Source: a virus. Taken from it: DNA of 11,474 nt. The position numbers were made by a program, and so were the translations under genes. Positions within the stretch are counted from its first letter, which is position 1. Each line of letters opens with the position of its first letter. The DNA is taken from the UHGV virus genome UHGV-0044052; one strand, given 5' to 3'. Under the pieces are notes generated by a model that was not told the origin of the DNA, did not search any database, and was given only the letters and a program-made list of their open reading frames with translations. Below, piece by piece: positions 1 through 11,474 of the stretch.

Positions 1-413
1 GAGATAACCTTACACTGGTAACAACGGGCGCGGTGATGCGGCATTTACGTTGGGCAATGCCGGAGGCGTTGTTGATATCAGTACGTATGAATATACCTTG
101 CTGGATAATGGCAACCATAGCTGGAGTCTCGCAGAGAATCGCGCACAAATGCCCCCTTCAACCACGGATGTGCTGAATATGGCGGCAGCACAACCGCTGG
201 TATTTGATGCAGAACTGGACACCGTGCGTGAGCGTCTTGGTAGCGTAAAGGGCGGCGATGTGGAGTTCGGCAATTAACAGCCGCAACAACGTGACCACTG
301 ATGCAGGCGCTGGCTTTGAGCAAACATTGACGGGGCTAACGCTTGGTATCGACAGCCGTTTCTCCCGTGAAGAAAGCAGCACAACTCAGGCGGGTGTAGT
401 CTGGACGTTCTGA
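1..413 (+). pseudogene. 3' remnant of an outer-membrane beta-barrel (autotransporter-like) gene, reading frame broken
   Basis: Two consecutive plus-strand frames: one runs from the window edge to the stop at 275-277, the other from ~249 to the stop at 411-413 and ends ...QAGVVWTF with alternating hydrophobic/aromatic residues and a terminal Phe, typical of a beta-barrel C-terminal strand. Continuity needs a frameshift near 250-277. Family assignment is tentative. Confidence 0.3.
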
Positions 414-473
414 TAACAGAAAATAAACAGGCCGTGATGTGTCGCTGTCTGTTTATCGAATTAAATGCAGATA

Positions 474-506
474 TAAAAAAACCAACCGCAATAGGTTGGT
501 TTTCTT
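474..506. terminator. Bidirectional rho-independent terminator
   Basis: Stem ACCAACC (481-487) / GGTTGGT (494-500) with a 6-nt loop, flanked by an A-run upstream (ataaaaaa) and a T-rich run downstream (ttttcttgggattttt), so it can terminate on either strand. Confidence 0.6.
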
Positions 507-916
507 GGGATTTTTGGTCCACGAGAGTAGTTTAATTGAGCGTGTAACTTCATGATTTAAAATAATGTATATGATTCAACTTTTAAACCGTATAACCAAA
601 CGTATAACTAAAATGATTTGCTGAAAAAATGCACAATTCAGGGTCGGATTTTCCCGGATGTTTAATTTATAAAAACGAAGCTGGTGGATGATCTGCGTGG
701 TGATTTCCACCATTCAGAGCAGGGGCGGTCATCATGCCCATGCCATAACAAAAACCCCATATTCGTGGTTTTTCTGTGTTGTGGCTATTCTGCCGTTGCC
801 GTGCTGGTGGATATTTCCGTTATGGGGATCACCATATCGGCATCATGCCCACCAGCCAGCGCAATTTTGCGCTTTGCTTTAAGTTCAGCAAGTTACCGCG
901 CCGGATTACGCCAATG

Positions 917-1101
917 GCTGTTTCCGAAAGAATCAACGGGTTAGGCCTTAATGGGCTGCGTGGTAATTATCAGCATCCAGAATATGACGGGTTATGTTTC
1001 CGACCTCCTCAATTTGAGGTTCCCGAAAATATCAACGGGTTAGGCTGGTTTCCCCGATGTTCGCCGCTGGCGAATTTCGAAAATATCAACCAGTTACCGC
1101 C
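917..1101 (+). repeat. Three imperfect ~25-bp direct repeats (core GAAA(G/A)(A/T)ATCAAC(G/C)(G/A)GTTA(G/C)(G/C)C)
   Basis: Copies at ~917-943 (ttccgaaagaatcaacgggttaggc), ~1019-1047 (tcccgaaaatatcaacgggttaggc) and ~1073-1101 (ttcgaaaatatcaaccagttaccgc). A CCTCAA-t-TTGAGG palindrome lies at ~1007-1019. No convincing ORF covers them. Confidence 0.6.
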
Positions 1102-1375
1102 GCAACCGCTCCGGCTTCTTCCAGTGGTATGTAATTTTCTCCGTTTCCCGATACAGTGCCACGCGGCGATTGTAGGCCAGCATTTCAAGAACGCGGATCC
1201 GTATGTTGCGCATATCCACATCATTAAGCTGGATACCATCACGGCGCATCACCTCAGCAACAACACGCGCATAATTTTCGGCTGTCACGCTGTCCGGCTG
1301 CGTGGCCTGTTCGTCAGTCTGCTGGCTGATTCCACCAGCACGGCGGATTAATCCCAGTATTTCGGCTTCTGTCAT
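1094..1375 (-). CDS. Hypothetical protein (93 aa) adjacent to cos A
   Basis: ORF of 93 codons with non-repetitive composition, ATG at 1375 with a weak SD. The overlapping plus-strand 191-aa ORF looks like an antisense artefact. No recognisable family. Confidence 0.45.
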   Translation of the reverse strand: MTEAEILGLIRRAGGISQQTDEQATQPDSVTAENYARVVAEVMRRDGIQLNDVDMRNIRIRVLEMLAYNRRVALYRETEKITYHWKKPERLRR

Positions 1376-1408
1376 TGTGCACCCATCGTTCTGATTGTCT
1401 GGTGTCGT

Positions 1409-1631
1409 CGGGTCCTTCCTGGAATTATGGACCCGTTACGGGGCGGCGACCTCGCGGTTTTTATCTGTTTATGAAAATTTTTCTGGAAAAAGCATGTCGG
1501 TACTTCTCGAACATAACTATTTGTTTTTAAATAGATACACAATAAAAAGAAACGACACGGTAATCATCTAAAATGGCGATTTATGACGCTTTCATGTCGT
1601 TTCTCAGTTTTGTTCAATAATTGCGCGTCTG
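1409..1631 (+). other. Lambda-type cos site (cos A): cosQ-like, cosN, cosB-like region with R-site-like motifs
   Basis: cgggtccttcctggaattatggacccgttacg | GGGCGGCGACCT (1441-1452) | cgcggtttttatctgtttatgaaaattttt closely matches the lambda cos junction as recalled. Downstream GAAACGACA (1548-1560) and TGTCGTTTCTC (1595-1605) resemble lambda cosB R2/R1 Nu1-binding sites. Confidence 0.8.
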
Positions 1632-2174
1632 TTACTCGCCTTTCTTCTGTAGCAACTTTTCCGGTACGTTTCCGGTTGTTTCTTTCAAGTAATCAGCCAG
1701 TATCTGTGGGAGGTTGTCGGCAACTCTGGCACTGGCATTACAGGCTTTAACCACTTCCCTTTTAAGCCTATCCAGCATGGCGGGGGTAATCTGTGGGAAG
1801 CTCCTTTGCATAGTAAGCGGGAGGCTGTCCATGATTGATGAAATCTGACTCGCCAGCTTTGAAAGCGCGTACAGGCAAAACTCAGTATCAATCACGTCAC
1901 CGCGATCGCGCTCGTTTTTAAGTTCCTGCGCCTCCGCCTGTGCTGTCAGTAATCTGATCCTGACTCGTAAGAGTTCATCATCATCAATATCGCCTTTGTC
2001 GTTTGTAAGCTGGCTAATTGCATTGTTAACCCTATTGTCTATCACGCTGGCAACATCGTAAAACGCCTCACGGCCTTTACGTTCAACGGGAGTCACTCCC
2101 CACTTGTCGAACGCTGTCGCACTTACACGGCAGCTTTTCGCCATGTTTTTTTTGTTCATCAGGTGCGATTTCAT
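1632..2174 (-). CDS. Terminase small subunit, lambda Nu1 family
   Basis: 180-aa product. N-terminus MNKKNMAKSCRVSATAFDKWGVTPV resembles the Nu1 winged-HTH start (VNKKQLADIFGASIRTIQNWQEQGMPV). Central LLTAQAEAQELKNERDRGDVIDTEFCLYALSKLASQISSIMDSLPLTMQRSFP aligns with Nu1 LTRAQADAQELKNARDSAEVVETAFCTFVLSRIAGEIASILDGLPLSVQRRFP. Similar length to Nu1 (181 aa). Comparison is from memory, not a search. Confidence 0.85.
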   Translation of the reverse strand: MKSHLMNKKNMAKSCRVSATAFDKWGVTPVERKGREAFYDVASVIDNRVNNAISQLTNDKGDIDDDELLRVRIRLLTAQAEAQELKNERDRGDVIDTEFCLYALSKLASQISSIMDSLPLTMQRSFPQITPAMLDRLKREVVKACNASARVADNLPQILADYLKETTGNVPEKLLQKKGE

Positions 2175-2350
2175 TAATACACCAACTTAATTACTGCTTC
2201 AGGTTGGTGTATTGTTTGCATCTTTCCCTTTTCATTCATAAAGATAGAGCAAACAACAAAACCACCACCACCCCCCTGAAAAAGCTCATAAATAGCGAAA
2301 AACCGCGAGGTCGCCGCCCCGTAACGGGCCATAATTCCAGGAAGGACCCG
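2175..2350 (-). other. Second cos site (cos B), inverted relative to cos A, directly upstream of the TerS gene
   Basis: Minus strand reads cgggtccttcctggaattatggcccgttacg | GGGCGGCGACCT | cgcggtttttcgctatttatgagc. The cosN complement aggtcgccgccc is at 2308-2319. It forms a ~54-bp near-perfect inverted repeat with 1409-1462 (one indel). The cosB-equivalent region differs from cos A and contains a 9-bp-stem hairpin (tacaccaac / gttggtgta) just before the TerS start. Confidence 0.75.
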
Positions 2351-2376
2351 CAAAAAAGCCGGATTTCTCCGGCCTT
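2350..2376 (-). terminator. Rho-independent terminator after the 137-aa ORF
   Basis: Hairpin GCCGGA-tttc-TCCGGC (2358-2373) followed on the minus strand by a T-run (plus-strand aaaaaa at 2352-2357). Confidence 0.6.
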
Positions 2377-2379
2377 GTC

Positions 2380-2793
2380 TCAGATGGTTTTCAGTATGCG
2401 ATCGATGTCGCCGTCATCGCCTGGGTTTCTGCCATCGTATGCCATGCCAGCTGATACGGTTTGTGGGCTGTGCATGTCCATAAAGTTTTCAAAGGCTGCG
2501 GTAAGCTCTGGTGCAACCTTCGGGCGTTCCTGCTCTATGGTCATGTTCAGGATGTTTTTAGCCGTATCAACATCGATACAAGGCACGTTTGCCATTGCAC
2601 GCAACAGCGGCTGATAGTCTTTATGCTCATGAAGCGCCATAATCGCATCAGCGCGCGGCTTGTCCTGCTCTTCCAGTTTGTTGAGTTGATATACGGCCTC
2701 GTAGGTTGATAAACCTCTGTCAGCCATTGCCCGCGCTTCGGCTTTAAATTTACTCGCCAGCGGTAGCGCCATGATGCTTTCATTCGTTGCCAT
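2380..2793 (-). CDS. Hypothetical protein (137 aa) in the head module
   Basis: ORF with a strong SD (GGGGGA) 4-5 nt upstream of the ATG at 2793, immediately downstream of the decoration gene. No recognisable family. Confidence 0.6.
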   Translation of the reverse strand: MATNESIMALPLASKFKAEARAMADRGLSTYEAVYQLNKLEEQDKPRADAIMALHEHKDYQPLLRAMANVPCIDVDTAKNILNMTIEQERPKVAPELTAAFENFMDMHSPQTVSAGMAYDGRNPGDDGDIDRILKTI

Positions 2794-2805
2794 CGTTCCC
2801 CCTGC

Positions 2806-3093
2806 TTATCGGGCCAGCGGCTGAACGGATACGCCAGAACCCGCAAAGGCGGCGCATTTTTTCGCATCGGTGTCGACGCTCTCAGGCCAGTTAACGGCGG
2901 CAATATTGAATATCCCCGTCTTGTAACACTGTGCTGATTTCTGCTTTGACGTGTCCACGAGGTACGAAGTCAGATAAACAGCCTTGCCAGATTCCTGACC
3001 ATCCCACGGCTTAAACTCGCCATTGTCCGCCAGCATCAGCGGCAAAATGTACCAGCGTCGTGGATACCTGCTGACTGCCTGCAAATAACTCAA
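2806..3093 (-). CDS. Head decoration protein, lambda gpD-like (start uncertain)
   Basis: LPLMLADNGEFKPWDGQESGKAVYL...YKTGIFNIAAVNWPESVDTDAKKCAAFAGSGVSV aligns with lambda gpD [27 protein letters not shown]...[35 protein letters not shown]. The ORF as drawn starts at a TTG. The only SD-preceded ATG nearby (3109) is in another frame. Confidence 0.7.
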   Translation of the reverse strand: MSYLQAVSRYPRRWYILPLMLADNGEFKPWDGQESGKAVYLTSYLVDTSKQKSAQCYKTGIFNIAAVNWPESVDTDAKKCAAFAGSGVSVQPLAR

Positions 3094-3120
3094 TGTATGG
3101 AGTGTCCATAGAATCCCCCG

Positions 3121-4176
3121 TTAAGCAATTTTGACGGTAACAAATTTGCGAATATCTGCCGGAACCGGCTGCGGTGCGCTGTGCGTCTGCACGTACTCAA
3201 TCGCCGGATCGCCGTCCTCAATCCAGTTTTTCGGGTAGTACATGTTTTGCGTTGCGCCTGTTCTTACCGCTTCCTGATCCATAATCGCACCATAGGCCAC
3301 CAGCCCTTTGTTGTTGGTGTTGCCCAGGACCAGCAAATCAGGATCAAGGAAATATTTTTCTGTGCCGTCGCTGTCAGTGTATTTGCCGGAATAGACGATA
3401 AGGGCAATATCGCCCAGATAGCCTTTAAAGCTCACCACTTCGCCCAGGTTTTTACAGGCCAGCTCTGCGGCGGACTCTGAACCACGGGAAAGATCGTACA
3501 GCTCACGGAATTTTTTAAAGCTGCGTAACGTTCGCCATACCTCAACGCCCATAATCATGACGTTTGCGGGGCAACCAGCCTGATCGGCGTATAGTTCGAT
3601 ATCATAGATTGGATCGTGGGTTTCTTTGTCCTGCTCTGACCATTTTTTCCCGTCGGCCTGCTCTATGATGTTTTTTTCCGGTATCTTCCAGTCGATTTCA
3701 TAGCGCTCTATGCCTTCGCCCTCAATGATGTTTTTTCCGGTCGTTACCGCATTTACCGCCAGCCATTCCACGCGCGCTTTTATGGCGTTTATCTGGCGGC
3801 GCATATTGCCAGTAATCAGGCGCATACGGCGATAGGTAGGGTCGTTAAGCTGTGCCGGATCTTCTCCAGCCATGCGCATGATGGTTTTCGTTGGATCGAT
3901 TTCGTGCTTTGGCTTCATGTAGCCAGGTTTAATCGTGCTGGTTTCGTACCCTTTATCGCGCTGAACCTGGCTACCCACCATAGGCGAACAAAACGCCGAC
4001 ATGGTGACTTCTTCAATGTCCAGGGTATCCAGCATGATGTTTTGCGTGTTGAATGTCGCCACGTTCGGGAAAAACAGCGCGGTAAACAGCGGACTAAATT
4101 TAAATTCCGCAATATCCTCGCGATTCAGGTACGCGAAAAGCTGGTGTGTGTTAAGTGCCATTGCTTTGACTGCCAT
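3121..4176 (-). CDS. Major capsid protein, lambda gpE-like (HK97 fold)
   Basis: 351-aa product with conserved blocks shared with lambda gpE along its length: EFKFSPLFTALFF / KFKFDPLFLRLFF, KPGYMKPKHEIDP / TPGYVKPKHEVNP, DPTYRRMRLI / DPAYRRRRII, GDIALIVYSGKY / GDVAIVVYSGQY, YYPKNWIEDGDPA / RYPKNWVTTGDPA, SAP near the C-terminus. Confidence 0.9.
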   Translation of the reverse strand: MAVKAMALNTHQLFAYLNREDIAEFKFSPLFTALFFPNVATFNTQNIMLDTLDIEEVTMSAFCSPMVGSQVQRDKGYETSTIKPGYMKPKHEIDPTKTIMRMAGEDPAQLNDPTYRRMRLITGNMRRQINAIKARVEWLAVNAVTTGKNIIEGEGIERYEIDWKIPEKNIIEQADGKKWSEQDKETHDPIYDIELYADQAGCPANVMIMGVEVWRTLRSFKKFRELYDLSRGSESAAELACKNLGEVVSFKGYLGDIALIVYSGKYTDSDGTEKYFLDPDLLVLGNTNNKGLVAYGAIMDQEAVRTGATQNMYYPKNWIEDGDPAIEYVQTHSAPQPVPADIRKFVTVKIA

Positions 4177-4382
4177 TATTCACCCCCATGAGTCTGATTT
4201 ATGCCCAGCGCCGCGCGTAAATAGGAGCGTACCTGCCAGCCTGTTGACGGCTCAACCATCGCCAGCGGATCAAGTCCTGCCGCAATGCCTGCTTTTACGT
4301 TCTGCTGGTGGCGTTCCTTGAGCGCCTTCACGATGTCGGGGCTTATGTACACCGAAACACCGCCTTTTTTCTCTTCAGCCAT
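4176..4382 (-). CDS. Hypothetical protein (68 aa), first gene of the late operon
   Basis: ORF with SD AAGAGGA upstream of the ATG at 4382. Its stop overlaps the capsid gene start (TAATG), suggesting translational coupling. No recognisable family. Confidence 0.5.
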   Translation of the reverse strand: MAEEKKGGVSVYISPDIVKALKERHQQNVKAGIAAGLDPLAMVEPSTGWQVRSYLRAALGINQTHGGE

Positions 4383-4417
4383 AGTAAGAAATTCCTCTTT
4401 GACTTAAAAAATCATAA

Positions 4418-4466
4418 CTGGATGTTCATCCAGCTCTGATTATAATCATGATTGCATTTTGTGCAA
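4418..4466 (-). promoter_or_regulatory. Putative late (head operon) promoter with palindromic operator
   Basis: On the minus strand, TTGCAC (plus 4461-4466) - 16 bp - TATAAT (plus 4439-4444), followed by the inverted repeat CTGGATG-nn-CATCCAG (4418-4433) at the predicted transcription start. An ATTGCA-n-TGCAAT palindrome overlaps the -35. Confidence 0.45.
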
Positions 4467-4545
4467 TGATGTTGAGTTGCGTTGCAAATTATGAAATGAT
4501 TATCCCGATCATGTGTGTCAGTGCACCAAAAAGCCTCATATGCAA

Positions 4546-4586
4546 AAGCCCGATAAGCCACCTCTGACCTTATCGGGCTTTTTTAT
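4546..4586. terminator. Strong hairpin, likely insulating terminator between replication and late modules
   Basis: Perfect 11-12-bp stem AAGCCCGATAAG / CTTATCGGGCTT with a T-run (tttttt) on the plus strand and a shorter U-run on the minus strand. Confidence 0.5.
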
Positions 4587-4599
4587 CTGCCTGCAAAGA

Positions 4600-4760
4600 T
4601 GTCGAACGAAAATTAACCACAACCATCATCTTTTTTGCATCAAAACAATTAAAAACAATAAATTACGCTCATGATGATGATGACGATAAAATCACAAAAA
4701 TGCGCTTTTTTCCGCGCCTCCCGCCCCGTGTTCAGGCCCACCCCGCCAGGAGGACCCGTA
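4600..4760 (-). other. Degenerate cos-like relic (third copy)
   Basis: On the minus strand, ...acgggtcctcctggcgggg...acggggcgggaggcgcgg resembles cosQ-cosN but the cosN core is disrupted (GGGGCGG-GAGG-CGCGG versus GGGGCGGCGACCTCGCGG). Downstream, atcgtcatcatcatcatgagcgtaatttattgtttttaattgtttt resembles the lambda cosB I1 region (tcgtcataacttaatgtttttatttaaaat). Confidence 0.5.
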
Positions 4761-4782
4761 AAAAAGCCGGATTGCTCCGGTT
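4758..4782 (-). terminator. Rho-independent terminator after ssb
   Basis: Hairpin GCCGGA-ttgc-TCCGG with a T-run on the minus strand (plus-strand aaaaaa at 4760-4765). About 35 bp here nearly repeat 2337-2376. Confidence 0.55.
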
Positions 4783-4797
4783 TCTGTCACTCGTCGC

Positions 4798-5220
4798 TTA
4801 AAACGGTATGTTATCCCCGTACGGATCATCATTCCCCGCCTGTTGTTTTGCCCTGTTCAGCGCGTCAGTAGCCTGGCCCTGTTGACCTTTTTTGCCGCCC
4901 AGTCGCGCCGTTCGCGCACTGATTACACTGTCTGCGATAACCTGCCAGCCCTGCCGCGTTTCTCCGTTCTGCCCAGTCCACTGGCTGATCTGCATGTTAC
5001 CCGCCACGCTCAGGAGTTCACCCTTGCGGTGCCTTTCCAGTGCTTCGGCCTGTCTGCCAAATGCCAGGACGGATAACCACATCGTCGCCGTTCCGTCATC
5101 TGCCTGGCTGCACGGAAGGGGGACCGCCATACGCGCCAGCGTCATCGGTGTGCCCTTGCTGGTCTGTTTTACCTGCGGGTCGTCCACCAGCCGCCCGTAA
5201 GCGGCTATCTGTGCTGTCAT
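4798..5220 (-). CDS. ssb: Single-stranded DNA-binding protein (SSB)
   Basis: 140-aa product with an OB-fold-like pattern (GRLVDDPQV...TMWLSVLAFGRQAEAL...KGELLSVAGNMQISQWTGQNGETRQGWQVIADSV) comparable to E. coli SSB, a Gly/Gln-rich linker and an acidic C-terminal tail ending DNIPF (SSB ends DDDIPF). SD GAGAGGTGG present. Start overlaps the upstream ORF stop (ATGA). Confidence 0.85.
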   Translation of the reverse strand: MTAQIAAYGRLVDDPQVKQTSKGTPMTLARMAVPLPCSQADDGTATMWLSVLAFGRQAEALERHRKGELLSVAGNMQISQWTGQNGETRQGWQVIADSVISARTARLGGKKGQQGQATDALNRAKQQAGNDDPYGDNIPF

Positions 5221-5495
5221 GATTCCACCTCTCCGGTTTTAACGTTGATGGTTGTTACCTGTTCCGCTTCGGCAATCTCCCGTTCTGTCAGCGTGGCAAA
5301 GTTTGCCGCTGCTGTGGTCATGAATGCGCTTATCAGGTCGGGATGTTCCTTCGCGTATCCTTCCCCTACGTGTCGGTCTATCGTTCTGATTGCCACCTTT
5401 AAAGCGTGCTCTGTCATGTCTAACGCGCGATATTTCGGTTCTGTTCTGTCTCTGCGTTTTTTGAGTGATTTATTAAATTTCCCTGAAGTGTGCAT
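5217..5495 (-). CDS. Hypothetical protein (92 aa), co-transcribed with ssb
   Basis: ORF overlapping the ssb start by ATGA, begins just downstream of the iteron region. No recognisable family. Confidence 0.5.
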   Translation of the reverse strand: MHTSGKFNKSLKKRRDRTEPKYRALDMTEHALKVAIRTIDRHVGEGYAKEHPDLISAFMTTAAANFATLTEREIAEAEQVTTINVKTGEVES

Positions 5496-5542
5496 ATTTA
5501 TTTTTACCCCCTCGTTTAAAAAGTTTTGAGTTGTGCCTCCCC

Positions 5543-5767
5543 TTGTCTACCTATCTACCTTAGTGGCCCTCATGCCAGTAATGGCGCGGCTTTCAGCGGG
5601 GTAGAGTGCTTTTATCCACTATCTACCCCGTGTCTACCTCCCTGTCTGATTCAGGTAAAATCAGGTAGAGAGGGTAGATAGTGGGTAGACAGTAAAAAAA
5701 GGCTATCTACCTAACTTAATGCACTGAATTAAATGTATTTTTCTTTACTCAGGTAGACAGGGTAGAC
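5543..5767. repeat. Iteron array, putative origin of replication
   Basis: Eleven copies of the 7-8-mer GGTAGA(C/T/G)(A) in both orientations: forward at ~5600, 5664, 5673, 5684, 5752, 5761; reverse (TCTACC) at ~5545, 5553, 5621, 5632, 5705. An AT-rich stretch lies at 5693-5750. Immediately downstream of the primase gene 3' end. Confidence 0.7.
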
Positions 5768-5782
5768 AGCCATTGCAACAAA

Positions 5783-7537
5783 TTATAAAAACGCGTCGCA
5801 ATCGTCTGTTGTTATTGCGTTAGTCTGCGTTACTCCTTTAACTTTCCGCGTAATATATTCATGTCCGTAAACTTTCGCGGCTGGCTTCATAGCCTTGCCA
5901 AAGTCATTTACGTTTAGCGGTTTGCTCCTGCCTGCGTACGCCATAAACGCCAGATAGACGCGGTAAAGGCTGTTTCTGGTCGTGTACTTCACTGAATCGC
6001 CACCGCCGCCCATCATCAGGCCGCGTGCTTCCTCCAGAAAATTCAGGAACTGGCAAAACTCAATAACCGGATCCGTCTGTTGCTTTATTGCCAGTGCTTC
6101 ATCACCGTCACGCTGTTCAATGAGTAAAGCCCGTGCCTTTTCAGGGTCGGCAAAGTTCGCCAGCAAGCGGCGGATAATGACAGGGATTTCAGCCGCGATC
6201 TTTTCCGGTAGCTCCCTGTCTTTTTCTGCCTCGCTTACGATGTTATCGAACCGGAATATCACCCGACGACGTGCCACACCTCCGGCCCGTTCGGTGAATA
6301 TCATCGGATTGTTATTGGTTGCCAGCACCACCGCCCTGATTACCGCCGTAAAACGCTTTTCATATTTCGGGTTAATTTCCACGGGGTCGCCGCCCGTGAT
6401 TTTCTTGATGCCCGTTCCTTCGCCTGTATATTTCGGCTGGTCTGCCAGGACGATAAGACGACTCCCGACAACCTGCGCACGCCCACCAGCATCATCAAGC
6501 GATGTCATTTCAGCGCTTACCGTGTTTTGTTTCCCTGCCAGAAGGCTGGCTATGTGTGTGAATGTACTTTTACCGCTCCCGCCGTCTCCGGTGGCCTCAA
6601 TAAACATCTGCCAGTCGTACCGGTTCGCCATAATCATGTACAGCGCGGCACATATACGCATCATCTTGCGCGGGTCTTTTCCGGCTGCGTGCTCAAGCCA
6701 TTTATGAAAGTTTGGCGCGTTATCGCGGATGTTCTCCCCTGGTGCTGGTGGCGTGTACTCAATGCCGTTGTGCGTGGTGATCCAGTTCTCCGGCGTGTGC
6801 GGGGAAAATTCCCCCGTTTTCAGGTCAAGCGCACCATTGGCGAACGGCAGCAAATCGCCGGACGGCTCGCCCATTGGTTCGGCAATAACTTTTAACGCTT
6901 CCACGGCGTTATTGATTACGCGCTTGCTGAAAGTGGCCCTGTGCTCTGAATAGATCGCCACCATTTCGCGGCTAAGTTCCATTGTGCTGACCGGACACCA
7001 TACCCCGCCGCGCCATACGTGAACGATTTCACTTTCAGGATGTACGCAAACGCCATCAAAGCGATCGGCAAGCAGCTGCGCGCGCTCACTGTCCGCCATC
7101 TGCGAAAGTTGCGCCTTTTGCTTTACCGGAAGCTCAATGACCAGACCATCAGAAAGATTCTGGCGCTCACGGGCCAGATATTCGCGCCAGTTCTCCACCT
7201 TCTGACCGTGCATACCATCAGGGTAAAAATTTGCATCCTGTACGCCTGCCGCCGCCAGCTTCTGACCAATCGCCTTTATCATTACTGGCGCAAGATATCC
7301 GGCCCTGAATATGCGCACGGATTTTCTGCCTTCCGGCACAATTTGCAGCTTATCCAGTTCTGATAACTGCTGCTCCCCAAGCCACACAGGAGGCTCATTA
7401 TCTCCGGCCATACGCGCATCATGTTCCTGCCATTGTTTCGCGTGTGCCCAGGCATCACTACCCGCAAAAATAATGACTTCTGTTCCTTTGTGTTTTATGC
7501 CGCGTGACTGCTGTTTTACGTTCGGTGCCAGTTTCAT
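5783..7537 (-). CDS. Replication primase/helicase (P4 alpha / D5-like, SF3 helicase domain)
   Basis: 584-aa product with Walker A GDGGSGKST in the central region and a C-terminal region plausibly DNA-binding. SD AGGGGT upstream. Start overlaps the preceding ORF stop (ATGA). Domain assignment is from motifs only. Confidence 0.8.
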   Translation of the reverse strand: MKLAPNVKQQSRGIKHKGTEVIIFAGSDAWAHAKQWQEHDARMAGDNEPPVWLGEQQLSELDKLQIVPEGRKSVRIFRAGYLAPVMIKAIGQKLAAAGVQDANFYPDGMHGQKVENWREYLARERQNLSDGLVIELPVKQKAQLSQMADSERAQLLADRFDGVCVHPESEIVHVWRGGVWCPVSTMELSREMVAIYSEHRATFSKRVINNAVEALKVIAEPMGEPSGDLLPFANGALDLKTGEFSPHTPENWITTHNGIEYTPPAPGENIRDNAPNFHKWLEHAAGKDPRKMMRICAALYMIMANRYDWQMFIEATGDGGSGKSTFTHIASLLAGKQNTVSAEMTSLDDAGGRAQVVGSRLIVLADQPKYTGEGTGIKKITGGDPVEINPKYEKRFTAVIRAVVLATNNNPMIFTERAGGVARRRVIFRFDNIVSEAEKDRELPEKIAAEIPVIIRRLLANFADPEKARALLIEQRDGDEALAIKQQTDPVIEFCQFLNFLEEARGLMMGGGGDSVKYTTRNSLYRVYLAFMAYAGRSKPLNVNDFGKAMKPAAKVYGHEYITRKVKGVTQTNAITTDDCDAFL

Positions 7538-7833
7538 TTTTTACCCCTGAATCCGTTAATCATGGTTTTCAGCTTCTGGATGTTTGCCCGTGCCCTGGCG
7601 TTGCTGGTGGGCACGTTATGCGGCGCGGTCTGTACCAGAGAAAAATCACGCCGGAACTGATAAACAGGCATCACGCAATCATATTCGTAACCTTCACGGC
7701 GGTAAGTTACGCACCGTCCCGCCACGCCCTTAATCATTACCGTGCCGCCGTACTGGTCGCGGTAAATATCGCCGCGCGTAAATTTAGGGTGAGTGTTGCC
7801 ACTGGCAGTTAAGCCAGAATATTTAAGTTTCAT
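7534..7833 (-). CDS. Hypothetical protein (99 aa), early operon gene 6
   Basis: ORF with SD GGAGAA upstream, stop overlapping the primase start (ATGA). Basic C-terminus. No recognisable family. Confidence 0.55.
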   Translation of the reverse strand: MKLKYSGLTASGNTHPKFTRGDIYRDQYGGTVMIKGVAGRCVTYRREGYEYDCVMPVYQFRRDFSLVQTAPHNVPTSNARARANIQKLKTMINGFRGKK

Positions 7834-7838
7834 TATTT

Positions 7839-8072
7839 TTATTCTCCGGTGTGCTGTTCTTTATATCTATCGTGCAATAGATCTATTTCTTGCAGTTCCA
7901 TTATTACAGGCTCAAGAAGCGTTATTAATGCCGTGGCAATTCTTGATTTTTGTTTGTCGCGTTCATTGTCGCCAAGTGTTTCAAGCCATATGCGCAATAT
8001 TTCCAGCATGTTTTCACTGTGAGAAAGTGCAAGAAATGCGCGGTCTATTGTTTCGTGGTAAATATCACGCAT
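7839..8072 (-). CDS. Hypothetical small acidic protein (77 aa), early operon gene 5
   Basis: ORF with SD ACGGGGA upstream. Upstream gene stop TAA lies 1 nt before its ATG. Acid-rich, predicted helical by eye. Confidence 0.55.
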   Translation of the reverse strand: MRDIYHETIDRAFLALSHSENMLEILRIWLETLGDNERDKQKSRIATALITLLEPVIMELQEIDLLHDRYKEQHTGE

Positions 8073-8073
8073 A

Positions 8074-8295
8074 TTAATCCCCGTCCGTCGTTTTTCTTAA
8101 AATAACCTCTGTCACGAAATCAGCATAATCGGCGGCGATATTCAGTACATCAAGCCCCGTTGATTTATATTCTCTCGTGGAAAGTAAGAAAAAAGCCGCT
8201 CTAATAAGTTCTGGCATTGACGAAAGCGCATCAGCCGCATCATCAGGAACGCCGGAAAATTCCTGTTTCAGGGAATTAAAACGATCATCACGCAT
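8074..8295 (-). CDS. Hypothetical small acidic protein (73 aa), early operon gene 4
   Basis: ATG at 8295 preceded by a G-run. Overlaps the upstream ORF by 8 nt (ATGCGTGA). Asp-rich N-terminus. An alternative in-frame ATG at 8308 would give 78 aa; the ORF track's longer start at 8343 (89 aa) is not used. Confidence 0.5.
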   Translation of the reverse strand: MRDDRFNSLKQEFSGVPDDAADALSSMPELIRAAFFLLSTREYKSTGLDVLNIAADYADFVTEVILRKTTDGD

Positions 8296-8509
8296 AACCC
8301 CCCCCATTTTCACAATCAGCAACAAGAATATTTTTAGCGTCATTCAGCGACCGTGTTGCGATGTATCGGATACATTCCAGGGCGAACTGTGTCCGGTCTT
8401 TCTGTTCTTCTCCCTGCGCAAGCTCTGCAGTGCATTCAATATCGATAAGCGCGTGCATCAGCGTAGTGAGCGCGGCGGCTGCTGCGTCCGGTGTGGTTTT
8501 ATTGCACAT
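8288..8509 (-). CDS. Hypothetical small acidic protein (73 aa), early operon gene 3
   Basis: ATG at 8509 preceded by SD GGAGGGG. Overlaps the upstream ORF end by ~11 nt. The ORF track gives a longer N-terminus (start 8563) that lacks an SD. Confidence 0.5.
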   Translation of the reverse strand: MCNKTTPDAAAAALTTLMHALIDIECTAELAQGEEQKDRTQFALECIRYIATRSLNDAKNILVADCENGGGYA

Positions 8510-8729
8510 GTACCCCTCCGCATTTTTTTTCGTTAGAAATAAGCGTTCTTCTTTCCTGTTCATCGCTCAGGAATACGCAGACCTCACCGCTAAGGCGTTT
8601 AAGTAAGCCGATGATTGCCCCTGATTCGCTGTCGGTCATCATGCCAGGGTAATCCTCTGCCAGTGCGCAAATAACTTCGATTTGGTGGGCGCGTTCTGCT
8701 GCCTGTTGTAGTGTGATTTCCTGGCTCAT
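8499..8729 (-). CDS. Hypothetical small acidic protein (76 aa), early operon gene 2
   Basis: ATG at 8729 overlaps the stop of gene 1 (ATGA). Non-repetitive composition. Confidence 0.5.
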   Translation of the reverse strand: MSQEITLQQAAERAHQIEVICALAEDYPGMMTDSESGAIIGLLKRLSGEVCVFLSDEQERRTLISNEKKCGGVHVQ

Positions 8730-8926
8730 AAGCCTACCCCCTGACGAATACGGGCAGCAAATACCATCACGCAGCCAGCCGGAGATTGCTGACGCGCTTC
8801 CTGTTCGCTGGTGGCCTCGATGGTAATCACGCGCGGTTGTGCCGTGCTCAGGGCGATAAAACGCCAGATGTATTTATTCAGGTTGTACGAGTCCCGCCCT
8901 TGCGGGTGTATGGTATAATTTCTCAT
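8726..8926 (-). CDS. Hypothetical protein (66 aa), first gene of the early operon
   Basis: ATG at 8926 with SD GAGG ~6 nt upstream. Corresponds to the 3' end of the 355-aa ORF in the track, whose 5' part is low-complexity and antisense to the RHH gene and is not used. Confidence 0.45.
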   Translation of the reverse strand: MRNYTIHPQGRDSYNLNKYIWRFIALSTAQPRVITIEATSEQEARQQSPAGCVMVFAARIRQGVGL

Positions 8927-9122
8927 AGCTGCCTCGATAATCTTGCTATCGTTGGTGGTTAGAAGCCCCGTTACTGCTCCTACAGTGCGGGGTTTCGTCG
9001 TTTCTGCACCTTGCATTAACAAGGTGTAAGTAACTTTATTTATAGGTGGCTTACATGTCAATGCTTTTATGTAAGACTTTTTATGTGTATATTGTCTTAC
9101 ACTTTCATTGAGAGGATTACAG
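8927..9122. promoter_or_regulatory. Divergent promoter/operator region (genetic switch)
   Basis: Four TGTAAG / CTTACA half-sites arranged as two inverted pairs (9025-9030 / 9050-9055 and 9070-9075 / 9096-9101; the second is GTAAGAC-N16-GTCTTAC). Palindrome CCTTG-cattaa-CAAGG at 9009-9024. Candidate leftward promoter TTGACA (plus 9057-9062) - 18 bp - TAAAGT (plus 9033-9038). Candidate rightward -10 TATATT at 9088-9093. Confidence 0.6.
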
Positions 9123-9428
9123 ATGGCTACAGGTTCAAAAAACGCAAAATCACAATCACTGACAGCTCGGATCCCGCATGATGTTATTGAAGGCATGGAA
9201 TCCGTAAAACTGGACGGTGAAAGCAACGCCGGATTCATAGTAACCGCCATGCGCGGTGAAATCGCCCGCCGCCAGGCAGAAGGAAGCGGAGAAAACCCCC
9301 TGATTTCTTCGCACGATGCACTGGCGCAGGTGGAAAAACTCGGAATCAAAGCCGCCGAGGAGATCGGGCAGCTCGTCACTGTCGCACGTGAAGAACTCCA
9401 GCGCCGCAAGACCAAAGAACCAGAGTAA
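9123..9428 (+). CDS. Ribbon-helix-helix (CopG/Arc-like) DNA-binding protein, putative island repressor
   Basis: ATG at 9123 with SD GAGAGGA. N-terminal SLTARIPHDVIEGMESVKLDGESNAGFIVTAMRGEIARR fits a beta-strand / helix / helix RHH pattern. Divergent from the early operon across the operator region. Confidence 0.6.
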   Translation: MATGSKNAKSQSLTARIPHDVIEGMESVKLDGESNAGFIVTAMRGEIARRQAEGSGENPLISSHDALAQVEKLGIKAAEEIGQLVTVAREELQRRKTKEPE

Positions 9429-9485
9429 TCACCATCAGCGCCGTGGTGTAAGGTATTACGGCGCATTGCTATGCAGGACAACACA

Positions 9486-9659
9486 ATGACCGATAAAGAA
9501 TTGACCAAAACATTATCACCGGCACGGAAAAGACGGCGCAGAAAGATAGAGCATGAATCAGAAAGATTCGCGCCATGTGCTTTTGCCCTTGAGCAATTCC
9601 TTAAAGAATACAGGGAAAAGCGCTCATTGCAGGTATGGCAACGAACTGAACCAGACTGA
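9486..9659 (+). CDS. Hypothetical small basic protein (58 aa)
   Basis: ATG at 9486 with AGGA 8 nt upstream. Contains an RKRRRRK basic patch. Alternative start at 9471 as in the ORF track. Confidence 0.4.
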   Translation: MTDKELTKTLSPARKRRRRKIEHESERFAPCAFALEQFLKEYREKRSLQVWQRTEPD

Positions 9660-9753
9660 TTGCATTGCCCACCAGCCTGATAGCGGCTATCATCCCCGTG
9701 CTTATGTTTGGGATCATATACACATAAGGCGCAGCGGGTTAATTGTTCAGAAA

Positions 9754-9781
9754 GGCGGCTCCATATCGGGGCCGCTTTTTT
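9754..9781 (+). terminator. Rho-independent terminator between convergent rightward genes and alpA
   Basis: Stem GCGGC / GCCGC (9755-9759 / 9771-9775) with an ~11-nt loop, followed by tttttt (9776-9781). Confidence 0.55.
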
Positions 9782-9807
9782 CGTGTTTGTCATATCTGTG
9801 ATACCCG

Positions 9808-10014
9808 TTAAGCAGCCGTTCCGCGTGCTTCCTGTTCGCGTTCTTTCTGCCAGGCCAACACATCATCCTCATACCATCCGCGACGGCGTAAACCAACGCG
9901 AAAACCCTGCGGAAATTCTCCGGCGTTGATCATGCTTTGCAGCGTGCTGTCTGCCTTGATGTGGATAATTTTTTTTACTTCCTGGCGAAAGATAATTTTT
10001 CTGATTGCTTCCAT
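9808..10014 (-). CDS. alpA: AlpA-family transcriptional regulator / excisionase-like protein
   Basis: 68-aa product. KIIFRQEVKKIIHIKADSTLQSMINAGEFPQGFRVGLRRRGWYEDDVLAWQ matches the AlpA/Phage_AlpA HTH pattern (K..G.R.VGW.E.EV..W). Location near a P4-type integrase is typical. Confidence 0.75.
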   Translation of the reverse strand: MEAIRKIIFRQEVKKIIHIKADSTLQSMINAGEFPQGFRVGLRRRGWYEDDVLAWQKEREQEARGTAA

Positions 10015-10087
10015 CGTGATTTACCTTGTGAATCCGGTGTATTCCGGTGACAAATACGGTAAATCATCGGATATGGGTAAAAACAGT

Positions 10088-10121
10088 TCCCACCGTTTTT
10101 AAACGGTATACACCGTTTTTA
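10088..10121. promoter_or_regulatory. Palindromic operator upstream of alpA
   Basis: ACCGTTTTTAAACGGT perfect palindrome (10092-10107) plus a third CACCGTTTTTA half-site (10111-10121), within the alpA upstream region. Confidence 0.45.
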
Positions 10122-10145
10122 TATTGATGATTTGAAATGGAATTA

Positions 10146-10170
10146 TAAAAAAAGCGGCATTTCTGCCGCT
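10146..10170 (-). terminator. Rho-independent terminator after the int-proximal small ORF
   Basis: Hairpin AGCGGCA-tttc-TGCCGCT (10153-10170) followed on the minus strand by a 7-nt T-run (plus-strand aaaaaaa at 10146-10152). Confidence 0.6.
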
Positions 10171-10180
10171 TCCAGGATTG

Positions 10181-10411
10181 TTACCGCCATTTTTTGGGCC
10201 TGCCTCCGATCTTCATAGATGCCGGACGTACGACCTTATCAATACTTACCGCCAGATTTCTGGAAGCGCCACGGGATACCAGAAAATCTACTACCTGTTT
10301 TTTTGATGGGGCCGTCGTTCTGTCCTCCGGATCGTAGGTTGACCAAAATTCATGCTGAACCATCAGGGCCAGTTGCAGCCCGTCGCAATTGCATCTGATA
10401 TTTTTTTGCAT
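10181..10411 (-). CDS. Hypothetical protein (76 aa from the first ATG) between int and alpA
   Basis: ORF with its own downstream terminator. The ORF track starts 7 codons earlier at a GTG (10432). No clear SD. No recognisable family. Confidence 0.45.
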   Translation of the reverse strand: MQKNIRCNCDGLQLALMVQHEFWSTYDPEDRTTAPSKKQVVDFLVSRGASRNLAVSIDKVVRPASMKIGGRPKKWR

Positions 10412-10509
10412 CTTAACGGTTTCATGTTTCACGGCCTTGTCGTTAAATTTGATGCAATTATACGACGGTTTTACATGGTTTTCGTAGTTTTTACTGGTTT
10501 TCTGTACAG

Positions 10510-11474
10510 CTACACGGCTCGGATACCCCTTTTACCACTGGCGAGGGTTACGCCCGTCGCCGCAGCCTCGACAAATTCGCCCCACCAGCGCATCAGCACG
10601 ATGCGTTTTTCTATGTAGTTGCTCCGGTTGTATGCCCGTCTAACTTCGTTGGTGTCGACGTGGGCAAGTGCCGCCTCTATTACGTCCGGCTCGAATCCTT
10701 CCTCGTTCGCTGCTGTGCTGAATATGGCGCGTAATCCATGAGACACCAGCACGCCAGCGAATCCCATACGCCGCAATGCTGCGTTAGCTGTCTGGCTGTT
10801 CATCGGCTGCTGTGGGTCTTTCAGACTTGGGAAAACGTAATTGCGGTGGTGGCTGATTGGTTTCATGGCCTCCAGCACCGCCATAGCCTGACCGGAAAGC
10901 GGGATAACGTGATCCCTGCGCATCTTCATGCGTCCGGCAGGTATCGTCCATTGCTTCGCGTCCAGGTTGATTTCATCCCACCGCGTTGATGACGCTTCGG
11001 CGGGACGGGTTACGGTCAGTAACTGCCATTCAATCAGTAATCTGGTCTGCCGTTCTGTTGCCGATACTGATAAAGCCTGCATAAGCTCCGGCAGCTGTTC
11101 GGGGCGGATTGTTGGCATATGTTTTTTTACAGGTGAGGGAAACGCCTTACGCACATTCATAGCCGGATTGGCATCAATCAGCCCACTGTTGGCGGCGTAA
11201 TCCATTACCTCATTAACGCGCTGTAAAACCCGCTTGAGTGTTTCCAGGTTGCCGCGCTCCTTGATGGGTGTAAGCACTTCAACGAACCTTCGGGCGGTGA
11301 GGGTATCTATTGGCGTGTTGCCGATGAACGGGAATACATATTTATCCAGCGAACGCCAGATGTCTTTAATCGTGTTGGGGGCCAGATTCTGGCTGATTTT
11401 CACCTGGTACCATGCCGCCGCCACATTTTCGAACGTGTTCCCTTGTCTTCGGGCCTCTGTCTCTCTTTTTTGCC
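10510..11474 (-). CDS. int: Tyrosine integrase, P4-type (N-terminus beyond window end)
   Basis: C-terminal catalytic region with HGLRAIFSTAANEEGF...ALAHVD...VRRAYNRSNY (conserved R, H-x-x-R and Y). The reading frame stays open upstream of the listed GTG through the window edge (...TEARRQGNTFENVAAAWYQ), matching the NTFE..A..W motif of P4-family integrase N-termini. Confidence 0.9.
   Translation of the reverse strand, partial: QKRETEARRQGNTFENVAAAWYQVKISQNLAPNTIKDIWRSLDKYVFPFIGNTPIDTLTARRFVEVLTPIKERGNLETLKRVLQRVNEVMDYAANSGLIDANPAMNVRKAFPSPVKKHMPTIRPEQLPELMQALSVSATERQTRLLIEWQLLTVTRPAEASSTRWDEINLDAKQWTIPAGRMKMRRDHVIPLSGQAMAVLEAMKPISHHRNYVFPSLKDPQQPMNSQTANAALRRMGFAGVLVSHGLRAIFSTAANEEGFEPDVIEAALAHVDTNEVRRAYNRSNYIEKRIVLMRWWGEFVEAAATGVTLASGKRGIRAV

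Follow-up and report, generated by a model that had tools for sequence, protein, structure and literature searches.

The packaging end of the E. coli phage satellite EcCIATCC25922 encodes a Nu1-type small terminase with its own cos and a conserved block of capsid-related genes

Results

The island is the catalogued PICI EcCIATCC25922

The window analyzed here, i.e. the whole stretch of 11,474 nt of UHGV virus genome UHGV-0044052, displays the backbone of a phage-inducible chromosomal island (PICI), with integrase, AlpA-like, primase, and iteron/ori features all found. The tyrosine integrase gene (10510-11474, minus strand; Pfam Phage_integrase and Phage_int_M) has its N terminus cut by the end of the window, and its complete version in Nissle 1917 is 1242 nt long. 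An AlpA-like helix-turn-helix regulator/excisionase (9808-10014, minus strand) was assigned by PHROG 66, an excisionase/regulator family (E 5.5e-7), its match to Pfam Phage_AlpA (E 0.0035) falling below the Pfam cut-off. The replication module consists of a P4/D5-type primase-helicase gene, pri-rep (5783-7537, minus strand; Pfam D5_N, DUF5906, and Pox_D5; PHROG 864, E 3e-175), an array of GGTAGAYAG-type iterons in both orientations directly downstream of it (5539-5769), and a gene for a single-strand DNA-binding protein (4798-5220, minus strand; Pfam SSB, E 5e-15). The array is the presumed ori, and its position agrees with the rule published for Gram-negative PICIs, in which ori lies 3' of pri (PMC6092414).

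The island ends at an att core repeat (588-613; CCGTATAACCAAACGTATAACTAAAA), next to which positions 1-587 are chromosomal flank, a yejO-like autotransporter remnant. In Nissle 1917, the partner repeat CCGTATAACTAAACGTATAACTAAAA adjoins int (L001 19845-19870), there are 11,283 bp between the two repeats, and the flanks are chromosomal, with the yejO-like remnant, narP, and ccm on one side, and tRNA-Pro and yejM on the other. In ATCC 25922, Nissle 1917, and related strains alike, the island adjoins tRNA-Pro, between yejM and the yejO remnant/narP.

Apart from one 32-bp deletion, the window matches ATCC 25922 (CP009072.1:107113-118618) at 100% identity, and the same is true of Nissle 1917. In Table S1 of Fillol-Salom et al. 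2018 (PMC6092414), EcCIATCC25922 appears as an 11.3-kb element at CP009072.1:106749-118031, integrated at yejM-luxR. Its coordinates overlap with those of the window, and its size, att repeat, and integration site (yejM side) agree, the repeat at 588-613 corresponding to the published end (CP009072.1:118031) and att sequence. The two are therefore the same element, of which the window copy lacks the final 364 bp (integrase N terminus and the other att). Window positions 588-11474 are most of EcCIATCC25922, a "classical" Gram-negative PICI of 11.3 kb, and 1094-4382 are its late/packaging module. The initial annotation could not judge from sequence alone whether this type of island had been described; the region is an ordinary one, holding the packaging genes at one end of an E. 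coli phage satellite that was catalogued before.

A Nu1-type small terminase is encoded between two inverted cos sites

The terS gene (1632-2174, minus strand) encodes a Nu1-type small terminase of 180 aa, which matches Pfam PF07471 Phage_Nu1 (E 2e-23; 83 bits against a cut-off of 30) and PHROG 57 (E 3e-53). TerS is full length and shares 35% identity with lambda Nu1 from end to end, with only 29% in the C-terminal, gpA-binding part, and its best phage relative is N15 gp1 (46% identity). It is 97.8% identical to the TerS of a PICI in O157, with a dN/dS of 0.12, and is under purifying selection.

Directly upstream of terS lies an island-specific cos (2175-2349, minus strand), composed of a cosQ-like box (2329-2349), an exact lambda cosN 12-mer, GGGCGGCGACCT, at 2308-2319 on the minus strand, 134 nt upstream of terS, and a cosB (2175-2307) containing a G-rich block (2250-2276). 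This layout parallels lambda cos-Nu1, with lambda-type R2 or R1 absent from 2175-2349. The cosB side is 96% identical to that of the O157 terS-type island but only ~62% to that of lambda, prophage, or EcCICFT073, as it is to any phage, and it is co-inherited with terS. A second, inverted, helper-type cos (1410-1607, plus strand) comprises a cosQ-like box (1410-1430), an exact cosN 12-mer (1441-1452), and R3/R2/R1-like elements (1493-1509, 1547-1560, and 1593-1607). Measured to the start of each element, the distances from cosN are 53, 107, and 153 nt, compared with 53, 110, and 151 nt in lambda. On its cosB side, this site resembles the CFT073 icd prophage cos (76% identity) and that of lambda (72%) above a background of ~62%. 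There are two exact cosN sites in all, and as many matches (allowing ≤2 mismatches) were reached in 0 of 200 shuffles. The last gene of the island (1094-1375, minus strand) encodes a conserved 93-aa protein of the function-unknown family PHROG 1561 (E 1e-55), with no match in Pfam or NCBIfam; it is 91% identical to its EcCICFT073 homologue and 89% to that of the O157 island (dN/dS 0.13-0.34).

Capsid, decoration, and scaffold-like genes form the rest of the late module

The major capsid protein (3121-4176, minus strand; 351 aa, c1499 family) is of the lambda E type (Pfam PF03864 Phage_cap_E, E 3e-52). Over its full length it is 44% identical to lambda gpE, and it shares 45% identity with the capsid protein of a CFT073 prophage; among 50,697 phage records compared, identity was at most 47.3%. 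Identity to the proteins of the two sibling islands is 97 and 95%, with a dN/dS of 0.13 both times. Its start overlaps the stop of a 68-aa ORF (4176-4382, minus strand; c1498 family), which belongs to the function-unknown family PHROG 3255 (E 1e-36), was matched in neither Pfam nor NCBIfam, and has a dN/dS of 0.43-0.76.

A lambda-D-type head decoration gene follows (2806-3109, minus strand; Pfam HDPD, E 9e-14 for the residual C-terminal frame). Here, 32 bp have been lost between direct repeats of 15 bp (junction 3028-3042), which breaks the gene: the ATG-initiated frame ends after 32 codons. The gene of EcCIATCC25922 differs from the window copy by these 32 bp, and the intact allele in Nissle encodes 111 aa, 36% identical to lambda gpD. 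Among 5426 complete genomes, only 2 share this junction, and in both the gene is annotated as frameshifted.

Next comes a 137-aa ORF (2380-2793, minus strand), the homologue of c1501 in EcCICFT073. PHROG 53, the family of gpC protease-scaffold proteins, matches it by its C-terminal end (E 2.7e-9). An alignment of 83 aa with the gpC homologue of a lambdoid prophage in CFT073 (residues 416-493 of the latter) shows 36% identity (E 6e-10), hhalign gave the scaffold match a probability of 93%, and an exhaustive HMMER search returned a 195-aa Nu3-like scaffolding/capsid-assembly protein as its nearest remote relative. The NCBI name of its homologues, "head-tail connector," finds no support in Pfam or NCBIfam. 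Its dN/dS is 0.23-0.25. Read directly, a terminator-like hairpin follows the gene (2352-2374, minus strand; GGCCGGAGAAATCCGGC, then a T run); it was not picked up in a consensus scan and is kept in EcCICFT073 and the O157 island.

The initial annotation had recognized the lambda-E-like capsid protein and the Nu1-like TerS with its own cos, both of which hold, although it missed the second cos. The decoration gene it described is present but not intact. No ORF in the window matches a portal, protease, TerL, or tail gene in Pfam, PHROGs, or NCBIfam, as had been stated, and none lies just outside in the chromosomal flanks of Nissle 1917. The scaffold, said to be missing as well, has a homologue in the 137-aa ORF.

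An incomplete set of lambda-like head genes is also what a decayed lambdoid prophage would leave behind as non-functional remains. This is highly improbable, and was already disfavored by PICI architecture (intact att repeats, integrase, AlpA, and primase-ori module), gene order (E-D-scaffold-terS, unlike lambda), selection, and distribution. The late-module ORFs are under purifying selection and have identical lengths in islands from four att sites, the module is found in about 480-600 of 5426 complete genomes, and neither the capsid gene nor terS has a close counterpart in any phage. Nor is the capsid gene a remnant in decay, its dN/dS being ~0.13.

Discussion

The island is a close sibling of EcCICFT073, the model Gram-negative cos PICI. 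Their DNA is 93-95% identical over window positions 911-1487, 2278-4584, and 4892-9209, three proteins are identical, and the primases are 99.7% identical. They share the order int, alpA, small ORFs, DUF4222, primase, ori, SSB, then late module, which in both runs 68-aa ORF, capsid, decoration, 137-aa ORF, cos-flanked cassette, and 93-aa ORF, with two inverted cos sites. They differ in that EcCICFT073 carries perC, another integrase, and another att site (roxA-phoQ), and in the cassette, which is rppA (c1503) with its cosB in EcCICFT073, and terS with its own cosB here. terS thus sits at the position held by rppA, and sequence similarity between TerS and RppA is undetectable. Lambda, phi80, and a resident lambdoid prophage all mobilize EcCICFT073, which requires the helper's terminase (PMC6092414); EcCICFT073 cosB is recognized by Rpp together with the helper's TerS (PMC6739421).

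By analogy, the likeliest scenario is that island TerS and cos redirect the terminase of a lambdoid helper, so that island concatemers fill helper-built heads. As in EcCICFT073, a helper would induce the island through AlpA, leading to excision, then replication as concatemers from the primase-ori module. The Nu1-type TerS is predicted to bind the island-specific cosB just upstream of its own gene and to recruit the helper's large terminase (gpA type), which would cut the lambda-identical cosN; TerS and its cosB would be the functional counterpart of Rpp and cos1 in EcCICFT073. Judging from the phage-sized DNA packaged by the sibling, about four island copies would enter full-size proheads made of the helper's capsid, portal, protease, and scaffold proteins, to be joined to helper tails. 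Four copies amount to 45.1 kb, which is 93% of the lambda genome length. The second cos, with its lambda-type R elements, could also allow packaging by the helper's own TerS. Taken as a whole, i.e. identity with EcCIATCC25922 plus TerS/cos redirecting a lambdoid helper's terminase, we hold this explanation to be probably correct. How well TerS fits a given helper TerL is open to doubt because its C-terminal part is only 29% identical to Nu1. The two terS-type islands tested in 2018, IHE3034 and 18098, showed poor or no transfer from their native strains (PMC6092414).

In this scenario, the capsid, decoration, and scaffold-C-terminal homologues would be a conserved, satellite-specific accessory block, which, by analogy with EcCICFT073, should be dispensable for transfer by the helpers examined to date. 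The initial annotation had instead suggested that the island builds its own, possibly smaller, shells. That its capsid, decoration, and scaffold-like proteins would do so with helper portal, protease, TerL, and tails is in our view unlikely, even if it would suit a trio that is intact in almost all copies (dN/dS 0.06-0.25) and whose capsid lineage is so far from any phage capsid protein. A shortened scaffold homologue is reminiscent of SaPI CpmB and its competing-scaffold logic. In SaPIbov5, small capsids are made by Ccm, a homologue of a capsid protein, and PmCI172, which carries a capsid homologue, forms small capsids too. Of 29 reference Gram-negative PICIs, 21 are reported to have capsid genes (PMC10111431). 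Furthermore, because the markers of EcCICFT073 derivatives disrupted c1501 or replaced c1499, the fully intact trio may never have met a capsid-size assay. However, the DNA packaged by EcCICFT073 is all phage-sized, the monomer band being absent, and deletion of c1499 (capsid) or c1500 (decoration) left transfer and interference unchanged (PMC6092414). Moreover, phi80 still transfers an EcCICFT073 in which c1498-c1501 were swapped for cas9 (PMC10530653), and natural islands, i.e. the window copy and two others, have a frameshifted decoration gene. The published EcCICFT073 work thus contradicts the proposal and argues against a need for the island to build its own capsid; that the capsid gene is no remnant does not rescue it.

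Purifying selection, and a lineage distinct from every sequenced phage, argue that the trio does something that packaging into helper heads leaves unexplained. It might be an interference or decoy module whose proteins join the assembling heads of certain lambdoid phages, other than those tested, and poison or alter their assembly, or it might widen the helper range, for instance as a back-up capsid gene. This would be consistent with its conservation and lineage specificity, with the interference modules housed by this region in other PICIs, and with the back-up capsid idea put forward for PICIs whose integration site is the helper's capsid gene (PMC10111431). Yet when EcCICFT073 genes downstream of ori were expressed singly, inhibition of lambda or phi80 was limited to c1503 (rppA) (PMC6739421), and we give this role too a low probability.

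The island is a satellite dependent on a lambdoid helper, with neither P4-like morphogenesis nor a complete capsid-forming set, as initially annotated. Its late module is the same as in the 11.2-kb PICI that O157:H7 carries at roxA-phoQ (EC4115 and TW14359 in the 2018 supplement), with TerS 97.8, capsid 95, decoration 99, and 137-aa protein 94% identical in aa, and cosB 96%. The O157:H7 island differs by a RepA-type helicase replication module, perC, and another integrase and att site. It resembles P4 in its P4/D5-type primase, AlpA-type regulator, Icd-like gene, and P4-like integrase, but its cos is lambda-type rather than P2-type and its helper lambdoid, and Sid, Psu, and Delta were not found in the island. 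Lambda has homologues of all four late proteins (Nu1 35%, D 36%, E 44%, and a weak C-terminal match to C/Nu3), but in the island these genes run in reverse (E, D, scaffold, terS), the scaffold homologue corresponds to the C-terminal part only, without protease, and A, W, B, FI, and FII are absent. With cf-PICIs such as EcCIEDL933 the island shares the int-alpA-rep backbone and possession of its own head genes. Whereas cf-PICIs have the full set of capsid, protease, portal, connectors, HNH, TerS, and TerL and make their own small capsids, the island has only capsid, decoration, and scaffold-C-terminal homologues plus TerS. Finally, SaPIbov5 (Ccm) and Pasteurella PmCI172 are, like the island, satellites in which the major capsid protein of the helper has a homologue, but small capsids have been seen there, whereas the island's sibling packages phage-sized DNA only and its capsid gene is dispensable.

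The island is a catalogued PICI

Apart from a 32-bp deletion, the window is 100% identical to sequences in E. coli Nissle 1917, ATCC 25922 and ∼60 other complete genomes. The match in ATCC 25922 lies at CP009072.1:107113-118618. Fillol-Salom et al. (2018), in their Table S1, list at CP009072.1:106749-118031 an 11.3-kb phage-inducible chromosomal island (PICI), EcCIATCC25922, with a yejM-luxR site and an att repeat (PMC6092414). We located this repeat at window positions 588-613; the partner repeat adjoins int in Nissle 1917, at a distance of 11,283 bp. Both the integration site and the att sequence agree with the published table (PMC6092414). The window is EcCIATCC25922, already catalogued, plus 587 bp of flanking DNA, which answers the question, left open in the initial annotation, of whether this island type had been described. 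The flank (1-587) is a frameshifted remnant of a yejO-like autotransporter β-domain, annotated as a pseudogene in RefSeq.

The assigned genes are all on the minus strand, with the sole exception of a YlcI/YnfO ORF (9108-9428, plus strand). A tyrosine integrase (10510-11474, Pfam match), truncated by the window end, is followed by an AlpA-like helix-turn-helix (HTH) protein (9808-10014; Pfam AlpA E 0.0035, below the cut-off; PHROG excisionase/regulator 5.5e-7; HTH regulator in RefSeq) and by Icd-like fragments. A long 355-aa ORF on the minus strand (8726-9793) does not represent a genuine gene: the 88 aa at its C terminus match a PHROG family named "transcriptional repressor" and are annotated as Icd-like in RefSeq, the remainder is an Icd-like pseudogene, and the plus-strand YlcI/YnfO-family ORF overlaps it. 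Upstream of a P4/D5-type primase gene (5783-7537) are four small ORFs and an ORF for a DUF4222 protein (7534-7833). Directly downstream of the primase gene, GGTAGAYAG-type iterons of either orientation are densely clustered (5539-5769) in the presumed ori. After the iterons, in the direction of transcription, come a 92-aa ORF, an SSB gene (4798-5220), a 68-aa ORF (4176-4382), genes for a λ E-type capsid protein (3121-4176) and a λ D-type decoration protein (2806-3109), a 137-aa ORF (2380-2793), a Nu1-type terS (1632-2174) and a 93-aa ORF (1094-1375). The 68-, 93- and 137-aa ORFs have no match in Pfam or NCBIfam.

This architecture has the defining features of classical Gram-negative PICIs of the EcCICFT073 type, i.e. 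int at one end and a near-uniform direction of transcription, an AlpA-type regulator next to int (with moderate support), a primase followed by an iteron-bearing ori, and ∼10-15 kb between att direct repeats at a PICI-specific site. Lysis and tail genes and a complete head set are absent, as assessed by profile searches of the window and by inspection of the Nissle 1917 flanks. Helper-dependent induction, packaging and high-frequency transfer have been demonstrated experimentally for the sibling EcCICFT073, and for it only (PMC6092414). As initially annotated, no window ORF matches a portal, protease, TerL or tail gene in Pfam, PHROG or NCBIfam. Morphogenesis genes just outside the window would have refuted the initial reading. 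In Nissle 1917, however, ordinary chromosome borders the island, with the yejO-like remnant, narP and ccm at one end and tRNA-Pro and yejM at the other, and therefore no such gene is hidden just beyond the window. Assignment to the cf-PICIs was rejected because no window or flank ORF matches a portal, head maturation protease, head-tail connector, TerL or HNH protein. Likewise, a P4-like element was rejected because there is no match to Sid/Psu or to a Delta/Ogr-type activator and because cosN is the λ 12-mer, not a P2-type cos. The earlier view that the island is neither P4-like nor a complete capsid-forming island is thus upheld, Sid/Psu/Delta and a full head set being absent from the profile searches.

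The 137-aa protein resembles the C terminus of phage scaffolds

The initial annotation held that the island has no scaffold gene, which is contradicted by the 137-aa ORF (2380-2793), since its product matches the C-terminal scaffold region of gpC/Nu3. The match to PHROG 53, the gpC protease-scaffold family, covers positions 494-567 of 583 (E 2.7e-9), and hhalign gives a probability of 93%. Using two lambdoid prophage regions of strain CFT073 as helper-type comparators, we found that the protein is 36% identical over 83 aa (BLASTP E 6e-10) to residues 416-493 of a 501-aa prophage gpC homologue. The nearest remote relative by exhaustive HMMER search is a 195-aa Nu3-like bridging protein (P0042), which matches "head scaffolding" and "capsid assembly" PHROGs, PHROG 1999 (the family of the 137-aa protein itself) and PHROG 53. 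Other approaches were less informative. Pairwise BLAST alone against λ gpC is weak (E 0.11), a word-indexed homologue search returned close E. coli relatives only, a sequence search of solved PDB structures gave no match, and a single-sequence AlphaFold model was all-helical with a mean pLDDT of 42, unusable for fold search. Many family members (P0001-P0038) are named "phage head-tail connector protein" by NCBI, a name without Pfam or NCBIfam support, and the evidence favors a scaffold C-terminal homologue. Only the C-terminal scaffold part of gpC/Nu3 is retained, and the protein, with its family typified by c1501 of EcCICFT073, can be read from these alignments as a truncated Nu3/gpC scaffold homologue.

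The capsid trio is under selection but dispensable in the sibling island

The λ E-like capsid protein of the initial annotation is clearly recognizable, with a PF03864 score of 178 bits against a cut-off of 22.9 (E 3e-52, residues 27-349) and 44% identity to gpE over the full length. The capsid protein is at most 47.3% identical to any phage protein among 50,697 records; its lineage is satellite-specific. The possibility had been raised that the capsid gene is a remnant of a decayed lambdoid prophage. We rejected this reading because the capsid, decoration and 137-aa genes (the capsid trio) are under purifying selection and because the element has PICI architecture. In comparisons with EcCICFT073 and with the O157 island, the capsid gene has a dN/dS of 0.13 each time, the decoration gene has values of 0.06-0.30 and the gene of the 137-aa protein 0.23-0.25. 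Judged by these ratios, the capsid trio is not a decaying remnant.

The proposal that the island builds its own, possibly smaller, shells is disfavored by published data on the sibling. In EcCICFT073, deletion of c1499 (capsid) or c1500 (decoration) leaves transfer and interference unchanged (PMC6092414), c1503 (rppA) is the only late gene that blocks λ when expressed singly (PMC6739421), and phi80 still transfers an island with cas9 in place of c1498-c1501 (PMC10530653), i.e. from the 68-aa ORF to c1501, the homologue of the 137-aa ORF. In addition, packaged EcCICFT073 DNA is phage-sized. There is a caveat to these data. The strain designations 'c1501::tetA' and 'c1499::cat' place an antibiotic marker in, or in place of, capsid-trio genes (PMC6092414), and therefore head size has perhaps never been assayed with an intact trio. 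It may thus be that neither the "no phenotype" nor the "phage-sized DNA" results in the literature come from islands with the whole trio, and a remodelling role accordingly retains a low probability. It seems to us quite improbable that these conserved, satellite-specific homologues of capsid, decoration and scaffold C terminus are a working kit for head remodelling or substitution, used with natural helpers other than λ or phi80; such a kit would have escaped detection because the markers of EcCICFT073 sat in c1501 or replaced c1499. Of the Gram-negative PICIs used as references, 21 of 29 carry capsid genes, which transfer does not require (PMC10111431), and most Gram-negative PICIs keep a capsid gene that is dispensable yet selected.

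The λ D-like decoration gene was identified correctly (PF02924, 52 bits against a cut-off of 29, E 9e-14; 36% identity to gpD for the intact allele), but the window copy is frameshifted by a 32-bp deletion, which lies between 15-bp direct repeats and ends the ATG frame after 32 codons. The allele is intact in Nissle 1917 and most genomes. The repeats are copies of 15-bp CCGCTGATGCTGGCG, with the junction at 3028-3042. Only 2 of 5426 complete genomes contain this junction (region 8943-9246 in each of the loci L007 and L008, the latter from isolate NRZ105019), and the two copies belong to distinct islands, a terS-type island in tqsA and an rppA-type island at roxA-phoQ. The window island, beside tRNA-Pro, is a third background, and none of the 5426 genomes has the deletion in an island beside tRNA-Pro. 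This distribution suggests that slippage between the 15-bp repeats has recurred or that the deletion has spread by recombination.

The terS gene is flanked by two cos sites of different kinds

TerS and an own cos, both predicted initially, are present. TerS scores 83 bits with PF07471 against a curated cut-off of 30 (E 2e-23), aligns collinearly and in full length with Nu1, to which it is 35% identical end to end, and is closest among phage proteins to gp1 of N15 (46% identity). An argument that its gpA-binding C terminus is the best-conserved part was abandoned, since this part is 29% identical to Nu1 versus 46% for the middle. Pairwise comparison detected no sequence similarity between TerS and RppA. 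An exact λ cosN 12-mer (2308-2319, minus strand), preceded by a cosQ-like box, lies 134 nt upstream of terS, which is the cos-Nu1 layout of λ. The cosB on this side is conserved along with terS in the O157 island (96% identity) and has only background similarity to phage cosB.

A second cos, missed initially, is inverted and spans 1410-1607. Counted from its cosN, the R3/R2/R1-like elements begin at 53, 107 and 153 nt, a λ-like spacing (53, 110 and 151 nt in λ), and its cosB side is 76% identical to the cos of a resident-type lambdoid prophage. This site terminates where a phage Nu1 gene would start. It resembles the left end of a phage that has been captured and now faces the 3' end of terS. 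In terS-type islands, a cosB specific to the island is thus paired with a second cos of the helper type. Compared with CFT073, isolate NRZ105019 has the cassette between the two inverted cos sites (rppA with the cosB sides of both) in the opposite orientation, at 99.4% identity (9702-10513 in L008; 32529-33340 in the CFT073 locus L005), and the breakpoints are inside ∼77-bp inverted cosQ-cosN repeats. On the basis of this inversion, the cos-flanked cassette, which contains terS in the window, looks invertible.

Proposed packaging mechanism and comparison with EcCICFT073

In EcCICFT073, lambdoid helpers induce the island via AlpA, replication starts from pri-ori and the helper terminase is required (PMC6092414). 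Its packaging cos has a cosB unlike that of the helper, and Rpp bound to helper TerS diverts the terminase to this cosB (PMC6739421). A full-length Nu1-type TerS could do directly what Rpp does indirectly, i.e. it would bind the island-specific cosB and bring helper TerL to the λ-identical cosN. Four island copies amount to 45.1 kb, or 93% of λ, which is consistent with a full-size head. The inverted cos may also serve the helper's own TerS, because it has λ-type R elements and resembles a resident-type prophage cos.

Among 5426 complete E. coli genomes, 479 contain the terS-cos segment and 597 the decoration gene. The same terS-type late module recurs in O157:H7, where it occupies the att site of EcCICFT073 together with another kind of replication module, and in tqsA in another strain. 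Both the element and its family are already published, as is the gene content. Its value as a discovery is small, the capsid, decoration and terS genes of E. coli PICIs, like the element and family, having been described between 2018 and 2023. Our additions are modest: a reading of c1501-family proteins as scaffold homologues, a description of the two cos types that terS-type islands carry, and some incidental observations.

The window island and the model PICI EcCICFT073 are close siblings, with 93-95% DNA identity over window positions 911-1487, 2278-4584 and 4892-9209, a shared gene order and three identical proteins. The two differ at the integrase/alpA end and in a perC region, and the window island has terS with its cosB where EcCICFT073 has rppA with its own.

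Follow-up and report, generated by a model that had tools for sequence, protein, structure and literature searches.

Near the left end of the viral genome UHGV-0044052, analysed here over a stretch of 11,474 nucleotides (the window), lie three short direct repeats, and the question that they raise is what such sequences do at the end of a mobile element. A first, sequence-only reading had suggested protein-binding sites, either partition-like or for an integrase or excisionase, or part of a non-coding RNA. Here we describe the element that carries the repeats, their composition, conservation and origin, and the roles that they may have.

The repeats lie at the integrase-distal end of a cos-type PICI

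The element in the window is a cos PICI of the EcCICFT073 type from E. coli Nissle 1917, where tRNA-Pro is its integration site. This assignment follows from its homologues of capsid and decoration proteins together with two lambda-like cos sites, the features described for islands of this type (PMC6092414; PMC6739421). Window positions 500-1500 are identical to the E. coli Nissle 1917 sequence. The island is an integrative satellite of about 11 kb with every gene located on the minus strand and is flanked by the yejO autotransporter pseudogene (window 1-413) on one side and tRNA-Pro/yejM on the other. Annotation and domain scans identified the following minus strand genes: int (cut off by the right window edge), an AlpA-like gene, a DUF4222 gene, a primase-helicase (5783-7537), an SSB, a lambda-E-type major capsid protein (3121-4176), a gpD-type decoration protein, a scaffold-like protein (2380-2793) and a Nu1-type small terminase (terS, 1632-2174). 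The last gene of the island operon, referred to as p93 (1094-1375, minus strand), encodes a 93-amino-acid protein belonging to phrog_1561, a family with no known function. An att core remnant, TGGTC-CACGAGAG (515-527, plus strand), duplicates the 3' end of tRNA-Pro and marks the left end of the island. The repeats sit in the unannotated stretch of about 580 bp between this att end and p93. The earlier impression that the region lacks coding potential agrees with RefSeq, where the identical Nissle 1917 sequence is left unannotated.

The decoration gene differs between records. The 111-amino-acid gene annotated in the Nissle RefSeq entry (2806-3141, minus strand) contains a stop in the window translation at the mapped coordinates, the corresponding ORF in the window list covers 2806-3093 only, and the window differs from Nissle RefSeq outside 500-1500.

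Each repeat is part of a composite unit with an IHF consensus

A repeat search returned one family with three direct copies at 920-946, 1019-1045 and 1073-1099, spaced by 99 and 54 bp. Identity to the copy at 920-946 is 89% for the copy at 1019-1045 and 63% for the one at 1073-1099. The 22-nt core TTYCGAAAATATCAACGGGTTA has three matches in the window at up to two mismatches and none in any of 200 shuffled sequences, which confirms the initial description of three imperfect and irregularly spaced direct repeats. Each repeat belongs to a longer unit of about 50 bp, of which it forms the 3' portion. The unit consists of a 9-15 bp palindrome followed by a 22-bp box, with a gap of 0-3 nt between the two in all three window units. 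Unit 1 (905-946, plus strand) combines the palindrome GCCAaTGGC (910-918) with a box at 922-943 whose IHF consensus, AATCAACGGGTTA, is found at 931-943. In unit 2 (1002-1045, plus strand), the palindrome CCTCAAtTTGAGG (1007-1019) precedes a box at 1021-1042 containing TATCAACGGGTTA at 1030-1042. This palindrome is the CCTCAA-t-TTGAGG hairpin already noticed next to the repeats, and it proved to be a component of the unit itself. Unit 3 (1056-1099, plus strand) consists of the palindrome TTCGCCgctGGCGAA (1060-1074) and a box at 1075-1096 with TATCAACCAGTTA at 1084-1096; the box ends in TTA (1094-1096), which on the opposite strand is the TAA stop of p93. Two decayed traces accompany these units. 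The first is a degenerate distal unit (858-895, plus strand) with the palindrome AGCGCAATTTTGCGCT (858-873) and a decayed box, TTGCTTTAAGTTCAGCAAGTTA (874-895), in which the IHF consensus is lost; it also resembles a plus strand intrinsic terminator. The second is a box relic, CCAGAATATGACGGGTTA (977-994, plus strand), with a 1-nt deletion in the ATCAA core and an in-frame TAA.

The consensus recognized by IHF is WATCARNNNNTTR. Perfect matches to this sequence occur in the 11.5-kb window only in the three repeats, with 0.9 matches expected. The information content of 83 distinct units is highest at A8, A11-T12-C13-A14-R15 and G19-T20-T21-A22, while box positions 16-18, corresponding to the N positions of the consensus, vary. 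The consensus is lost in some island units. Host IHF would be predicted to bind and bend each box. Similar to canonical IHF sites such as lambda attP H' and cos I1, the units match the consensus perfectly and their conservation is confined to consensus positions. Unlike these sites, the island sites form an array of uniform orientation with a palindrome beside each member, and they are located neither between integrase arm and core sites nor between terminase R sites.

The array is conserved across otherwise diverse islands

The islands compared were taken from complete E. coli genomes (L002-L005), from contigs with a p93 variant (L007-L016) and from IMG/VR contigs containing the box (L017-L081). 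Of the 65 IMG/VR loci, about 55 resemble PICIs and have p93 beside the box, and eight are single chance matches. More than 50 related islands carry the array after their last gene, p93. Among 41 non-redundant versions, arrays contain between one and six boxes, all of them in the orientation seen in the window and none inverted, no boxes are found elsewhere in the islands, and in about three quarters of versions the end of the final box coincides exactly with the p93 stop. Beside p93, the array always starts at this codon or close to it. Box-to-box spacing ranges from 43 to 563 bp and 64% of unit spacings are multiples of three. The search for the same repeat near the integrase-distal end of related islands, which had been proposed as a check, thus found it in related elements rather than absent from them, confined to the integrase-distal side and with no copy in the integrase-proximal arm. 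p93 is the sole ORF common to all 23 full-length islands compared. The link between array and p93 is not absolute, since L044, L075 and L080 have arrays without p93.

The remaining modules of array-bearing islands vary widely. Their integrases range down to 21-25% identity to that of the window, AlpA is often undetectable and primase identity among islands lies between 40 and 100%. The array is found with a Nu1-type terS, an rpp-size gene or P27-type terminase modules, and it is present both in cos-type islands and in capsid-forming PICIs of the EcCIEDL933 type, which use HNH and P27-type terminases. Its distance to the att core is variable among islands, at 300-600 bp, so that no simple intasome role fits. 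The p93/array region (window 500-1500, a segment that includes p93 and one cos copy) was matched in 1796 of 5426 complete E. coli genomes, and the p93 family forms 41 clusters at 50% identity. A genome-contig scan for wider taxonomic spread returned one Shigella locus. It should be noted that 'hypothetical gene 1792' of EcCIEDL933, a mutant of which transfers poorly, was considered as a possible p93.

The palindrome is conserved as symmetry

At least nine different stems are seen in the units, namely CCTCAAaTTGAGG, TCCCCCAaTGGGGGA, CCTGCAtTGCAGG, CAGCCgttGGCTG, TTCGCCgctGGCGAA, CGCAAttTTGCG, GCGCAttttTGCGC, TTCCACAGtCTGTGGAA and AGCTCAaaaaTGAGCT. The palindrome is conserved as symmetry and not as sequence, with compensatory changes accumulating while the IHF positions stay fixed. 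In an ungapped alignment of 62 distinct units, evaluated as a six-pair helix against 500 shuffles, 78.8% of cells are paired compared with 60.6% in shuffles, and double-sided changes number 73 compared with 26. The covariation score is 0.47 compared with 0.18, and every slid control scored lower. None of the 500 shuffles reached the observed value for any of the three measures. Throughout the island units, the palindrome centre is located about 18 bp upstream of the A of ATCA.

The units derive from one segment of phage roi genes

A blastn search with two units against 50,697 phage records gave matches only in genes annotated as roi, 'anti-repressor' or 'DNA-binding protein'. These matches fall at gene nt ~123-169 in lambdoid and Stx phages, with E-values of 2e-4 to 6e-4. 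Phage roi loci were examined in L082-L084. The units correspond to codons ~39-57 of the roi genes, in the same register. Proteins of the Roi family have an N-terminal Phage_pRha domain of the winged-helix kind, and Roi proper additionally has a C-terminal KilAC/ANT ('antirepressor') domain. The roi segment in question encodes G-V-I-R-x-P-Q-I-E-x-x-x-R-I-N-x-L-G, the peptide that is spelled by the plus strand frame of the island. An IHF consensus is present at gene nt 153 in HK022, H-19B, CUS-3, JLK-2012, phi296, phiP27 and Stx2_EH2201; its conservation within roi could be protein-driven, since it overlaps the invariant residues I-N-x-L-G. In the roi genes of these seven phages, a palindrome is present with its centre 18 bp from ATCA, the same distance as in the islands. 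The roi palindrome itself differs between alleles, being CCTCAAATTGAGG in H-19B, CUS-3, phi296 and JLK-2012, CCTGCAtTGCAG in HK022, GCCAATGGC in phiP27, CGCCAATGGCG in Stx2_EH2201 and CCACAGaCTGTGG in Stx1_14744. Different window units match different roi alleles, in step with their palindromes: when compared in register, unit 1 is closest to the phiP27-type allele (38/54), unit 2 to the JLK-2012 (39/54) and H-19B-type (38/54) alleles, and unit 3 to the Stx2_EH2201-type allele (38/54). TCCCCCAaTGGGGGA and some other palindromes occur in islands and in none of the phage genes sampled.

Exact runs of 25, 38 and 44 nt are shared by sister islands and roi genes. A tblastn search with whole Roi proteins against all islands recovered residues ~40-58 alone, and the islands therefore hold only a sub-genic piece of roi of about 50 nt, in multiple copies. 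In-frame stops (TATCAACTAGTTA) occur within island units, the units follow one another out of frame, and Pfam scans detected no Rha domain in any window or island protein tested. The earlier concern that the repeats might belong to a conserved coding gene was answered in an unexpected way: they are homologous to a segment of phage roi, but what the island retains is a short piece, multiplied, out of frame and interrupted by stops.

In some Stx phages (Stx2_EH2201, L084 1379-2086), a Rha-domain gene with palindrome and IHF site directly follows cro. This slot is the place of the replication genes in lambda, and a site within a gene beside an IHF site recalls the lambda ori in gene O. Purely as an idea based on this analogy, some Rha proteins could be replication initiators.

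A possible array of docking units for IHF and Roi-type proteins

The repeats form a conserved, oriented and non-coding array whose units are homologous to one roi segment and have kept their IHF positions and palindromic symmetry as the reading frame decayed. Non-coding DNA with sites for binding proteins is the best-supported general reading of such an array, and to this extent the first suggestion stands, but its specific candidates, partition and integrase/excisionase sites, fail for reasons given below. Based on sequence comparison, we consider it an evenly balanced proposition that the repeats are composite docking units for IHF and a Roi-type protein, descended from roi and arrayed at the integrase-distal end of the satellite.

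In phage HK022, Roi reportedly binds within its own gene, in close linkage to an IHF site, and IHF is said to stabilise this binding. The island units share with the putative HK022 site a homologous sequence (roi codons ~39-57) and a palindrome placed 18 bp before WATCAR-N4-TTR, and several alleles are represented among them. They differ in being located outside any roi gene, in islands that encode no Rha-domain protein, and in being non-coding and present one to six times with different palindromes adjacent to one another. The palindrome would be a putative operator for a dimeric Roi-type protein supplied by an infecting or induced roi+ phage, and different palindromes would serve different Roi alleles. 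Since the island itself encodes no Rha-domain protein, the array would either read out or soak up a regulator made by the phage. As a sensor located near attR/attP and the int promoter, and upstream of int in the excised circle, it would report that a phage has entered lytic growth. As a decoy, it would act as a sink for the phage regulator. We tentatively hypothesize that the array may be a DNA 'antenna' of helper Roi/Rha operators, common to classical cos-type and capsid-forming E. coli PICIs, with several allele specificities placed side by side and each paired with an IHF site, that could signal lytic growth of a roi+ phage, for instance through remodelling of attR/attP or of the DNA upstream of int, or titrate the regulator; this more specific proposal is possible rather than probable. 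Frequent encounters would be expected, given that 1071 of 5426 complete E. coli genomes contain roi of the array-matching type and 1796 contain the p93/array region. The proven helper HK106 is without roi, and lambda, likewise a proven helper, is not known to carry it; Roi is thus not required for induction or mobilisation by these two phages.

Exploitation of an early helper-encoded protein by a satellite would resemble SaPI Stl derepression and the Rpp-TerS hijack in EcCICFT073 (PMC6739421). Those systems are based on protein-protein contacts, whereas the receptor proposed here would be satellite DNA that copies a phage operator. E. coli datA, which binds DnaA, and the incA iterons of plasmid P1 are similarly clusters of regulator sites located off the normal target that could sink a regulator. 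However, the regulator in both cases belongs to the same replicon, while here it would come from a competing phage and several specificities would be combined. The proposal bears on how Gram-negative PICIs perceive their helpers: if it is correct, the satellite would read its helper, or disarm it, by a DNA-based and not a protein-based route.

The titles of two studies tie this protein family to IHF, one for HK022 Roi (Clerget & Boccard 1996) and one for rha of phi80 and P22 (Henthorn & Friedman 1995). The proposal would revive this little-studied connection from the 1990s, for an array that is kept in islands with otherwise unrelated modules. Published accounts of EcCICFT073 and EcCIEDL933, which cover ori iterons, the two cos sites, Rpp and the capsid module, make no mention of the repeats, and a full-text search for literature joining PICI with Roi, Rha or antirepressor returned nothing relevant. 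Sites of this type have been described for HK022; what is new is that satellites have captured, multiplied and conserved them.

Alternative explanations

The array might instead serve IHF alone as an architectural element, with bent DNA insulating the island end from transcription, shaping the excised circle upstream of int or countering silencing, and with the palindromes as inherited baggage. We regard this as unlikely. It would account for the perfect consensus in every good unit and the matching information profile, for the coexistence of the array with any type of integrase, primase or terminase, and for the existence of known helpers without roi. Compensatory upkeep of a palindrome at a fixed distance of 18 bp in more than 60 distinct units is, however, difficult to account for unless a partner reads it, and the box spacing of 43-563 bp shows no helical phasing.

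Functionless fossils seem quite unlikely. According to this explanation, fragments of roi would have been acquired by recombination with helpers and multiplied by slippage, and all features of the units would simply be inherited. Only about 50 nt of the 720-nt gene are ever present, orientation and position relative to the p93 stop are constant in the 41 non-redundant islands, and it is the IHF positions and the palindromic symmetry that outlast the reading frame. These observations are difficult to reconcile with a relic, although the homology to a coding segment is clear, with exact matches of up to 44 nt, 64% of unit spacings are divisible by three, copy number is variable and some units are decayed. 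Even an inert relic would still document repeated sequence traffic between roi genes and satellites.

An RNA element, in which the hairpin and a single-stranded box act in the 3' tail of the late operon (minus strand) or in an antisense RNA (plus strand) through stability, processing or protein binding, is improbable. Stem covariation speaks for such an element but fits a DNA palindrome equally well. On the plus strand, G.T stem mismatches exceed A.C mismatches by 10 to 2 distinct variants, a bias that shrinks to about 4-6 versus 1-2 independent events, and the distal unit resembles a plus strand terminator. Against this, there is no Rfam match, folding z-scores reach only -1.9 and -1.5, no U tract follows the hairpins, most stems are built around a 1-nt centre, as is typical for DNA operators but not for RNA loops, and the box fits a DNA-binding consensus.

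The suggestion that the repeats are arm-type sites of attR/attP bound by integrase or excisionase (AlpA) has become highly improbable. Direct repeats near an island end and IHF sites are both typical of att arms, but the same 22-nt box is found unchanged with integrases only 21-25% identical and where AlpA is undetectable, at proL, phoQ-side and clpS-side att sites alike. Moreover, its distance to the core is variable, the int-proximal arm contains no copy, and the place of arm sites is filled by a separate repeat that changes with integrase type, lies nearer the core and recurs beside int. This repeat, CGTATAACYAAA, is present as a tandem, CGTATAACCAAA / CGTATAACTAAA (589-612, plus strand), about 70 bp from the att core and is found again between int and tRNA-Pro (L001 23347-23371). 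Islands with other integrases carry two copies of TTAACTACACC at the equivalent place. Judging by these positions and letters, the tandem at 589-612 is the more likely candidate for putative integrase arm-type sites than the array. The partition-like sites that were also suggested do not hold up, since annotation and Pfam scans show no Par proteins and the element is integrative.

A protein-coding repeat with the peptide xxENINGLG, located in the plus strand ORF 776-1351 or in the 140-amino-acid ORF of sister islands, is scarcely credible: ORF 776-1351, which lies antisense to p93 in codon alignment, runs through all three copies in a single open frame and gene callers predict the 140-amino-acid ORF here in other contigs, but the frame is hit by stops or frameshifts in L002-L005, TAG is found inside some boxes, Pfam and PHROG give no match, variable sites show no third-position excess and RefSeq annotates nothing at this position.

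Other candidate site types and neighbouring features

Several further site types were considered and rejected. The array does not correspond to ori or crr-like iterons. The ori iterons of the island have the sequence GGTAGAYAG, unrelated to the box, and lie in two inverted sets on either side of an A+T-rich stretch immediately downstream of the primase gene (5540-5770), a position and layout in agreement with the published PICI ori (PMC6092414). cosB or terminase R sites were likewise discarded: the array lies 345-520 bp from cos copy A, on its cosQ side, and about 1.2 kb from copy B, which is the wrong side and too great a distance, and it occurs with unrelated terminases and in capsid-forming PICIs. 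In lambda-type cosB (R3-I1-R2-R1) and the PICI cosB beside rpp (PMC9026076), repeats and an IHF site likewise occur together within cos-packaged elements; the array differs from both in being distant from cos and in being present in PICIs with P27/HNH-type terminases. Intrinsic terminators do not fit hairpins without a following U tract, the decayed distal unit excepted, and no known RNA family was identified by Rfam. A CRISPR-like array was rejected based on irregular spacing and the absence of spacers. With respect to integron attC, GTTAGGC fits the core site in two units, but neither the partner site nor the other type of unit fits. The likeness to lambda ori iterons (CCTCAAA...GAGG) is superficial, and a decayed terL was dismissed because the likeness to lambda gene A covers 12 nt only and is on the wrong strand.

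Two inverted, lambda-type cosQ-cosN copies of about 52 bp flank terS (copy A, 1410-1460, plus strand; copy B, 2298-2349, minus strand), with the cosQ-cosN motif GGGCGGCGACCT at 1441 (plus strand) and 2308 (minus strand). They differ on the cosB side (1453-1630 versus 2175-2297). Copy A is followed by a phage-21-like cosB with 89% identity to M81255, in which IHF and terminase sites are annotated, while copy B continues with the island's own sequence into terS. In sister islands, a 144-amino-acid RppA-size gene occupies the slot of the 180-amino-acid Nu1-like terS of the window. In E. coli JNE181771 (L004 4195-5145), which has the same integration site, the whole inter-cos segment is inverted, with 88% identity in reverse and collinear flanks; this arrangement was seen in one of 27 loci. 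The inversion could have arisen by recombination between the repeats or by terminase cutting at both cos sites followed by religation, the latter because the excised piece would have one and the same cohesive end on either side.

The non-coding end region additionally contains a long conserved palindrome. It reads CCCGATATGGGGATCCCCATATCGGG in L004 (~3210-3240), its core ATATGGGGATCCCCATA is also found in L003, and the window version (812-835) is degenerate, reading TATGGGGATCACCATA.

Follow-up and report, generated by a model that had tools for sequence, protein, structure and literature searches.

Two facing cos sites that bracket a small-terminase gene (terS) were found in the 11,474-nt stretch of DNA analysed here (further called the window), which is the packaging end of the cos-type phage-inducible chromosomal island (PICI) EcCIATCC25922. 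Rather probably, the pair combines one private and one helper-type packaging signal, which together with terS form a cassette recombining at the conserved cos cores. The arrangement had been described in the initial annotation as non-standard, and this is true of phages; however, the facing-cos layout is not new, as it was already published for the island EcCICFT073, with the two sites termed cos1 and cos2. What is new here is that cos A (in the cos2 position) has the full make-up of a phage cos and occurs in at least four alleles, that cos B (in the cos1 position) and TerS appear N15-like, that the region behaves as a module, and that a third cos region is present.

E. coli Nissle 1917, ATCC 25922 and further strains share the surrounding 1.9 kb at 100% identity. 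EcCIATCC25922 is catalogued as a PICI at CP009072.1:106749-118031 (Fillol-Salom et al., 2018, PMC6092414 supplementary table), and the coordinates of the window agree with this entry. The att repeat at the island end (574-600, minus strand) matches the EcCIATCC25922 att given in the same supplementary table; positions 1 to about 573, outside the att repeat, are chromosomal flank, and in Nissle 1917 the island adjoins tRNA-Pro and yejM. The island encodes an integrase, a helix-turn-helix regulator, a D5-type primase, SSB, a lambda E-like capsid and a D-like decoration protein, a 137-aa protein, TerS and a 93-aa protein. With its size of ~11 kb, its own att, integrase, regulator and primase it has the features of Gram-negative cos PICIs, and its virion genes are limited to the capsid and decoration homologues, with no full virion module. 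The 93-aa gene (1094-1375, minus strand; PHROG 1561, 1e-55) forms the conserved outer flank of the cassette and is found on the same side in EcCICFT073 and in the related loci L006, L007 and L091. The conserved inner flank is the 137-aa gene (2380-2793, minus strand; PHROG 1999, 4e-65), whose side is unchanged in every related island; a search of genome contigs with this protein found no relative, and relatives were sampled from IMG/VR instead. The 137-aa protein has a second match, to the C-terminal end of models for head maturation proteases (phrog_53 positions 494-567, 3e-9), and it could be a scaffold-like partner of the capsid and decoration homologues. Between the 137-aa gene and cos B there is a terminator-like hairpin with a T run (2352-2373, minus strand; GCCGGAGAAATCCGGC-TTTTTT), which folds at -18.9 kcal/mol (z = -2.0); it was not listed by the consensus scan, though it is visible in both the sequence and the fold. 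Two further observations concern the island outside the cassette. Three direct copies of CGAAA(A/G)(T/A)ATCAAC(G/C)(G/A)GTTA, spaced by 99 and 54 nt, are situated at 920-1096 (plus strand), in the stretch that separates the 93-aa gene from the end of the island. The 355-aa ORF at 8726-9793 (minus strand) is unannotated in RefSeq, where several small genes (Icd-like, YlcI/YnfO family) are placed instead, and it is probably spurious.

The two facing lambda-type cos cores reported around terS were upheld by alignment with lambda, phage 21 and PhiR5_1, in which both copies could be aligned through cosQ, cosN and I2. The repeat, initially given as a segment of ~54 bp, is real, but its true arms are longer, ~73 nt each (1409-1481, plus strand, and 2279-2350, minus strand), and differ by one 1-nt indel and few mismatches. 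The cosN sequence GGGCGGCGACCT is exact in both arms (1441-1452, plus strand, and 2308-2319, minus strand); 0.01 copies are expected by chance, and two copies were obtained in 0 of 200 shuffles of the window. In both cos A and cos B, cosQ (CGGGTCC...) is placed ~30 nt upstream of cosN, and I2 follows downstream. Since the same layout is shared by 488 of 5,426 complete E. coli genomes (at least 80% of the 1.9-kb query), an assembly accident is excluded, and the shuffles together with the complete-genome matches rule out both chance and assembly artefact as the origin of the repeat. A near-cosN sequence, GGGCGGCGACCC at 6384-6395, is not a cos, being located inside the primase ORF without cosQ or I2. 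The spacer that includes cosQ (1409-1440 and 2320-2350 in the window) occurs, across the window and IMG/VR loci, in two types, X (CCTTCCTGGAATTATGG) and Y (CCTTTCCGGCATATGGA). The terS-side arm is of type Y and the other arm of type X in 23 of 30 double-cos islands; both arms are of type X in the window and in 5 of the 30, a state that makes the repeat longer and resembles gene conversion between the arms.

Cos A (1409-1605, plus strand), which packages towards higher coordinates, is composed of cosQ (1409-1419), cosN (1441-1452), I2 (1470-1484), R3 (1490-1505), I1 (1512-1526), R2 (1547-1562) and R1 (1590-1605), all on the plus strand. The R3, I1, R2 and R1 elements are offset from cosN by +49, +71, +106 and +149, respectively, i.e., exactly as annotated for phage 21 in M81255, and R2 is inverted with respect to R3 and R1. 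From cosN to position 1631 the site is 76% identical to both phage 21 (over 184 nt) and PhiR5_1 (over 185 nt). The core of its R boxes is CATGTCG, whereas that of lambda is CGTTTCC; the R-site motifs noticed in the initial annotation are thus present, but they belong to the phage 21/PhiR5_1 class and not, as was proposed, to that of lambda. As had been stated, cos A reaches the 3′ end of terS, which converges on it: R1 ends at 1605, and the terS stop codon is at 1632-1634.

The terS gene (1632-2174, minus strand) encodes a 180-aa protein of the Nu1 family. Its score against Pfam PF07471 (Phage_Nu1) is 83 bits, above the cut-off of 30, and its match to PHROG 57, terminase small subunit, has a value of 3e-53 and spans positions 8-193 of 199. 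It is 33-46% identical, over about 90% of its length, to TerS of phage 21, PhiR5_1 and N15, and among 50,697 phage records there was no phage TerS of more than 60% identity to it. The characteristics of Nu1-family small terminases extend to its C-terminal region, which in lambda binds the large terminase; this region is missing from Rpp proteins (PMC9026076). The assignment of the gene as an Rpp, which would be expected to have about 140-155 aa, an RT..R.W recognition helix and homology to RppA, RppB or RppC, was rejected: the protein has 180 aa, BLASTP against RppA gave E = 1.4, and a PDB sequence search with TerS returned nothing meaningful and no RppC match. Residues 1-58, the DNA-binding domain, are 58% identical to N15 gp1, while residues 59-110 and 111-180 are, respectively, 67% and 56% identical to PhiR5_1 Nu1. 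Judged by these identities, TerS is a mosaic that joins an N15-like DNA-binding domain to a PhiR5_1-like middle and C-terminal, presumably TerL-binding, part. The promoter scan gave no sigma-70-like promoter inside the cassette.

Cos B (2175-2350, minus strand) packages towards lower coordinates and contains, on the minus strand, cosQ (2340-2350), cosN (2308-2319), an I2-like variant TATGAGCTTTTTCAG (2276-2290), a putative single R3 GGTGGTGGTGGTTTTGTTGTTTGC (2249-2272) and, directly before the terS ATG, a 10-bp inverted repeat (2177-2212). The alignment bore out that it lies upstream of the terS start and has a different cosB region. Matches to phage records cover its first 57 nt only (cosN to I2), and beyond I2 these records gave no match; this part is also unrelated to the cos A region and contains no repeated boxes, no R2 and no R1, so that the R3-I1-R2-R1 order is absent. 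At the R3 position cos B and phage N15 have GGTT(TT)GTTGTTT in common, and the cosB of N15 consists of a single R3 (Feiss laboratory, reviewed in PMC9026076). These similarities suggest that the island TerS binds the R3-like stretch of cos B. The cosB part of cos B is kept across 80 IMG/VR islands with this TerS, even where cosN is different. In the loci L051-L063, L072, L082 and L087 the same TerS/cosB module is accompanied by other cosN sequences (GGGCGGAAGGCG, GGGCGTCAGGCG, GGGCGGCAGACG, GGGCGGCTGACG) ~145 nt upstream of terS, several of these loci being within contigs of 33-60 kb. It thus seems that exchange of the cutting site is independent of exchange of the recognition site. A separate similarity was seen between GGTGGTGGTGG of cos B (2249-2262, minus strand) and ACCACCACCAC of EcCICFT073 cos1 (2612-2621 of locus L005), the stretch proposed as the Rpp-bound R3: the two are reverse complements at nearly equal distance from cosN, and the DNA-binding proteins of the two islands are unrelated.

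The cosB of cos A, terS and the cosB of cos B form a specificity cassette (1488-2277) that is exchanged and inverted as a unit. The homology of about 95% between the window and EcCICFT073 ends at 1487 and resumes at 2278, with an unrelated interior, hence the stretch between the cos cores is a replaced module; the strain CFT073 carries the rppA-type island and, in addition, a match to the terS-type region. The search for both orientations in related genomes was successful for the terS type as well as the rppA type, the flipped cassette being present in 5 of 493 complete genomes with the former and in 15 of 83 with the latter (68 native), counted as genomes and not as independent events, in collections that are rich in clonal strains. 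The flipped-terS query, built of the 93-aa flank and the cos core joined to the cos B interior and terS, was matched end to end in five genomes, all at about 91-92% identity; the listed close relatives of the window have the native orientation. In L006 and L007 terS is on the strand opposite to both flanks, and the segment corresponding to 1409-2350 of the window is reversed between collinear flanks (95.7% identity in L007). Since these two loci differ in att site and in second-cos allele, at least two inversion events must have taken place. In L091 the rppA cassette is reversed at 99.4% identity, and its RppA and 93-aa proteins are the same as in CFT073. For L006 and L007 the crossovers can be placed in a core, cosN included, that is no longer than 31 bp, and the arms of L091 are identical over 47 nt; such crossovers are compatible both with recombination over short homology and with a cut at cosN followed by re-joining. 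There is no invertase in or beside the cassette, the only recombinase being the island integrase 8 kb away, so a dedicated recombinase next to the repeats, as in programmed inversion systems, is lacking.

The second of the two routes for the crossovers can be outlined from the positions of the sites. Because both cosB sides lie inside the pair, a double cut at both cosN would release a 0.9-kb fragment with like ends, each carrying a 5′-GGGCGGCGACCT overhang, and would leave an island backbone with two 5′-AGGTCGCCGCCC ends. Neither the fragment nor the backbone could close on itself, and the fragment could re-anneal either way round to this backbone or to that of another double-cos island sharing the cell. 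That helper terminase in this manner flips or shuffles packaging-specificity cassettes among satellites, without homologous recombination, is an unlikely possibility.

The helper-type half of the cassette is variable, as was seen in a set of 29 IMG/VR islands with two cos sites together with EcCICFT073, L006 and L007. At least four alleles of the second cos were distinguished, each with one common core in all three of its R boxes, while I2 and the junction with terS are constant. Type 1, that of the window, has the core CATGTCG and matches the PhiR5_1 cosB; type 2 (L010, L006) has CAGATCC and matches the SerU-LTIIb cosB; type 3 (L039) has C(G/A)TGTCGG, i.e., CGTGTCGG in R3 and CATGTCGG in R1, and matches the phage 21 cosB; for type 4 (cos2 of EcCICFT073), with the core CATGTCCGG, no matching phage cosB was identified. 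Three of the four alleles thus correspond to phage classes. Among 65 informative IMG/VR islands the second cos is present in 29, absent from 31 and reduced in five to a remnant of cosQ and truncated cosN only; with a complete copy missing from about half of the islands that encode this TerS, it is dispensable. In L049, L066-L068, L070 and L073 the sequence CCGCCGCCCCGTAACGGGCC... directly follows the terS stop, the deletion having taken the entire second-cos cosB with its endpoint inside cosN. Co-variation of TerS sequence with the second-cos allele, which would be a sign of one shared helper, was absent from this set: L010 encodes a TerS identical to that of the window, yet its second cos is of type 2, and since identical TerS proteins occur with type 1 and type 2 alleles, the two halves do not co-vary.

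Functional data are available for the sister island. The EcCICFT073 cosN lies at 2559 (plus strand) of L005, upstream of a 144-aa gene, and again, inverted, at 3309 (minus strand), between that gene and the 93-aa gene; the supplement sequences of PMC6092414 identify the upstream site as cos1 and the inverted one as cos2, and the 144-aa protein has R21, T22, T23, R25, W27 and K29, as described for RppA. Each cloned site, cos1 or cos2, supported plasmid transfer by lambda and phi80, and island transfer was lowered by deletion of cos1, increased by deletion of cos2 and abolished by the double deletion (PMC6092414, PMC6739421); cos1 was the site that transfer needed, and cos2 could be spared. Of the two cosB regions, that of cos1 alone responds to RppA; this protein acts together with helper TerS in a complex, which is the only reader of cos1, and cos2 also works as a cos (PMC6092414, PMC6739421). 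Terminase cutting of both sites is supported by genetics, and the authors found a phage cosB in neither of them (PMC6092414, PMC6739421). The published cos2 tests used lambda and phi80 as the only helpers (PMC6092414), whereas the resident prophage of CFT073 has a phage 21-type cos and TerS (PMC9026076; also compared here), and the analysis of Murialdo and Feiss covered cos1 only (PMC9026076). In the literature on these islands we found no mention of relative cos orientation or of inversion.

How might the two sites of the window work together? With cosQ, cosN and I2 kept in both, the helper large terminase would be able to nick either. The N15-like single-R3 region of cos B would be read by the island's own TerS, whose PhiR5_1-like C-terminal part should recruit the helper large terminase directly, while the R3-I1-R2-R1 set of cos A should be read by the TerS of a matching helper. 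In lambda, packaging sets out from cosN in the direction of cosB and stops when the next cos of like orientation is reached. As both cosB regions are inside the pair, the sites direct packaging in opposite directions, each through terS first, and on concatemers either of them could start packaging of the whole island unit. Each site would, however, lie within the first 0.9 kb of the other's path, where a cut at one would abort packaging from the other; cos A and cos B are therefore expected to compete in cis, and such competition would explain the higher transfer of EcCICFT073 after cos2 deletion with non-cognate helpers. The cassette itself would be a module that is swapped (rppA or terS), exchanges its helper-type half among alleles, is lost from many islands and is occasionally inverted. 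The interpretation given in the initial annotation holds in part, and the two terminase specificities are the best supported of the ideas it offered: cos A matches helper cosB classes and cos B pairs with the N15-like TerS.

Some of the observations do not sit easily with one private and one helper-type signal: a complete second cos is missing from about half of the islands with this TerS (31 without any and 5 with a remnant, of 65), cos2 of EcCICFT073 lowered transfer with both helpers tested, TerS and second-cos alleles do not co-vary, and the R boxes could be phage imports that the island may not use. The same data may be read differently, with cos A as a phage cos that was captured head-to-head next to terS, is neutral or mildly harmful, has been kept by linkage and is now being lost. 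The absence of the second cos from 31 of 65 related islands and its reduction to cosQ and truncated cosN in five more, as well as the increased EcCICFT073 transfer upon cos2 deletion, speak for such a relic, but where the site is present every cos A subsite is intact at the exact phage spacing, each of the four alleles retains three matching R boxes, and cos2 alone must support some EcCICFT073 transfer, since it is only the double deletion that abolishes it. We consider this history possible, though distinctly improbable. It has also to be weighed whether cos A on the amplified island soaks up helper TerS and terminase and so lowers phage yield, the island itself using cos B and its own TerS. 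The helper-class R boxes of cos A would suit this role, and an island TerS that keeps the large-terminase-binding C-terminal region may not need helper TerS (PMC9026076); nevertheless, interference by EcCICFT073 was mapped in published work to rppA alone, and a site that is both cut and packaged is more than a decoy, which makes titration of the helper, the decoy role raised by the initial annotation, an unsupported and doubtful function for cos A.

The initial annotation also raised the possibility of an invertible cassette, and both orientations do exist in related genomes, of the terS type and of the rppA type, as a programmed switch that toggles terS expression or packaging direction would require. 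Yet the flipped forms are rare and belong to diverged lineages: the listed close relatives are all native, and identity to the flipped-junction query is no more than about 91-92% in each of the five flipped terS copies. Moreover, no invertase gene is found in or beside the cassette, and a flip would leave the cos sites still facing and the packaging logic unchanged. Native close relatives, diverged flipped copies and the lack of a nearby invertase taken together, the inversions fit rare recombination at the cos cores rather than a switch, for which we see hardly any likelihood. The pairing of a private with a helper-type signal, in a cassette that recombines at the conserved cores, is accordingly the reading retained here.

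A third complete cos-like region, of the Stx-phage type and with a different cosN, is located at 4617-4758 (minus strand) and comprises cosQ (4746-4758), cosN GGGCGGGAGGCG (4715-4726) and CATCATC/GATGATG boxes (4670-4685 and 4617-4632), all on the minus strand. It is 92.7% identical over about 120 nt to Stx2 phages and collinear with the lambda cos; in Stx2 phages its counterpart is directly upstream of terS, with the endopeptidase gene on the other side. In the window the region sits in a gap of 415 nt that follows the SSB gene and has a hairpin and T run of its own ahead of it. EcCICFT073 has perC in place of the third cos, which is carried by 5 of 75 IMG/VR relatives.

The authors who described the E. 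coli PICIs asked in print why some of these islands carry two different cos sites, and the present comparison offers a testable answer. If confirmed, it would mean that satellites gain access to more helpers by accumulating packaging signals and that packaging specificity passes from one satellite to another with the cos-bounded cassette as the unit. It also bears on predicting which phages mobilise such islands and on the strains that carry them, including Nissle 1917, a probiotic chassis, and ATCC 25922, a reference strain.

Each of the known systems resembles the island in part. With the cos of phage 21 and PhiR5_1, cos A shares cosQ, cosN, I2, R3, I1, R2 and R1 at identical offsets, its R2 and R1 being nearer to PhiR5_1 than to phage 21, but no terminase gene follows the R1 of cos A, and the 3′ end of the convergent terS is 27 nt away instead. 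N15 is approached by the TerS DNA-binding domain (58% identical to gp1) and by cos B, which has a single R3-like element and a motif in common with it; in contrast, the cosN of cos B is of the lambda type and not the N15 variant, and its R3 is a putative one. EcCICFT073 belongs to the same island family, with flanks about 95% identical, the same lambda-type cosQ and cosN, and the same order of capsid, decoration, 137-aa gene, terminator-like hairpin, cos, DNA-recognition gene, inverted cos and 93-aa gene. It differs in the slot between the sites, where it encodes the 144-aa RppA and the window the 180-aa Nu1-family TerS (E = 1.4), and in both cosB regions, which are unrelated to those of the window, whose cos A is plainly of the phage-type R3-I1-R2-R1 order. 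The staphylococcal SaPIs likewise encode a small terminase of their own, TerS, by which the helper large terminase is diverted to the packaging site of the satellite (PMC6092414), although SaPIs package by the pac headful mode and have no cos sites, and their TerS belongs to an unrelated family.

Follow-up and report, generated by a model that had tools for sequence, protein, structure and literature searches.

About three quarters of the reference Gram-negative PICIs carry a coat-protein gene without a known phenotype, which is a puzzle in satellite biology. The closest described case is the model island EcCICFT073, where the capsid gene (c1499) and a decoration gene (c1500) lie before cos in a cassette together with two genes for hypothetical proteins, c1498 and c1501, and where c1498-c1501 were reported to be co-induced at 37 C in CFT073 (PMC12890032). 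Deletion of the capsid or of the decoration gene left both transfer and lambda interference unchanged, and only DNA of phage size was packaged from a lambda lysogen that carried EcCICFT073, the marked island used being not stated (PMC6092414). In the tetA-marked island the coding regions of the cassette are intact, with tetA just after the c1501 stop codon (PMC6092414); the reading of "c1501::tetA" as a disruption of this gene, which would have weakened the published finding on capsid size, was rejected, since the primer sequences put the marker immediately past the stop. Of the genes after the origin, each expressed by itself, c1503 (RppA) alone interfered with lambda (PMC6739421), and phi80 still packaged and transduced islands in which cas9 or melA had taken the place of c1498-c1501 (PMC10530653, PMC10460865). 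Judged from this published work, done with orthologues 93-97% identical to the genes described here, the cassette is accessory: transfer by phi80 does without it, and with lambda small capsids were not observed. The dispensability of the whole cassette leaves its selective benefit without an explanation.

We have analysed the corresponding cassette in the virus genome UHGV-0044052 (the window, 11,474 nucleotides, whose coordinates are used throughout). The window is a classical Gram-negative PICI of E. coli and a sibling of EcCICFT073, with an integrase at a tRNA site, an alpA-type regulator, a D5-type primase and a cos site within ca. 11-12 kb. Its element has no portal, protease, large terminase or tail genes, and none of the 10 major ORFs scanned gave a Peptidase_S49 or portal match. 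The gene order is nearly identical to that of EcCICFT073, and the orthologues share 94% (c1498/ORF68), 97% (c1499/capsid) and 93% (c1501/ORF137) identity. Unlike EcCICFT073, the window island has a full Nu1-like TerS (35% identical to lambda Nu1, and without a match in a PDB sequence search) in the place of RppA, no perC-like gene upstream of the cassette, and a frameshifted decoration gene. The island found at tRNA-Pro in Nissle 1917 and ATCC 25922 is 100% identical in DNA to the window, apart from a 32-bp deletion in the window's decoration gene. The cassette consists of four genes, in the order ORF68, lambda-E-like capsid, lambda-D-like decoration and ORF137, set between a putative regulatory region and the cos site. 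The features are as follows.

4404-4467, minus strand: conserved regulatory region before the cassette (from sequence and cross-genus conservation)
4451-4467, minus strand: palindrome ATTGCAcaaaaTGCAAT (from sequence)
4439-4444, minus strand: TATAAT (from sequence)
4410-4441, minus strand: hairpin with a 14-bp stem and GAAC loop, starting within the TATAAT (from sequence)
4404-4409, minus strand: T-run after the hairpin (from sequence)
4176-4382, minus strand: ORF68, 68 aa, first cassette gene, c1498 family (phrog_3255, E 1e-36)
3121-4176, minus strand: major capsid protein of the lambda gpE family, 351 aa (Pfam Phage_cap_E, E 3e-52)
2806-3109, minus strand: head decoration gene of the lambda gpD family, frameshifted (Pfam HDPD, E 9e-14, 95-aa remnant)
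2380-2793, minus strand: ORF137, 137 aa, last cassette gene, c1501 family (phrog_1999, E 4e-65)
2440-2664, minus strand: part of ORF137 homologous to Nu3/gpC, residues 44-118 (hhalign, repeat-unit HMM)
2352-2373, minus strand: intrinsic-terminator-like hairpin GCCGGAgaaaTCCGGC followed by T6, closing the cassette (read from sequence)
2308-2319, minus strand: cosN GGGCGGCGACCT, identical to the lambda cohesive end

The first-pass annotation had singled out two small ORFs, one translationally coupled ahead of the capsid gene and the other following the decoration gene with a strong Shine-Dalgarno, and both descriptions, coordinates included, are borne out. The ATG of ORF68 lies at 4382, 9 nt downstream of AAAGAGGAA, and its TAA stop shares one base with the capsid ATG (gaaTAATGgca; the capsid Shine-Dalgarno is GGGGGTG), so that ORF68 is translationally coupled to the capsid gene. 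The same overlap is strictly kept in E. coli, Pluralibacter, Edwardsiella and one of the Salmonella satellites, whereas in a second one from Salmonella the two genes are 5 nt apart. ORF137 starts with the ATG at 2793, 12 nt past the decoration stop, preceded by cAGGGGGAacg with its AGGGGGA Shine-Dalgarno. The terminator-like hairpin begins 7 nt past the ORF137 stop codon, and cosN lies between it and the Nu1-like terS gene. At the other end, the region 4404-4467 is conserved across the E. coli, Salmonella and Pluralibacter satellites despite proteins that are only ca. 60% identical, the palindrome and the -10 being kept as far as Edwardsiella (four genera in all), and pairs 4 and 6 of the hairpin stem show two-sided compensatory changes (C-G to T-A and T-A to C-G). 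We infer that this region acts as the cassette promoter. With a conserved upstream region and a terminator of its own, the cassette would be separately controlled.

Across 81 related loci (those having an ORF68 match) the order ORF68-capsid-decoration-ORF137 is invariant and the ORF68/capsid junction unchanged. ORF68 kept its full length in all 81 loci and ORF137 in 69 of 77, being truncated or deleted in the other eight; natural 93-aa variants with an in-frame deletion also occur. Pairwise dN/dS was 0.26 for ORF68 and 0.28 for ORF137; the capsid gene gave 0.14 and the decoration gene 0.13. Purifying selection acts on both small ORFs, which are genuine conserved genes and more than chance ORFs. 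At the sensitivity of tblastn, both families appear to be restricted to satellites, as neither ORF68 nor ORF137 had a match in 50,697 phage records.

The earlier annotation had seen no resemblance of either ORF to lambda W, FI, FII or Nu3 by eye, and had proposed both as candidates for scaffold-like or capsid-size-determining roles. For ORF137 the lack of resemblance did not stand: a likeness to Nu3 that is invisible by eye emerges from profiles, and it supports the scaffold-like role suggested for this gene. The profile of the ORF137 family aligns with Nu3 C-termini over 74 columns (hhalign probability 97.1%, E 5.1e-11), the homologous part comprising the C-terminal repeat unit, which in gene 6 of phage 21 is called the "Tri box", and the tail, FxxFM..SP..V.AG in lambda Nu3/gpC. 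An HMM of the repeat unit matches residues 48-82 of ORF137, and a second, degenerate unit at residues 4-14 was not significant. Residues 117-200 of lambda Nu3 match phrog_1999 (E 2.7e-26), and ORF137 matches the C-terminal part of the protease family phrog_53 (E 2.7e-9). In a search of 1.8 billion proteins the ORF137-family profile also reached, at E 2e-8, a protein (P0077) that shares 55% identity with the C-terminus of gpC from Gifsy-1, and that also matches gene 5/6 of phage 21 and, at E 1e-34, the head scaffolding family phrog_8399. Pairwise BLASTP of ORF137 against lambda Nu3 was weak (E 0.06, ORF137 residues 51-136), and a profile built from the close E. coli relatives alone gave lambda Nu3 a non-significant 9 bits, so that the link to Nu3 depends on intermediate sequences and on profile-profile comparison. 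No match to ORF137 was found in Pfam, NCBIfam or a PDB sequence search. Its AlphaFold2 model is all-helical and of low confidence, the pLDDT of 46 being insufficient for searching by fold, which is compatible with a flexible scaffold.

ORF137 is thus a stand-alone, truncated relative of the lambda-type scaffold that has kept one repeat unit and the C-terminal tail. Lambda Nu3, phage 21 gp6/gp5 and Gifsy-1 gpC are encoded, like ORF137, in a head operon with E-type coat and D-type decoration genes, and one clear repeat is present in ORF137 as in lambda, compared with three in the Gifsy-1/phage 21 type. ORF137 has 137 aa against the 201 aa of lambda Nu3, and keeps only the C-terminal 40% of the latter; the N-terminal half of Nu3 (lambda residues 1-118) is absent, the alignment running from about Nu3 residue 119 on, and in its place stands an unrelated N-terminus of 43 residues that is specific to satellites and matches nothing in Nu3. 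Lambda Nu3 is the C-terminal part of the prohead protease gpC and lies upstream of D and E, whereas ORF137 is not nested in an S49 protease gene and is encoded after E and D, in a satellite that, in contrast to the setting of lambda-type scaffolds, brings no portal or protease gene. Nor do all cassettes have it. The Salmonella and Pluralibacter cassettes carry an unrelated ORF of 77-79 aa in its place (these had looked by eye like relatives of the Nu3 tail, which was rejected at an hhalign probability <1%). Helper-embedded satellites sit inside the helper B, C or E genes, and in two of them no ORF137-like gene was called. Being absent from the cassettes of other satellites, the scaffold is not a universal component of the kit.

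Lambda Nu3 has been reported to interact with E, B, C and itself (PMC3224144). The C-terminal module common to Nu3 and gpC would be what brings scaffold and protease into the shell during its assembly, so that ORF137 would most likely be a mini-scaffold matched to the diverged coat protein that the island itself encodes (44% identity to lambda gpE), binding the inner face of the latter and being cleared afterwards by the helper's protease.

A different use of the same module has to be considered. SaPI1 CpmB is reported (Dearborn et al. 2017) to be an internal scaffold of the satellite that rivals the helper scaffold and acts on the helper coat to give small capsids. CpmB and ORF137 are both small helical satellite proteins that would engage the coat as the helper scaffold does, a likeness in logic and by description only. 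ORF137 might by analogy mimic the capsid-binding end of the helper scaffold and compete with it, with or without ORF68, yielding small capsids or poisoning helper assembly. It has precisely the C-terminal module of helper-type scaffolds, and other satellites redirect size with a coat-protein homologue (Ccm). The experiments on EcCICFT073 speak against it: only phage-sized DNA was packaged from the lambda lysogen carrying the island, interference persisted when the capsid or the decoration gene was deleted (both PMC6092414), and c1503 was the only singly expressed gene after the origin that inhibited lambda (PMC6739421). Besides, CpmB acts on the helper coat to produce small capsids, whereas the window island brings its own coat and its close relative packages phage-sized DNA. 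We consider such size redirection or interference very unlikely, and the capsid-size-determining role proposed at first pass is unsupported. The same is true of its premise that the element must combine its own capsid protein with helper parts, as transfer of EcCICFT073 was unchanged without c1499 (PMC6092414).

The decoration gene is disrupted in the window. Between two 15-bp direct repeats (CCGCTGATGCTGGCG) 32 bp have been lost, with the junction at ca. 3028-3042, and this deletion shifts the frame after codon 27 and leads to a stop after codon 32. The copies of Nissle 1917 and ATCC 25922 are intact (111 aa), and of the best matches in a set of 5,426 complete E. coli genomes none has the deletion. 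Together with the dispensability of the cassette for transfer, the losses of ORF137 in eight of 77 loci and its retention of just the C-terminal end of Nu3, this frameshift could be taken to mean that the cassette is decaying cargo, a captured fragment of a lambdoid head operon in which ORF137 is the stump of gpC/Nu3 and the small ORFs are functionless. Several observations argue against this. The dN/dS values of 0.26-0.28 and the prevalence of full-length copies of both ORFs do not fit with functionless genes; E stands before D and the scaffold comes last, unlike in lambda, so that the cassette is not a simple captured block; ORF137 has a strong Shine-Dalgarno of its own and a conserved non-Nu3 N-terminus that is kept even in a divergent homologue (P0076); and the regulatory region is conserved in four genera. 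We think that decay is decidedly unlikely, if somewhat less so than size redirection. The shared regulatory region, the purifying selection and the partners that travel with the coat gene argue instead that the cassette forms a functional unit and is not debris.

ORF68 is a different case. Here the lack of likeness to lambda head proteins was confirmed, with no BLASTP alignment to gpW and less than 1 bit for every lambda head protein, W, FI, FII, Nu3 and D among them, against the family profile. Pfam, NCBIfam and a PDB sequence search gave no match. Structure prediction and search, as recommended at first pass, returned no significant fold or sequence match for ORF68, and no evidence of a role in capsid assembly, as had been suggested, was found. 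It appears to be a satellite-only family of unproven role. The AlphaFold2 model (pLDDT 74) has helices at residues 15-34, 39-42 and 47-59, and the part most conserved across genera is a strand-like segment, GGV(S/T)VYISPDIV. What weak signals there are favour a ribbon-helix-helix DNA-binding fold: BrnA_antitoxin (E 0.017, residues 4-24, 15.9 bits where the cut-off is 26.1) and RHH_1 (E 0.13) appear below threshold on the family, each in three of 14 members, and NikA, ribbon-helix-helix and antitoxin proteins are enriched among the sub-threshold fold matches. The window's own ORF68 sequence gave no ribbon-helix-helix match, and no family member scored above the curated threshold. As in regulators of the CopG/Arc/BrnA/NikA type, a short conserved N-terminal strand-like segment is predicted to be followed by two helices and the gene is the first of its operon, adjoining a putative palindromic promoter; typical members have, however, a shorter helix 1 and a smaller inter-helix loop, and the weak Pfam and fold matches, all of this class, are below significance. 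The palindrome, a candidate operator, is conserved together with the ORF68 protein out to Edwardsiella. These weak indications point to ORF68 as most likely a DNA-binding regulator of the ribbon-helix-helix type acting on the conserved palindromic promoter upstream. Two other similarities were discarded. That to PerC (P0098) comes from a natural deletion that fused perC to the ORF68 C-terminus and is not homology, and a Gelidibacter match, the sole return of a scan of one genome per species, was spurious.

The main alternative is that ORF68 is a direct partner of the coat protein (a chaperone, an assembly trigger or an inhibitor) and not a regulator. Coupling would then fix the ratio of ORF68 to coat, and the satellite coat would be kept separate from the helper assembly line, or compatible with it. 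The stop/start overlap with the coat gene, strict in all the satellites named above except the second one from Salmonella, would be accounted for, and so would the fact that ORF68 accompanies every satellite-type E-like gene seen, even where there is no ORF137, while two helper prophages of the embedded loci have the D gene, and not an ORF68-like gene, directly before E. On the other hand, neither homology nor fold gives evidence of an assembly protein, and no lambda head protein resembles it. Moreover, two classes of ORF68 alleles, only 69% identical, are found on coat genes that are ca. 95% identical, which would be unexpected for tightly co-evolving partners. We regard a coat partner as a tentative possibility, clearly more credible than decay, while preferring the regulator.

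The best overall explanation appears to be a conserved, separately controlled head cassette that is accessory, with ORF137 as its mini-scaffold and ORF68 as its likely regulator, a combination to which we give an even chance. It is also conceivable, if unlikely, that the cassette works as a "shell kit" in which ORF68 is the switch that turns it on and the mini-Nu3 lets the E-like coat protein of the island nucleate on the portal/protease initiator of the helper, to give chimeric heads made of satellite shell and satellite decoration protein with helper portal and tail. The benefit of such a kit would be conditional, for example with helpers whose head genes are defective or interrupted, as where an embedded satellite lies within B, C or E of its helper, or in the escape from host defences that sense the helper coat protein, and this would explain why the laboratory deletions show nothing with lambda and phi80. 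With coat and decoration genes that travel with a matched Nu3-type scaffold domain and a satellite-only partner gene, the puzzle of the satellite coat genes becomes testable.

There is also a practical side to the identification of ORF137. NCBI names many members of its cluster (P0001, P0006, P0007 and others) head-tail connector proteins, and taken literally this would make ORF137 a connector, an identity to which we give next to no credence, as ORF137 matches no connector family in Pfam, NCBIfam or PHROG. The name comes most likely from the old label "head-tail preconnector" of lambda gpC/Nu3 and phage 21 gp5/gp6, under which phage records list the homologous region. The proteins of the c1501 family, at present "hypothetical" or misleadingly "head-tail connector", thereby gain a usable annotation.

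Sequence comparison makes this island a close sibling of EcCICFT073 (taken from the CFT073 genome), which is the model phage-inducible chromosomal island (PICI) of Gram-negative bacteria. All substantial ORFs are on the minus strand, and the DNA is 100% identical (one 32-bp gap aside) to an island that adjoins tRNA-Pro/yejM in E. coli Nissle 1917, ATCC 25922 and relatives. Following the c-numbers in the supplement of PMC6092414, c1498 is the counterpart of the 68-aa ORF68 (94% identity), c1499 of the coat protein (97%) and c1501 of the 137-aa ORF137 (93%). The main difference lies in the slot after cos, which holds a 144-aa RppA in EcCICFT073 and a 180-aa Nu1-like TerS here (35% identity to lambda Nu1). 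In EcCICFT073 (L003, 4960-5208) and many relatives, the SSB gene and the cassette are separated by a gene for a PerC-family regulator, which is missing here (window 4383-4800). The gene order and features are:

Gene order, first part: tyrosine integrase (cut by the window end), AlpA-type regulator, D5-type primase, SSB
Gene order, second part (the cassette): ORF68, lambda-E-type coat protein, lambda-D-type decoration protein, ORF137
Gene order, third part: Nu1-type small terminase, 93-aa ORF
4404-4467, minus strand: palindrome, TATAAT and 14-bp hairpin with T-run, in the conserved upstream region
4176-4382, minus strand: ORF68
2380-2793, minus strand: ORF137
2308-2319, minus strand: cosN copy, GGGCGGCGACCT, following the cassette hairpin
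1632-2174, minus strand: Nu1-like TerS gene, between the two cos copies
1441-1452, plus strand: cosN copy, GGGCGGCGACCT, inverted relative to the other copy
1094-1375, minus strand: 93-aa ORF (phrog_1561), conserved behind the cos/terS slot of most related islands

Both ORF68 and ORF137 are genuine genes; the cassette they are part of is conserved, under selection and equipped with a control region of its own. ORF68 starts 9 nt downstream of AAAGAGGAA. The first-pass annotation was right that it is coupled to the coat gene, its stop and the coat start sharing one base (gaaTAATGgca, with GGGGGTG as the coat ribosome-binding site), and that ORF137 has a strong Shine-Dalgarno sequence (AGGGGGA ahead of a start 12 nt past the decoration stop). 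Downstream of ORF137, a GC-rich hairpin and its T6 run are followed by cosN, identical to that of lambda. Both ORFs match PHROG families (E 1e-36 for ORF68, 4e-65 for ORF137), and the order ORF68-coat-decoration-ORF137, together with the ORF68/coat junction, is invariant across 80 IMG/VR contigs and CFT073. The pairwise dN/dS values are 0.26 (ORF68) and 0.28 (ORF137), compared with 0.14 (coat) and 0.13 (decoration). This selection on both ORFs, like the rearranged and separately regulated organisation, contradicts the less probable view of the cassette as decaying cargo. When loci L064-L088 are compared with L009-L063, ORF68 alleles fall into two classes, at least 91% or ca. 69% identical to the window's; the attached coat genes are ca. 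95% identical and the upstream region is shared in both, which places a recombination boundary at the ORF68/coat junction.

ORF137 had been described as unlike Nu3, a statement overturned by four independent profile results, which show by sequence comparison that it contains the C-terminal module that Nu3 shares with the protease gpC. ORF137 matches the C-terminal region of phrog_53, a head-maturation-protease family (E 2.7e-9), and lambda Nu3 residues 117-200 match ORF137's own family, phrog_1999 (E 2.7e-26). Among 1.84 billion representative proteins, the ORF137-family profile found only 13, and the non-trivial ones (P0077, E 2e-8; P0078; P0081) are C-terminal parts of scaffolds or proteases like those of Gifsy-1 and phage 21; P0077 has 55% identity to the Gifsy-1 gpC C-terminus and matches phrog_8399, "head scaffolding protein", at E 1e-34. 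Aligned by hhalign with four Nu3 C-termini, the family scores a probability of 97.1% (E 5.1e-11) over ORF137 residues 44-118. Pairwise BLASTP against Nu3 is marginal (E 0.06), and the link rests on intermediates, since a narrow E. coli-only profile (9 bits) does not reach lambda Nu3 alone. The module consists of a copy of a ca. 40-residue repeat (residues 48-82; "Tri box" in phage 21 records) and a tail, FE.FM..HSP..V.AG; the acidic-hydrophobic extreme C-termini also align in BLASTP (DIDRILKTI vs. AVNDLLNT). Residues 1-43 bear no relation to Nu3, yet are conserved in the divergent homologue P0076. The AlphaFold2 model is all-helical (pLDDT 46, too poor for a fold search), which would be compatible with a flexible scaffold. 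Many members of the ORF137 cluster bear the NCBI name "phage head-tail connector protein", but a connector role is less probable, as the label most likely echoes the old "head-tail preconnector" name of gpC/Nu3, still present in phage records, and no connector family in Pfam, NCBIfam or PHROG matches.

ORF137 is not universal in such cassettes: an unrelated small ORF takes its position in Salmonella and Pluralibacter, and 8 of 77 loci have deletions in it. Some retrieved proteins (among P0028, P0030, P0031 and P0098) are 93-aa in-frame variants without residues 21-64, the deletion falling between two RAMA motifs.

The module common to scaffold and protease may be the part that takes both into the shell. 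The island's own coat protein shares only 44% identity with lambda gpE; ORF137 would be its matched mini-scaffold, to be removed by the helper's protease. The module favours the scaffold-like half of the role first proposed for these small proteins. The size-determining half, like interference, is less probable and contradicted by published data: EcCICFT073 packages phage-sized DNA (PMC6092414), and of the genes after the origin, each expressed on its own, only c1503 interfered with lambda (PMC6739421). Deletion without effect, which the first-pass annotation had named as counting against a role in assembly, is largely what has been published for the near-identical EcCICFT073 genes. Deleting c1499 or c1500 left both transfer and lambda interference unchanged (PMC6092414), and phi80 still packaged and transduced engineered islands in which cas9 or melA stands in place of c1498-c1501 (PMC10530653, PMC10460865), with no quantitative comparison in the available text. 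In "c1501::tetA", tetA sits directly past the stop codon and leaves the cassette coding regions of the tetA-marked island intact. The available parts of the EcCICFT073 literature covered describe no single in-frame c1498 or c1501 mutants, and the helpers used were lambda, phi80 and one CFT073 prophage only. As hypothetical proteins, ORF68 and ORF137 are already on record for a well-studied island, and no paper in the searchable literature assigns c1501 to Nu3 or discusses c1498. What is new is a satellite that carries, next to coat and decoration genes of its own, a stand-alone, truncated Nu3 module; why such islands keep dispensable coat genes, a question of long standing, can now be put to specific experiments.

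ORF68 resembles no lambda head protein, as had been noted for W, FI, FII and Nu3, and searches of Pfam, NCBIfam, PDB sequences and 50,697 phage records gave no match for it. Its AlphaFold2 model (pLDDT 74) has residues 1-14 unstructured and helices at 15-34, 39-42 and 47-59. The most conserved segment, GGV(S/T)VYISPDIV, is followed by a helix; the only Pfam families touched, both sub-threshold, are BrnA_antitoxin (E 0.017, residues 4-24) and RHH_1 (E 0.13); and the non-significant fold lists are enriched near the top in NikA, "ribbon-helix-helix" and antitoxin proteins. As these weak signals agree, a ribbon-helix-helix-type DNA-binding fold is the single most likely assignment, although a doubtful one, and ORF68 might conceivably regulate the cassette through the upstream palindrome. 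The main rival is a direct partner of the coat protein. The family, limited to Enterobacterales satellites (Escherichia, Salmonella, Pluralibacter, Edwardsiella), always lies directly upstream of an E-type coat gene, even in satellites with differing replication modules; in two helper-embedded satellites it precedes the satellite coat gene, whereas the helper's E is preceded by a D gene, not an ORF68-like one. These two ORF68-coat-decoration satellites, L089 (Edwardsiella tarda, 1-9120) and L090 (Salmonella, 1-10555), lie inside lambdoid prophage head operons: in one case a truncated portal gene is the neighbour, in the other FI comes right after, and gene calling gave no ORF137-like gene in either. 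A natural PerC-ORF68 deletion fusion (also among P0028, P0030, P0031 and P0098) keeps only the ORF68 C-terminus before the coat gene.

Conservation is higher in the 110 nt upstream of ORF68 than in the proteins, and the palindrome, TATAAT and hairpin (4404-4467) likewise surpass the coding sequence. The palindrome there is perfect (ATTGCA-N5-TGCAAT) and, with TATAAT, is common to E. coli, Salmonella, Pluralibacter and Edwardsiella satellites. The 14-bp stem begins within TATAAT, overlapping the -10, and is followed by the T-run; two stem positions show two-sided compensatory changes among E. coli loci. Salmonella and Pluralibacter have a shorter CTGGAT-type stem and Edwardsiella no clear hairpin. 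Upstream transcripts would meet a full terminator ahead of ORF68, while those from the putative ORF68 promoter would begin inside the stem. The reported joint induction of CFT073 c1498-c1501 on a shift to 37 C (PMC12890032) is consistent with one transcription unit. Further upstream, the SSB-gene terminator (CCGGAGCAATCCGG plus T-run; 4700-4780, minus strand) precedes a degenerate cos-like stretch, ACGGGTCCTCCTGG...CACGGGGCGGGAGGCGCGG, similar to the surroundings of true cosN.

The decoration gene (2806-3109, minus strand) is a pseudogene in the window. The loss of 32 bp between two 15-bp direct repeats (CCGCTGATGCTGGCG; junction 3028-3042) causes a frameshift and a stop after 32 codons. The gene is intact in the otherwise identical Nissle 1917 and ATCC 25922 islands, and the deletion is absent from all best matches among complete E. 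coli genomes.

The two cosN copies share ca. 66 bp of flanking identity in inverted orientation, one on each side of terS, and the second is followed by lambda-like GAAACGAC / GTCGTTTC repeats. EcCICFT073 has the same inverted pair, on either side of rppA; so do 41 of the 62 related loci tallied. Cassettes that otherwise share at least 90% identity (L009-L088) differ in the interchangeable gene between the copies: Nu1-like TerS (31 loci), RppA (21) or neither. The 93-aa ORF beyond has a dN/dS of 0.24.

Follow-up and report, generated by a model that had tools for sequence, protein, structure and literature searches.

EcCICFT073 is a Gram-negative phage-inducible chromosomal island (PICI), i.e. 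a phage satellite, in which a gpE-like capsid gene, c1499, is directly followed by c1500 (AAN79969.1). The island is packaged in full-size phage capsids, and lambda plaque formation was not restored when c1499 or c1500 was deleted (Fillol-Salom et al., PMC6092414). A pair of sites, cos1 and cos2, has also been described for EcCICFT073, and why some islands carry two was left there as an open question (PMC6739421). In CFT073 the capsid gene of the island precedes the decoration gene, whereas in the lambdoid prophage of the same strain decoration precedes capsid (L094 669-2071 versus 45692-47125). The capsid proteins of the two elements are 45% identical, and the prophage decoration protein is 43% identical to that of the island over residues 32-105.

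The window, which is the whole stretch of 11,474 nt analysed here, is identifiable by its gene content as an EcCICFT073-type PICI: it carries an integrase, a primase module, two cos-like sites, an Rpp/TerS-like gene, and capsid and decoration genes in the same order. A Pfam search also located an SSB gene in the island, and the order of the capsid gene, the decoration gene and a 137-aa gene is the same in the window and CFT073. The components outside the capsid-decoration part are as follows.

10510-11424: integrase, listed as a component of EcCICFT073-type PICIs
5783-7537: D5_N primase (Pfam)
1632-2174: Nu1/Rpp-like gene (Pfam search)
1409-1481 and 2279-2350: two cos-like inverted copies (inverted-repeat search)

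The Nu1/Rpp-like gene lies between the arms of this inverted repeat, which is about 73 nt long and shows 88% complementarity over 50 nt and 96% over 25 nt; each arm carries a lambda cosN-like GGGCGGCGACCTCGCGG. The repeat matches the cos1/cos2 pair of EcCICFT073 (PMC6739421). Two further observations concern the annotation of the window. The 355-aa ORF at 8726-9793 (minus strand) has no Pfam match and is called at its full 355 aa by another gene caller, while PGAP annotates only its last 66 codons, as 'Icd-like', and places a YlcI/YnfO gene inside it on the opposite strand. By correspondence with the Nissle annotation, the left end of the window (1-383) reaches into a degraded autotransporter pseudogene that lies immediately beyond the island.

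All genes and features of the capsid-decoration part lie on the minus strand.

3121..4176, minus strand: major capsid gene of the island, 351 aa, lambda gpE family (Pfam Phage_cap_E, 178 bits, E = 3.4e-52)
3123-3121, minus strand: capsid stop codon TAA
3114..3119, minus strand: Shine-Dalgarno sequence GGGGGA, 4 nt 5' of the true decoration start ATG (3109-3107)
3011..3109, minus strand: 5' remnant of the decoration gene from the true ATG (ORF translation and Nissle alignment)
3028..3042, minus strand: deletion junction, holding the sole remaining copy of the 15-nt direct repeat CCGCTGATGCTGGCG (Nissle 1917 alignment)
2806..3042, minus strand: 3' remnant of the decoration gene, residues 34-111 (PLMLADNGEF...QPLAR) and stop (translation and Pfam HDPD)
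2380..2793, minus strand: downstream 137-aa gene (ORF call) with its own GGGGGA Shine-Dalgarno, intact and untouched by the lesion

The Nissle 1917 counterpart of the capsid gene is annotated 'major capsid protein', and the Phage_cap_E gene ends 11 nt upstream of the decoration start, with GGGGGA inside this gap. The 137-aa gene is labelled 'head-tail connector' in one PGAP record, and a Pfam search with it returned no match.

A sequence-only reading of this DNA had proposed that the decoration gene is split between two frames, and this is borne out: the ORF that opens with the Shine-Dalgarno-preceded ATG and the gpD-like ORF are one nucleotide out of phase. The former does lie behind GGGGGA in the other frame, as noted there, and its length is 32 sense codons (3109-3014) and a premature TAA at 3013-3011, not 31 codons. 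Its translation is MDTPYIELFAGSQQVSTTLVHFAADAGGQWRV, in which codons 1-27 are the same as in the intact protein (MDTPYIELFAGSQQVSTTLVHFAADAG) and are followed by five out-of-frame codons, GQWRV. The 3' remnant sits +1 relative to this frame and overlaps with it between 3109 and 3011. We also confirm that the frame running on from the capsid TAA stays open to the TAA at 2808-2806, being gpD-like from about 3042 (PLMLADNGEFKPWDG...QPLAR), and that its first ATG is codon 20 (3036-3034) counted from TTG 3093. This frame has no Shine-Dalgarno-preceded start of its own, as had been stated; none precedes TTG 3093, TTG 3084 or ATG 3036.

The origin of the split becomes apparent from alignment with intact relatives. 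When first the decoration region and then the complete window were compared by megablast with 5,426 complete E. coli genomes, many matches had 100% identity (Nissle 1917, ATCC 25922 and relatives), each split into two pieces, and the matched spans in the records are 32 nt longer than the query (633 versus 601 and 11,506 versus 11,474). Save for these 32 bp, all 11,474 nt of the window agree with both Nissle 1917 and ATCC 25922 at 100% identity. The Nissle alignment contains a single 32-nt gap and no other difference, and the gap falls exactly between two 15-nt repeats. The intact Nissle gene is one ORF of 336 nt and 111 aa (WP_000380881.1); it begins with the same Shine-Dalgarno-preceded ATG and contains two copies of CCGCTGATGCTGGCG 32 nt apart, at CDS nt 68-82 and 100-114. 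The window gene is without one copy and the 17-nt spacer TTATTCAGGAATTTACC and keeps the other copy at the junction, which is the form expected of a deletion at a slippage hotspot bounded by direct repeats. The c1500 gene is also 336 nt long, with 6 nucleotide differences from the Nissle allele and both repeats at CDS nt 68 and 100; relative to c1500, the window allele is shorter by 32 bp and frameshifted.

An indel had been listed as a cause in the sequence-only reading, and that much stands, although the event is not a change of 1 nt but a 32-bp deletion between 15-nt repeats. The TTTT run suspected as its site directly abuts the true lesion, but lies at 3044-3047 and not at 3022-3025, which reads CAAT on the minus strand. 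An extra T in this run, which would give MDTPYIELFAGSQQVSTTLVHLPLML..., is ruled out as the cause of the shift by the Nissle alignment.

The intact protein scores 62.4 bits against Pfam HDPD (PF02924, cut-off 29.1) over profile positions 6-112. It shares the TPLML and WPESVD...AFAGS motifs with lambda gpD and phage 21 SHP (1C5E, 1TD0), is collinear with phage 21 SHP over residues 6-106, and aligns with the 1TD0 and lambda gpD structures over these residues with no indel at the repeats. The 3' remnant of the window still reaches 52.1 bits, also above the cut-off, but only over profile positions 36-112. The Nissle allele is therefore a full-length gpD/SHP gene in a single ORF and the window gene is not: its N-terminal 27 and C-terminal 78 residues lie in different frames, with the intervening sequence deleted. 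Since the intact 111-aa protein matches HDPD and aligns with SHP and gpD without an indel, the two-copy form is the functional, ancestral state.

We propose that misalignment between the two CCGCTGATGCTGGCG copies removed one copy together with the 17-nt spacer, by either replication slippage or RecA-independent short-homology recombination. The loss of 32 nt shifts the frame by +1, so that translation from the real start ends early, after 32 codons, and the remaining 78 codons are stranded in another frame, by chance that of the capsid stop codon. The in-phase relation of the gpD-like frame with the capsid stop is a chance by-product of the 32-bp deletion; we estimate the probability of 27 stop-free codons by chance at about 0.27. 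In all likelihood, the window decoration gene is a pseudogene allele generated by a 32-bp direct-repeat deletion and an orthologue of EcCICFT073 c1500, and the allele is expected to give no functional decoration protein.

The start region of the homologues bears directly on the other explanations that had been offered for the two frames, namely programmed +1 frameshifting, a capsid-decoration fusion by readthrough, and initiation at TTG. The arrangement of capsid TAA, Shine-Dalgarno variant, TTCT and ATG is kept in all 77 two-copy homologous loci, and 62 of the 77 pass a stricter ORF test, each with an uninterrupted 111-aa ORF from the same ATG. The gap between the capsid gene and this ATG is 11 nt in most two-copy loci and 12 nt in ten. 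Because the gap differs in this way between loci, the capsid and decoration frames have no conserved relation, and wherever the decoration gene is intact its phase differs from that of the capsid gene. The comparison with homologous islands, which had been suggested as a check, favours the indel reading in that the homologues are intact, and speaks against recoding in that the split arrangement occurs only in rare deletion alleles. In addition, NCBI PGAP annotates the same allele elsewhere as a frameshifted pseudogene, which counts against recoding of any kind.

Frameshifting or translational bypassing would join the 32-codon ORF to the downstream frame and yield a functional decoration protein, and a +1 shift anywhere in the overlap of the frames (3109-3011) would indeed give a continuous product. 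We nevertheless consider this extremely improbable, as the 62 loci with a single 111-aa ORF need no recoding, all 77 keep the ATG, and the two-frame arrangement was not found as a conserved trait among these two-copy loci but is limited to rare, independently arisen deletion alleles. Moreover, reading 3011-3109 revealed no CUU UGA site of the RF2 type preceded by a Shine-Dalgarno sequence, and a shifted product would still be short of about 11 residues immediately ahead of the conserved TPLML motif. Readthrough of the capsid TAA into a capsid-decoration fusion protein has a practically negligible probability, although the frame is open from TAA 3123 to 2806. In homologues the downstream ORF is not in phase with the capsid gene, the intergenic gap of 11 or 12 nt depending on the locus leaves no conserved fusion, and the in-phase relation in the window was made only by the 32-bp deletion; TAA is, besides, the most efficient stop codon of E. 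coli. Internal initiation at TTG 3093, TTG 3084 or ATG 3036, with function retained by an N-terminally truncated protein, accords with the 92-aa (P0003) and 76-aa (P0002) products that gene callers annotate and with the 52 bits that the 95-aa ORF from TTG 3093 (2809-3093) still scores against HDPD. It is highly improbable all the same: the Shine-Dalgarno-preceded ATG is kept in 77/77 two-copy loci, none of the three internal codons has a Shine-Dalgarno sequence, the residues between TTG and Met represent out-of-frame sequence, and the product would be without the whole N-terminal third (HDPD profile positions 1-35). In lambda gpD, the N-terminal part forms the arm that contacts the capsid.

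We counted the alleles in populations with junction-specific queries. For the one-copy allele (-32 bp), a 36-mer was used whose 28-nt word under megablast is matched only by the one-copy junction. It was found in 2 of the 5,426 complete E. coli genomes, 2014C-4587 and NRZ105019, where the islands lie beside mdtJ and phoQ, respectively, and the PGAP label is 'head decoration protein, frameshifted' in both. The two-copy 47-mer region is present in 595 of these genomes. For expansions, a word-size-limited junction query matched only by three or more copies was employed; a spacer-repeat-spacer 49-mer had been uninformative as a query, since BLAST joined two overlapping pieces in ordinary two-copy genomes. 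No three-copy allele (+32 bp) was detected among the 5,426 complete genomes, while the four-copy allele (+64 bp) occurs in two, PE164 and E105, each as a 400-nt 'frameshifted' pseudogene. Among IMG/VR viral contigs, 76 are two-copy, one (L009) is one-copy, and none is three- or four-copy. Three-copy alleles were found in the metagenome contigs L010, for which there are 19 further similar places beyond the matches listed, and L013. The repeat spacing is exactly 32 nt in the three-copy L010 and L013 and in the four-copy L016 and L017, and such reciprocal gains of the unit are again what a slippage hotspot should show. Variant alleles are rare: they account for 4 among about 599 complete genomes and for 1 of the 77 IMG/VR contigs (about 0.7-1.3% of loci), and the one-, three- and four-copy alleles are all out of frame.

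The window's own allele was recovered by exact-sequence look-up in independent public assemblies, with GCA_017714295.1, the protein EFF0509200.1 and two ENA/Logan contigs as instances; GCA_017714295.1 (L004) carries it at the same narP-side insertion. It is gene-called as a 92-aa protein starting at TTG 3084 (EFF0509200.1, HBA1263328.1; L004) or as a 76-aa protein starting at ATG 3036. A metagenome scan with a junction 22-mer gave four matches, none of them a related locus: by blastn three have no similarity to the decoration locus, and in L006 the match does not extend past the 22-mer. Contigs sampled at one genome per species, scanned at the protein level, contained no relatives, and the family appears to be confined to E. 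coli/Shigella at the similarity level scanned.

Several loci deserve separate mention. The four-copy islands of PE164 (pig) and E105 (fish) (L016 and L017, both 3443-3984) are 1 nt apart over 5 kb. Their terS/rpp-like gene is also frameshifted, which suggests that this island is in decay. The metagenome scaffold L011 (1729-1828) has an N-gap that falls exactly within the repeat array, with two copies of the repeat to either side of it, suggesting either that assemblers break at the array or that copy number was heterogeneous in the sample. In L054, an IMG/VR contig with the locus on the minus strand near the contig end, a two-copy gene with the normal ATG has an ORF of only 79 aa and a divergent tail, reflecting either another lesion or the contig end.

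To judge the independence of the events, 1,350 nt of flanking sequence was compared across 76 loci. Each lineage with a variant allele has an intact two-copy relative 0-4 substitutions away but lies 36-242 substitutions from the nearest other variant lineage. The one-copy lineages are window/L004, L002, L003, L009, L014 and L015, the three-copy lineage is L010/L013, and the four-copy lineage is L016/L017. At least 12 relatives of L003 differ from it over 1,797 nt by the 32 bp and nothing else, and the best relatives of L002 are 98.3% identical, about what the 32-bp gap alone would give. Because the variants are nearer to intact relatives than to one another, the data imply that at least six deletions and two expansions of the 32-bp unit took place independently, with identical endpoints as expected of slippage. 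The site is a recurrent mutational hotspot, since the same unit has been lost or gained repeatedly across lineages.

Recurrent gain and loss of this unit bears the signature of misalignment between short direct repeats, which we infer to be the mechanism. There is no support for a hairpin-assisted deletion: when the repeat region was folded as DNA and compared with shuffled controls, no stabilising secondary structure emerged (z = -0.11), and so nothing other than the repeats accounts for the hotspot. The two CCGCTGATGCTGGCG copies are read in two frames, as AADAG and PLMLA. It is possible that the 15-nt repeat arose by a templated copy event. The edges of the repeat vary between lineages, and O157:H7 is among those with a 14-nt version (window 3028-3042; L001 6259-6305).

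Two other readings concern the deletion itself. If the source genome were two-copy, the 32 bp could have been lost in assembly or consensus calling, and both the otherwise complete identity of the window to many intact genomes and the L011 scaffold, whose gap shows that assemblers can struggle exactly at the repeat array, lend this some weight. We judge it unlikely, however, because assembler k-mers are longer than 15 nt, so that a repeat of this size should not collapse, and because finished genomes produced by different laboratories, with different island backgrounds, have the identical junction, as do at least two further assemblies that share the window's background; expansions of the unit also occur. 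A true deletion could alternatively be one position of a phase-variation switch, in which the decoration protein is ON with two copies and OFF with one, three or four. The recurrence of gains and losses in otherwise identical islands would fit such a switch, as would a 15-nt repeat read in two frames, for which we estimate a chance of about 5e-5 within a 336-nt gene. This reading is very unlikely, as the variants are as rare as given above, the one-copy state has no second repeat left and cannot revert, the ON state holds only about 1.5 repeat units, the repeat edges drift down to 14-nt versions, and no phenotype is known for c1500 (PMC6092414). There is accordingly only a slim chance that the unit is a selected, slippage-driven contingency locus of a phage satellite, reversible at three or four copies and terminal at one. 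Were it one, the switch could tune the mixing of satellite capsid proteins with those of different helper phages.

We thus return to the pseudogene produced by direct-repeat deletion. The lesion in the window is an ordinary gene-killing deletion, and only the recurrence of the 32-bp hotspot is mildly notable. Because deletion of c1500 had no effect on lambda interference and the island is packaged in full-size capsids (PMC6092414), selection on the decoration gene is suggested to be weak and its loss tolerated. The repeated copy-number changes of the 32-bp unit likewise point to weak selection. For annotation, the locus should be labelled a frameshifted pseudogene; it should not be taken for a signal of recoding, for a fusion of capsid and decoration proteins or for a gene that starts at TTG. 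The public 76-aa and 92-aa 'head decoration protein' entries are gene-calling artefacts on a broken allele. The 32-bp unit itself could serve as a natural marker of slippage mutagenesis.

In comparison with gpD and SHP, the island protein is a putative capsid binder, and the window copy encodes only HDPD profile positions 36-112 in one frame. The locus resembles the +1 frameshifting system of prfB/RF2 in having two overlapping frames with an upstream ORF that ends in a stop; unlike prfB, it has an arrangement that its homologues do not share, it lacks the architecture of a shift site, and it was born from a deletion. Another parallel is offered by the hotspots of E. coli lacI, where deletions and duplications between short direct repeats reportedly arise by slipped-strand misalignment (work ascribed to Farabaugh and to Albertini), and for short-repeat deletions Lovett is said to have put forward a RecA-independent misalignment model. 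As at such hotspots, what the decoration gene loses is exactly one repeat copy and the intervening sequence, and the endpoints recur independently, with reciprocal expansions, all of them frame-shifting. The decoration site differs from the lacI hotspots in that it lies in a structural gene of a satellite island and has been seen in natural populations rather than in a mutational screen.

Follow-up and report, generated by a model that had tools for sequence, protein, structure and literature searches.

A predicted LexA operator on the promoter of the capsid-like module in EcCICFT073-type phage-inducible chromosomal islands of Escherichia coli

The DNA analyzed here (the window; the whole 11,474-nt, i.e., 11.5-kb, stretch of virus genome UHGV-0044052) is an EcCICFT073-type phage-inducible chromosomal island (PICI) of Escherichia coli, which places it among the Gram-negative cos PICIs. 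It is 100% identical to the island of E. coli Nissle 1917 and ATCC 25922 except for one 32-bp gap, and in these and related strains the counterpart island is integrated beside tRNA-Pro/yejM. EcCICFT073 itself is the prototype Gram-negative phage-inducible chromosomal island (PMC6092414). Islands of this type were recognized by int, an alpA-type regulator and P4-type primase/replication genes, followed by capsid-like, decoration-like and Nu1/Rpp-like genes, together with a length of about 10-15 kb and a fixed integration site. The window has this layout according to the gene order obtained from Pfam matches and the Nissle annotation. All island genes are carried on the minus strand. The integrase is followed by a 76-83-aa gene, an AlpA-type HTH regulator, Icd-like and further small genes, and RgdR (DUF4222); the middle of the island holds a P4/D5-type primase, a 92-aa gene and SSB; and the last part comprises a 68-aa gene, gpE-like and gpD-like genes, a 137-aa gene, a Nu1-like small terminase/Rpp-type gene and a 93-aa gene. 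When the EcCICFT073 sequence was compared, both the gene order and the regulatory region 5′ of c1498 were the same as in the window.

Features of the capsid-like module and its surroundings, as well as a site beside int, are listed in Table 1. Homologues of the 68-aa protein encoded by the first gene were found in Enterobacteriaceae islands only. This protein produced no Pfam or NCBIfam match even at E = 10; its AF2 model consists of two helices (pLDDT 74.5), and a Foldseek comparison of that model with the PDB returned nothing below E = 3. The 68-aa protein was also considered as a ribbon-helix-helix binder of the dyad over the -35 described below, an idea that gained no support from the Pfam/NCBIfam and Foldseek searches. 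The two genes that follow are gpE-like and gpD-like, and for EcCICFT073 c1499 has been described as a homologue of capsid proteins and c1500 as one of decoration proteins (PMC6092414). Compared with Nissle 1917 and every other top match, the window lacks 32 bp at 3042/3043 between two direct repeats (CCGCTGATGCTGGCG); this deletion is the sole difference between the window and those matches, and it frameshifts the gpD-like gene. Beyond the fourth gene, a 75-nt inverted repeat (1409-1481 and 2279-2350, 88-96% complementary) brackets the Nu1-like/Rpp-type gene (1632-2174), and both of its copies hold the hairpin CGGGGCGGCGACCTCG followed by TTTTT. On the other side of the module, the ~210 bp at 4585-4797, from ssb to the strong terminator, are non-coding here; in many relatives, EcCICFT073 and the O157 islands among them, this position is occupied by a gene for a PerC-family regulator. 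A search of Rfam identified no RNA family anywhere in the window.

Table 1. Positions of genes and regulatory elements of the capsid-like module, and of a second LexA-type box, in the window
Feature	Position	Strand	Basis and remarks
Terminator-like hairpin	2306-2321	-	Terminator scan; within the 75-nt inverted repeat
Fourth gene, 137 aa, c1501 homologue	2380-2793	-	ORF; co-regulated with c1498-c1500 in CFT073
Lambda gpD-like head decoration gene	2806-3109	-	PF02924; frameshifted here by the 32-bp deletion
Lambda gpE-like major capsid protein homologue, c1499 homologue	3121-4176	-	PF03864, E = 3e-52
First gene of the unit, 68 aa, c1498 homologue	4176-4382	-	ORF; ATG at 4382
Shine-Dalgarno AAGAGGA of the 68-aa gene	4393-4399	-	Sequence; conserved in alignment A1
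Predicted LexA-type SOS box, 20-mer AGCTGGATGAACATCCAGTT (minus strand)	4416-4435	.	Core CTG-N10-CAG at 4418-4433 is the 7-bp palindrome
-10 hexamer TATAAT	4439-4444	-	Perfect; within self-complementary GATTATAATC; (nearly) invariant in alignment A1
Dyad ATTGCA-N5-TGCAAT (= ATTGC-N7-GCAAT)	4451-4467	.	Arms 4451-4456 and 4462-4467; covers the -35 and the upstream half of the spacer
-35 hexamer TTGCAC	4461-4466	-	3/6 consensus matches (TTG only); TTGC invariant in alignment A1
AT-rich conserved block CATTTCATAATTTGCAAC	4481-4498	-	About -75 to -55; single copy in the window
Intrinsic terminator	4544-4584	-	10-bp GC-rich stem and U tract, A tract upstream; dG -24.3 kcal/mol
Terminator-like hairpin right after the ssb stop codon	4767-4780	-	Scan; hairpin and T run; also in relatives
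Second LexA-type box, AGCTGTACAGAAAACCAGTA on the minus strand	10492-10511	.	HI 9.62; overlaps the int stop codon

Transcription of the capsid-like module from ssb by read-through is unlikely because two terminators sit between ssb and the promoter. The stronger hairpin (4544-4584) has a z-score of -4.39, and none of 200 shuffles folded as well. A relative with 71% identity (L008) carries a different hairpin of equal strength at the same place, so terminator function is conserved at this site though its sequence is not. In published RNA-seq data for CFT073 after a shift from 23 to 37 °C (PMC12890032), the log2 fold changes were 0.31 for the primase, 0.36 for c1496 and 0.24 for ssb (all n.s.), followed by 2.24 for c1498, 2.05 for c1499 (p = 3e-17), 1.45 for c1500 and 1.17 for c1501, and then by 0.33 for c1503 and 0.58 for c1505 (both n.s.). 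As four genes only were co-induced, the step starts at c1498, behind the promoter, and stops after c1501, in agreement with the terminator-like hairpin at 2306-2321, which probably ends the four-gene unit. Together, the terminators, the conservation of the promoter and the CFT073 RNA-seq data indicate that the promoter for the capsid-like module is separate and real, and that the unit consists of about four genes encoding the 68-aa, gpE-like, gpD-like and 137-aa proteins. Read-through from ssb, raised as the alternative in the original prediction, is thus opposed both by the two terminators and by an expression step that begins at c1498 while ssb is unchanged. The term “head operon” used there overstates a unit of about four genes that is not needed for EcCICFT073 transfer.

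The promoter elements belong to the minus strand, as the gene behind them has its ATG at 4382 and reads to lower coordinates. On this strand TTGCAC is followed by a 16-bp spacer and TATAAT, with CTGGATGAACATCCAG 5 bp further on; the regulatory region runs from cATTGCACaaaaTGCAATcatgatTATAATcagagCTGGATGAACATCCAGttatgatttttt to AAGAGGA and on to ATG. Transcription is predicted to start ~7 nt past the -10, at about 4431-4433, which lies within the left arm of a CTGGATG-nn-CATCCAG palindrome. Hence, a sigma70-type promoter of the module's own with an operator-like palindrome on its start, as originally proposed, has been borne out, while its description as near-consensus applies to the perfect -10 and not to the -35, which matches at 3/6 positions; for this reason the promoter is absent from the list of a consensus scan. 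The 16-bp spacing, within the 16-18 bp expected, the upstream terminators and the CFT073 expression step are those of a sigma70 promoter, with a 3/6 -35 and a predicted start, and the promoter core was kept in all relatives examined from E. coli, Salmonella and Pluralibacter.

A second palindrome noticed earlier, ATTGCA/TGCAAT over the -35, is also present, and reaches one base beyond the promoter interval first delimited. The perfect ATTGCA-N5-TGCAAT dyad occurs once in the window; with up to one mismatch there are three copies, a number that 22 of 200 shuffles reach and that is not unusual. Across E. coli, Salmonella and Pluralibacter the arms of this dyad are conserved and its centre is variable. 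The AT-rich block further upstream is possibly a UP-like element or a factor site, and its TTTCAT is near-invariant in alignment A1, including in the capsid-forming island L009. Both the dyad and the block are conserved across genera, and in L009 they also precede an HK97-type capsid gene. Neither element has a further copy at the alpA promoter or in the rest of the window, and AlpA as a shared regulator is therefore not supported. The promoter module had no homologue in 50,697 phage records, and none of the consensus sites for Fur, ArgR, CRP, FNR, FadR, IHF, lambda CII, Ogr, PurR, TyrR and NtrC was found above chance at the promoter.

The palindrome on the start (plus strand 4418-4433, CTGGATG-TT-CATCCAG; CTGGATGAACATCCAG on the minus strand) has perfect 7 + 7 arms and a 2-nt spacer. 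Perfect palindromes with 7-bp arms are not unusual as such (10 in the window vs 5.6 ± 2.8 in shuffles). Its features are those of a LexA operator: a CTG-N10-CAG dyad with an A/T-rich centre, a score in the range of known operators and overlap with a promoter, as the box starts 5 bp past the perfect -10 and spans the predicted start. Both half-sites are CTGGAT and not CTGTAT. The centre, GAAC, is half A/T, and O157 and Salmonella variants have AAAC, AAAT or GAAA in its place. For scoring, the 18 E. coli boxes documented in PMC3009722 Table 4 were turned into a symmetrised count matrix, and a heterology index (HI) of the Berg-von Hippel/Lewis type was calculated; as the matrix is our own, values are not identical to the HI of Lewis et al. 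The 20-mer at 4416-4435 scored HI 8.44 (18.7 bits) and is the best LexA-matrix site in the window. Known operators scored by leave-one-out ranged from HI 2.0 to 17.0, including ruvA (8.6), cho (8.0), lexA (8.1) and recA (7.1), and 13 of the 18 known boxes scored better than this site and five worse on the symmetrised matrix. In 2000 dinucleotide-preserving shuffles, 0.001 sites at HI ≤ 8.5 are expected per window, so that, unlike the bare palindrome, the match to the matrix lies far beyond chance. Against an idealised 20-mer LexA consensus the site matches at 12/20 positions, which is not unusual, so the case for LexA rests on the weighted matrix, the accepted scoring for LexA sites. Overall, we consider the palindrome a predicted operator of host LexA, the SOS repressor, with a probability of roughly 0.6.

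Conservation of the box was assessed in relatives and in a survey blind to it. In E. coli islands the box keeps its position down to an identity of about 81%, and Salmonella islands, whose 68-aa proteins are 58-68% identical, carry GACTGGATAAATATCCAGAT and GACTGGATGAAAATCCAGTA. Pluralibacter gergoviae carries AACTGGATGTTTGTCCAGTT about 13 bp further downstream from the -10, a displacement suggesting that the motif has been kept rather than its position. In the two Pluralibacter loci (L013/L014) the box lies ~47 nt upstream of the start of the 68-aa gene and abuts a T run directly, and a degenerate remnant (ACTGAATTTTTAACTGG) is still found at the ancestral box position. Neither the 68-aa protein nor the capsid protein found anything when GTDB genome contigs were scanned with it, and other genera were reached instead by way of protein homologues and the contigs encoding them. 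For the box-blind survey, IMG/VR and metagenome contigs were scanned for the dyad plus the -10 only, yielding 53 distinct family sequences from 124 loci in one register, all with the box 2 nt after the -10 block. None of the six CTG and CAG columns was variable and, with these included, one of 12 arm columns, compared to three of the central four, three of the four flanking (2 + 2) and 46 of the 91 other free columns (51%); arms differed from the other free columns with a Fisher p of 0.006. Most of the surveyed sequences are closely related, so part of this conservation is shared ancestry. Conservation of the promoter and operator elements across relatives is beyond chance. The sole arm change, ATCCAG to ATACAG, was observed in three sequence contexts. 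It abolishes both the palindrome and hairpin pairing and improves the LexA match (HI 7.3 to 6.4), and no other observation distinguishes as well between a LexA site and the alternatives of a generic palindromic operator or an RNA stem.

The box is dispensable, as two lineages without it have retained the promoter, i.e., the E. coli E9 type (L008 and L019) and the capsid-forming islands (L009). In the two box-less lineages the -10 reads TAAAAT, in the E9 type as a weakened form of TATAAT. In L008 and L019 the right half of the box is missing (ACTGACTTTTCGTTATG) alongside this weaker -10, and the weakening may make up for the lost repressor site. In L009 the upstream half of the promoter is shared and the box is absent.

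The window holds another LexA-type box, which overlaps the int stop codon (Table 1). Among 2000 dinucleotide shuffles of the window, 0.05% had two sites at HI ≤ 10. This second box lies ~29 nt upstream of a TATAAT (about 10457-10462) preceding the 76-83-aa gene, which is monocistronic (ORF 10181-10411/10432, minus strand) and has its own terminator (10150-10173). It is non-palindromic and cannot form a hairpin. Five E. coli islands have conserved it with HI 7.9-10.8 between flanks of only about 80% identity, in the variants AACTGTACAAAAAGCCAGTA, AACTGTACAAAAAACCAGTA and GACTGTACAAAAAAACAGTA, and the box is kept even where the downstream gene differs. That the gene after the second box is RgdR was ruled out, as RgdR is the DUF4222 protein at 7534-7833. 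EcCICFT073 carries the box on the head promoter (HI 7.34). Its int-alpA spacer (L025, 4289-4308) contains a further LexA-like site, TACTGTTTTTTTATACACTG, with HI 8.85 and a right half of CAC rather than CAG, about 220 bp upstream of alpA. Expression of EcCICFT073 alpA is reported to be helper-dependent and SOS-independent (PMC6092414), which shows that LexA-like sites in islands of this kind are not necessarily functional.

An alternative that we consider improbable is that the palindrome is the operator of another dimeric DNA-binding protein, encoded by the island or a helper, and that its likeness to a LexA site is coincidental. Such an operator would account for arms (CTGGAT/ATCCAG) that are conserved beyond the CTG/CAG most needed by LexA, and for a unit that responds to temperature without SOS; moreover, the promoter holds another conserved dyad, and the first product of the unit, being small and helical, could be an autoregulator. 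However, the 68-aa protein is without a family or fold match and no candidate protein could be identified, none of the other operator consensus sites compared exceeds chance, and there is no match in the 50,697 phage records. The recurrent ATCCAG to ATACAG change, which breaks the palindrome and moves the site towards the LexA consensus, and the conservation elsewhere in the island of a second LexA-type box that is not a palindrome are likewise at odds with this explanation. A helper-specific operator in particular is argued against by the mobilisation of these islands by several different helpers (PMC6092414).

It is very unlikely that the palindrome works as RNA, either as a 5′ stem-loop stabilising the mRNA or as a weak attenuator with the downstream U run. 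A terminator scan did flag AGCTGGATGAACATCCAGTT followed by ATGATTTTTT, an 8-pair hairpin would form if transcription started upstream of the palindrome, the Pluralibacter hairpin abuts TTTTTT directly, and the centre, which would be the loop, is variable while the arms are not. Yet the fold is weak (z = -1.7; 10 of 200 shuffles fold as well), its short stem contains 3 G-C pairs with the U run 6 nt off in most members, and the hairpin is gone if the start lies within the left arm, as the position of the -10 predicts. There are no compensatory changes, the sole arm change (C to A) producing a G-A mismatch, and the second box cannot fold. Accordingly, the palindrome was not classed as an intrinsic terminator/attenuator. 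About equally unlikely is a functionless palindrome, a vestige or chance likeness to LexA at a promoter controlled by the -35 dyad, the AT-rich block and nucleoid proteins (e.g., H-NS-type temperature silencing), since the commonness of 7-bp palindromes, the retention of the promoter in lineages without a box and a temperature induction independent of SOS are outweighed by a matrix-score expectation of 0.001 per window, the invariance of CTG/CAG against a background of 51% variable columns and the retention of the motif after its displacement in Pluralibacter.

Returning to host LexA as the predicted binder, sigma70 RNA polymerase would use TTGCAC-16-TATAAT and initiate about 7 nt downstream, and in undamaged cells a LexA dimer on CTGGATGAACATCCAG would hinder open-complex formation or promoter escape. 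Upon DNA damage, activated RecA would promote self-cleavage of LexA and the module would be derepressed by the same signal that induces lambdoid helper prophages. A second input through the ATTGC-N7-GCAAT dyad and/or the AT-rich block would provide a temperature response independent of SOS. We infer both LexA binding and repression at the promoter and the second input at the dyad or AT-rich block. The CFT073 data bear on how complete such repression could be: c1498-c1501 were measurably expressed and rose 2- to 5-fold on the shift from 23 to 37 °C without helper or SOS induction, and in the same shift sulA, dinB, dinI, umuD and uvrB were unchanged. As the unit is expressed and temperature-induced without a change in SOS genes, LexA would not be its sole control and repression is incomplete; the -35 dyad and the AT-rich block may mediate this SOS-independent induction. 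The proposal that the promoter is tightly repressed until helper induction is therefore doubtful as far as “tight” is concerned, while repression until helper induction is probably correct and fits a LexA box, as SOS also induces the helper prophage. Control by a helper-encoded factor, also suggested originally, is not supported, as nothing in the sequence hints at one, the promoter module has no match in the 50,697 phage records and no Ogr/Delta or CII site exceeds chance; DNA damage, rather than a helper-phage protein, is the signal that most likely switches the module on, judging from the sequence.

A broader and more tentative proposal, to which we give clearly less credence than to the operator itself, is that PICIs of the EcCICFT073 family are wired into the host SOS regulon at two points, the capsid-module promoter and the int stop codon, with the promoter acting as a two-input gate that would require release of LexA and a factor at the dyad. 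That factor would be island-encoded, helper-encoded or temperature-linked, and the satellites would sense damage themselves. Literature searches on control of E. coli PICIs by LexA or SOS yielded nothing beyond citations of SaPI work, which is also the only context in which papers on EcCICFT073 mention LexA, and a search for ChIP, EMSA or SOS-induction data on this promoter found none; a LexA-controlled capsid-like module of the kind predicted here would thus be without earlier description for Gram-negative PICIs in the searchable literature.

The only SOS transcriptomes found were of EDL933, treated with ciprofloxacin or other antibiotics. They were considered as counter-evidence, since with ciprofloxacin the capsid gene of CP-933C changed -1.8-fold, and were dropped because CP-933C is of the capsid-forming type. 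CP-933C (O-island 51, Z1835-Z1857) encodes an HK97 capsid, protease, portal and terminase. It is the same island type as L009, which lacks the box, and the non-induction of its capsid gene is consequently no test of the box; the same data showed no induction of ruvA, ruvB or uvrB either. The CP-933C primase was up 5.3-fold in the ciprofloxacin-treated cells, in which the capsid gene was not up.

The closest regulatory parallel is found in Gram-positive satellites, where operon I (the packaging module) of SaPIs is LexA-controlled (Ubeda et al. 2007, as summarised in PMC5052747). Both are phage satellites with a capsid/packaging module downstream of the replication genes, and in both, by prediction here, this module has its own promoter controlled by the SOS repressor, apart from the island master switch. 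In contrast to the island in the window, SaPIs are Gram-positive and their genes unrelated, LexA control is experimental there and predicted here, and the master switch is the Stl repressor rather than the AlpA activator. The Gram-positive SaPI LexA box is of the CGAAC-N4-GTTCG type.

Among E. coli operators, the boxes of ruvAB (CTGGATATCTATCCAG) and cho (CTGGATAGATAACCAG) share the CTGGAT half-site and the CTG-N10-CAG spacing with the palindrome (PMC3009722 Table 4), and the arms of the ruvA box are the same as those at 4418-4433. Scores are also comparable (HI 8.6 for ruvA and 8.0 for cho vs 8.4 here). They differ in that the centre here is GAAC, resembling the GAGC centre of the recA box, and in that the box here is a predicted site on the promoter of a mobile element and not of a repair gene. 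Strong promoters with one or more LexA boxes directly after the -10 and tied to SOS, as predicted here, are known from colicin operons and from LexA-controlled prophage modules such as coliphage 186 tum and the Gifsy antirepressors; unlike here, colicin promoters have two overlapping boxes, and modules of the 186 tum/Gifsy type encode antirepressors or toxins and not capsid homologues.

The late promoters of satellite P4, Psid and PLL, are activated by P2 Ogr or P4 Delta at TGT-N12-ACA. As satellite promoters for capsid-related genes they are the closest model for a helper-encoded factor; however, the -10 here is perfect and the promoter should need an activator less. The best match to TGT-N12-ACA near -55 was 4/6, which every shuffle reaches, and the promoter is not of the P2/P4 type; nor was a CII-type site found above chance at the promoter.

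According to the current description, Gram-negative PICIs depend on a helper for their induction through AlpA, and SOS contributes only indirectly, through induction of the helper prophage. If the present reading is true, LexA operators on the capsid-like module and beside int would give the island a direct line to the damage response, mirroring SaPI operon I, and this would suggest convergent regulatory logic in unrelated satellites. The weight of this finding is limited by the genes concerned, which are without known phenotype, and by LexA control being a sequence-based prediction. The region is carried by about 11% of complete E. coli genomes, and both the probiotic Nissle 1917 and the reference strain ATCC 25922 have the island. 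The promoter drives the “adaptable module” c1498-c1501, which has been replaced by cargo (cas9, melA) in engineered EcCICFT073, and, if the reading is true, SOS-inducing antibiotics would raise the expression of whatever cargo occupies this module.

Follow-up and report, generated by a model that had tools for sequence, protein, structure and literature searches.

An island of Escherichia coli carries, between its ssb gene and its capsid operon, a stretch of DNA that looks, to judge from its sequence, like a recently captured, nearly intact copy of a cos site (about 170 bp) and not like a decayed leftover. I call it cos3. As far as its motifs can be read, it possesses the complete set: cosQ, cosN, an IHF site and TerS-binding repeats, the last two putative. 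I propose, with as much doubt as conviction, that cos3 serves as an auxiliary packaging site that extends the range of helper phages. Binding by TerS, binding by IHF, the positions of the nicks and use of the site in the present day are what I infer.

The window, that is, the whole stretch of DNA analysed (11,474 nucleotides), is a phage-inducible chromosomal island (PICI) of the EcCICFT073 family, of the type found in E. coli Nissle 1917 and ATCC 25922. Its 11.5 kb are 100% identical to the island of those two strains, bar one 32-bp deletion and one SNP, and in both strains the island sits between yejO and tRNA-Pro/yejM. The minus strand carries every island gene: integrase, HTH regulator, icd-like genes, D5-type primase, ssb, orf68, capsid (lambda gpE family), decoration protein (gpD family), orf137 and small terminase. 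The backbone synteny of the EcCICFT073 family (int, HTH, icd-like, primase, ssb, orf68, capsid, decoration, orf137, packaging slot) is present, according to the Nissle annotation and to blastn against L008, the CFT073 sequence in which EcCICFT073 is located at 9931-20700. Over most of this backbone the window and EcCICFT073 are 93-95% identical in nucleotide sequence. I found no paper or experiment on this particular island (searched as the Nissle PICI).

The packaging slot is bounded by two other cos sites:

1409 to 1631 (plus strand): cos1, an inverted site with a lambda-type cosN (1441-1452) and a phage-21-like cosB, forming an inverted repeat with cos2
1632 to 2174 (minus strand): gene for a Nu1-type small terminase, 180 aa (Pfam Phage_Nu1, 2e-23)
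2175 to 2376 (minus strand): cos2, directly upstream of the Nu1-like TerS gene, with hairpin, cosQ, lambda-type cosN GGGCGGCGACCT (2319-2308) and an island-specific cosB

The two lambda-type cosN sequences thus lie in inverted orientation, 1441-1452 on the plus strand and 2308-2319 on the minus strand, around the packaging-specificity gene, and the same is seen in L008. Within cos1, the identity to the cos annotated in phage 21 is 90.4% over 1435-1528. The second site, cos2, has its homologue in the cos that lies upstream of rppA in EcCICFT073, and it has the same orientation as cos3. The slot that rppA occupies in EcCICFT073 holds the Nu1-type TerS gene here, a full-length homologue that shares 35% identity with lambda Nu1 across 179 aa, and no Rpp protein is present in the window's slot, the Nu1 homologue having no similarity to RppA. 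The replacement of Rpp by a Nu1-like TerS suggests an "own TerS" strategy like that of SaPIs. The N-terminal helix-turn-helix of the island protein differs from that of lambda Nu1.

Some features of the island stand apart from its cos sites. At position 3043, within the decoration gene (about 2806-3109, minus strand), 32 bp (GGTAAATTCCTGAATAACGCCAGCATCAGCGG) are missing relative to Nissle 1917 (CP022686), so that the gpD-family gene is frameshifted after about 27 codons and stops at codon 33, whereas the product in Nissle is 111 aa long. Close to the island's yejO-side end are three perfect matches to the IHF consensus (WATCAACNNGTTA) within 170 bp (931-943, 1030-1042 and 1084-1096, plus strand), possibly part of an attachment or recombination region. 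Downstream of the primase gene is an 82-nt palindromic stretch (5615-5696), both strands of which match the Rfam hairpin model mir-135 well below the gathering score. The stretch is a likely candidate for the origin of replication of the island.

Layout of cos3 and its flanking terminators

Read along the minus strand, the order of elements is the ssb stop codon, T1, cosQ, a G-rich spacer, the cosN block, CATC repeats, an IHF-like site, GATG repeats, a distal block and T2:

4760 to 4780 (minus strand): T1, intrinsic terminator after ssb, a hairpin and T-run abutting cosQ (terminator scan; predicted fold -11.6 kcal/mol)
4585 to 4759 (minus strand): the cos3 cassette, present here and absent from the EcCICFT073-type and O157-type sister islands
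4751 to 4757 (minus strand): cosQ heptamer GGGTCCT, an exact match
4702 to 4731 (minus strand): cosN block ACACGGGGCGGGAGGCGCGGAAAAAAGCGC, from alignments with lambda, phage 21, VT1-Sakai, Stx2d_112808 and mEp460
4669 to 4686 (minus strand): R3-like CATC repeats TCGTCATCATCATCATGA, inside a block (4705-4671) that is invariant among phage copies with type-1 cosB
4647 to 4665 (minus strand): putative I1-like IHF site, with AAACAATAAATTA at 4653-4665 (plus strand), one mismatch from WATCAANNNNTTR
4615 to 4636 (minus strand): R2-like repeat GATGATGG, inverted relative to the CATC repeats and partly conserved in phage copies with type-1 cosB
4595 to 4612 (minus strand): distal conserved block, where the homology to phages ends (alignment with phage copies)
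4544 to 4584 (minus strand): T2, a strong hairpin terminator that separates cos3 from the capsid operon (predicted fold -25.6 kcal/mol, z=-3.3)

The sequence-only reading had placed a cos-like segment at 4600-4785. The segment is real, and the actual cassette spans about 4759-4585. Its borders appear in blastn comparison with EcCICFT073, where the hairpin 4780-4757 matches L008 17233-17256 and the match resumes with 4584 onward at L008 17261 onward. Terminators T1 and T2 bracket cos3. The inverted repeat of T2 (4537-4557 / 4569-4589) recurs in EcCICFT073. The one SNP relative to Nissle falls in the T1 stem, at 4781, where the window has T and Nissle and 19 of 20 related island copies have C, at the cost of one base pair in the ssb terminator stem. 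EcCICFT073 has an additional gene between ssb and T1, for a PerC-family transcriptional activator (L008 16960-17208); in the window, T1 and cos3 come directly after ssb.

The cosQ heptamer is the same in lambda, phage 21, cos1, cos2 and all 44 phage-context copies. From it to the predicted nick is 24 nt in cos3 and 23 nt in lambda. By analogy with lambda, cleavage is predicted to leave a 12-nt overhang, GGGCGGGAGGCG, at 4726-4715, the nick positions likewise being carried over from lambda. The CATC repeats at 4669-4686 form a putative TerS-binding site, as their position and their inverted relation to 4615-4636 indicate. Between the CATC and GATG repeats sits, at the level of a motif, the IHF consensus with its single mismatch (4653-4665), a match equal to that at the I1 position of the window's phage-21-like cos1. 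The I1-like block as a whole (4665-4647), which the sequence-only reading had recognized, holds up: it is identical to the I1 region of lambda at 16 of 19 positions. Within the R2-like repeat, AAAAAGATGATG is invariant among phages and several columns of GGTTGTGGTT vary. The phage counterpart of the distal block ends 69 nt upstream of the TerS start codon. The window contains neither a DUF1441 TerS nor a TerL; what comes after cos3 is T2, orf68 and the capsid gene.

A promoter scan of 4150-4900 revealed no sigma-70-like promoter, and Rfam no RNA family in the cos3 segment. Between T2 and orf68 (4439-4506, minus strand) there is TTGCAC-16 nt-TATAAT set within TGCAAT/ATTGCA palindromes, missed by the scan because its -35 hexamer fits at only 3 of 6 positions. 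The region also occurs in EcCICFT073 (96.6% identity over window 4584-4150) and is a candidate for the regulated promoter and operator of the capsid operon. In the stretch made up of the cosQ-cosN spacer and the left half of cosN (4712-4745, minus strand) there are four G-tracts, GGGG-T-GGG-CCTGAACAC-GGGG-C-GGG, that fit a G-quadruplex motif and are kept in phage copies.

Relation to lambda cos and to the probable cos region of Stx phages

How does cos3 relate to the lambda-type sites of the same island? The sequence-only reading saw a cosQ-like block and a repeat of about 35 bp next to the terminator, and both are borne out. The heptamer GGGTCCT is exact at 4757-4751 on the minus strand, and 4780-4746 matches the hairpin and cosQ of cos2 at 33 of 36 positions (z=16 against shuffles), a repeat search reporting the same likeness as 93% over 30 nt (4751-4780 vs 2343-2372). 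A third cos-like site does exist in the island, and it shares with cos2 the junction of hairpin and cosQ. The alignment of cos3 with 2175-2376 and 1409-1631 that the earlier reading called for is significant over hairpin and cosQ and over nothing beyond (z 0.6-1.6). Past those two elements the comparison with lambda gives z=3.0, not significant in local alignment against shuffles, and no significant alignment to cos3 was obtained with the cosB of lambda, phage 21, cos1 or cos2 (z 0.6-3.0). The lambda cosN, GGGCGGCGACCT, is not matched by GGGCGGGAGGCG of cos3, the common part being the left half, ACGGGGCGG. With significant likeness confined to the terminator hairpin and cosQ, the resemblance to a lambda-type cos nearly fails by the refuting condition that the sequence-only reading had itself set. 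A diverged lambda-type cos was considered as a description of the site and dropped, since hairpin and cosQ alone align significantly with cos1 and cos2.

The close relatives of cos3 are found in other phages. The segment 4750-4595 is identical to the Rz-TerS intergenic region of Stx2d_112808 at 144 of 159 positions (z=89), and it is because of this match that cos3 can be identified as a cos. By megablast, the identity is 87-91% to nine phage records, VT1-Sakai and eight Stx2a- or Stx2d-converting phages. In all of these the matched region lies between Rz and the small terminase gene, the position of cos in lambda, and the elements come in the same order. The VT1-Sakai/Stx2-type phages encode a TerS of the DUF1441 family and a gpA-like TerL with a GpA_nuclease domain. 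That their Rz-TerS region is a working cos is inferred from its position and its lambda-like order of motifs. A search for a paper or record giving the cos ends of these phages found none, and a search of the literature for the cosN sequence strings turned up nothing relevant. Phage records that begin at cos might have disclosed the nick position. Only mEp460_4F5 begins nearby, 4 nt before GGGG, and its start is unreliable because of that offset and of a cosN 3 nt shorter than that of the mEp460 reference. Scans of GTDB species representatives gave either no matches or mere chance matches in unrelated taxa.

What is to be made of the cosN core, which the sequence-only reading took to be disrupted? 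The claim does not survive the comparison with the right phages. The overhang sequence GGGCGGGAGGCG is a single central base (A4719) away from GGGCGGGCGGCG, the commonest cosN of VT1-Sakai/Stx2-type phages, a separate lambdoid lineage. A first IMG/VR sample was anchored on cosQ and the left part of cosN and was for that reason blind to variation in cosQ; sampling was repeated with patterns anchored in cosN, in cosB and in ssb, the cosB anchor leaving cosQ and cosN free to vary. Among the 44 phage-context copies the cosN centre is C, CG, TC or AC, with 1 nt more or less, and cosQ is invariant. An A at 4719 is absent from about 70 close phage copies. A more distant viable phage, mEp460, does have A at the aligned position. 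Given that A and the natural variability of the centre, the core is that of another type of cos and not a disrupted lambda core.

The type of cosB covaries in phages with the allele of TerS (22 of 23 and 20 of 20). This fits the repeats being the recognition elements of TerS; physical linkage alone could yield the same pattern.

Then there is the pattern of substitution. A consensus was drawn from 18 closely related island copies, with two divergent copies left out, and set against a consensus of 71 phage-type copies. The two differ at 17 positions, every one of them in a column that varies among phages and none in the 87 invariant columns (p=4e-8). The consensus shows no decay at or since capture, one of the grounds on which the description of cos3 as a degenerate cos is not supported. 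The window itself has just one change in a phage-invariant column, C4608. The phage copies are uniformly T at this point, and of the 18 closely related island copies 7 have the same C as the window.

Origin and possible present use of cos3

In EcCICFT073 nothing but GCGCCC separates T1 from T2, and contig L138, which has the 3' end of the window's ssb, likewise lacks cos3 and joins the two terminators. The contiguous junction is present in about 380 O157-type and 30 CFT073-type genomes and the cos3 site in about 169 of 5426 complete genomes. From the direct junction in sister islands it follows that cos3 is a presence/absence cassette, of about 175 bp. It entered the EcCICFT073-family PICI by recombination between the ssb terminator and the capsid-operon terminator, probably by way of the hairpin and cosQ junction common to cos2.

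The sequence-only reading told a different story, in which a lambdoid head region shrank by deletion to the head module and left a degenerate lambda-type cos behind. There is something to be said for this story: the capsid and decoration proteins are of the gpE and gpD families of lambda, the small terminase is Nu1-like, and cos3 does contain cosQ and an I1-like motif. It is hard, though, to see a relic in a noncoding segment about 90% identical to the cos of extant Stx phages when the capsid protein is at most 47% identical to that of any phage. The two must be of very different ages. Sister islands with a clean junction lack cos3 altogether, the differences from phages are restricted to variable positions, and beyond hairpin and cosQ there is no significant likeness to lambda, phage 21, cos1 or cos2. 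The deletion story is contradicted by the ages, by the sister islands and by where the differences fall, and I regard an ancestral relic as barely credible.

A captured site need not be a used one. It may be that cos3 was captured intact, or spread by recombination at hairpin and cosQ, and is now an unused passenger too young to have decayed, which is a tentative but real possibility and the strongest of the rival readings. Selection to keep cos3 appears weak. A point in favour of use is the low diversity of cos3 among islands (pi 0.025), 2-7 fold below that of its flanks (terminators, intergenic DNA, orf68 and third codon positions of ssb, pi 0.06-0.17), yet recent spread, or service as a recombination linker between mosaic modules, could explain this as well. 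Polymorphisms within islands are spread like neutral changes, 7 in columns invariant among phages and 8 in variable ones, the neutral ratio (p=0.4). Of 20 island copies, 4 carry a changed cosQ heptamer (GGGTTCT twice, GGGGCCT once and, in a divergent copy, GTAGGTACT), and such mutants are confined to island copies, there being none in 44 confirmed phage-context copies and none in 9 classified sites of the second island family described below. Co-resident prophages of the cos3 type are not enriched: in about 14 of the 16 island-bearing genomes sampled, cos3 is not accompanied by another site of its type, and phages of the type occur mostly in STEC, whose own islands are without cos3. About 410 related islands, moreover, do without the site. 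Against all this, the window's copy keeps every phage-invariant position except 4608. The site recurs in those 169 or so complete genomes on islands that differ in their alleles of ssb and orf68 and whose packaging slot holds RppA in some cases and a Nu1-like TerS in others. In another island family, finally, a second type of cosB stands at this position, and this implies that acquisition or conversion took place repeatedly.

That second family (L031 1289-5428, also L020, L056, L074, L079, L013, L018, L030 and L081) has the same ssb and T1 and a different late module: a 629-aa fusion of ClpP protease and capsid, a phage-like Stx-type cos, orf93 and a 370-aa protein consisting of the gpA endonuclease domain only. 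The 370-aa protein is identical to the C-terminal part of phage TerL at 71% (L031, L026) or 99% (L013, L018, L030, L081, L083). Each island of the family has two Stx-type cos sites, in the same orientation and some 2.54 kb from each other, and the DNA examined contains no lambda-type cosN. The cos next to the packaging genes is always phage-like, and with such a cos upstream of those genes islands of this group do depend on this class of terminase.

One could also suppose that cos3 is bound by terminase or IHF and not cut, the altered centre of cosN blocking the nick, so that the site interferes by titrating helper terminase, avoids mixed ends of cos2 and cos3, or plays an architectural part between the two terminators upstream of the capsid operon. 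An A-type centre is carried by 22 of the 24 island copies next to ssb and by none of the close phage copies (the exact A-type cosN in 17 island contexts and no phage context), the blocks for binding are intact, and the terminators on both sides insulate cos3. The centre, however, varies in sequence and in length among bona fide phages, and a change there need therefore not block cutting; cosQ, dispensable for mere binding, is nonetheless intact in most copies; and the segment contains no match to a promoter. I think a site of this sort improbable.

Packaging ends were looked for and none found. Three contigs end close to cosN (L091, L192 and L199, at 4732, 4737 and 4741, 5-14 nt upstream of the predicted nick), and I reject these as packaging ends: they do not agree in position, one runs into a Nextera adapter, and some loci are split (L159 abuts L091). 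A break of assembly in the G-rich DNA is as likely a source.

An auxiliary packaging site, the reading I lean to, would work as follows. A helper phage with a DUF1441 TerS and a gpA-like TerL grows where the island replicates. The phage's own TerS would bind the CATC/GATG repeats, helped by bending through IHF, and TerL would nick the adjacent cosN. Concatemers of the island would then be packaged toward the capsid operon, co-directionally with cos2, and when the head has filled, packaging would end at a subsequent cos3, in the way proposed for EcCICFT073 multimers (PMC6092414). No specificity factor encoded by the island would be required at cos3. The site would thereby add a third class of helper to those served by cos2 (through the island's Nu1-like TerS) and by cos1 (through its phage-21-type cosB). 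There is precedent in EcCICFT073, which has two functional cos sites (PMC6092414, PMC6739421). Loss of the second, however, raised transfer (PMC6092414), and extra cos sites are therefore not automatically beneficial.

A bolder version of the auxiliary site, one I think unlikely, makes the island a satellite with several adapters: three cosB specificities (for its own Nu1-like TerS, for phage 21 and for Stx/Sp15) and an A4719 selected for distinct cohesive ends. If it were true, the island could be packaged by three classes of terminase, the ends from cos3 would be unable to anneal with those from cos2 or with helper genomes, and an island of Nissle-type commensals would be mobilisable by incoming Stx-type phages and would compete with them.

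That satellites carry helper cos sites, even two per island, is established, and the PICIs of E. coli are known to spread by way of such sites, which helper terminases accept. No paper on a third cos site, of a different cos lineage, in the EcCICFT073 family came up when the literature was searched for PICI cos sites with Stx helpers and for the Nissle PICI. If the site is used, its derivation from the lineage that includes Shiga-toxin phages would mean that a satellite widens its helper range by collecting small cassettes of packaging signals. It would predict that the islands of commensal and probiotic strains (Nissle 1917, ATCC 25922) could be mobilised by, or compete with, Stx-type phages, which bears on gene flow between STEC and commensals. 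If it is not used, cos3 is still a dated case of recent exchange of DNA between phage and satellite at cos. Either way there is a caution here: difference from lambda alone is no ground for calling a cos degenerate.

Comparison with known systems

The nearest relative, EcCICFT073, the model PICI of Gram-negative bacteria, is reported to have cos sites with lambda-like cosQ and cosN and a nonphage cosB, and an RppA that retargets the helper's TerS (Fillol-Salom et al. 2018, PMC6092414; 2019, PMC6739421). Like the window, it has two inverted lambda-cosN sites flanking the slot for rpp or terS, and the principle is shared, a satellite being packaged through cos sites that a helper terminase recognizes. 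Unlike the window, it has those two cos sites only, and at the position of cos3 its T1 and T2 are directly joined, after the perC gene. Whereas those sites have an Rpp-specific cosB, cos3 has the helper's own cosB and a different cosN.

The best match to cos3 itself is the cos region of VT1-Sakai (Sp15) and of the Stx2a and Stx2d phages (AP000400, LC567830 and others), alike at 87-91% over about 170 bp, with cosQ, the flanks of cosN, the invariant block, the CATC/GATG repeats and the IHF-like site in the same order. What surrounds the sites differs. In the phages, cos is followed by the genes for DUF1441 TerS and gpA-like TerL, and cos3 by a terminator and the capsid operon; upstream of cosQ the phages have a TGATAAnnATTATCA palindrome where cos3 has the GC-rich terminator hairpin. 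The centre of cosN is most commonly C in the phages and A in cos3.

With lambda, cos3 has in common the cosQ heptamer, the left half of cosN (ACGGGGCGG), the overall order and orientation of elements, and an IHF-like site between oppositely oriented repeats. The right half of cosN differs, the R boxes of lambda are absent from cos3, and the distance from cosN to I1 is about 17 nt shorter in cos3.

Then there are the SaPIs of cos type. SaPIbov5 and SaPIbov4 carry the cos of their helper, and SaPIbov4 is said to have two putative sites (cited in PMC6092414). The likeness to cos3 lies in a satellite's having a copy of the helper cos, so that an unmodified helper terminase packages it. The host and the phage lineage are different, however, as are the terminases, which in the case of the SaPIs are HNH-dependent, and in the window's island the copy of the helper cos is one of three sites of different specificity.

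Follow-up and report, generated by a model that had tools for sequence, protein, structure and literature searches.

An 11-iteron field immediately 3′ of pri-rep is the probable vegetative replication origin of the Gram-negative PICI EcCIATCC25922

What is the role of a short intergenic gap in which one hexamer recurs in both orientations beside the gene of a P4-like helicase? The gap, 287 nt long, separates a 584-aa gene from a 92-aa ORF in a stretch of 11,474 nt (here called the window), and an initial annotation proposed it as a candidate replication origin. We put at about 0.9 the probability that this repeat field is the vegetative, initiator-specific replication origin of the Gram-negative PICI EcCIATCC25922. 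The origin type and its function are already known, having been published in 2018, and a near-identical copy was tested in EcCICFT073. The present analysis adds a position match to the P4 ori core, a set of iteron specificity classes, and a possible cassette composed of the Pri C-terminal domain and the field. If the assignment is correct, a previously unannotated 287-nt gap in the widely used strains Nissle 1917 and ATCC 25922 is a satellite replication origin.

The window is 100% identical to the chromosomes of Escherichia coli Nissle 1917 and ATCC 25922, where it forms an ~11-kb island beside tRNA-Pro/yejM. The island contains int, an AlpA-like HTH gene, icd-like genes, DUF4222, pri, and SSB, capsid, decoration, and terS-like genes. 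The supplementary table of Fillol-Salom et al. (2018; PMC6092414) lists PICI EcCIATCC25922 at CP009072.1 106749-118031 (11.3 kb, yejM-luxR site), and blastn match H3 of the window fell inside these coordinates. The features that mark PICIs were found: int, an alpA-type regulator, and pri in the same orientation; a size of about 10 to 12 kb; a separate att site; and the absence of tail and lysis genes. The Pfam match to AlpA was weak (E 0.0035, under the Pfam cutoff). The window is thus PICI EcCIATCC25922, a sister of EcCICFT073. The 92-aa ORF (5217-5495, −) is followed by the SSB gene and a lambda-E-type capsid gene. A mechanically called ORF of 355 aa (8726-9793, −) overlaps icd-like genes (one a pseudogene) and an opposite-strand YlcI/YnfO gene in the Nissle record and is probably not a real gene.

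GGTAGA occurs 11 times in the gap, with all copies inside 5546-5767, six of them on the + strand (5600, 5664, 5673, 5684, 5752, and 5761) and five on the − strand (5546, 5554, 5622, 5633, and 5706). This agrees with the eleven copies in both orientations within ~225 bp counted at first. The motif had been written as GGTAGA(C/T), a form that holds for 9 of the 11 copies (GGTAGAY) and fails for those at 5600 and 5664, which read GGTAGAG; the extended iteron consensus is about rGGTAGAyAG. Outside the field, there were no copies in the rest of the window, nor were there further copies in the surrounding 18.5 kb of the Nissle chromosome. Within groups, the iteron spacing is 8 to 11 nt, which is close to one helical turn. 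The field is not a known RNA gene, as no Rfam family matched anywhere in the window.

Short hexamers recur randomly, and the island has a terS-like gene (1632-2174, −; 180 aa), so that chance, a dispersed host repeat, or a packaging (pac/cos) site might be considered as the source of the cluster. However, in dinucleotide-preserving shuffles the GGTAGA count averaged 2.36 with a maximum of 6, and none of 200 shuffles reached 11. The post hoc choice of motif was allowed for by scoring any hexamer in any 225-nt span of 200 Markov-1 simulated windows; the biggest cluster was 6 (mean, 4.1) compared to the 11 observed. A dispersed repeat, the objection anticipated in the initial annotation, is contradicted by the genomic distribution: of 5426 complete E. 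coli genomes searched by blastn, 564 (~10%) carried the field, with a median of one location each; every location was chromosomal, none lay on a plasmid, and a primase gene adjoined every match inspected. As for packaging, exact copies of the lambda-type cosN GGGCGGCGACCT lie elsewhere, at 1441-1452 (+) and 2308-2319 (−), flanking the terS-like gene. Taken together, these explanations have a probability close to negligible. Two cos sites have likewise been reported for EcCICFT073, and the pair of cosN copies suggests, from sequence, that the island may be packaged by cos-type helper phages.

The whole intergenic region between the pri stop codon and the start of the 92-aa ORF spans 5496-5782, and the field starts 15 nt past the stop codon (5783-5785), as its description as lying immediately 3′ of the helicase gene implied. 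Closest to pri are two iterons with the sequence GGTAGACAG at a 9-nt spacing (5752-5769, +), which are invariant among relatives. They are followed by the AT-rich stretch that was also noted at first, located here at 5712-5751 and 77.5% A+T over 40 nt compared to 50% across the window; no other 40-mer in the intergenic region is as unstable, and among those of the whole window this stretch ranks in the top 0.4%. On the other side of this spacer stands a single inverted iteron (5703-5711, −; CTATCTACC on the + strand), and beyond it are three direct iterons (5664, 5673, and 5684, at spacings of 9 and 11 nt) ending in an A7 tract (5664-5692, +). The pair at 5752/5761 thus opposes the inverted copy at 5706 and the triple at 5664-5684 across the 40-nt spacer. 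The distal half contains an iteron pair with 11-nt spacing (5622 and 5633; 5622-5638, −), a single GGTAGAG (5600-5605, +), and a second pair with 8-nt spacing (5546 and 5554; 5546-5559, −) just 5′ of the ribosome binding site and ATG of the 92-aa ORF.

Conservation was not limited to the iterons. A GC-rich, iteron-free block (5571-5596; CATGCCAGTAATGGCGCGGCTTTCAG on the + strand) within the 40-nt distal spacer shows little or no variation across 46 distinct GGTAGA-type fields, whereas the other spacers drift to ~65% identity; this block includes a small palindrome, GCCA-GTAA-TGGC, and is absent from the other iteron classes. The AT-rich spacer, the putative unwinding site, carries a TCAR core (at about 5722-5726; 5717-5729 on the − strand reads ATTCAGTGCATTA) whose offset and strand are unchanged in all PICI iteron classes examined, whereas the P4 ori has ACAG at this place. 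The spacer also hints at an IHF-like site: a match to the IHF consensus WATCARNNNNTTR with zero or one mismatch occurred at the same offset and strand in 8 of 11 representatives, but taken singly the matches did not reach significance in DNA so rich in A+T (shuffle p about 0.15-0.2), L076 and L088 being the exceptions. The sole DnaA-like site beside the window iterons, TTATCCACT at 5612-5620, differs by one mismatch from TTATCCACA; it is not kept in relatives with 65 to 75% identity and so is probably fortuitous, and no conserved DnaA box was found next to the iterons.

The gene adjoining the field, pri-rep (5783-7537, −), encodes a 584-aa protein, the candidate initiator. Pfam matches comprised D5_N (residues 153 to 282), an SF3 helicase/DUF5906 domain (316 to 417), and a C-terminal Pox_D5/winged-helix domain (487 to 576), and the protein reached the TIGR01613 "P4-family primase" cutoff. 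Over the helicase and C-terminal domains (434 aa), Pri is 41% identical to P4 alpha; it also matches the SaPI5 PriRep structure 7OLA (E 4e-15), and its C-terminal domain matches 1KA8, the origin-binding winged-helix structure of P4 alpha (E 1e-6 to 1e-7). The coding region of this domain (residues ~488 to 584; 5786-6076, −) adjoins the field, and the 1KA8 match, together with the comparison of two relatives described below, makes the domain the putative iteron reader. Pri thus resembles P4 alpha in combining an SF3 helicase with a C-terminal winged-helix domain of the origin-binding type.

The N-terminal ~150 aa of Pri are uncharacterized. P4 alpha has an N-terminal zinc-finger/DnaG-type primase domain (PMC2777425), whereas in the alignment Pri has neither the zinc finger of alpha nor its Toprim DxD region. 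Residues 1 to 151 had no Pfam matches, and the N terminus showed no profile similarity to the primase domains of alpha or of the Morganella homologue L007 (hhalign probability, 0.05%). The L007 protein (794 aa) retains the full alpha-like N terminus. An AlphaFold model of the N-terminal 145 aa from the single sequence had a pLDDT of 51, too poor for a fold search. The designation of the gene as a primase/helicase is therefore supported for its SF3 helicase part and doubtful for the primase part. The "primase" label derives from the helicase part (TIGR01613 "primase_Cterm"). Because Pri is without a recognizable primase domain, part of the P4 mechanism cannot be transferred to the window, and "initiator/helicase-specific origin" is the safer wording. 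The product is annotated as a "DNA primase family protein," and the residues without a recognizable primase domain (1 to 150) are encoded at 7088-7537 (−).

A cloning test of the kind proposed in the initial annotation has in effect already been done on EcCICFT073. In this sister island, Pri-Rep is identical to that of the window at 582 of 584 residues (99.7%), and the field is present in CFT073 as one copy with 96.2% identity, about 11 point differences, and all 11 hexamers kept. Gene order, the AT-rich spacer, and the GGTAGA sites are likewise as in the window; the integration sites differ (phoQ-roxA for EcCICFT073, yejM/tRNA-Pro for the window island), and a 144-aa gene occupies the place of the 180-aa terS-like gene. 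The pri-ori, pri-Δori, and Δpri-ori segments of EcCICFT073 were cloned in the temperature-sensitive vector pKO3-Blue, and at 44°C the pri-ori plasmid gave colonies, the Δpri plasmid gave none, and the Δori plasmid gave significantly fewer (PMC6092414). Removal of ori cut colony numbers but did not abolish them (PMC6092414), indicating some replication or maintenance without ori.

To what sequence does the Δori deletion correspond? Primer rep-3c, the end of the Δori clone, maps to L002 9284-9304, equivalent to window 5779-5799, and primer EcCICFT073-rep-2c, the end of the pri-ori clone, maps to L002 8977-8997; the latter was placed after restoring one C lost in the text, the printed form having no match. 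The segment that separates pJP2027 (pri-ori) from pJP2028 (pri-Δori) is therefore equivalent to window ~5473-5778 and spans the whole field, matching the intergenic region outlined above. PICI origins have been defined as lying immediately 3′ of pri-rep and consisting of two iteron sets that flank an AT-rich region (PMC6092414), and the field of the window has this position and this arrangement. The identification as a candidate origin thus finds its support in the EcCICFT073 assay, given the 99.7% identity of Pri and the 96% identity of the field.

The initial annotation had likened the field to an origin downstream of the P4 alpha gene. According to the P4 GenBank record, the element directly downstream of alpha (4636-6969, −) is crr (4291-4590), and the type I repeats of ori occupy 9310-9413, some 4.5 kb from crr. 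The parallel was therefore wrong in naming the downstream element as ori, while the layout of the P4 ori core is in fact reproduced in the window. On the + strand, the P4 ori consists of three copies of GGTGAACAG (9310, 9320, and 9331), about 10 to 12 nt, an inverted TGTTCACC (9353), 35 AT-rich nt, and two copies of GGTGAACAG (9396 and 9406). Between 5664 and 5767, the window has three copies of GGTAGAnAG (5664, 5673, and 5684), 16 nt including the A7 tract, the inverted copy (5706), 40 AT-rich nt, and two copies of GGTAGACAG (5752 and 5761). The proximal six iterons thus follow the ori core layout, and window 5655-5775 aligns position for position with P4 9300-9424. The iterons themselves, GGTGAACAG in P4 and GGTAGACAG in the window, differ at 2 of 9 positions and have 7 of 9 in common, so that the window iteron is not the type I sequence TGTTCACC; the exact P4 iteron is used by the PICI relatives L006, L076, and L081. 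Alpha is said to bind the type I iterons, in work credited to Ziegelin et al. in 1993 and 1995 and to Flensburg and Calendar in 1987. P4 also differs in having its iterons split between ori and crr, 4.5 kb apart, whereas the window has one 225-nt field downstream of the gene.

This position raises the question of whether the field is only a crr-like cis replication enhancer, with the true origin elsewhere in the island. The field does occupy the place of crr relative to P4 alpha, and the distal half (5546-5638), with two sites, a 40-nt spacer, one inverted site, and two more, loosely resembles a crr unit, in which two iterons are followed by a 35- to 40-nt spacer and inverted iteron(s). The proximal half, however, shows the layout of the P4 ori core and not that of crr, there are no other GGTAGA copies in the island or its flanks to serve as ori, and pri with its downstream segment sufficed for maintenance in EcCICFT073 (PMC6092414). 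No second iteron cluster (a separate crr) was found in the island or flanks. A role as enhancer only is accordingly judged highly unlikely.

A second alternative is that the repeats serve mainly as operators at which Pri or some other regulator would govern transcription of the orf92-SSB-capsid genes. Iteron-binding initiators often autoregulate. The field is directly upstream of these genes, its distal pair (5546-5559) lies about 35 nt from the next ATG, and there is no terminator between pri and the orf92-SSB-capsid genes. However, a promoter/terminator scan of 5350-5950, which showed no terminator after pri, also showed no sigma-70-like promoter, and 11 sites arranged around an AT-rich spacer in the layout of the P4 ori exceed what an operator needs. 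In addition, Gram-negative PICIs are described as unidirectionally transcribed, and the ori deletion showed a replication phenotype (PMC6092414). While a primary operator function is thus very unlikely, a secondary regulatory role for the field is possible.

The reading of the field as an origin is also consistent with the origins of SaPIs, which have 6 to 12 iterons immediately downstream of rep and a central AT-rich region and are bound by the winged-helix domain of Rep (PMC9371898). SaPI Rep is a self-loading SF3-type helicase, and its iterons are oppositely oriented on the two sides of the AT-rich region, with at least two per side (PMC9371898). The window has 11 iterons downstream of the gene; its AT-rich spacer, however, is off-center, with two sites on the pri side and nine on the other, and the oppositely oriented site on the far side is single (5706). 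Although the helicase core is homologous (7OLA, E 4e-15), the iteron sequences of SaPIs and the window are unrelated, and SaPIs have an Stl repressor and divergent transcription, whereas the window island has an AlpA-type gene and unidirectional transcription (PMC6092414). In the iteron plasmid origins (pSC101, R6K, RK2, and F), as in the window, initiator repeats adjoin an AT-rich unwinding element; the plasmid initiators are of the RepA/pi/TrfA class, whereas that of the window is a helicase-fused winged helix.

By analogy with these systems, a path for replication of the island can be proposed. Induction by a helper phage and excision of the island would precede firing of the origin. Pri-Rep would then bind the 11 rGGTAGAyAG iterons via its C-terminal winged-helix domain, with the oppositely oriented iteron groups facing each other across the AT-rich spacer at 5712-5751. 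Bound Pri would melt this spacer and load itself as a hexameric SF3 helicase, after which the island would be amplified for packaging. We infer every step here by carrying over the mechanism from the SaPI Rep proteins (PMC9371898) and from P4 alpha (domains, PMC2777425).

To what extent are the iterons conserved among relatives of the island? An IMG/VR scan with a primase alignment recovered 80 loci with 51 to 100% protein identity, while a GTDB scan with a single protein recovered only 3 loci. Among the 46 distinct GGTAGA-type fields (64 to 100% identical to that of the window), the hexamer columns were 93% conserved compared to 71% for the others (Mann-Whitney p = 2e-13). Homologues with 51 to 55% protein identity have the same 11-site layout past the stop codon with a different repeated word. 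At least four iteron classes were distinguished: GGTAGAyAG; GGTGAACAGT, the P4 type I sequence (L076-L080, L088, L081/82, and the Serratia locus L006); ATGAACAC (L083, L086, and the Morganella locus L007); and GGTATACAT (L084/85/87). Some E. coli genomes hold up to four copies of the origin class, and satellites sharing both a host and an iteron type might cross-talk or prove incompatible.

One pair of IMG/VR contigs, L083 and L084, bears on the partner of the iterons. Their Pri proteins are 97% identical, with 15 of the 19 differences among 587 residues located in the final 100 aa (Fisher p = 2.5e-9), and the iterons switch together from TGAACAC to TGTATAC. A sliding identity profile showed that divergence is confined to the last ~260 nt of pri and the field, the diverged block covering ~550 nt (L083 3000-3550), that is, the last ~90 codons of pri and the iteron field, while the flanks are conserved (upstream gene, 92 to 96% identical; downstream genes, 93 to 100%). 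This block looks like a natural exchange of an origin-specificity cassette, and it points to the Pri C-terminal domain, not the product of a neighboring gene, as the likely partner of the iterons. Because the two parts adjoin, divergence of the C-terminal domain and of the iterons could be linked by recombination alone; it is the concerted change of many iteron copies that argues for recognition. In the distal half, the replacement of ATGAACAC by GGTATACAT is only partial, since L084 retains some GTGAACA/GTGTTCA sites there.

These comparisons allow a more specific proposal, which we offer tentatively and consider less probable than not: that the field is a P4-type ori core (5655-5775) fused with a crr-like array (5543-5640) and that this field and the final ~90 codons of pri make up an exchangeable "specificity cassette" swapped by recombination among enterobacterial satellites. 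If this is true, the cassette would set which coresident satellites cross-replicate or interfere, and the short Pri, without a primase domain, would have to rely on the host or helper phage for priming, a requirement with no described counterpart in P4. For the design of delivery vehicles based on PICIs or P4, the rule would be that the C-terminal domain of Pri moves as a unit with the iteron field beside it and that such units fall into distinct specificity classes.

Variation within pri was not confined to the C-terminal domain. In L076 (1501-1950), Pri is 90% identical to the window protein over its first 150 aa and ~50% identical over the remainder, and the iterons are of the P4 type GGTGAACAGT. 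By sequence comparison, pri genes have a mosaic structure with three or more exchangeable modules. An apparent covariation of iteron flank subtype (GGTAGAyAG versus GGTAGAGGG) with the Pri changes N544A/D545E/G547S was broken by L017, which mixes the "AEFS" variant of the C-terminal domain with a window-type (YAG-flank) field; the flank subtypes are therefore not strictly tied to the Pri protein. Finally, L070-L073 (70% Pri identity) have GGTAGA iterons in a rearranged field of 11 to 12 sites, in which the core (two sites, AT-rich spacer, one site, three sites) is distal (~205 to 301 nt past the stop codon) and an extra array of three plus two sites adjoins the gene.

What the first reader, a model, noticed from the sequence alone, without database searches (positions are those of the whole stretch)
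7534..8926. Early operon of six small, translationally coupled ORFs of unknown function upstream of the primase
Six ORFs of 66-99 codons are packed with overlapping or abutting start/stop codons (ATGA, TAA-n-ATG, an 8-nt overlap) directly behind the switch promoter and ahead of the primase. Genes 2-5 are similar in size and appear acid-rich and helical by eye, which is reminiscent of DNA-mimic or protein-inhibitor effectors made early by phages and satellites. None matches a family recognisable by eye. They are the strongest candidates here for novel helper-interference, derepression, anti-defence or defence functions.
Basis: partly seen in the sequence, partly recalled or inferred. Interest (0 to 1): 0.7.

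Follow-up and report, generated by a model that had tools for sequence, protein, structure and literature searches.

The report
Small-gene leader of a satellite's replication operon
The six tiny genes are real and form the conserved leader of the replication operon of a phage-parasitic island in E. coli Nissle 1917: two belong to known families (an Icd-like division inhibitor and the regulator RgdR), while the four acidic ones still have no known function, though three of them behave as one unit that strains carry either as separate or as fused proteins.

Summary
Observation confirmed. The window is 100% identical to an ~11-kb PICI-type satellite at tRNA-Pro in E. coli Nissle 1917, and RefSeq calls the same six genes. 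All have Shine-Dalgarno sites and overlapping or abutting junctions. Frames are kept across 12-53 alleles each (dN/dS mostly 0.1-0.6).

Interpretation partly supported. ORF1 is Icd-like (NF033153). ORF6 is RgdR/DUF4222, 78% identical to the studied EHEC regulator, with its RGD motif; my model gives a Tudor/KOW-like barrel plus a basic helix. ORF2-5 are acidic and helical, not paralogous, and match only unknown-function PHROGs. No PADLOC or PDB sequence match.

New here:
- Gene order is fixed (Icd, [ORF2], ORF3, [insert], ORF4, ORF5, RgdR, replicase), while alleles, optional cassettes and replicase types shuffle.
- The ORF2/3 and ORF3/4 junctions are A8 and G8 tracts. Their length varies between near-identical elements, giving separate, double-fused or triple-fused proteins, so ORF2-4 act as one unit.

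A preprint reports a six-gene Icd-like-to-primase locus in ECOR61 that arrests growth when a phage gene is expressed. Its layout matches the Sakai Sp7 version of this operon.

Best reading: a helper-induced early host-takeover and replication operon. Moderately interesting; a new member of a known kind.

The parts
9033..9061 (-). Promoter-like site (TTGACA-17-TAAAGT) for the operon. It is flanked by TGTAAG/CTTACA inverted repeats (9021-9030 and 9096-9105) that could be operators.
   Evidence: Consensus scan; inverted repeat I1; sequence. Function is inferred, not shown.
8726..8926 (-). ORF1, 66 aa, basic: Icd-like protein and first gene of the operon.
   Evidence: NF033153 phage_ICD_like, E 1.4e-19, 69.9 bits against a cut-off of 25. 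phrog_6196, E 1e-42. [quoted passage not shown] 51% identical to Sakai ECs1577.
8499..8729 (-). ORF2, 76 aa, acidic and helical. An optional cassette, present in 24 of the 65 loci where the ORF3 start could be examined. Same family as Sakai ECs1579 and Fels-1 STM0898.6n.
   Evidence: phrog_1478, E 3e-28. 53% identical to ECs1579. About 40% identical to early-left ORFs of Fels-1 and Klebsiella temperate phages. Presence/absence.
8523..8530 (-). A8 tract at the ORF2/ORF3 junction. A7 variants fuse ORF2 to ORF3.
   Evidence: Sequence. A8 in 21 loci and A7 in 3 loci. Fused proteins.
8288..8509 (-). ORF3, 73 aa, acidic and helical. Several allele classes (about 90-100%, 47-56% and 38% identity).
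   Evidence: phrog_5146, and the N-terminal half of phrog_2512. Alleles and dN/dS of 0.1-0.7.
8298..8305 (-). G8 tract at the ORF3/ORF4 junction, which also serves as the Shine-Dalgarno sequence for ORF4. G7 or G10 gives an ORF3-ORF4 fusion through a Gly-Gly linker. G8 or G11 gives separate genes with an 8-nt overlap. G9 gives ORF3 an alternative tail.
   Evidence: G7 x17, G8 x23, G9 x14, G10 x2, G11 x1. Near-identical loci differ in tract length. All three main states occur in complete RefSeq genomes.
8074..8295 (-). ORF4, 73 aa, acidic and helical.
   Evidence: phrog_24341, and the C-terminal half of phrog_2512. Fused ORF3-4 and ORF2-3-4 homologues are abundant in E. coli.
7839..8072 (-). 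ORF5, 77 aa, acidic and helical. A core gene that always sits directly upstream of RgdR.
   Evidence: phrog_2196, E 8e-42. Family present in 75 loci against 76 with RgdR. Distant alleles include Sakai ECs1580 (26% identity; phrog_2196 E 6e-11).
7534..7833 (-). ORF6, 99 aa, basic: RgdR-family protein (DUF4222), ATGA-coupled to the replicase.
   Evidence: PF13973, E 2e-23. 78% identical to ECs1581, with R20-G21-D22 and K35 present. AlphaFold pLDDT 78.8, with the core above 90; Tudor/KOW-like small beta-barrel plus a C-terminal basic helix.
5783..7537 (-). Primase/helicase (D5_N, DUF5906 and Pox_D5 domains), the last gene of the coupled block.
   Evidence: Pfam; PGAP. Only the N-terminal 125-163 aa are shared with the other replicase types found behind RgdR.
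5539..5770 (.). Replication-origin-like iteron field (GGTAGAYAG in both orientations) just downstream of the primase.
   Evidence: The weak, spurious mir-135 match is this palindromic region. PICI origins are described as iteron sets downstream of pri-rep.
9123..9428 (+). Divergently transcribed YlcI/YnfO-family gene facing the operon promoter; a candidate switch partner.
   Evidence: NF041551, E 1.9e-20; PGAP; phrog_6522. Its role is inferred.
9808..10014 (-). AlpA-like HTH regulator upstream of the block.
   Evidence: PGAP 'helix-turn-helix transcriptional regulator'. The Pfam Phage_AlpA match is weak, 17.6 bits against a cut-off of 21. AlpA activates the downstream genes in EcCICFT073.

Best explanation
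The block is the leader of the early (replication) operon of a PICI-type phage satellite integrated at tRNA-Pro in E. coli Nissle 1917.

How I think it works:
- One transcript starts at the promoter near 9030. By analogy with EcCICFT073 it is switched on through AlpA when a helper phage is active.
- Translation is coupled from gene to gene, so all six small proteins and the primase are made together.
- ORF1 (Icd-like, basic) is the host-directed growth or division-arresting effector.
- ORF2, ORF3 and ORF4 are three parts of one acidic helical protein or complex. ORF5 is a fourth, core, acidic helical protein. Their most likely role is to bind and modulate host or helper-phage proteins, not DNA and not the replicase.
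- ORF6 (RgdR) is a small Tudor/KOW-like beta-barrel with a basic C-terminal helix. It acts as a low-specificity DNA-binding and possibly RNA-polymerase-binding co-factor that reprogrammes host transcription. It is always delivered together with the conserved N-terminal domain of the replicase.
- The net effect on induction is to arrest the cell, retune transcription and start satellite replication. If a phage that cannot serve as helper triggers it, the same programme looks like abortive infection.

Shown here: gene structure, family membership of ORF1 and ORF6, conservation, mosaicism and the fusions. Taken from papers: AlpA activation, the RgdR phenotypes, and the cell-death phenotype of a look-alike locus. 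Inferred: the targets of ORF2-5, polymerase binding by RgdR, and toxicity of this particular Icd-like protein.
For: Context:
- The island carries int, an AlpA-like gene, a D5-type primase followed by iterons, SSB, capsid, decoration and terS genes, and sits next to tRNA-Pro.

Coupled operon:
- Shine-Dalgarno sites, overlapping junctions, no same-strand terminator reported inside the block, and an upstream promoter-like site.

Regulation and known members:
- In EcCICFT073, AlpA activates the genes downstream of alpA, helper phages induce alpA, and uncontrolled induction harms the cell.
- ORF1 is Icd-like.
- ORF6 is RgdR. [quoted passage not shown]
- ORF6 is 78% identical to ECs1581 and keeps R20, G21, D22 and K35.

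ORF2-4 as one unit:
- ORF2-3, ORF3-4 and ORF2-3-4 fusions are common in E. coli. P0001 is identical to the window proteins apart from the junctions. P0018, P0045 and P0028 occur on 258, 212 and 52 contigs.

Not replicase accessories:
- The same small-ORF alleles precede four replicase types.
- ORF2 relatives sit in the early-left accessory gene strings of temperate phages.

Defence-like outcome:
- In ECOR61, a six-gene Icd-like-to-primase locus gives programmed cell death on expression of phage orf24.
- Tn5 suppressors hit the Icd-like gene and the two small ORFs next to it, and removing the Icd-like gene abolished the effect.
- The lengths and overlaps of those genes (366/186/192 nt; 8-nt and 1-nt overlaps) match Sakai Sp7 ECs1577-1579 (198/186/192 nt; the same overlaps).
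- The Sp7 six-gene series ECs1577-1582 is homologous to ORF1, ORF2, ORF5, ORF6 and the primase N-terminus of the window.
Against: - No experiment exists for this island or for ORF2-5 in any element.
- I could not fetch the ECOR61 sequence, so its equivalence to this operon rests on gene sizes, overlaps and annotation only.
- Tn5 insertions in an operon are polar, so the ECOR61 small ORFs may not contribute themselves.
- Relation to P1 Icd is shown only through the NCBIfam profile. tblastn against 50,697 phage records found no P1 hit, and no C4-type antisense RNA was found.
- Deleting rgdR changes type III secretion in uninduced EHEC, so at least that gene is expressed without deliberate helper induction. 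That fits a lysogenic-conversion role as well as an induction role.
- The AlpA-like protein here is below Pfam's threshold. A divergent YlcI/YnfO gene lies between it and the operon, so regulation may differ from EcCICFT073.
- The structure model for ORF2-3-4 is not usable.
Confidence: 0.55

Rival explanations
1. Dedicated abortive-infection or superinfection-exclusion module. The Icd-like protein is a toxin held in check or armed by the acidic small proteins, and the main selected function is defence of the host population against non-helper phages rather than the satellite's own life cycle.
For: The ECOR61 locus behaves this way in a preprint, and a P4-like element does the same with P22 Abc1. 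A basic ORF1 is followed by an ATGA-coupled acidic ORF2. Allele shuffling of ORF3-5 looks like arms-race diversification. PICIs are known carriers of immune systems.
Against: There is no PADLOC hit. The block sits in the core regulatory and replication region, in fixed order, and is coupled to the replicase, not in the known accessory hotspots. Reconstitution in ECOR61 needed all six genes including the primase and was weak, as expected if the phenotype is simply satellite induction. Insertions in the small ORFs rescued growth rather than killing cells, which is not antitoxin behaviour.
Confidence: 0.2
2. Replication accessory proteins, such as origin-remodelling factors, a helicase loader, or primase chaperones, that serve only satellite DNA replication.
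For: The block lies immediately upstream of the replicase and is translationally coupled to it, with the origin just downstream. RgdR is always ATGA-linked to a replicase whose N-terminal 125-163 aa are conserved. RgdR binds DNA.
Against: The same ORF2-5 alleles occur with D5-type primases, RepA-type helicases and two other replicase types. ORF2 is optional, and ORF3 and ORF4 are absent from minimal modules that still have a replicase. ORF2 relatives lie in non-replication early-left regions of temperate phages. There are no matches to known loader or initiator families. RgdR has host-wide transcriptional effects.
Confidence: 0.12
3. Anti-defence proteins (DNA mimics or inhibitors of restriction, RecBCD and similar) made early to protect incoming or replicating satellite DNA.
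For: They are small, acidic, helical, made early and fast-evolving, and are shared in part with the early regions of temperate phages.
Against: D+E content is only 15-21%, below my recollection of roughly 25-30% for classical mimics such as Ocr or ArdA (the benchmark is from memory). There is no family or PDB match. The model is unusable. No anti-defence library was available to test against.
Confidence: 0.08
4. Lysogenic-conversion regulators. The block is expressed from the resident island to retune host transcription (virulence, motility), in the way RgdR and PerC do, and the link to replication is incidental.
For: A single-copy chromosomal rgdR affects type III secretion, adherence and sheep colonisation without deliberate induction. 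Related islands also carry PerC/PchE regulators.
Against: Nissle and uropathogenic strains have no LEE yet keep the module. Tight coupling to an Icd-like gene and the replicase, and AlpA dependence in the model PICI, argue for an induction-phase role. Nothing suggests that ORF2-5 bind DNA.
Confidence: 0.05

Closest known systems
RgdR (ECs1581) of EHEC O157:H7 prophage-like element Sp7/OI-51 (Flockhart et al. 2012, PMC3378721)
   Same: ORF6 is 99 aa, 78% identical, carries DUF4222, has RGD at residues 20-22 and K35, is basic, and lies directly upstream of the primase of a PICI-type island and overlaps it.
   Different: Nissle has no LEE. The activity of this allele is untested, and its N- and C-terminal residues differ from ECs1581. 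The Tudor/KOW-like fold and the RNA-polymerase-binding idea are my inference and are not in the paper.
Icd of phage P1 and the NCBIfam 'Icd-like' family NF033153
   Same: ORF1 matches the profile well above its cut-off, is small, and is the first gene of a regulated early operon. That Icd is the first gene of P1's icd-ant operon is from my own knowledge.
   Different: No direct BLAST similarity to P1 was detected. No C4 antisense RNA was found. Division inhibition has not been tested for any PICI copy.
Six-gene 'prophage' programmed-cell-death / superinfection-exclusion locus of E. coli ECOR61 (Silas et al., bioRxiv 10.1101/2023.04.06.535777)
   Same: It has an Icd-like gene, then overlapping small ORFs, then a DNA primase. 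Its gene sizes and overlaps match Sakai Sp7 ECs1577-1579, whose members are homologous to window ORF1, ORF2, ORF5, ORF6 and the primase N-terminus.
   Different: Its Icd-like gene has a long N-terminal extension. The window has ORF3 and ORF4, which Sp7 lacks, and lacks the 61-aa ECs1578 cassette.
AlpA-activated early operon of Gram-negative PICIs (EcCICFT073; cf-PICI EcCIEDL933)
   Same: The int, alpA, small ORFs, RgdR, pri-rep and iteron origin layout is the same. RgdR is said to be in all E. coli PICIs analysed, and the gene downstream of alpA is described as variable and of unknown function.
   Different: Here a divergent YlcI/YnfO gene and a separate promoter-like site lie between alpA and the block. 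The island has only capsid, decoration and terS genes, not the full cf-PICI packaging set.
Left (alpha) operon of satellite P4: kil, eta, cI RNA, epsilon, orf151, alpha primase (my own knowledge)
   Same: A toxic first gene is followed by small genes, one of which (epsilon) binds a helper protein, and then by the primase-helicase, all in one early transcript.
   Different: No sequence similarity was tested or claimed. P4 immunity is RNA-based, and no such RNA was found here. The Penades group regard PICIs and P4 as separate lineages.
Strings of tiny overlapping early-left genes in temperate phages (for example Fels-1 STM0898.6n between repressor and xis)
   Same: ORF2 is about 40% identical to these ORFs, they show the same packed overlapping arrangement, and their function is unknown.
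   Different: Only ORF2 is shared. ORF3-5 had no match in the phage collection.
Homopolymer contingency loci (phase variation by slipped-strand mispairing; my own knowledge)
   Same: The G7-G11 and A7-A8 tracts at coding junctions differ between near-identical elements.
   Different: The tracts do not switch a gene off. ORF4 keeps its own start in every state, and the change is between separate and fused polypeptides. Switching within a population has not been shown.

Membership tests
Icd-like protein (NF033153) | Match to the NCBIfam profile above its curated cut-off | tested here: met
   69.9 bits against a cut-off of 25, E 1.4e-19, residues 19-62 covering the whole 48-position profile.
Icd-like protein (NF033153) | Detectable pairwise similarity to phage P1 Icd | tested here: not met
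   tblastn of ORF1 against 50,697 phage records at E<=0.01 hit only the cf-PICI-like vB_KppS-Ant, not P1.
Icd-like protein (NF033153) | Control by a C4-type antisense RNA, as in the P1 immI operon | tested here: not met
   The Rfam scan of the whole window at E<=1 gave only a spurious mir-135 match.
Icd-like protein (NF033153) | Reversible inhibition of cell division when expressed | not testable with these tools
   Needs expression and microscopy.
RgdR / DUF4222 | Pfam PF13973 above the gathering score | tested here: met
   82.1 bits against 27, residues 16-68 covering the whole profile.
RgdR / DUF4222 | About 99 aa with RGD at 20-22 and K35, the residues shown to matter for activity | tested here: met
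   ORF6 is 99 aa, has R20-G21-D22 and K35, and is 78% identical to ECs1581.
RgdR / DUF4222 | Located directly upstream of the replicase in a PICI-type island | tested here: met
   ATGA overlap with the primase here, and the same position in 84 related loci.
RgdR / DUF4222 | Activates LEE1/type III secretion and represses motility | not testable with these tools
   These are phenotypes reported for ECs1581 and CFT073 c1493. This allele is untested.
Gram-negative PICI | Integrase at one end, next to a specific attachment site | tested here: met
   An integrase gene lies next to tRNA-Pro between yejM and narP.
Gram-negative PICI | AlpA-family activator | tested here: inconclusive
   A 68-aa HTH protein sits in the right position, but the Pfam Phage_AlpA score is 17.6 against a cut-off of 21 and there is no NCBIfam hit.
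Gram-negative PICI | pri-rep gene followed by an iteron origin | tested here: met
   D5_N, DUF5906 and Pox_D5 domains. GGTAGAYAG iterons at 5539-5770.
Gram-negative PICI | About 10-15 kb, with no tail or lysis genes | tested here: met
   About 11 kb between the terS-side end and tRNA-Pro, with no such genes annotated.
Gram-negative PICI | Induction and transfer by a helper phage | not testable with these tools
   Needs experiments.
Capsid-forming PICI (cf-PICI) | Full packaging set: capsid, protease, portal, head-tail connectors, terS and terL | tested here: not met
   Only the major capsid, head decoration and terS genes are annotated in the Nissle island. Compare Sakai Sp7, which has the full set.
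DNA-mimic anti-restriction proteins (Ocr/ArdA type) | Very high density of acidic residues arranged along a DNA-like surface | tested here: inconclusive
   D+E is 15-21% and pI 4.4-5.0. The structure model is too poor to judge charge layout (pLDDT 41.5).
Known anti-phage defence systems (PADLOC-DB) | Match to any PADLOC model | tested here: not met
   No hits at E<=1 for any of the six proteins.
Paralogous gene array | Detectable similarity among ORF2-5 | tested here: not met
   blastp gave nothing significant. hhalign of the family alignments gave probabilities of 1.4% or less.
Homopolymer contingency locus | Tract length differs between otherwise near-identical elements | tested here: met
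   6 of 19 close pairs (4 or fewer mismatches in 800 nt) differ in G-tract length, while identical-flank groups share the same length. Exact G7, G8 and G9 versions all occur in complete genomes.
Homopolymer contingency locus | The length change switches a gene on or off | tested here: not met
   ORF4 keeps its own ATG and Shine-Dalgarno sequence in all states. Only the C-terminus of ORF3 (or ORF2) changes or fuses.

The most novel reading that the evidence does not exclude
The A8 and G8 junction tracts may be functional switches rather than tolerated hypermutable sites. By DNA slippage, and possibly by transcriptional slippage, a satellite population would make ORF2, ORF3 and ORF4 either as separate subunits or as two- or three-domain fusions. 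That would change the specificity or strength of a sensor complex which, together with the Icd-like effector, decides whether an incoming phage is exploited as a helper or aborted. This would be a phase-variable phage-sensing module at the heart of a PICI.
Probability: 0.15. Interest if true: 0.75.

Novelty: new member of a known kind. Interest (0 to 1): 0.45.

Why it matters
In Gram-negative PICIs the genes between alpA and the replicase are the least understood part of the element, and the satellite literature itself calls the region variable and of unknown function. This analysis makes the block testable in four ways:
- It separates a fixed core (Icd-like, ORF5, RgdR and the N-terminal domain of the replicase) from swappable cassettes.
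- It shows that ORF2-4 are one functional unit.
- It gives RgdR a fold-based mechanistic hypothesis: a CarD- or UvrD-CTD-like contact with RNA polymerase plus a basic DNA-binding helix.
- It connects the operon to a reported phage-triggered cell-death phenotype.

The element sits in the probiotic strain Nissle 1917, and parts of the block occur in about a third of complete E. coli genomes. Its effect on phage sensitivity, growth arrest and host transcription therefore has practical relevance.

Tried and rejected
- AlphaFold of the natural ORF2-3-4 triple fusion with 73 homologues gave pLDDT 41.5 (all helices), so I ran no fold search on it. The family is confined to Escherichia and its relatives and the alignment is too shallow.
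- PDB sequence and profile searches for ORF2, the ORF3-4 profile, ORF5 and ORF6 gave only chance-level hits.
- PADLOC gave no hits.
- Rfam gave no C4 or other regulatory RNA, only a spurious mir-135 hit on the origin palindrome.
- Paralogy of ORF2-5 is rejected.
- A -1 ribosomal frameshift on the in-frame A_AAA_AAA heptamer or the G run is rejected as a route to the fusions. ORF3 and ORF4 are each in the +1 frame relative to the gene before, so a -1 slip enters a short dead-end frame (sequence).
- Sequencing error as the cause of tract variation is rejected. Identical-flank groups agree in tract length, and all states occur in complete genomes with matching PGAP gene calls.
- The genome-contig scan with RgdR returned only 2 loci.
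- The ORF2 homologue search returned only 22 E. coli proteins and gave no route to the ECOR61 contig.
- Counting tract lengths in complete genomes by identity band is only semi-quantitative, because up to 138 partial alignments fall in the same band.
- Fold searches for RgdR show a generic small barrel, with no single confident functional homologue.

Full report
**Source and context**

The stretch 7400-9100 is 100% identical to the chromosome of E. coli Nissle 1917. In RefSeq the window lies in an island of about 11 kb between narP and tRNA-Pro/yejM.

All island genes but one are on the minus strand. In order they are:
- integrase
- a small hypothetical gene
- a 68-aa HTH protein in the AlpA position
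- on the plus strand, a YlcI/YnfO-family gene
- the six small ORFs
- a D5-type primase/helicase
- a hypothetical gene and SSB
- major capsid, head decoration protein and terS

Pfam and NCBIfam agree with this. Directly downstream of the primase lies a field of GGTAGAYAG iterons in both orientations (5539-5770). This is the origin layout described for Gram-negative PICIs.

The element is therefore a PICI-type phage satellite. It lacks the portal, protease, connectors and terL, so it is not a full capsid-forming PICI. Sakai Sp7 has the full set.

**Checking the observation**

- ORF1 8726-8926
- ORF2 8499-8729
- ORF3 8288-8509
- ORF4 8074-8295
- ORF5 7839-8072
- ORF6 7534-7833

All are on the minus strand and are followed by the primase at 5783-7537. 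Every start is an ATG behind a G-rich Shine-Dalgarno sequence. The junctions are ATGA, an 11-nt overlap, an 8-nt overlap, TAA-T-ATG, a 5-nt spacer, and ATGA into the primase.

A good sigma-70-like site (TTGACA-17-TAAAGT) lies at 9061..9033, and the scan reports no same-strand terminator inside the block.

The genes are real. Eighty IMG/VR loci and several annotated E. coli, Shigella and E. albertii loci carry them in the same order. Frames are intact in alleles as low as 34-55% identity, and pairwise dN/dS is mostly 0.1-0.6. At least part of the block is present in 1812 of 5426 complete E. coli genomes.

**ORF1 and ORF6 belong to known families**

ORF1 (basic, 66 aa) matches the NCBIfam Icd-like domain far above its cut-off. 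It is the first gene in every version of the module. [quoted passage not shown] The tie to P1 Icd rests only on the profile. tblastn against the phage collection found no P1 hit, and no C4-type antisense RNA was found.

ORF6 (basic, 99 aa) is a DUF4222 protein, 78% identical to RgdR/ECs1581 of EHEC O157:H7, with the RGD motif at 20-22 and K35. Published work on RgdR (PMC3378721) reports that it:
- activates LEE1 and type III secretion
- represses motility
- binds DNA weakly and non-specifically
- has its activity changed by substitutions at residues 20 and 35

The CFT073 orthologue c1493 is functionally interchangeable with it. The PICI discovery paper states that RgdR is encoded by all E. coli PICIs analysed (PMC6092414).

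A full HMMER search of 1.84 billion representative proteins found only 45 clusters, so the family is narrow. With 36 of these sequences AlphaFold gave pLDDT 78.8, above 90 for residues 20-70. The model is a five-stranded small beta-barrel, a short helix, and a C-terminal basic helix (77-96).

The scores are modest. Foldseek E-values are 0.02 or higher, and the viral library returns only uncharacterised proteins and DUF1653. A 'mini-CarD' mode of action is therefore a hypothesis, not a result.

**ORF2-5 remain of unknown function**

ORF2-5 are acidic (pI 4.4-5.0; D+E 15-21%). They match only PHROG families of unknown function. Pfam, NCBIfam, PADLOC and PDB sequences give nothing. They are not paralogues.

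Homologues are essentially confined to Escherichia and its relatives. The exception is ORF2. It is about 40% identical to tiny ORFs in the early-left gene strings of Fels-1 and Klebsiella temperate phages, and 53% identical to Sakai ECs1579.

**Comparative anatomy**

Across the loci the order is invariant: Icd-like, [ORF2], ORF3, [a 70- or 127-aa insert family], ORF4, ORF5, RgdR, replicase.
- Each position occurs in several allele classes that combine freely.
- ORF2 is present in 24 of the 65 loci where the ORF3 start could be examined.
- ORF3 and ORF4 can be missing.
- The minimal module is Icd-like, an ORF5 family member, and RgdR (L075).
- The ORF5 family accompanies RgdR in 75 loci against 76 with RgdR.

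Four replicase types follow RgdR: 584 aa D5-type, 465-471 aa RepA-type, 601-604 aa and 711-714 aa. They share only their first 125-163 residues. The same small-ORF alleles occur with different replicases. This argues against ORF2-5 being replicase-specific helpers.

**Homopolymer junctions and fusions**

The ORF3/ORF4 junction is ...GAA AAT GGGGGGGG TT ATG CGT GA..., with the G8 tract at window 8298-8305.
- In related loci the tract is G7 (17 loci), G8 (23), G9 (14), G10 (2) or G11 (1).
- G7 and G10 read through as ...CENGG(G)VMRDD..., a fusion with a Gly-Gly linker.
- G8 and G11 end ORF3 with an 8-nt overlap.
- G9 gives ORF3 a different tail.
- ORF4 keeps its own start in every state.

The ORF2/ORF3 junction holds an A8 tract (8523-8530). 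A7 variants fuse ORF2 to ORF3.

Fused proteins are common in public E. coli data:
- ORF3-4 fusions occur on hundreds of contigs (P0018 on 258, P0045 on 212).
- ORF2-3-4 triple fusions also occur. P0001 is identical to the window proteins apart from the junctions. P0028 is on 52 contigs, including complete genomes.

This variation is not sequencing noise.
- Groups of loci with identical flanks share the same tract length.
- 6 of 19 pairs differing by 4 or fewer substitutions in 800 nt differ in tract length.
- Exact G7, G8 and G9 versions all occur in complete RefSeq genomes. PGAP calls one protein for G7 and two for G8 and G9.
- The counts are only bounds: at least 325 genomes with G7, at least 105 with G8, and G9 present.

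The tracts are therefore hypermutable, and both separate and fused forms are tolerated. By Rosetta-stone logic ORF2, ORF3 and ORF4 work as one unit. A -1 ribosomal slip cannot produce the fusions, because the downstream frame is +1. A contribution from transcriptional slippage is untested.

**What papers say about function**

- In EcCICFT073, AlpA activates the genes downstream of alpA. Helper phages induce alpA. Forced AlpA expression causes runaway replication that harms the cell.
- A 2025 cf-PICI preprint lists the gene downstream of alpA as a variable region of unknown function.
- A 2023 preprint (10.1101/2023.04.06.535777) reports that in E. coli ECOR61 a 'prophage' locus of six linked genes, including an Icd-like gene and a DNA primase, stops growth when phage accessory gene orf24 is expressed.
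  - Tn5 suppressors hit the Icd-like gene (366 nt) and two adjacent ORFs (186 and 192 nt).
  - All six genes were needed to rebuild the effect, and removing the Icd-like gene abolished it.
  - Those sizes and the 8-nt and 1-nt overlaps are the ones seen at ECs1577-1579 in Sakai Sp7.
  - The Sp7 six-gene series ECs1577-1582 is homologous to window ORF1 (51%), ORF2 (53%), ORF5 (26%, and the same PHROG), ORF6 (78%) and the primase N-terminus (83%).
  - I could not retrieve the ECOR61 contig, so this identification is an inference.
- The same preprint shows that a P4-like element is triggered by P22 Abc1, with suppressors in int, alpA, the Icd-like gene and the primase.

**Most likely mechanism (confidence about 0.55)**

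The block is the leader of the satellite's early operon. It is transcribed from the promoter near 9030 under AlpA/helper control, possibly with the divergent YlcI/YnfO gene as the other arm of a switch. Translation is coupled through to the primase.
- The Icd-like protein arrests the host.
- RgdR retunes transcription through DNA, and perhaps through RNA polymerase.
- The ORF2-4 unit and ORF5 bind host or helper proteins.
- The replicase then fires the adjacent origin.
- If a phage that cannot act as helper triggers the programme, the outcome resembles abortive infection.

Gene structure, family membership, conservation and the fusions are shown here. Regulation and phenotypes are taken from papers on related elements. 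The targets of ORF2-5 and the RgdR mechanism are inferred.

**Rival readings**

| Reading | Confidence | Main point |
|---|---|---|
| Dedicated abortive-infection module | 0.2 | Precedent in ECOR61, but the block is in the core region and coupled to the replicase |
| Replication accessories | 0.12 | Weakened by replicase swapping and by the optional cassettes |
| Anti-defence proteins or DNA mimics | 0.08 | Acidity is only moderate and nothing else supports it |
| Lysogenic-conversion regulators | 0.05 | Supported by RgdR acting from the uninduced chromosome |

**Verdict**

But the block is a widespread, already annotated part of a known kind of element, and two of its six genes belong to named families, one of them studied experimentally.

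What this analysis adds:
- the split into a fixed core and swappable cassettes
- the evidence that ORF2-4 are one unit, separated or fused by hypermutable A and G tracts
- a fold for RgdR
- the probable link to a published cell-death phenotype

I rate it a new member of a known kind, with interest 0.45.

Noticed in passing
window 8298-8305 and 8523-8530 (minus strand G8 and A8): Homopolymer tracts sit exactly at the ORF3/ORF4 and ORF2/ORF3 junctions. Their length varies between near-identical elements and toggles the genes between separate and fused forms.
   Followed up: yes
window 8726-9793 (minus strand): A single open frame of 355 codons runs from just after the alpA-like gene through the antisense of the YlcI/YnfO gene into ORF1. 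PGAP marks 9314-9793 as a truncated 'Icd-like' pseudogene. Its Cys/Ser/Arg-rich translation is homologous to Sakai ECs1576 (247 aa). It is unclear whether this frame is ever coding.
   Followed up: partly
window 9471-9659 (plus strand): An unannotated 62-aa ORF with a plausible, highly charged sequence lies downstream of the YlcI/YnfO gene and matches phrog_21027 (E 1.6e-15). It may form a two-gene divergent unit facing the operon.
   Followed up: partly
window 9021-9105: TGTAAG/CTTACA inverted repeats bracket the promoter-like site of the operon. They could be operator sites for the switch.
   Followed up: partly
window 5539-5770: A dense field of GGTAGAYAG iterons in both orientations lies just downstream of the primase and is probably the replication origin. 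The weak Rfam mir-135 match at 5615-5696 is this palindrome and is spurious.
   Followed up: yes
window 7049-7537 (primase residues 1-163) and the replicases in L002-L086: Four different replicase types follow RgdR in related elements. They share only their N-terminal 125-163 residues (43-87% identity). This domain has no Pfam match and may be the partner of RgdR or a recombination joint.
   Followed up: partly
protein P0294 (deep search): A 797-aa protein contains five DUF4222-like stretches, unlike all other family members, which are single-domain proteins of about 100 aa.
   Followed up: no
L016 4247-4481; L004 4157-4602: Some related elements carry a split ORF5 or a 'frameshifted' ORF3-4 call, so individual cassettes do decay in some lineages.
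   Followed up: no
window 1632-4382: The island keeps only the major capsid, lambda-D-like decoration protein and terS genes, with no portal, protease or terL. It is either a reduced capsid-forming PICI or a distinct PICI subtype.
   Followed up: partly

Follow-up and report, generated by a model that had tools for sequence, protein, structure and literature searches.

How are EcCICFT073-type PICIs kept silent until a helper phage arrives? In EcCICFT073, AlpA, induced by helpers, activates downstream genes, and the global repressor of islands of this type has been called unclear, with AlpA, an activator, as the only known regulator (PMC6092414). In the literature searched, we found no later description of an RHH (ribbon-helix-helix) repressor or an antisense RNA in these islands. 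The question is raised here by positions 8,927-9,659 of virus genome stretch UHGV-0044052 (11,474 nt; this whole stretch of DNA is called the window below), in which a sequence-only reading had proposed a divergent switch run by an RHH protein. Our analysis suggests that a repressor with its operators, an antisense RNA and a long ORF probably act together to keep the island silent until the helper comes, and we consider it rather probable that EcCICFT073-type PICIs are under three-layer control of this kind, by an RHH repressor, an antisense RNA and a read-through ORF coupled to alpA.

Judged by gene content and sequence identity, the region is the immunity/regulatory module of an EcCICFT073-type PICI, here the island of E. 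coli Nissle 1917. Over the stretch that was queried, the window shows 100% identity with the island that adjoins tRNA-Pro in Nissle 1917, and the gene set and order of the window island match those of EcCICFT073, which carries the same control module. The features that define Gram-negative PICIs of the EcCICFT073 type were all found, namely int, alpA, a primase, an iteron origin (GGTAGAnAG iterons at 5539-5769 of the window), capsid/terS-type late genes, a small island size and a location of the tRNA or gene att type, here next to tRNA-Pro. By blastn, 1816 of the 5426 complete E. coli genomes have a match to the control region, and it was compared with those of about 20 related islands from seven genera.

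The divergent promoter region contains an unusual cluster of short repeats. TGTAAG occurs nine times on both strands of the 11.5-kb window, compared with 4.08 occurrences expected from a dinucleotide-shuffle control, and four of the nine lie inside 78 bp in alternating orientation (9025-9030, plus; 9050-9055, minus; 9070-9075, plus; 9096-9101, minus). The shuffle control would put about 0.03 sites into a segment of this length, and by our own arithmetic four sites represent a ~1e-6 event after all window positions are allowed for. With one flanking base the half-sites read GTGTAAG, ATGTAAG, ATGTAAG and GTGTAAG (consensus (G/A)TGTAAG, 9024-9102), and they form two candidate operator pairs. O1 (GTGTAAG 9024-9030 and CTTACAT 9050-9056) brackets the -10 of the leftward promoter P_L and has class-specific counterparts at fixed positions in relatives, and O2 (ATGTAAG 9069-9075 and CTTACAC 9096-9102) brackets the -10 of the rightward RHH promoter P_R, in agreement with the earlier proposal that paired half-sites overlap both promoters. 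P_L (9033..9061, minus strand), the candidate promoter of the icd-like/replication operon, combines a -35 TTGACA (9061-9056) and a -10 TAAAGT (9038-9033) across a 17-nt spacer, which gives 10 of 12 matches to the sigma-70 consensus and a predicted start near 9026; its -35 position is kept across classes as TTGACA, TTGACG or TTGAAG. The elements suggested for P_R fared less evenly: the -10 is conserved and the -35 is poor. Its -10, read from the sequence, is TATATT (9088-9093, plus strand), with a predicted start near 9100 and the SD GAGAGGA at 9110-9116; the -10 region TGTGTATA(T/C/A)TG is kept across classes and genera, relatives having TATACT or TATAAT, and the promoter went uncalled in a consensus scan because its -35 is weak. 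A fifth TGTAAG, in a hairpin loop at 9447-9452, was considered as a further operator and discarded, as it is unaltered in islands of another RHH class.

Evidence on what binds these sites came from the comparison of islands. Four sites occupy fixed positions in all classes, at about -98, -75, -54 and -30 from the RHH ATG (~20 related islands, seven genera), and their sequence co-varies with RHH residues 11-15 over at least eight classes. The beta-strand QSLTAR is paired with the half-site GTGTAAG in both E. coli and Enterobacter, E. coli, Xenorhabdus and Photorhabdus all combine QLTTVR with GTGTGTTTC, and there are at least six further motif/site pairs. RHH variation is concentrated in these beta-strand residues, between the invariant S10 and R16, and the RHH gene and its operators were found across Enterobacterales. 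In this regard, the AlpA proteins of L003 and CFT073 are 95% identical and their operators differ, whereas L003, L004 and L005 have the same operators with AlpA proteins just 19-49% identical. In the islands compared, therefore, operator sequence follows RHH class and not AlpA type. This co-variation across classes and genera, independent of AlpA, strongly supports the previously suggested role of the RHH protein as repressor of the leftward operon, which would act on P_L and on its own promoter through the paired half-sites. The bistable switch proposed along with it is not established. The search for a counter-regulator of the Cro type found none, and read-through from the alpA promoter, which lies upstream, is the likelier source of the other state.

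The repressor candidate itself (101 aa, 9123-9428, plus strand) belongs to the YlcI/YnfO family, with a match of residues 9-50 to YlcI_YnfO_N (NCBIfam NF041551) at 72.6 bits against a cut-off of 30 (E = 1.9e-20) and a match to phrog_6522 at E = 3.6e-57. We infer the RHH fold from weak profile matches and a monomer model. The hhalign alignment with Arc is weak (E = 0.0062) and in the expected register, pairing R16 with Arc R13, S12 with Q9 and T14 with N11; the AF2 model, which as a monomer cannot form the strand, shows an extended segment at 8-18 and helices at 19-28 and 35-53 (pLDDT 79-91). Pfam gave no match for the window protein, Foldseek of the model against PDB gave nothing significant and tblastn against phage genomes gave no match. 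In these predictions residues 8-53 make up the ribbon-helix-helix part and 59-98 a long helix. The C-terminal extension of about 50 residues pointed out by the sequence-only reading is real, though optional, because 59-aa forms exist, one of them in EcCICFT073; its one profile match is to the Hef HhH domain (E = 0.0095), where AF2 draws one continuous helix instead.

Inside its own coordinates, the sequence-only reading had overlooked what is, on the evidence of the alignments, probably a structured antisense RNA. The predicted cis-antisense small RNA of ~75 nt (plus strand, presumably about 8925-9003) has two stem-loops, the second being a hairpin (8962-8996) that resembles a terminator and leads into a U-rich tail, and it is complementary to the SD, AUG and leader of the icd-like mRNA. 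Its candidate promoter is an extended -10, TGgTATAAT (8911..8919, plus strand), which lies inside the first icd-like codons and may be active; in 19 related loci this slot holds TGGTATGAT, TATGCT or TACGAT, and T is invariably the last base of its His/Tyr codon. The consensus structure reached -23.25 kcal/mol on the plus strand versus -4.71 on the minus strand, with pairing in 98.5% of alignment cells, compensatory changes at 9 of 18 pairs and none of 500 shuffles as good. Additionally, 29 G-U cells were found on the plus strand and none specific to the minus strand, and the fold z-score of the region was -5.8 (plus) versus -2.3 (minus). On these energies, covariation, G-U cells and z-scores, we dropped the idea that the leader hairpin is a structure of the leftward mRNA in favour of a plus-strand RNA.

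The geometry of this predicted RNA is that of SymR of E. coli: it would be encoded in cis on the plus strand, facing the SD and AUG of icd, and would fold into two stem-loops and a terminator. A 151-nt search of the window gave no covariance-score match to SymR (RF01809) at E ≤ 10; full-length SymR alignments, below threshold, were obtained at the same place in L007, L008 and L010 (32-38.7 bits against a gathering score of 61), which share the SymR motifs UUGUGRUUAG and the GUGUU..GCGCAC loop. SymR is a cis-encoded RNA that represses SymE synthesis (PMC1891008). Both would be two-stem-loop cis RNAs opposite the 5' end and start codon of the gene for a harmful protein, with the difference that the target here is an Icd-like gene heading a satellite operon and not an SOS-induced AbrB-fold toxin.

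The third component, likewise overlooked by the sequence-only reading, is a long leftward ORF of 355 codons (8726..9793, minus strand). It begins 14 nt past the stop of the AlpA-like HTH gene, which lies directly upstream on the same strand (9808..10014, minus), and runs antisense to the small ORF, the RHH gene, the operators and the leader. It encloses two genes and three predicted promoters, which are opposite-strand or fall within the length of the ORF. The Icd-like gene (66 aa, 8726..8926, minus strand; NCBIfam phage_ICD_like, 69.9 bits), first cistron of the leftward operon, is nested in frame at its 3' end. In tblastn against phage genomes, the Icd-like protein had one match, in a 16.5-kb satellite-like record. 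The 'Icd-like pseudogene' annotated by PGAP at 9314-9793 is not a second icd copy, as it corresponds to the 5' part of the long ORF and the Icd domain is confined to 8726-8926.

In 14 of 20 loci tested the operator/leader stretch is stop-free in the long frame, and five others have a single terminal stop; the chance of an open frame is 0.004-0.05 per locus (dinucleotide shuffles), values that are not independent because the loci are related by descent. The long frame has no antisense-frame stop in the window, where the other two have 21 and 17, and the same holds for L002 (0 versus 32 and 44), in which it stays open through a 700-bp insertion, and for L008 (0 versus 27 and 26). In 17 of 20 related loci the geometry is similar and of the P4 eta/kil type, in that the predicted ORF starts at a position overlapping or abutting the stop of the alpA or Bro-N gene and ends fused to icd or 12-19 nt before the icd ATG. 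Six-frame pN/pS was uninformative for the plus-strand genes against the antisense ORF, because a wobble-aligned antisense frame imitates purifying selection. The conservativeness of replacements (BLOSUM62) was used in its place and favoured the plus-strand genes: replacements are conservative in the RHH gene, as in the other plus-strand gene, and radical in the long ORF (mean about -1). The long ORF thus appears to be selected for openness and not for sequence.

This arrangement parallels the P4 immunity region, in which an AlpA/Vis homologue is followed at its stop by a long ORF, a terminal Icd-like domain and the primase operon, with an internal promoter within the long ORF; by position, the long ORF of the window corresponds to P4 eta and the icd-like gene to P4 kil. 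We found that the P4 'cI ORF', which comes after vis, has a phage_ICD_like domain (E = 7.8e-21) and that its frame holds no stop between 8821 and 8168, up to the end of vis. The P4 and window Icd-like proteins showed no BLASTP similarity and have the family profile alone in common. The immunity RNAs also differ, as that of P4 belongs to the CI/C4 family and is processed from the same strand, whereas in the window an opposite-strand cassette (the RHH gene, the small protein and the divergent promoters) and the predicted cis-antisense RNA fill the space. A C4/CI-type RNA can be discarded here, since searches at E ≤ 1 of the window, L003, L008 and EcCICFT073 gave none of the C4, isrK and c4-a1b1 RNAs, and P4, as a positive control, clearly gave all three.

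In immI of phage P22 (mnt, Pant/Pmnt, arc, sar RNA, ant), an RHH repressor gene is divergent from the promoter that it represses, the operators overlap back-to-back promoters, and the repressed operon has a small antisense RNA facing one of its translation starts. The same three elements, as predicted parts, are seen in the window, and the insertion of L002 carries a true Arc-like RHH in the same slot. Unlike P22, the window has no downstream ant, its operon encoding the Icd-like protein and replication genes; it has four sites 21-24 bp apart in place of one compact operator; its RHH protein is of the YlcI/YnfO family with an optional long C-terminal helix; and there is no second Arc-like regulator in the repressed operon. 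With regard to P4, eta translation from an upstream promoter overrides immunity-specific termination, according to the summary in PMC10111431. Like the RHH gene of the window, the Stl/Rpr repressors of Gram-positive PICIs (SaPIs) are encoded divergently from the replication/packaging operon (PMC6092414). However, the Stl repressors are large HTH proteins inactivated by helper proteins, whereas the window type has RHH proteins of 59-101 aa with no evident sequence or fold relation to them, and in window-type islands AlpA activation is the established trigger.

From these elements we propose the following order of events. In the first layer, the RHH protein, made from the weak and self-repressed P_R, would bind the four class-specific sites that bracket the -10s of P_R and P_L and keep the strong divergent P_L, hence the Icd-like/replication operon, off. 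In the second, a constitutive antisense RNA would pair with the SD, AUG and leader of any P_L transcript and prevent the Icd-like protein, which is a putative inhibitor of cell division, from being translated, while polarity would silence the genes behind. In the third, the helper phage would turn on alpA, and transcription from the alpA promoter would proceed leftward through the module, where ribosomes coupled from alpA could translate the long ORF through the whole module and end in or just before icd. Such read-through would bypass both the repressed P_L and the blocked icd start site, and it would run into the polymerases that transcribe the RHH gene and the antisense RNA rightward, committing the island to replication. 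Rho may be involved in this scheme.

A simpler account of the locus is a repressor switch in which the RHH protein and its operators suffice, the plus-strand hairpins do no more than insulate against stray rightward transcripts or end them, and composition together with shared ancestry accounts for the long frame. The RHH/operator evidence is indeed self-sufficient. Furthermore, the long frame is open within the coding parts at unremarkable probability (P = 0.14-0.68), it is closed in three of the 21 loci surveyed (Erwinia, Martelella and L025) and is therefore not indispensable, and the window has no Rfam match to the antisense RNA. We nevertheless regard this reading as unlikely, because the operator/leader stretch is open against the per-locus chances given above with many differing operator types, and even across the insertion of L002, because the start/stop geometry relative to alpA/Bro-N and icd is regular, and because the RNA shows covariation at 9 pairs, is strongly biased to one strand and has a -10 in the correct place.

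Two other readings, both of them very improbable in our judgement, concern the partners of the RHH protein and of the repeats. According to one, the island is stabilised by a type II toxin-antitoxin or addiction pair, with the RHH protein as autoregulating antitoxin and the small basic protein encoded downstream (ATG 9486, stop 9657-9659, plus strand) as toxin. This small protein is conserved as a protein and matches phrog_21027; the RKRRRRK patch noted before is present at residues 14-20, the length being 57 aa and not the 58 first given, and the protein also has one helix with an ERFAPCAFALExFLKEY core. The RHH-first, small-partner-second order and the autoregulatory operators do resemble TA operons, and PF07704, an antitoxin-type RHH family, weakly matches 31 of 42 RHH homologues (best E = 9.8e-4, below threshold). 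However, Pfam, NCBIfam and PHROGs link the 57-aa protein to no toxin family, and it is predicted to be a disordered basic tail plus a single helix; among the islands compared it is restricted to Escherichia and Shigella, and the islands of other genera, which lack it, retain the RHH gene and the operators; and half of the operator sites are on the divergent replication-operon promoter, which would be superfluous for a TA module. The other role that the sequence-only reading suggested for the small protein, that of a co-regulator, is a putative one. According to the other, the four repeats are bound by AlpA or by a helper-phage or host protein, and the RHH target is elsewhere. In favour of it, AlpA is the one regulator that experiments have established for these islands, but the sites track the RHH beta-strand class and are uncoupled from AlpA type, the alpA promoter region has different repeats of its own, and host factors would need no class-specific sites.

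We therefore retain three-layer control as our reading. That it is a previously unrecognised region in which an RHH master repressor with exchangeable classes and a SymR-like antisense RNA are both overridden by an alpA-coupled ORF kept for its openness only is a more tentative proposal, to which we give somewhat less than an even chance. If true, Gram-negative PICIs would have their missing repressor and their induction by AlpA alone would be accounted for, and it would link the immunity designs of P4, P1 and P22 through an Icd-like first cistron. Gram-negative PICIs are common and move virulence and defence genes, and the control region is also of practical relevance because PICI-based delivery tools have been built on EcCICFT073. 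With a repressor whose specificity can be swapped, a candidate immunity RNA and a bypass that would depend on translation, the silencing and waking of islands become directly testable.

Lastly, the 3' part of the cassette has some further conserved features. A hairpin, GCGCCGT...ACGGCGC (9439..9465, plus strand), lies between the RHH gene and the small ORF and has no U-tract (z-score -1.9). PGAP annotates the 57-aa ORF in CFT073 and not in Nissle 1917. Downstream of it, a strong intrinsic terminator for rightward transcripts is predicted at 9749..9781 (plus strand), without a good U-tract when read leftward. This terminator may belong to a second small RNA, for which a complementary target was looked for and none was found; its sequence ATTGCCCACCAGCC is conserved, with a promoter-like TTGCCC-17-TATCAT at 9665-9693 ahead of the terminator at 9749-9781, and this conservation is real.

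Over positions 8900-9800 the window matches the E. coli Nissle 1917 chromosome with 100% identity, within an island of ~12 kb that adjoins tRNA-Pro and yejM. The island genes run leftward on the minus strand and comprise the integrase and a small hypothetical gene, an AlpA-like HTH gene (alpA, 9808-10014), an Icd-like gene (icd, 8726-8926) followed by four small ORFs, a DUF4222 gene, primase and SSB, and the major capsid protein, decoration protein and small terminase subunit. Gene content and order are those of EcCICFT073, the prototype Gram-negative PICI, which also carries, between alpA and icd on the opposite strand, a 57-aa ORF and a YlcI/YnfO gene, the family of the candidate ribbon-helix-helix (RHH) repressor studied here. 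About a dozen GGTAGA(C/T/G)AG iterons, in both orientations around an A-rich core (5539-5769), lie between the primase and SSB genes and presumably form the island replication origin; an Rfam mir-135 match caused by these iterons was discarded as spurious. Because EcCICFT073 shares these genes and their order, and the iterons presumably mark an origin, we regard the region as the control region of an EcCICFT073-type satellite. Among 5426 complete E. coli genomes, 1816 give a blastn match to it. Outside the left end of the island, positions 1-350 hold a degraded autotransporter gene, and at the right end the window truncates the integrase ORF (10510-11474), which measures 1242 nt in the full record. 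Upstream of alpA, on the minus strand, AAAAACGGTG occurs twice, 20 bp apart (10120-10111 and 10100-10091), as does CACCGGA, 11 bp apart (10049-10043 and 10038-10032); these repeats (10032-10120) differ from the RHH sites and are candidates for binding by AlpA or a helper factor.

Four TGTAAG/CTTACA half-sites, out of nine copies in the window, were found exactly where the sequence-only reading had placed them, and the 101-aa RHH ORF (9123-9428, +) is present too. A consensus scan calls the leftward promoter of the icd/primase operon (P_L) with a -35 TTGACA at 9061-9056 and a -10 TAAAGT at 9038-9033; one half-site abuts the -35 and another covers the predicted start. The second pair brackets, as a mirror image, the conserved -10 TATATT (9088-9093) of the rightward RHH promoter (P_R), so that the two promoters stand back to back, with two sites, 25-26 bp from each other, flanking each -10.

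To related island loci drawn from E. coli genomes, from one genome per species and from assemblies encoding variant proteins, this layout is common: every locus has four repeats, which, counted from the start codon of RHH, lie at about -98, -75, -54 and -30, and the repeat sequence varies by group. The RHH proteins are 73% identical overall, with hypervariable residues 11-15 on the predicted ribbon, flanked by invariant S10 and R16. In an hhalign alignment with Arc, R16 falls on R13, S12 on Q9 and T14 on N11, the base-contacting positions of the Arc structure. Across genera, RHH motif and half-site are paired: QSLTAR with GTGTAAG (E. coli, Enterobacter soli), QLTTVR with GTGTGTTTC (E. coli, Xenorhabdus, Photorhabdus), QLFTVR with TGTGTTTCA (Serratia), QMTTVR with GTGTATTTCAC (E. 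coli, L006), QALKAR with GTGGCCCAC (EcCICFT073), KQISIR with TGTGATT (E. coli, L020), QMTTLR with GTGA(G/T)ATA (E. coli, L025), and QLKNIR or QVKNVR with GTGTGTATTT (Erwinia and Martelella, respectively). This is strong comparative evidence that RHH binds the four repeats, and in this respect it supports the repressor-controlled switch proposed earlier; since the repeats cover both promoters, RHH would repress the leftward operon as well as itself. The fold itself is a tentative assignment, supported by the family model, an AF2 strand-helix-helix pattern and weak profile matches, and a Foldseek search with the RHH model gave it no support. The C-terminal ~50 residues, one long helix in the AF2 model with one profile match to a helix-hairpin-helix domain, are optional, as 59-aa forms resemble a clean deletion. 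In Xenorhabdus vietnamensis, a single, partly N-masked 16.6-kb contig carries two RHH modules of the same specificity class (L015 and L016), a few kb apart in opposite orientation, possibly representing satellites in tandem or inverted arrangement.

A conserved hairpin lies in the leader that separates P_L from icd. Folded as leftward mRNA, the leader alignment gave a poor consensus (-4.71 kcal/mol), compared with -23.25 kcal/mol and 18 pairs, nine of them with compensatory changes, when folded as the plus strand. In the plus-strand structure 98.5% of cells are paired, compared with only 36-51% in register-shifted controls, and none of 500 shuffles reached the observed covariation. Furthermore, 29 cells are G-U on the plus strand, which are mismatches on the minus strand, and the reverse pattern never occurred. 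Positions 8925-9003 likewise fold at -34.5 kcal/mol (z = -5.8) on the plus strand versus -20.7 (z = -2.3) on the minus strand. A perfect extended -10, TGgTATAAT, lies within the first icd codons (8911-8919), with an equivalent in 19 of 19 loci compared, and the GC-rich 3' hairpin runs into a U-rich tail. It is thus very likely, as a sequence-based prediction, that the region encodes a ~75-nt cis-antisense RNA, transcribed convergently with P_L, that spans both the SD and the start codon of icd. Its plus-strand counterparts lie at 2806-2877 in both L008 and L010 and at 2802-2874 in L007. The Rfam SymR model gave no match in the window itself and, in three relatives, a full-length, below-threshold alignment at the same place, starting opposite the icd AUG. 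E. coli K-12 SymR has sequence motifs, besides shape, in common with the Xenorhabdus, Photorhabdus and Enterobacter antisense RNAs, and the symE-symR locus and the satellite leader might be evolutionarily related.

An ORF scan also revealed a 355-codon leftward ORF (8726-9793, -), in frame with icd. It starts 14 nt past the alpA stop and crosses, in antisense orientation, first the small ORF and the RHH gene and then the operators and leader. Over the plus-strand genes its openness is unremarkable (P = 0.14-0.68, synonymous shuffling) because it shares third codon positions with them. In the AT-rich operator/leader stretch the openness is unexpected: the other two antisense frames carry 2-9 stops each, and this frame has none in 14 of 20 loci and, in five more, a single stop located 12-19 nt upstream of the icd ATG. 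Any one locus would have an open frame by chance with a probability of 0.004-0.05, and the openness holds across operator classes of differing sequence. In most loci the frame starts at the stop of an upstream alpA or Bro-N gene or overlaps it by 1-8 nt, and in L002 it stays open through a 700-bp insertion, reaching 603 codons; in Erwinia, Martelella and L025 it is not open. The frame in which conserved leader nucleotides are read differs from locus to locus and amino-acid replacements are radical, for which reason selection seems to preserve the openness rather than the protein. An incomplete 'Icd-like' pseudogene labelled by PGAP in NZ_CP022686.1 (9314-9793, -) was rejected, as the Icd-like domain lies only at 8726-8926; the label traces back to database proteins obtained by translating the long antisense ORF.

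The P4 ORF that follows vis, annotated 'cI gene product', has the same Icd-like domain (E = 7.8e-21), and its frame has no stop as far back as that of vis; this is the eta/kil pair. P4 has C4, isrK and c4-a1b1 RNAs in this interval, and none of these was found in the PICI loci. Since both share a scaffold of alpA, long ORF, Icd-like gene, primase operon and internal promoter, and the P4 RNAs are absent from the PICIs, the immunity determinant would have been replaced here by an opposite-strand RHH cassette and a cis-antisense RNA. This combination resembles P22 immI, with its divergent RHH repressor and small antisense RNA, and the arrangement resembles P1 immI, where an Icd-like first cistron is under RNA control. 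PMC10111431 summarizes P4 eta as coupled to the alpA homologue, with translation occurring from the upstream late promoter only; translating eta averts the immunity-specific termination to which CI RNA subjects internal-promoter transcripts.

From the computed sites, co-variation, RNA structure, open frame and P4 homology we infer each functional step of a mechanism. In the quiescent state, RHH would hold down P_L and P_R, and the antisense RNA would block translation of any icd message that escapes; the replication genes would be silenced too if downstream expression needs first-cistron translation, as in P1 and P4. Upon helper induction, AlpA would activate its own promoter, as it does in EcCICFT073, in which alpA is needed for activity of a fusion to the ORF that follows it (PMC6092414). 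Read-through from this promoter with coupled long-ORF translation would then reach icd and the primase operon, bypassing both P_L and the start site of icd, and would collide head-on with P_R and the antisense promoter. An RHH repressor with its operators, a cis-antisense RNA and a nested eta/kil-type ORF are each of a known kind; the accessible literature yielded neither a description of all three together in Gram-negative PICIs nor one of RHH as candidate EcCICFT073-type repressor, and the 2018 description of these islands left the existence of a repressor unclear (PMC6092414).

A bare repressor switch would keep RHH and its operators and dispense with the antisense RNA and the long frame; next to the plus-strand covariation and the open operator frame, we consider it rather unlikely. 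That a different factor binds the repeats is very improbable: half-sites are uncoupled from AlpA type, since AlpA is 95% identical between L003 and the CFT073 locus with different sites, is of unrelated types in L003, L004 and L005 with the same sites, and is 25% identical between the window and L007, again with the same sites. We would give equally little credence to a toxin-antitoxin pair, which the sequence-only reading had offered as its lesser option.

The candidate toxin of such a pair, the basic small ORF (9486-9659, +), is present with 57 aa instead of the 58 claimed. Its ATG and SD are both conserved, and its 36 protein clusters, all unnamed, are all from Escherichia or Shigella. The core E..ERFAPCAF.LE.FLK is invariant and the C-terminal tail variable. 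It is a real gene, because replacements are much more conservative in its frame than in the overlapping antisense frame (mean BLOSUM62 -0.02 versus -1.06) and the RHH control gives the same contrast (+0.18 versus -0.96); PGAP leaves it unannotated in NZ_CP022686.1. A toxin role is unlikely, as no family match gives a function and the AF2 model has only one helix and a disordered Arg-rich tail. Islands of other genera lack the small ORF, which makes it an accessory partner outside the core switch. Directly 3' of it (9663-9790, +) comes the 14-mer ATTGCCCACCAGCC, invariant in eight E. coli loci, and after it a TATCAT/TATGAT that resembles a -10, then a conserved GCTTATGTTTAG and, at 9749-9781, a strong terminator; a search for a complementary target found none, and the stretch may encode a second small RNA (50-85 nt) or serve as a protein/RNA site. 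A more distant 75-aa variant sharing the FALExF helix follows RHH in L025 and L002. In L002 (E. coli UTME-6, 2030-2760) the insertion of ~700 bp that separates the RHH gene from the small ORF holds this 75-aa variant together with a second, unrelated module, in which GGTAATTACCATG repeats and an Arc-like RHH of 57 aa (phrog_228) accompany another copy of the terminator hairpin from the antisense RNA; this suggests cassette exchange of immunity modules.

Follow-up and report, generated by a model that had tools for sequence, protein, structure and literature searches.

A conserved half-site array upstream of alpA as a predicted control region of an Escherichia coli phage-inducible chromosomal island, with AlpA as its most likely binder

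A 44-bp array of four half-sites at positions 10078-10121, together with a second conserved block at 10030-10063, is predicted to be the control region of alpA in a phage-inducible chromosomal island (PICI) of Escherichia coli. The array is most likely the place where a regulator, probably AlpA itself, controls alpA, the master switch of the island. Among the candidate binders of the two elements AlpA, acting as an autoregulator, appears the most likely, at odds that we place slightly short of even, and positive feedback would be the most likely outcome. The architecture of the sequence, its conservation and the box that the proximal block shares with the att arm are seen directly in the DNA. 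An earlier note on the window (the whole stretch of 11,474 nucleotides of viral DNA that was analysed) had taken a perfect 16-bp palindrome with an extra half-site for a candidate operator of alpA. This proposal is well supported by conservation, with 31 of 41 array columns invariant among nine strains, and gains precision from its connection with the boxes of the att arm.

The window matches E. coli Nissle 1917 at 100% identity and comprises nearly all of an island of ~11.6 kb that extends from a yejO remnant to tRNA-Pro, the insertion being at the tRNA-Pro adjoining yejM. Judged from its genes, the island is a Gram-negative PICI and a mosaic sibling of EcCICFT073. As in a PICI, tRNA-Pro is followed by int, by orf76 and by alpA, which share the minus strand. 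In this direction the order is int, orf76, an intrinsic terminator (10173-10150), the array, alpA (10014-9808) and then a convergent ylcI/ynfO unit, beyond which lie an Icd-like gene, small ORFs, a D5-type primase and ssb. The primase carries the domains D5_N, DUF5906 and Pox_D5 and gives the island the replication genes of its own that mark PICIs. The only late genes are those for a lambda-E-type capsid (capsid E), a decoration protein and a Nu1-type small terminase, tail and lysis genes being absent. The primase/replication and capsid genes are near-identical to those of EcCICFT073, and three small hypothetical proteins of the early/replication region (WP_000076671.1, WP_001372127.1 and WP_001204077.1) are identical in the two islands, whereas the int-alpA module and the att site differ. 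The int-orf76-alpA module recurs in O157:H7 with 99% identity; the late module attached to it there is a different one. The alpA region is present in 374 of 5,426 complete E. coli genomes, including Nissle 1917, ATCC 25922 and O157, O26 and O111 strains, and the array occurs next to this alpA clade only. Nothing links the RHH protein (YlcI/YnfO), which the earlier note had proposed for a gel shift, to the array, and its own intergenic region has a different repeat, TGTAAG/CTTACA.

On the plus strand, positions 10078-10121 read TAAAAACAGT TCC CACCGTTTTTA AACGGT ATA CACCGTTTTTA. The bases reported earlier within 10088-10121 are present, ACCGTTTTTAAACGGT at 10092-10107 and CACCGTTTTTA from 10091 and from 10111, and the element was correctly placed upstream of alpA, since the gene lies on the minus strand. 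Palindrome and extra half-site are both there, but they under-describe the element, as a fourth, degenerate half-site at 10078-10087 had been overlooked. Further, ACCGTTTTTAAACGGT (ACCGTTT-TT-AAACGGT) differs from its own reverse complement at the two central bases and is therefore an inverted repeat of 7 bp around a TT spacer of 2 bp (7+2+7) instead of a perfect palindrome. The 11.5-kb window contains exactly two copies of CACCGTTTTTA, both on the plus strand and 20 bp apart (H1 and H3, Table 1). From one half-site to the next the orientation alternates, and the set of four is two-fold symmetric about the 10092-10107 site, which is junction and symmetry centre at once. The half-sites also form two 18-bp dyads, AAACGGT-ATAC-ACCGTTT (10101-10118) with no mismatch and AAACAGT-TCCC-ACCGTTT (10081-10098) with one. 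Dyad half-sites of like orientation are spaced by 20 bp, and repeat finding returned a 20-nt direct repeat (10081-10100 and 10101-10120) of 80% identity. The array lies directly past the int-orf76 terminator, 64-107 bp 5' of the alpA start codon, between that terminator and the alpA ribosome-binding site. Between 10030 and 10121 there are eight (C/t)AyyG boxes, the proximal pair exactly 10 bp apart.

In an unbiased cluster test, the array was the sole locus of the window with a 7-mer or its complement at least three times inside 45 bp, and the dyad motif has no other occurrence in the window. About 10% of windows simulated with a first-order Markov model hold one comparable 7-mer cluster somewhere, so that the single sequence is suggestive at most and the case for the array rests on its conservation.

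Table 1. Features of the alpA control region and its flanks (window coordinates)
Feature	Position	Strand	Description
orf76	10181-10411	-	conserved orphan between int and array; low-probability candidate binder
Terminator closing the int-orf76 unit	10150-10173	-	10-pair stem with 5 GC pairs, followed by a T run
Half-site H1, distal outer	10111-10121	+	CACCGTTTTTA; in alpA sense TAAAAACGGTG; least constrained
Half-site H2, inner, right arm of the 16-mer	10101-10107	+	AAACGGT; in alpA sense ACCGTTT
Half-site H3, inner, left arm of the 16-mer	10091-10101	+	CACCGTTTTTA
Half-site H4, proximal outer	10078-10087	+	TAAAAACAGT; in alpA sense ACTGTTTTTA; AAACAGT-N4-ACCGTTT with 1 mismatch
Spacer between H4 and second block	10064-10078	-	fixed length of 15 bp; sequence unrelated between clades
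Invariant TTTACCGTATTT	10052-10063	-	a further ACCGT box; contains the candidate minimal -10 TACCGT (10061-10056)
Tandem 10-bp boxes CACCGGAATA and CACCGGATTC	10030-10049	-	CACCGGAWW; 2 copies here, 3 in some strains
Inverted repeat TGATTTACC (10066-10058) / GGTAAATCA (10025-10017)	10017-10066	-	would pair across the Shine-Dalgarno sequence as RNA
Shine-Dalgarno AAGG	10027-10024	-	
alpA	9808-10014	-	68 aa, predicted excisionase-type winged-helix regulator

Conservation was assessed in an alignment of alpA upstream regions from nine strains of 78-100% identity, gathered motif-blind by BLAST of alpA and its upstream sequence. The array (10081-10121) keeps the invariant columns given above and the second block (10031-10060) keeps 26 of 30, against 13 of 64 in the terminator flank upstream of the array, 9 of 20 in the spacer between array and second block, and 25 of the 68 third-codon positions of alpA. 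Within the array, variation falls mainly on the 4-nt spacers, on a single central base and on the H1 core. H2, H3 and H4 are invariant in the nine strains, while the H1 core reads CGGT, CAGT, TGGT, CTGT, CGAT or CGTT. The 4-nt spacers are free in sequence (GTAT, TATA, GACT, GGGT, GAGT; GGGA, GAGT, GACT, GGGT) and constant in length. Near-invariant arms around free spacers of fixed length make up a phylogenetic footprint with the symmetry of a dyad operator. In a larger collection of 61 loci the invariance of TTTACCGTATTT is by construction, as the collection was anchored on it.

Most strains have a central junction of 2 bp; in one strain it is 1 bp long. The central site of strain 2013C-3033 has 15 bp, and that of a sister clade (C5, MFDS1022581 and A19) is a perfect 16-mer, ACCGTTTTAAAACGGT. 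H1 (AAACAGT) mirrors H4 exactly in 14 of the 24 unique sequences, so that in these the whole 40 bp constitute one global palindrome. Two tandem dyads and one four-half-site palindrome both fit the data, and the 16-mer site is central either way.

The second block lies downstream of the array in the alpA sense and extends the control region towards the gene. In the Nissle clade, the 15-bp spacer between the two carries one more att-arm-like box, CATCGGATAT (10065-10074, plus strand). The terminator on the far side of the array occupies the same place in both clades with a different sequence. As RNA, the control region has a minimum free energy fold of -35.6 kcal/mol (z = -4.0), within which the 9-bp leader helix formed by 10066-10058 and 10025-10017 is conserved and shows one compensatory change, A-U to U-A, between the two clades; this helix would sequester the alpA ribosome-binding site. 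Neither a sigma-70 scan nor manual inspection gave a convincing minus-strand promoter from the terminator to alpA, and the geometry of activation is therefore a guess. TACCGT could serve as a minimal -10 element, in which case the dyad centres would fall near -41 and -61, the classical positions of an activator. This hypothetical placement conflicts with the conserved leader helix, which implies a transcript start further upstream.

The att arm gives an independent hint at the code by which the excisionase-type regulator of the island recognises DNA. Outside the window, from the int start to the tRNA and on the same strand, lie five repeats (L001 14079-14182), of which one group directly adjoins the att core (CACCGGATAT CACCGGAAAG CACCGGATAA) and another stands slightly further in (CACCGAACAT CACCGGATTT). 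The CACCGGAWW boxes of the second alpA block recur here, beside int, in a 10-bp phase. The repeats are tandem and phased, as excisionase sites are, and are flanked by the att core on one side and by another repeat, TTAGTTATACG, on the other. That second repeat has four copies on the int-side arm and two at the far end of the island, a distribution expected of integrase arm sites. A position on one arm, from core to arm sites, is by analogy where excisionase sites would be expected. When a weight matrix trained only on these five boxes was scanned over 24.7 kb (49,344 positions), three sites within 10030-10074 ranked 8, 9 and 11, CATCGGATAT being number 9 and the CACCGGAATA and CACCGGATTC boxes numbers 8 and 11. 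The dyad half-sites share the CACCG core and rank modestly on the same scale (~147 for CACCGTTTTT, 711 for H2 and 3,701 for H4), so that the dyads could have a binder other than that of the CACCGGAWW boxes. A contig scan for AlpA relatives yielded four loci, of which one was useful. In this E. albertii relative (AlpA 63% identical) the equivalent att-arm position holds CATCGTTTTTA, 10 of 11 bases identical to CACCGTTTTTA, and the upstream repeats are different. Unlike the sites of excisionases and other recombination directionality factors, the array is ~1.9 kb away from the att core, which makes it a transcriptional target outside the intasome.

The AlpA protein aligns over its full length with the Pfam family PF05930 (Phage_AlpA), at 17.6 bits (E = 0.0035) and thus below the cut-off of 21, and has no NCBIfam match. 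It matches PHROG 66 (E = 5.5e-7) and PHROG 2790 (E = 3e-6), "excisionase and transcriptional regulator", and its best PDB match is 8c3t, "AlpA family" (E = 0.084). The structural model is of low confidence (pLDDT 66). Its top Foldseek matches are the GIsul2 excisionase 8c3t (probability 0.91, TM 0.63-0.73, E = 0.22) and Pukovnik Xis, with MerR N-domains and BldC among the further ones. The predicted fold class is that of lambda Xis (sites X1-X1.5-X2), TorI, Vis, VefA and SEN1998. A word-based protein search for distant relatives returned only E. coli and Shigella proteins of at least 79% identity. AlpA of Pseudomonas aeruginosa has only the name in common and is unrelated in size and fold, being a 21Q-like antiterminator of eight helices whose binding site, GGGACG, lies between -35 and -10 (PMC9371919).

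Published work on related islands sets the frame. AlpA relatives act as recombination directionality factors that bind att regions (PMC8844411). In EcCICFT073, the alpA promoter is activated by AlpA itself, and in related Gram-negative PICIs helper phages induce alpA without SOS, through a phage inducer left unidentified there (PMC6092414). In EcCIMP1, AlpA boosts its own promoter, and without AlpA the helper still induces, below the full level (PMC11773190). Both islands are of the same kind as the present one and have the same gene order; their alpA promoters respond to AlpA and to helper phages, with the cis elements unmapped (PMC6092414, PMC11773190). Because of these two studies, a candidate operator for AlpA itself or for a helper factor, both of which the earlier note had named, is the right frame. 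The suggested SOS control of alpA finds no such backing, as the SOS-independent helper induction of related islands argues against it (PMC6092414).

The commitment to AlpA as the binder draws on the family evidence, on the published dual role of AlpA and on the precedent of P2 Cox. The alpA core promoter would be weak, and the boxes, with a (C/t)ACyG core and an A/T-rich tail, would be the target of a small winged-helix protein of the excisionase type, most likely AlpA. We infer that AlpA would read one recognition code in two places, the att arm beside int and its own promoter. At the former it would act as a recombination directionality factor and at the latter as an autoregulator, with positive feedback of the kind measured for EcCICFT073 and EcCIMP1. 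A helper phage would trigger the first pulse of alpA transcription, which AlpA feedback would then amplify. Several observations count against AlpA. Strict dyads are more typical of a dimeric repressor or activator, monomeric excisionase-type proteins usually binding direct repeats. Two clades with a difference of ~24% between their AlpA proteins, helix residues included, and with different att-arm boxes have one and the same array, a constancy that would also suit a separate regulator. Further, the Pfam score below the curated threshold, the low pLDDT and the modest scores of the dyads with the att-arm matrix all weigh on the same side.

The principle is an established one: excisionase-type regulators that autoregulate and have phased boxes both at att and at promoters are known from P2 Cox, with 186 Apl and P4 Vis as further cases. 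The P4 promoter PLL drives vis, the alpA homologue of that satellite. P2 Cox, a winged-helix excisionase, recognises six or more phased boxes of variable orientation and targets attP, its own switch promoter Pc and a region upstream of the late promoter PLL of the satellite P4 (PMC3936717). The region upstream of alpA resembles the Cox boxes in its short box, present in multiple copies at a ~10-bp phase and in varying orientation, and in having boxes at both the att region and the switch promoter, which here are the CACCGGAWW boxes. It differs in the box itself, (C/t)ACyG with an A/T tail as opposed to TTAAAG/CNCA, and in its distal sites, which are strict dyads with overall two-fold symmetry, whereas Cox occupies a run of boxes. 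At P4 the binder is the helper's protein, whereas here it would likely be the satellite's own. EcCICFT073 offers another parallel, with ACAAC repeats in a 10-bp phase in the att arm and upstream of alpA: six lie between int and alpA and two just before the alpA ribosome-binding site. These are direct repeats, in contrast to the ACCGT dyads here, and they accompany a different att site and an unrelated int-alpA module with an AlpA of 62 aa, compared with 68 aa in the present island. The dyads are also akin to Cro/CI operators and to class I/II activator sites in their conserved arms, free spacer and 20-bp separation on the same helix face. Unlike at Cro/CI operators, no dimeric helix-turn-helix regulator has been assigned here, and the promoter is hypothetical and in conflict with the leader helix.

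In the next reading, which we regard as unlikely, the dyads are the dock of a separate dimeric regulator and AlpA uses only the proximal CACCGGAWW boxes. The candidate would be the helper inducer, possibly the excisionase of the helper or a protein of the Cro/CII type, or alternatively a factor of the host. Conserved arms with free 4-nt spacers suit a dimer, the dyads bear only a weak resemblance to the boxes of the att arm, and alpA of related islands is induced by helpers without SOS and partly without AlpA. Further, the helper protein P2 Cox activates P4 PLL through boxes upstream of that promoter. Against a separate regulator stands the occurrence of the array beside this alpA clade alone. 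In phage lambda, a scan for both dyad forms with up to three mismatches gave counts equal to shuffle expectation and thus no dyad excess, although lambda is perhaps not the helper of this island. When the 116-bp control region was compared by BLAST with 50,697 phage genomes, all matches had E >= 1, and the best of them, in the Fels-2 attP arm, was treated as chance; this is a weak negative, as BLAST cannot detect a lone 18-bp dyad. In IMG/VR, a scan for the three-half-site pattern, biased by that pattern, found 50 loci, all of one satellite family, and a single-dyad scan found more than 100 unrelated single sites at chance level, with no multi-copy enterobacterial phage among the matches listed; those listed outside the satellite family are single, chance-level sites. 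A search for a cognate dimeric DNA-binding protein gave no candidate in phage lambda, and orf76 has no family or fold match. To our knowledge, the array has no convincing match to the LexA, CRP, PurR, Cra, NarL/NarP 7-2-7, IHF, Fur or PhoP consensuses. Somewhat less likely again is a more specific proposal in which the array is the landing pad of the helper inducer, maybe the helper excisionase, and satellites sense helper excision through a shared box code. If so, the box code would also serve the att arm and AlpA feedback, mirroring P2 Cox at P4 PLL.

That an island repressor silences alpA through the array until a helper relieves it, as Stl does in Gram-positive islands, seems improbable. 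The candidate would be orf76, which is found in E. coli only and accompanies the array in every clade at 67-96% identity. Its structural model, a confident one, shows a small bundle of three helices and a basic tail, GGRPKKWR, and a promoter just upstream of H1 would put the dyads at or after the transcription start, where a repressor sits. As a DNA-binding protein orf76 was nevertheless set aside, as it has no Pfam, PHROG or NCBIfam match and no significant structural neighbour (best E = 3). EcCICFT073 lacks an equivalent, and in reporter data from related islands basal alpA expression is low when the island is absent, and the helper activates it. An apparent "AlpA-like" relative of orf76, P0036, is a deletion fusion of orf76 and alpA and no homologue. 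We would give equally little credence to a role of the array as RNA or DNA structure, be it a leader hairpin or attenuator of alpA, weak plus-strand terminators, or phased A-tract curvature for silencing of the H-NS type. In its favour are the stable RNA fold of the region, a plus-strand scan in which AAACGGTATACACCGTTT and the T run behind it score as terminator-like, the promoter-like TTTAAA-16-TATATT on the plus strand, the perfect pairing of H1 with H4 into a nested hairpin in the 14 mirror-type sequences, and the control of alpA by H-NS and Hha in CP4-57 and CP4So. On the other side, the array helices show no two-sided compensatory changes, and the H1 variants CTGT, CGAT and CGTT break the pairing uncompensated; H2 and H3 are invariant in sequence, beyond mere complementarity. 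The stems are short and A/U-rich, the plus strand has no obvious transcript to terminate, and no Rfam family reaches threshold (best 21.7 bits against a gathering score of 55). By far the least probable account is that of chance repeats in A/T-rich intergenic DNA, conserved through recent divergence of the island. Clusters of comparable 7-mers do arise in simulated windows, as noted above, and many strains are >99% identical. However, between clades the flank and the spacer are essentially unrelated and 63% of alpA third-codon positions vary while the array persists, and the changes within it concentrate in the spacers and the core of H1.

For Gram-negative PICIs it was known that a helper phage must switch alpA on and that feedback of AlpA on the alpA promoter follows. 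The array and the second block add a precise conserved target to this picture, in which AlpA would be the most likely, if still tentative, binder. In a module that is common in E. coli, the array provides a concrete entry point to how Gram-negative PICIs are induced, as bait and for mutation at defined bases.

On the minus strand, the leader of alpA contains a 9-bp inverted repeat, TGATTTACC/GGTAAATCA, the RNA form of which would sequester the alpA Shine–Dalgarno sequence. Comparison of the Nissle and C5 clades revealed one compensatory change in this helix, from A-U to U-A. A Shine–Dalgarno-sequestering repeat with a compensatory change suggests that alpA is under translational control via the helix, and that its transcript starts upstream of 10066. 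Within the alpA coding sequence lies a perfect match to the DnaA-box consensus, TTATCCACA, which is probably fortuitous because it is not kept in the C5 clade.

Repeated boxes are also found in the att arm beside int. Here the five phased CACCGGAWW boxes are likely excisionase sites and the four TTAGTTATACG repeats likely integrase arm sites; two further copies of TTAGTTATACG were seen at the opposite end of the island. In the conserved block between alpA and the half-site array, strains differ in having two or three copies of the 10-bp box CACCGGAATA (compared at loci L003 and L009).

Positions of the features discussed (window numbering unless a locus is named)
Feature	Position	Strand	Remark
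Divergent region, ylcI/ynfO against Icd-like gene	8930-9120	+ / -	
Sigma-70 promoter	9061-9033	-	in the divergent region
355-aa open frame	8726-9793	-	passes through ylcI antisense
DnaA-box match	9960-9968	-	
Inverted repeat of the alpA leader	10017-10066	-	
CACCGGAATA boxes	10030-10049		
STnc50/STnc40 match	10095-10180	+	
Promoter-like site	10098-10125	+	
orf76	10181-10411	-	conserved orphan, E. coli only
Island late genes	1632-4176		
Five phased CACCGGAWW boxes	L001 14079-14182		outside the window; att arm beside int
Four TTAGTTATACG repeats	L001 14003-14060		outside the window; att arm beside int
Two TTAGTTATACG copies	L001 2775-2805		outside the window; opposite island end
Insertion, strain 2013C-3033	L004 1900-2290		
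Interrupted alpA, strain RM13745	L008 2420-2520		
Fels-2 attP arm	L066 41-73		
EcCICFT073 capsid and decoration genes	L069 13463-15497		

In strain RM13745, alpA is broken off after about nine codons; neither the operator array nor the second block is disrupted. Strain 2013C-3033 carries about 400 bp inserted between the terminator and the array, comprising four copies of TTTTGAGACAACAT plus two inverted ones, the ACAAC core of which is similar to repeats upstream of alpA in EcCICFT073.

Two further matches touch the array. One is TAAAAACAGTGTATTGCGTTTAAAAACAGCGGG, from the attP arm of Fels-2, a P2-like phage: 28 of its 33 bases agree with the array, the 20-bp repeat spacing included, although with an E-value of 1 the match may be chance. 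The other, from Rfam, is to the Salmonella sRNA STnc50/STnc40. It begins within the array and adjoins the promoter-like site; its score of 21.7 bits (E = 0.53) falls short of the gathering score, which is 55, and the match is probably chance.

The divergent ylcI/ynfO–Icd region is a second switch of the island, separate from the alpA array. It has its own TGTAAG/CTTACA repeat, present four-fold, together with a sigma-70 promoter (10/12), and contains no ACCGT boxes. In RefSeq the 355-aa frame is annotated as two features, an Icd-like pseudogene and an Icd-like gene of 66 aa, and Icd-like proteins of 155-187 aa are annotated at this position in other strains. For orf76, AlphaFold gave a confident model (pLDDT 80) of a three-helix bundle with a basic tail, GGRPKKWR; neither a family match nor a fold neighbour was found.

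Lambda-type capsid E and a decoration protein are encoded by the late genes, as is a small terminase of the Nu1 type, while no portal, protease or large terminase is encoded by the island. The capsid and decoration genes are the same in EcCICFT073. Between the two islands, the regulatory int–alpA module alone is swapped.
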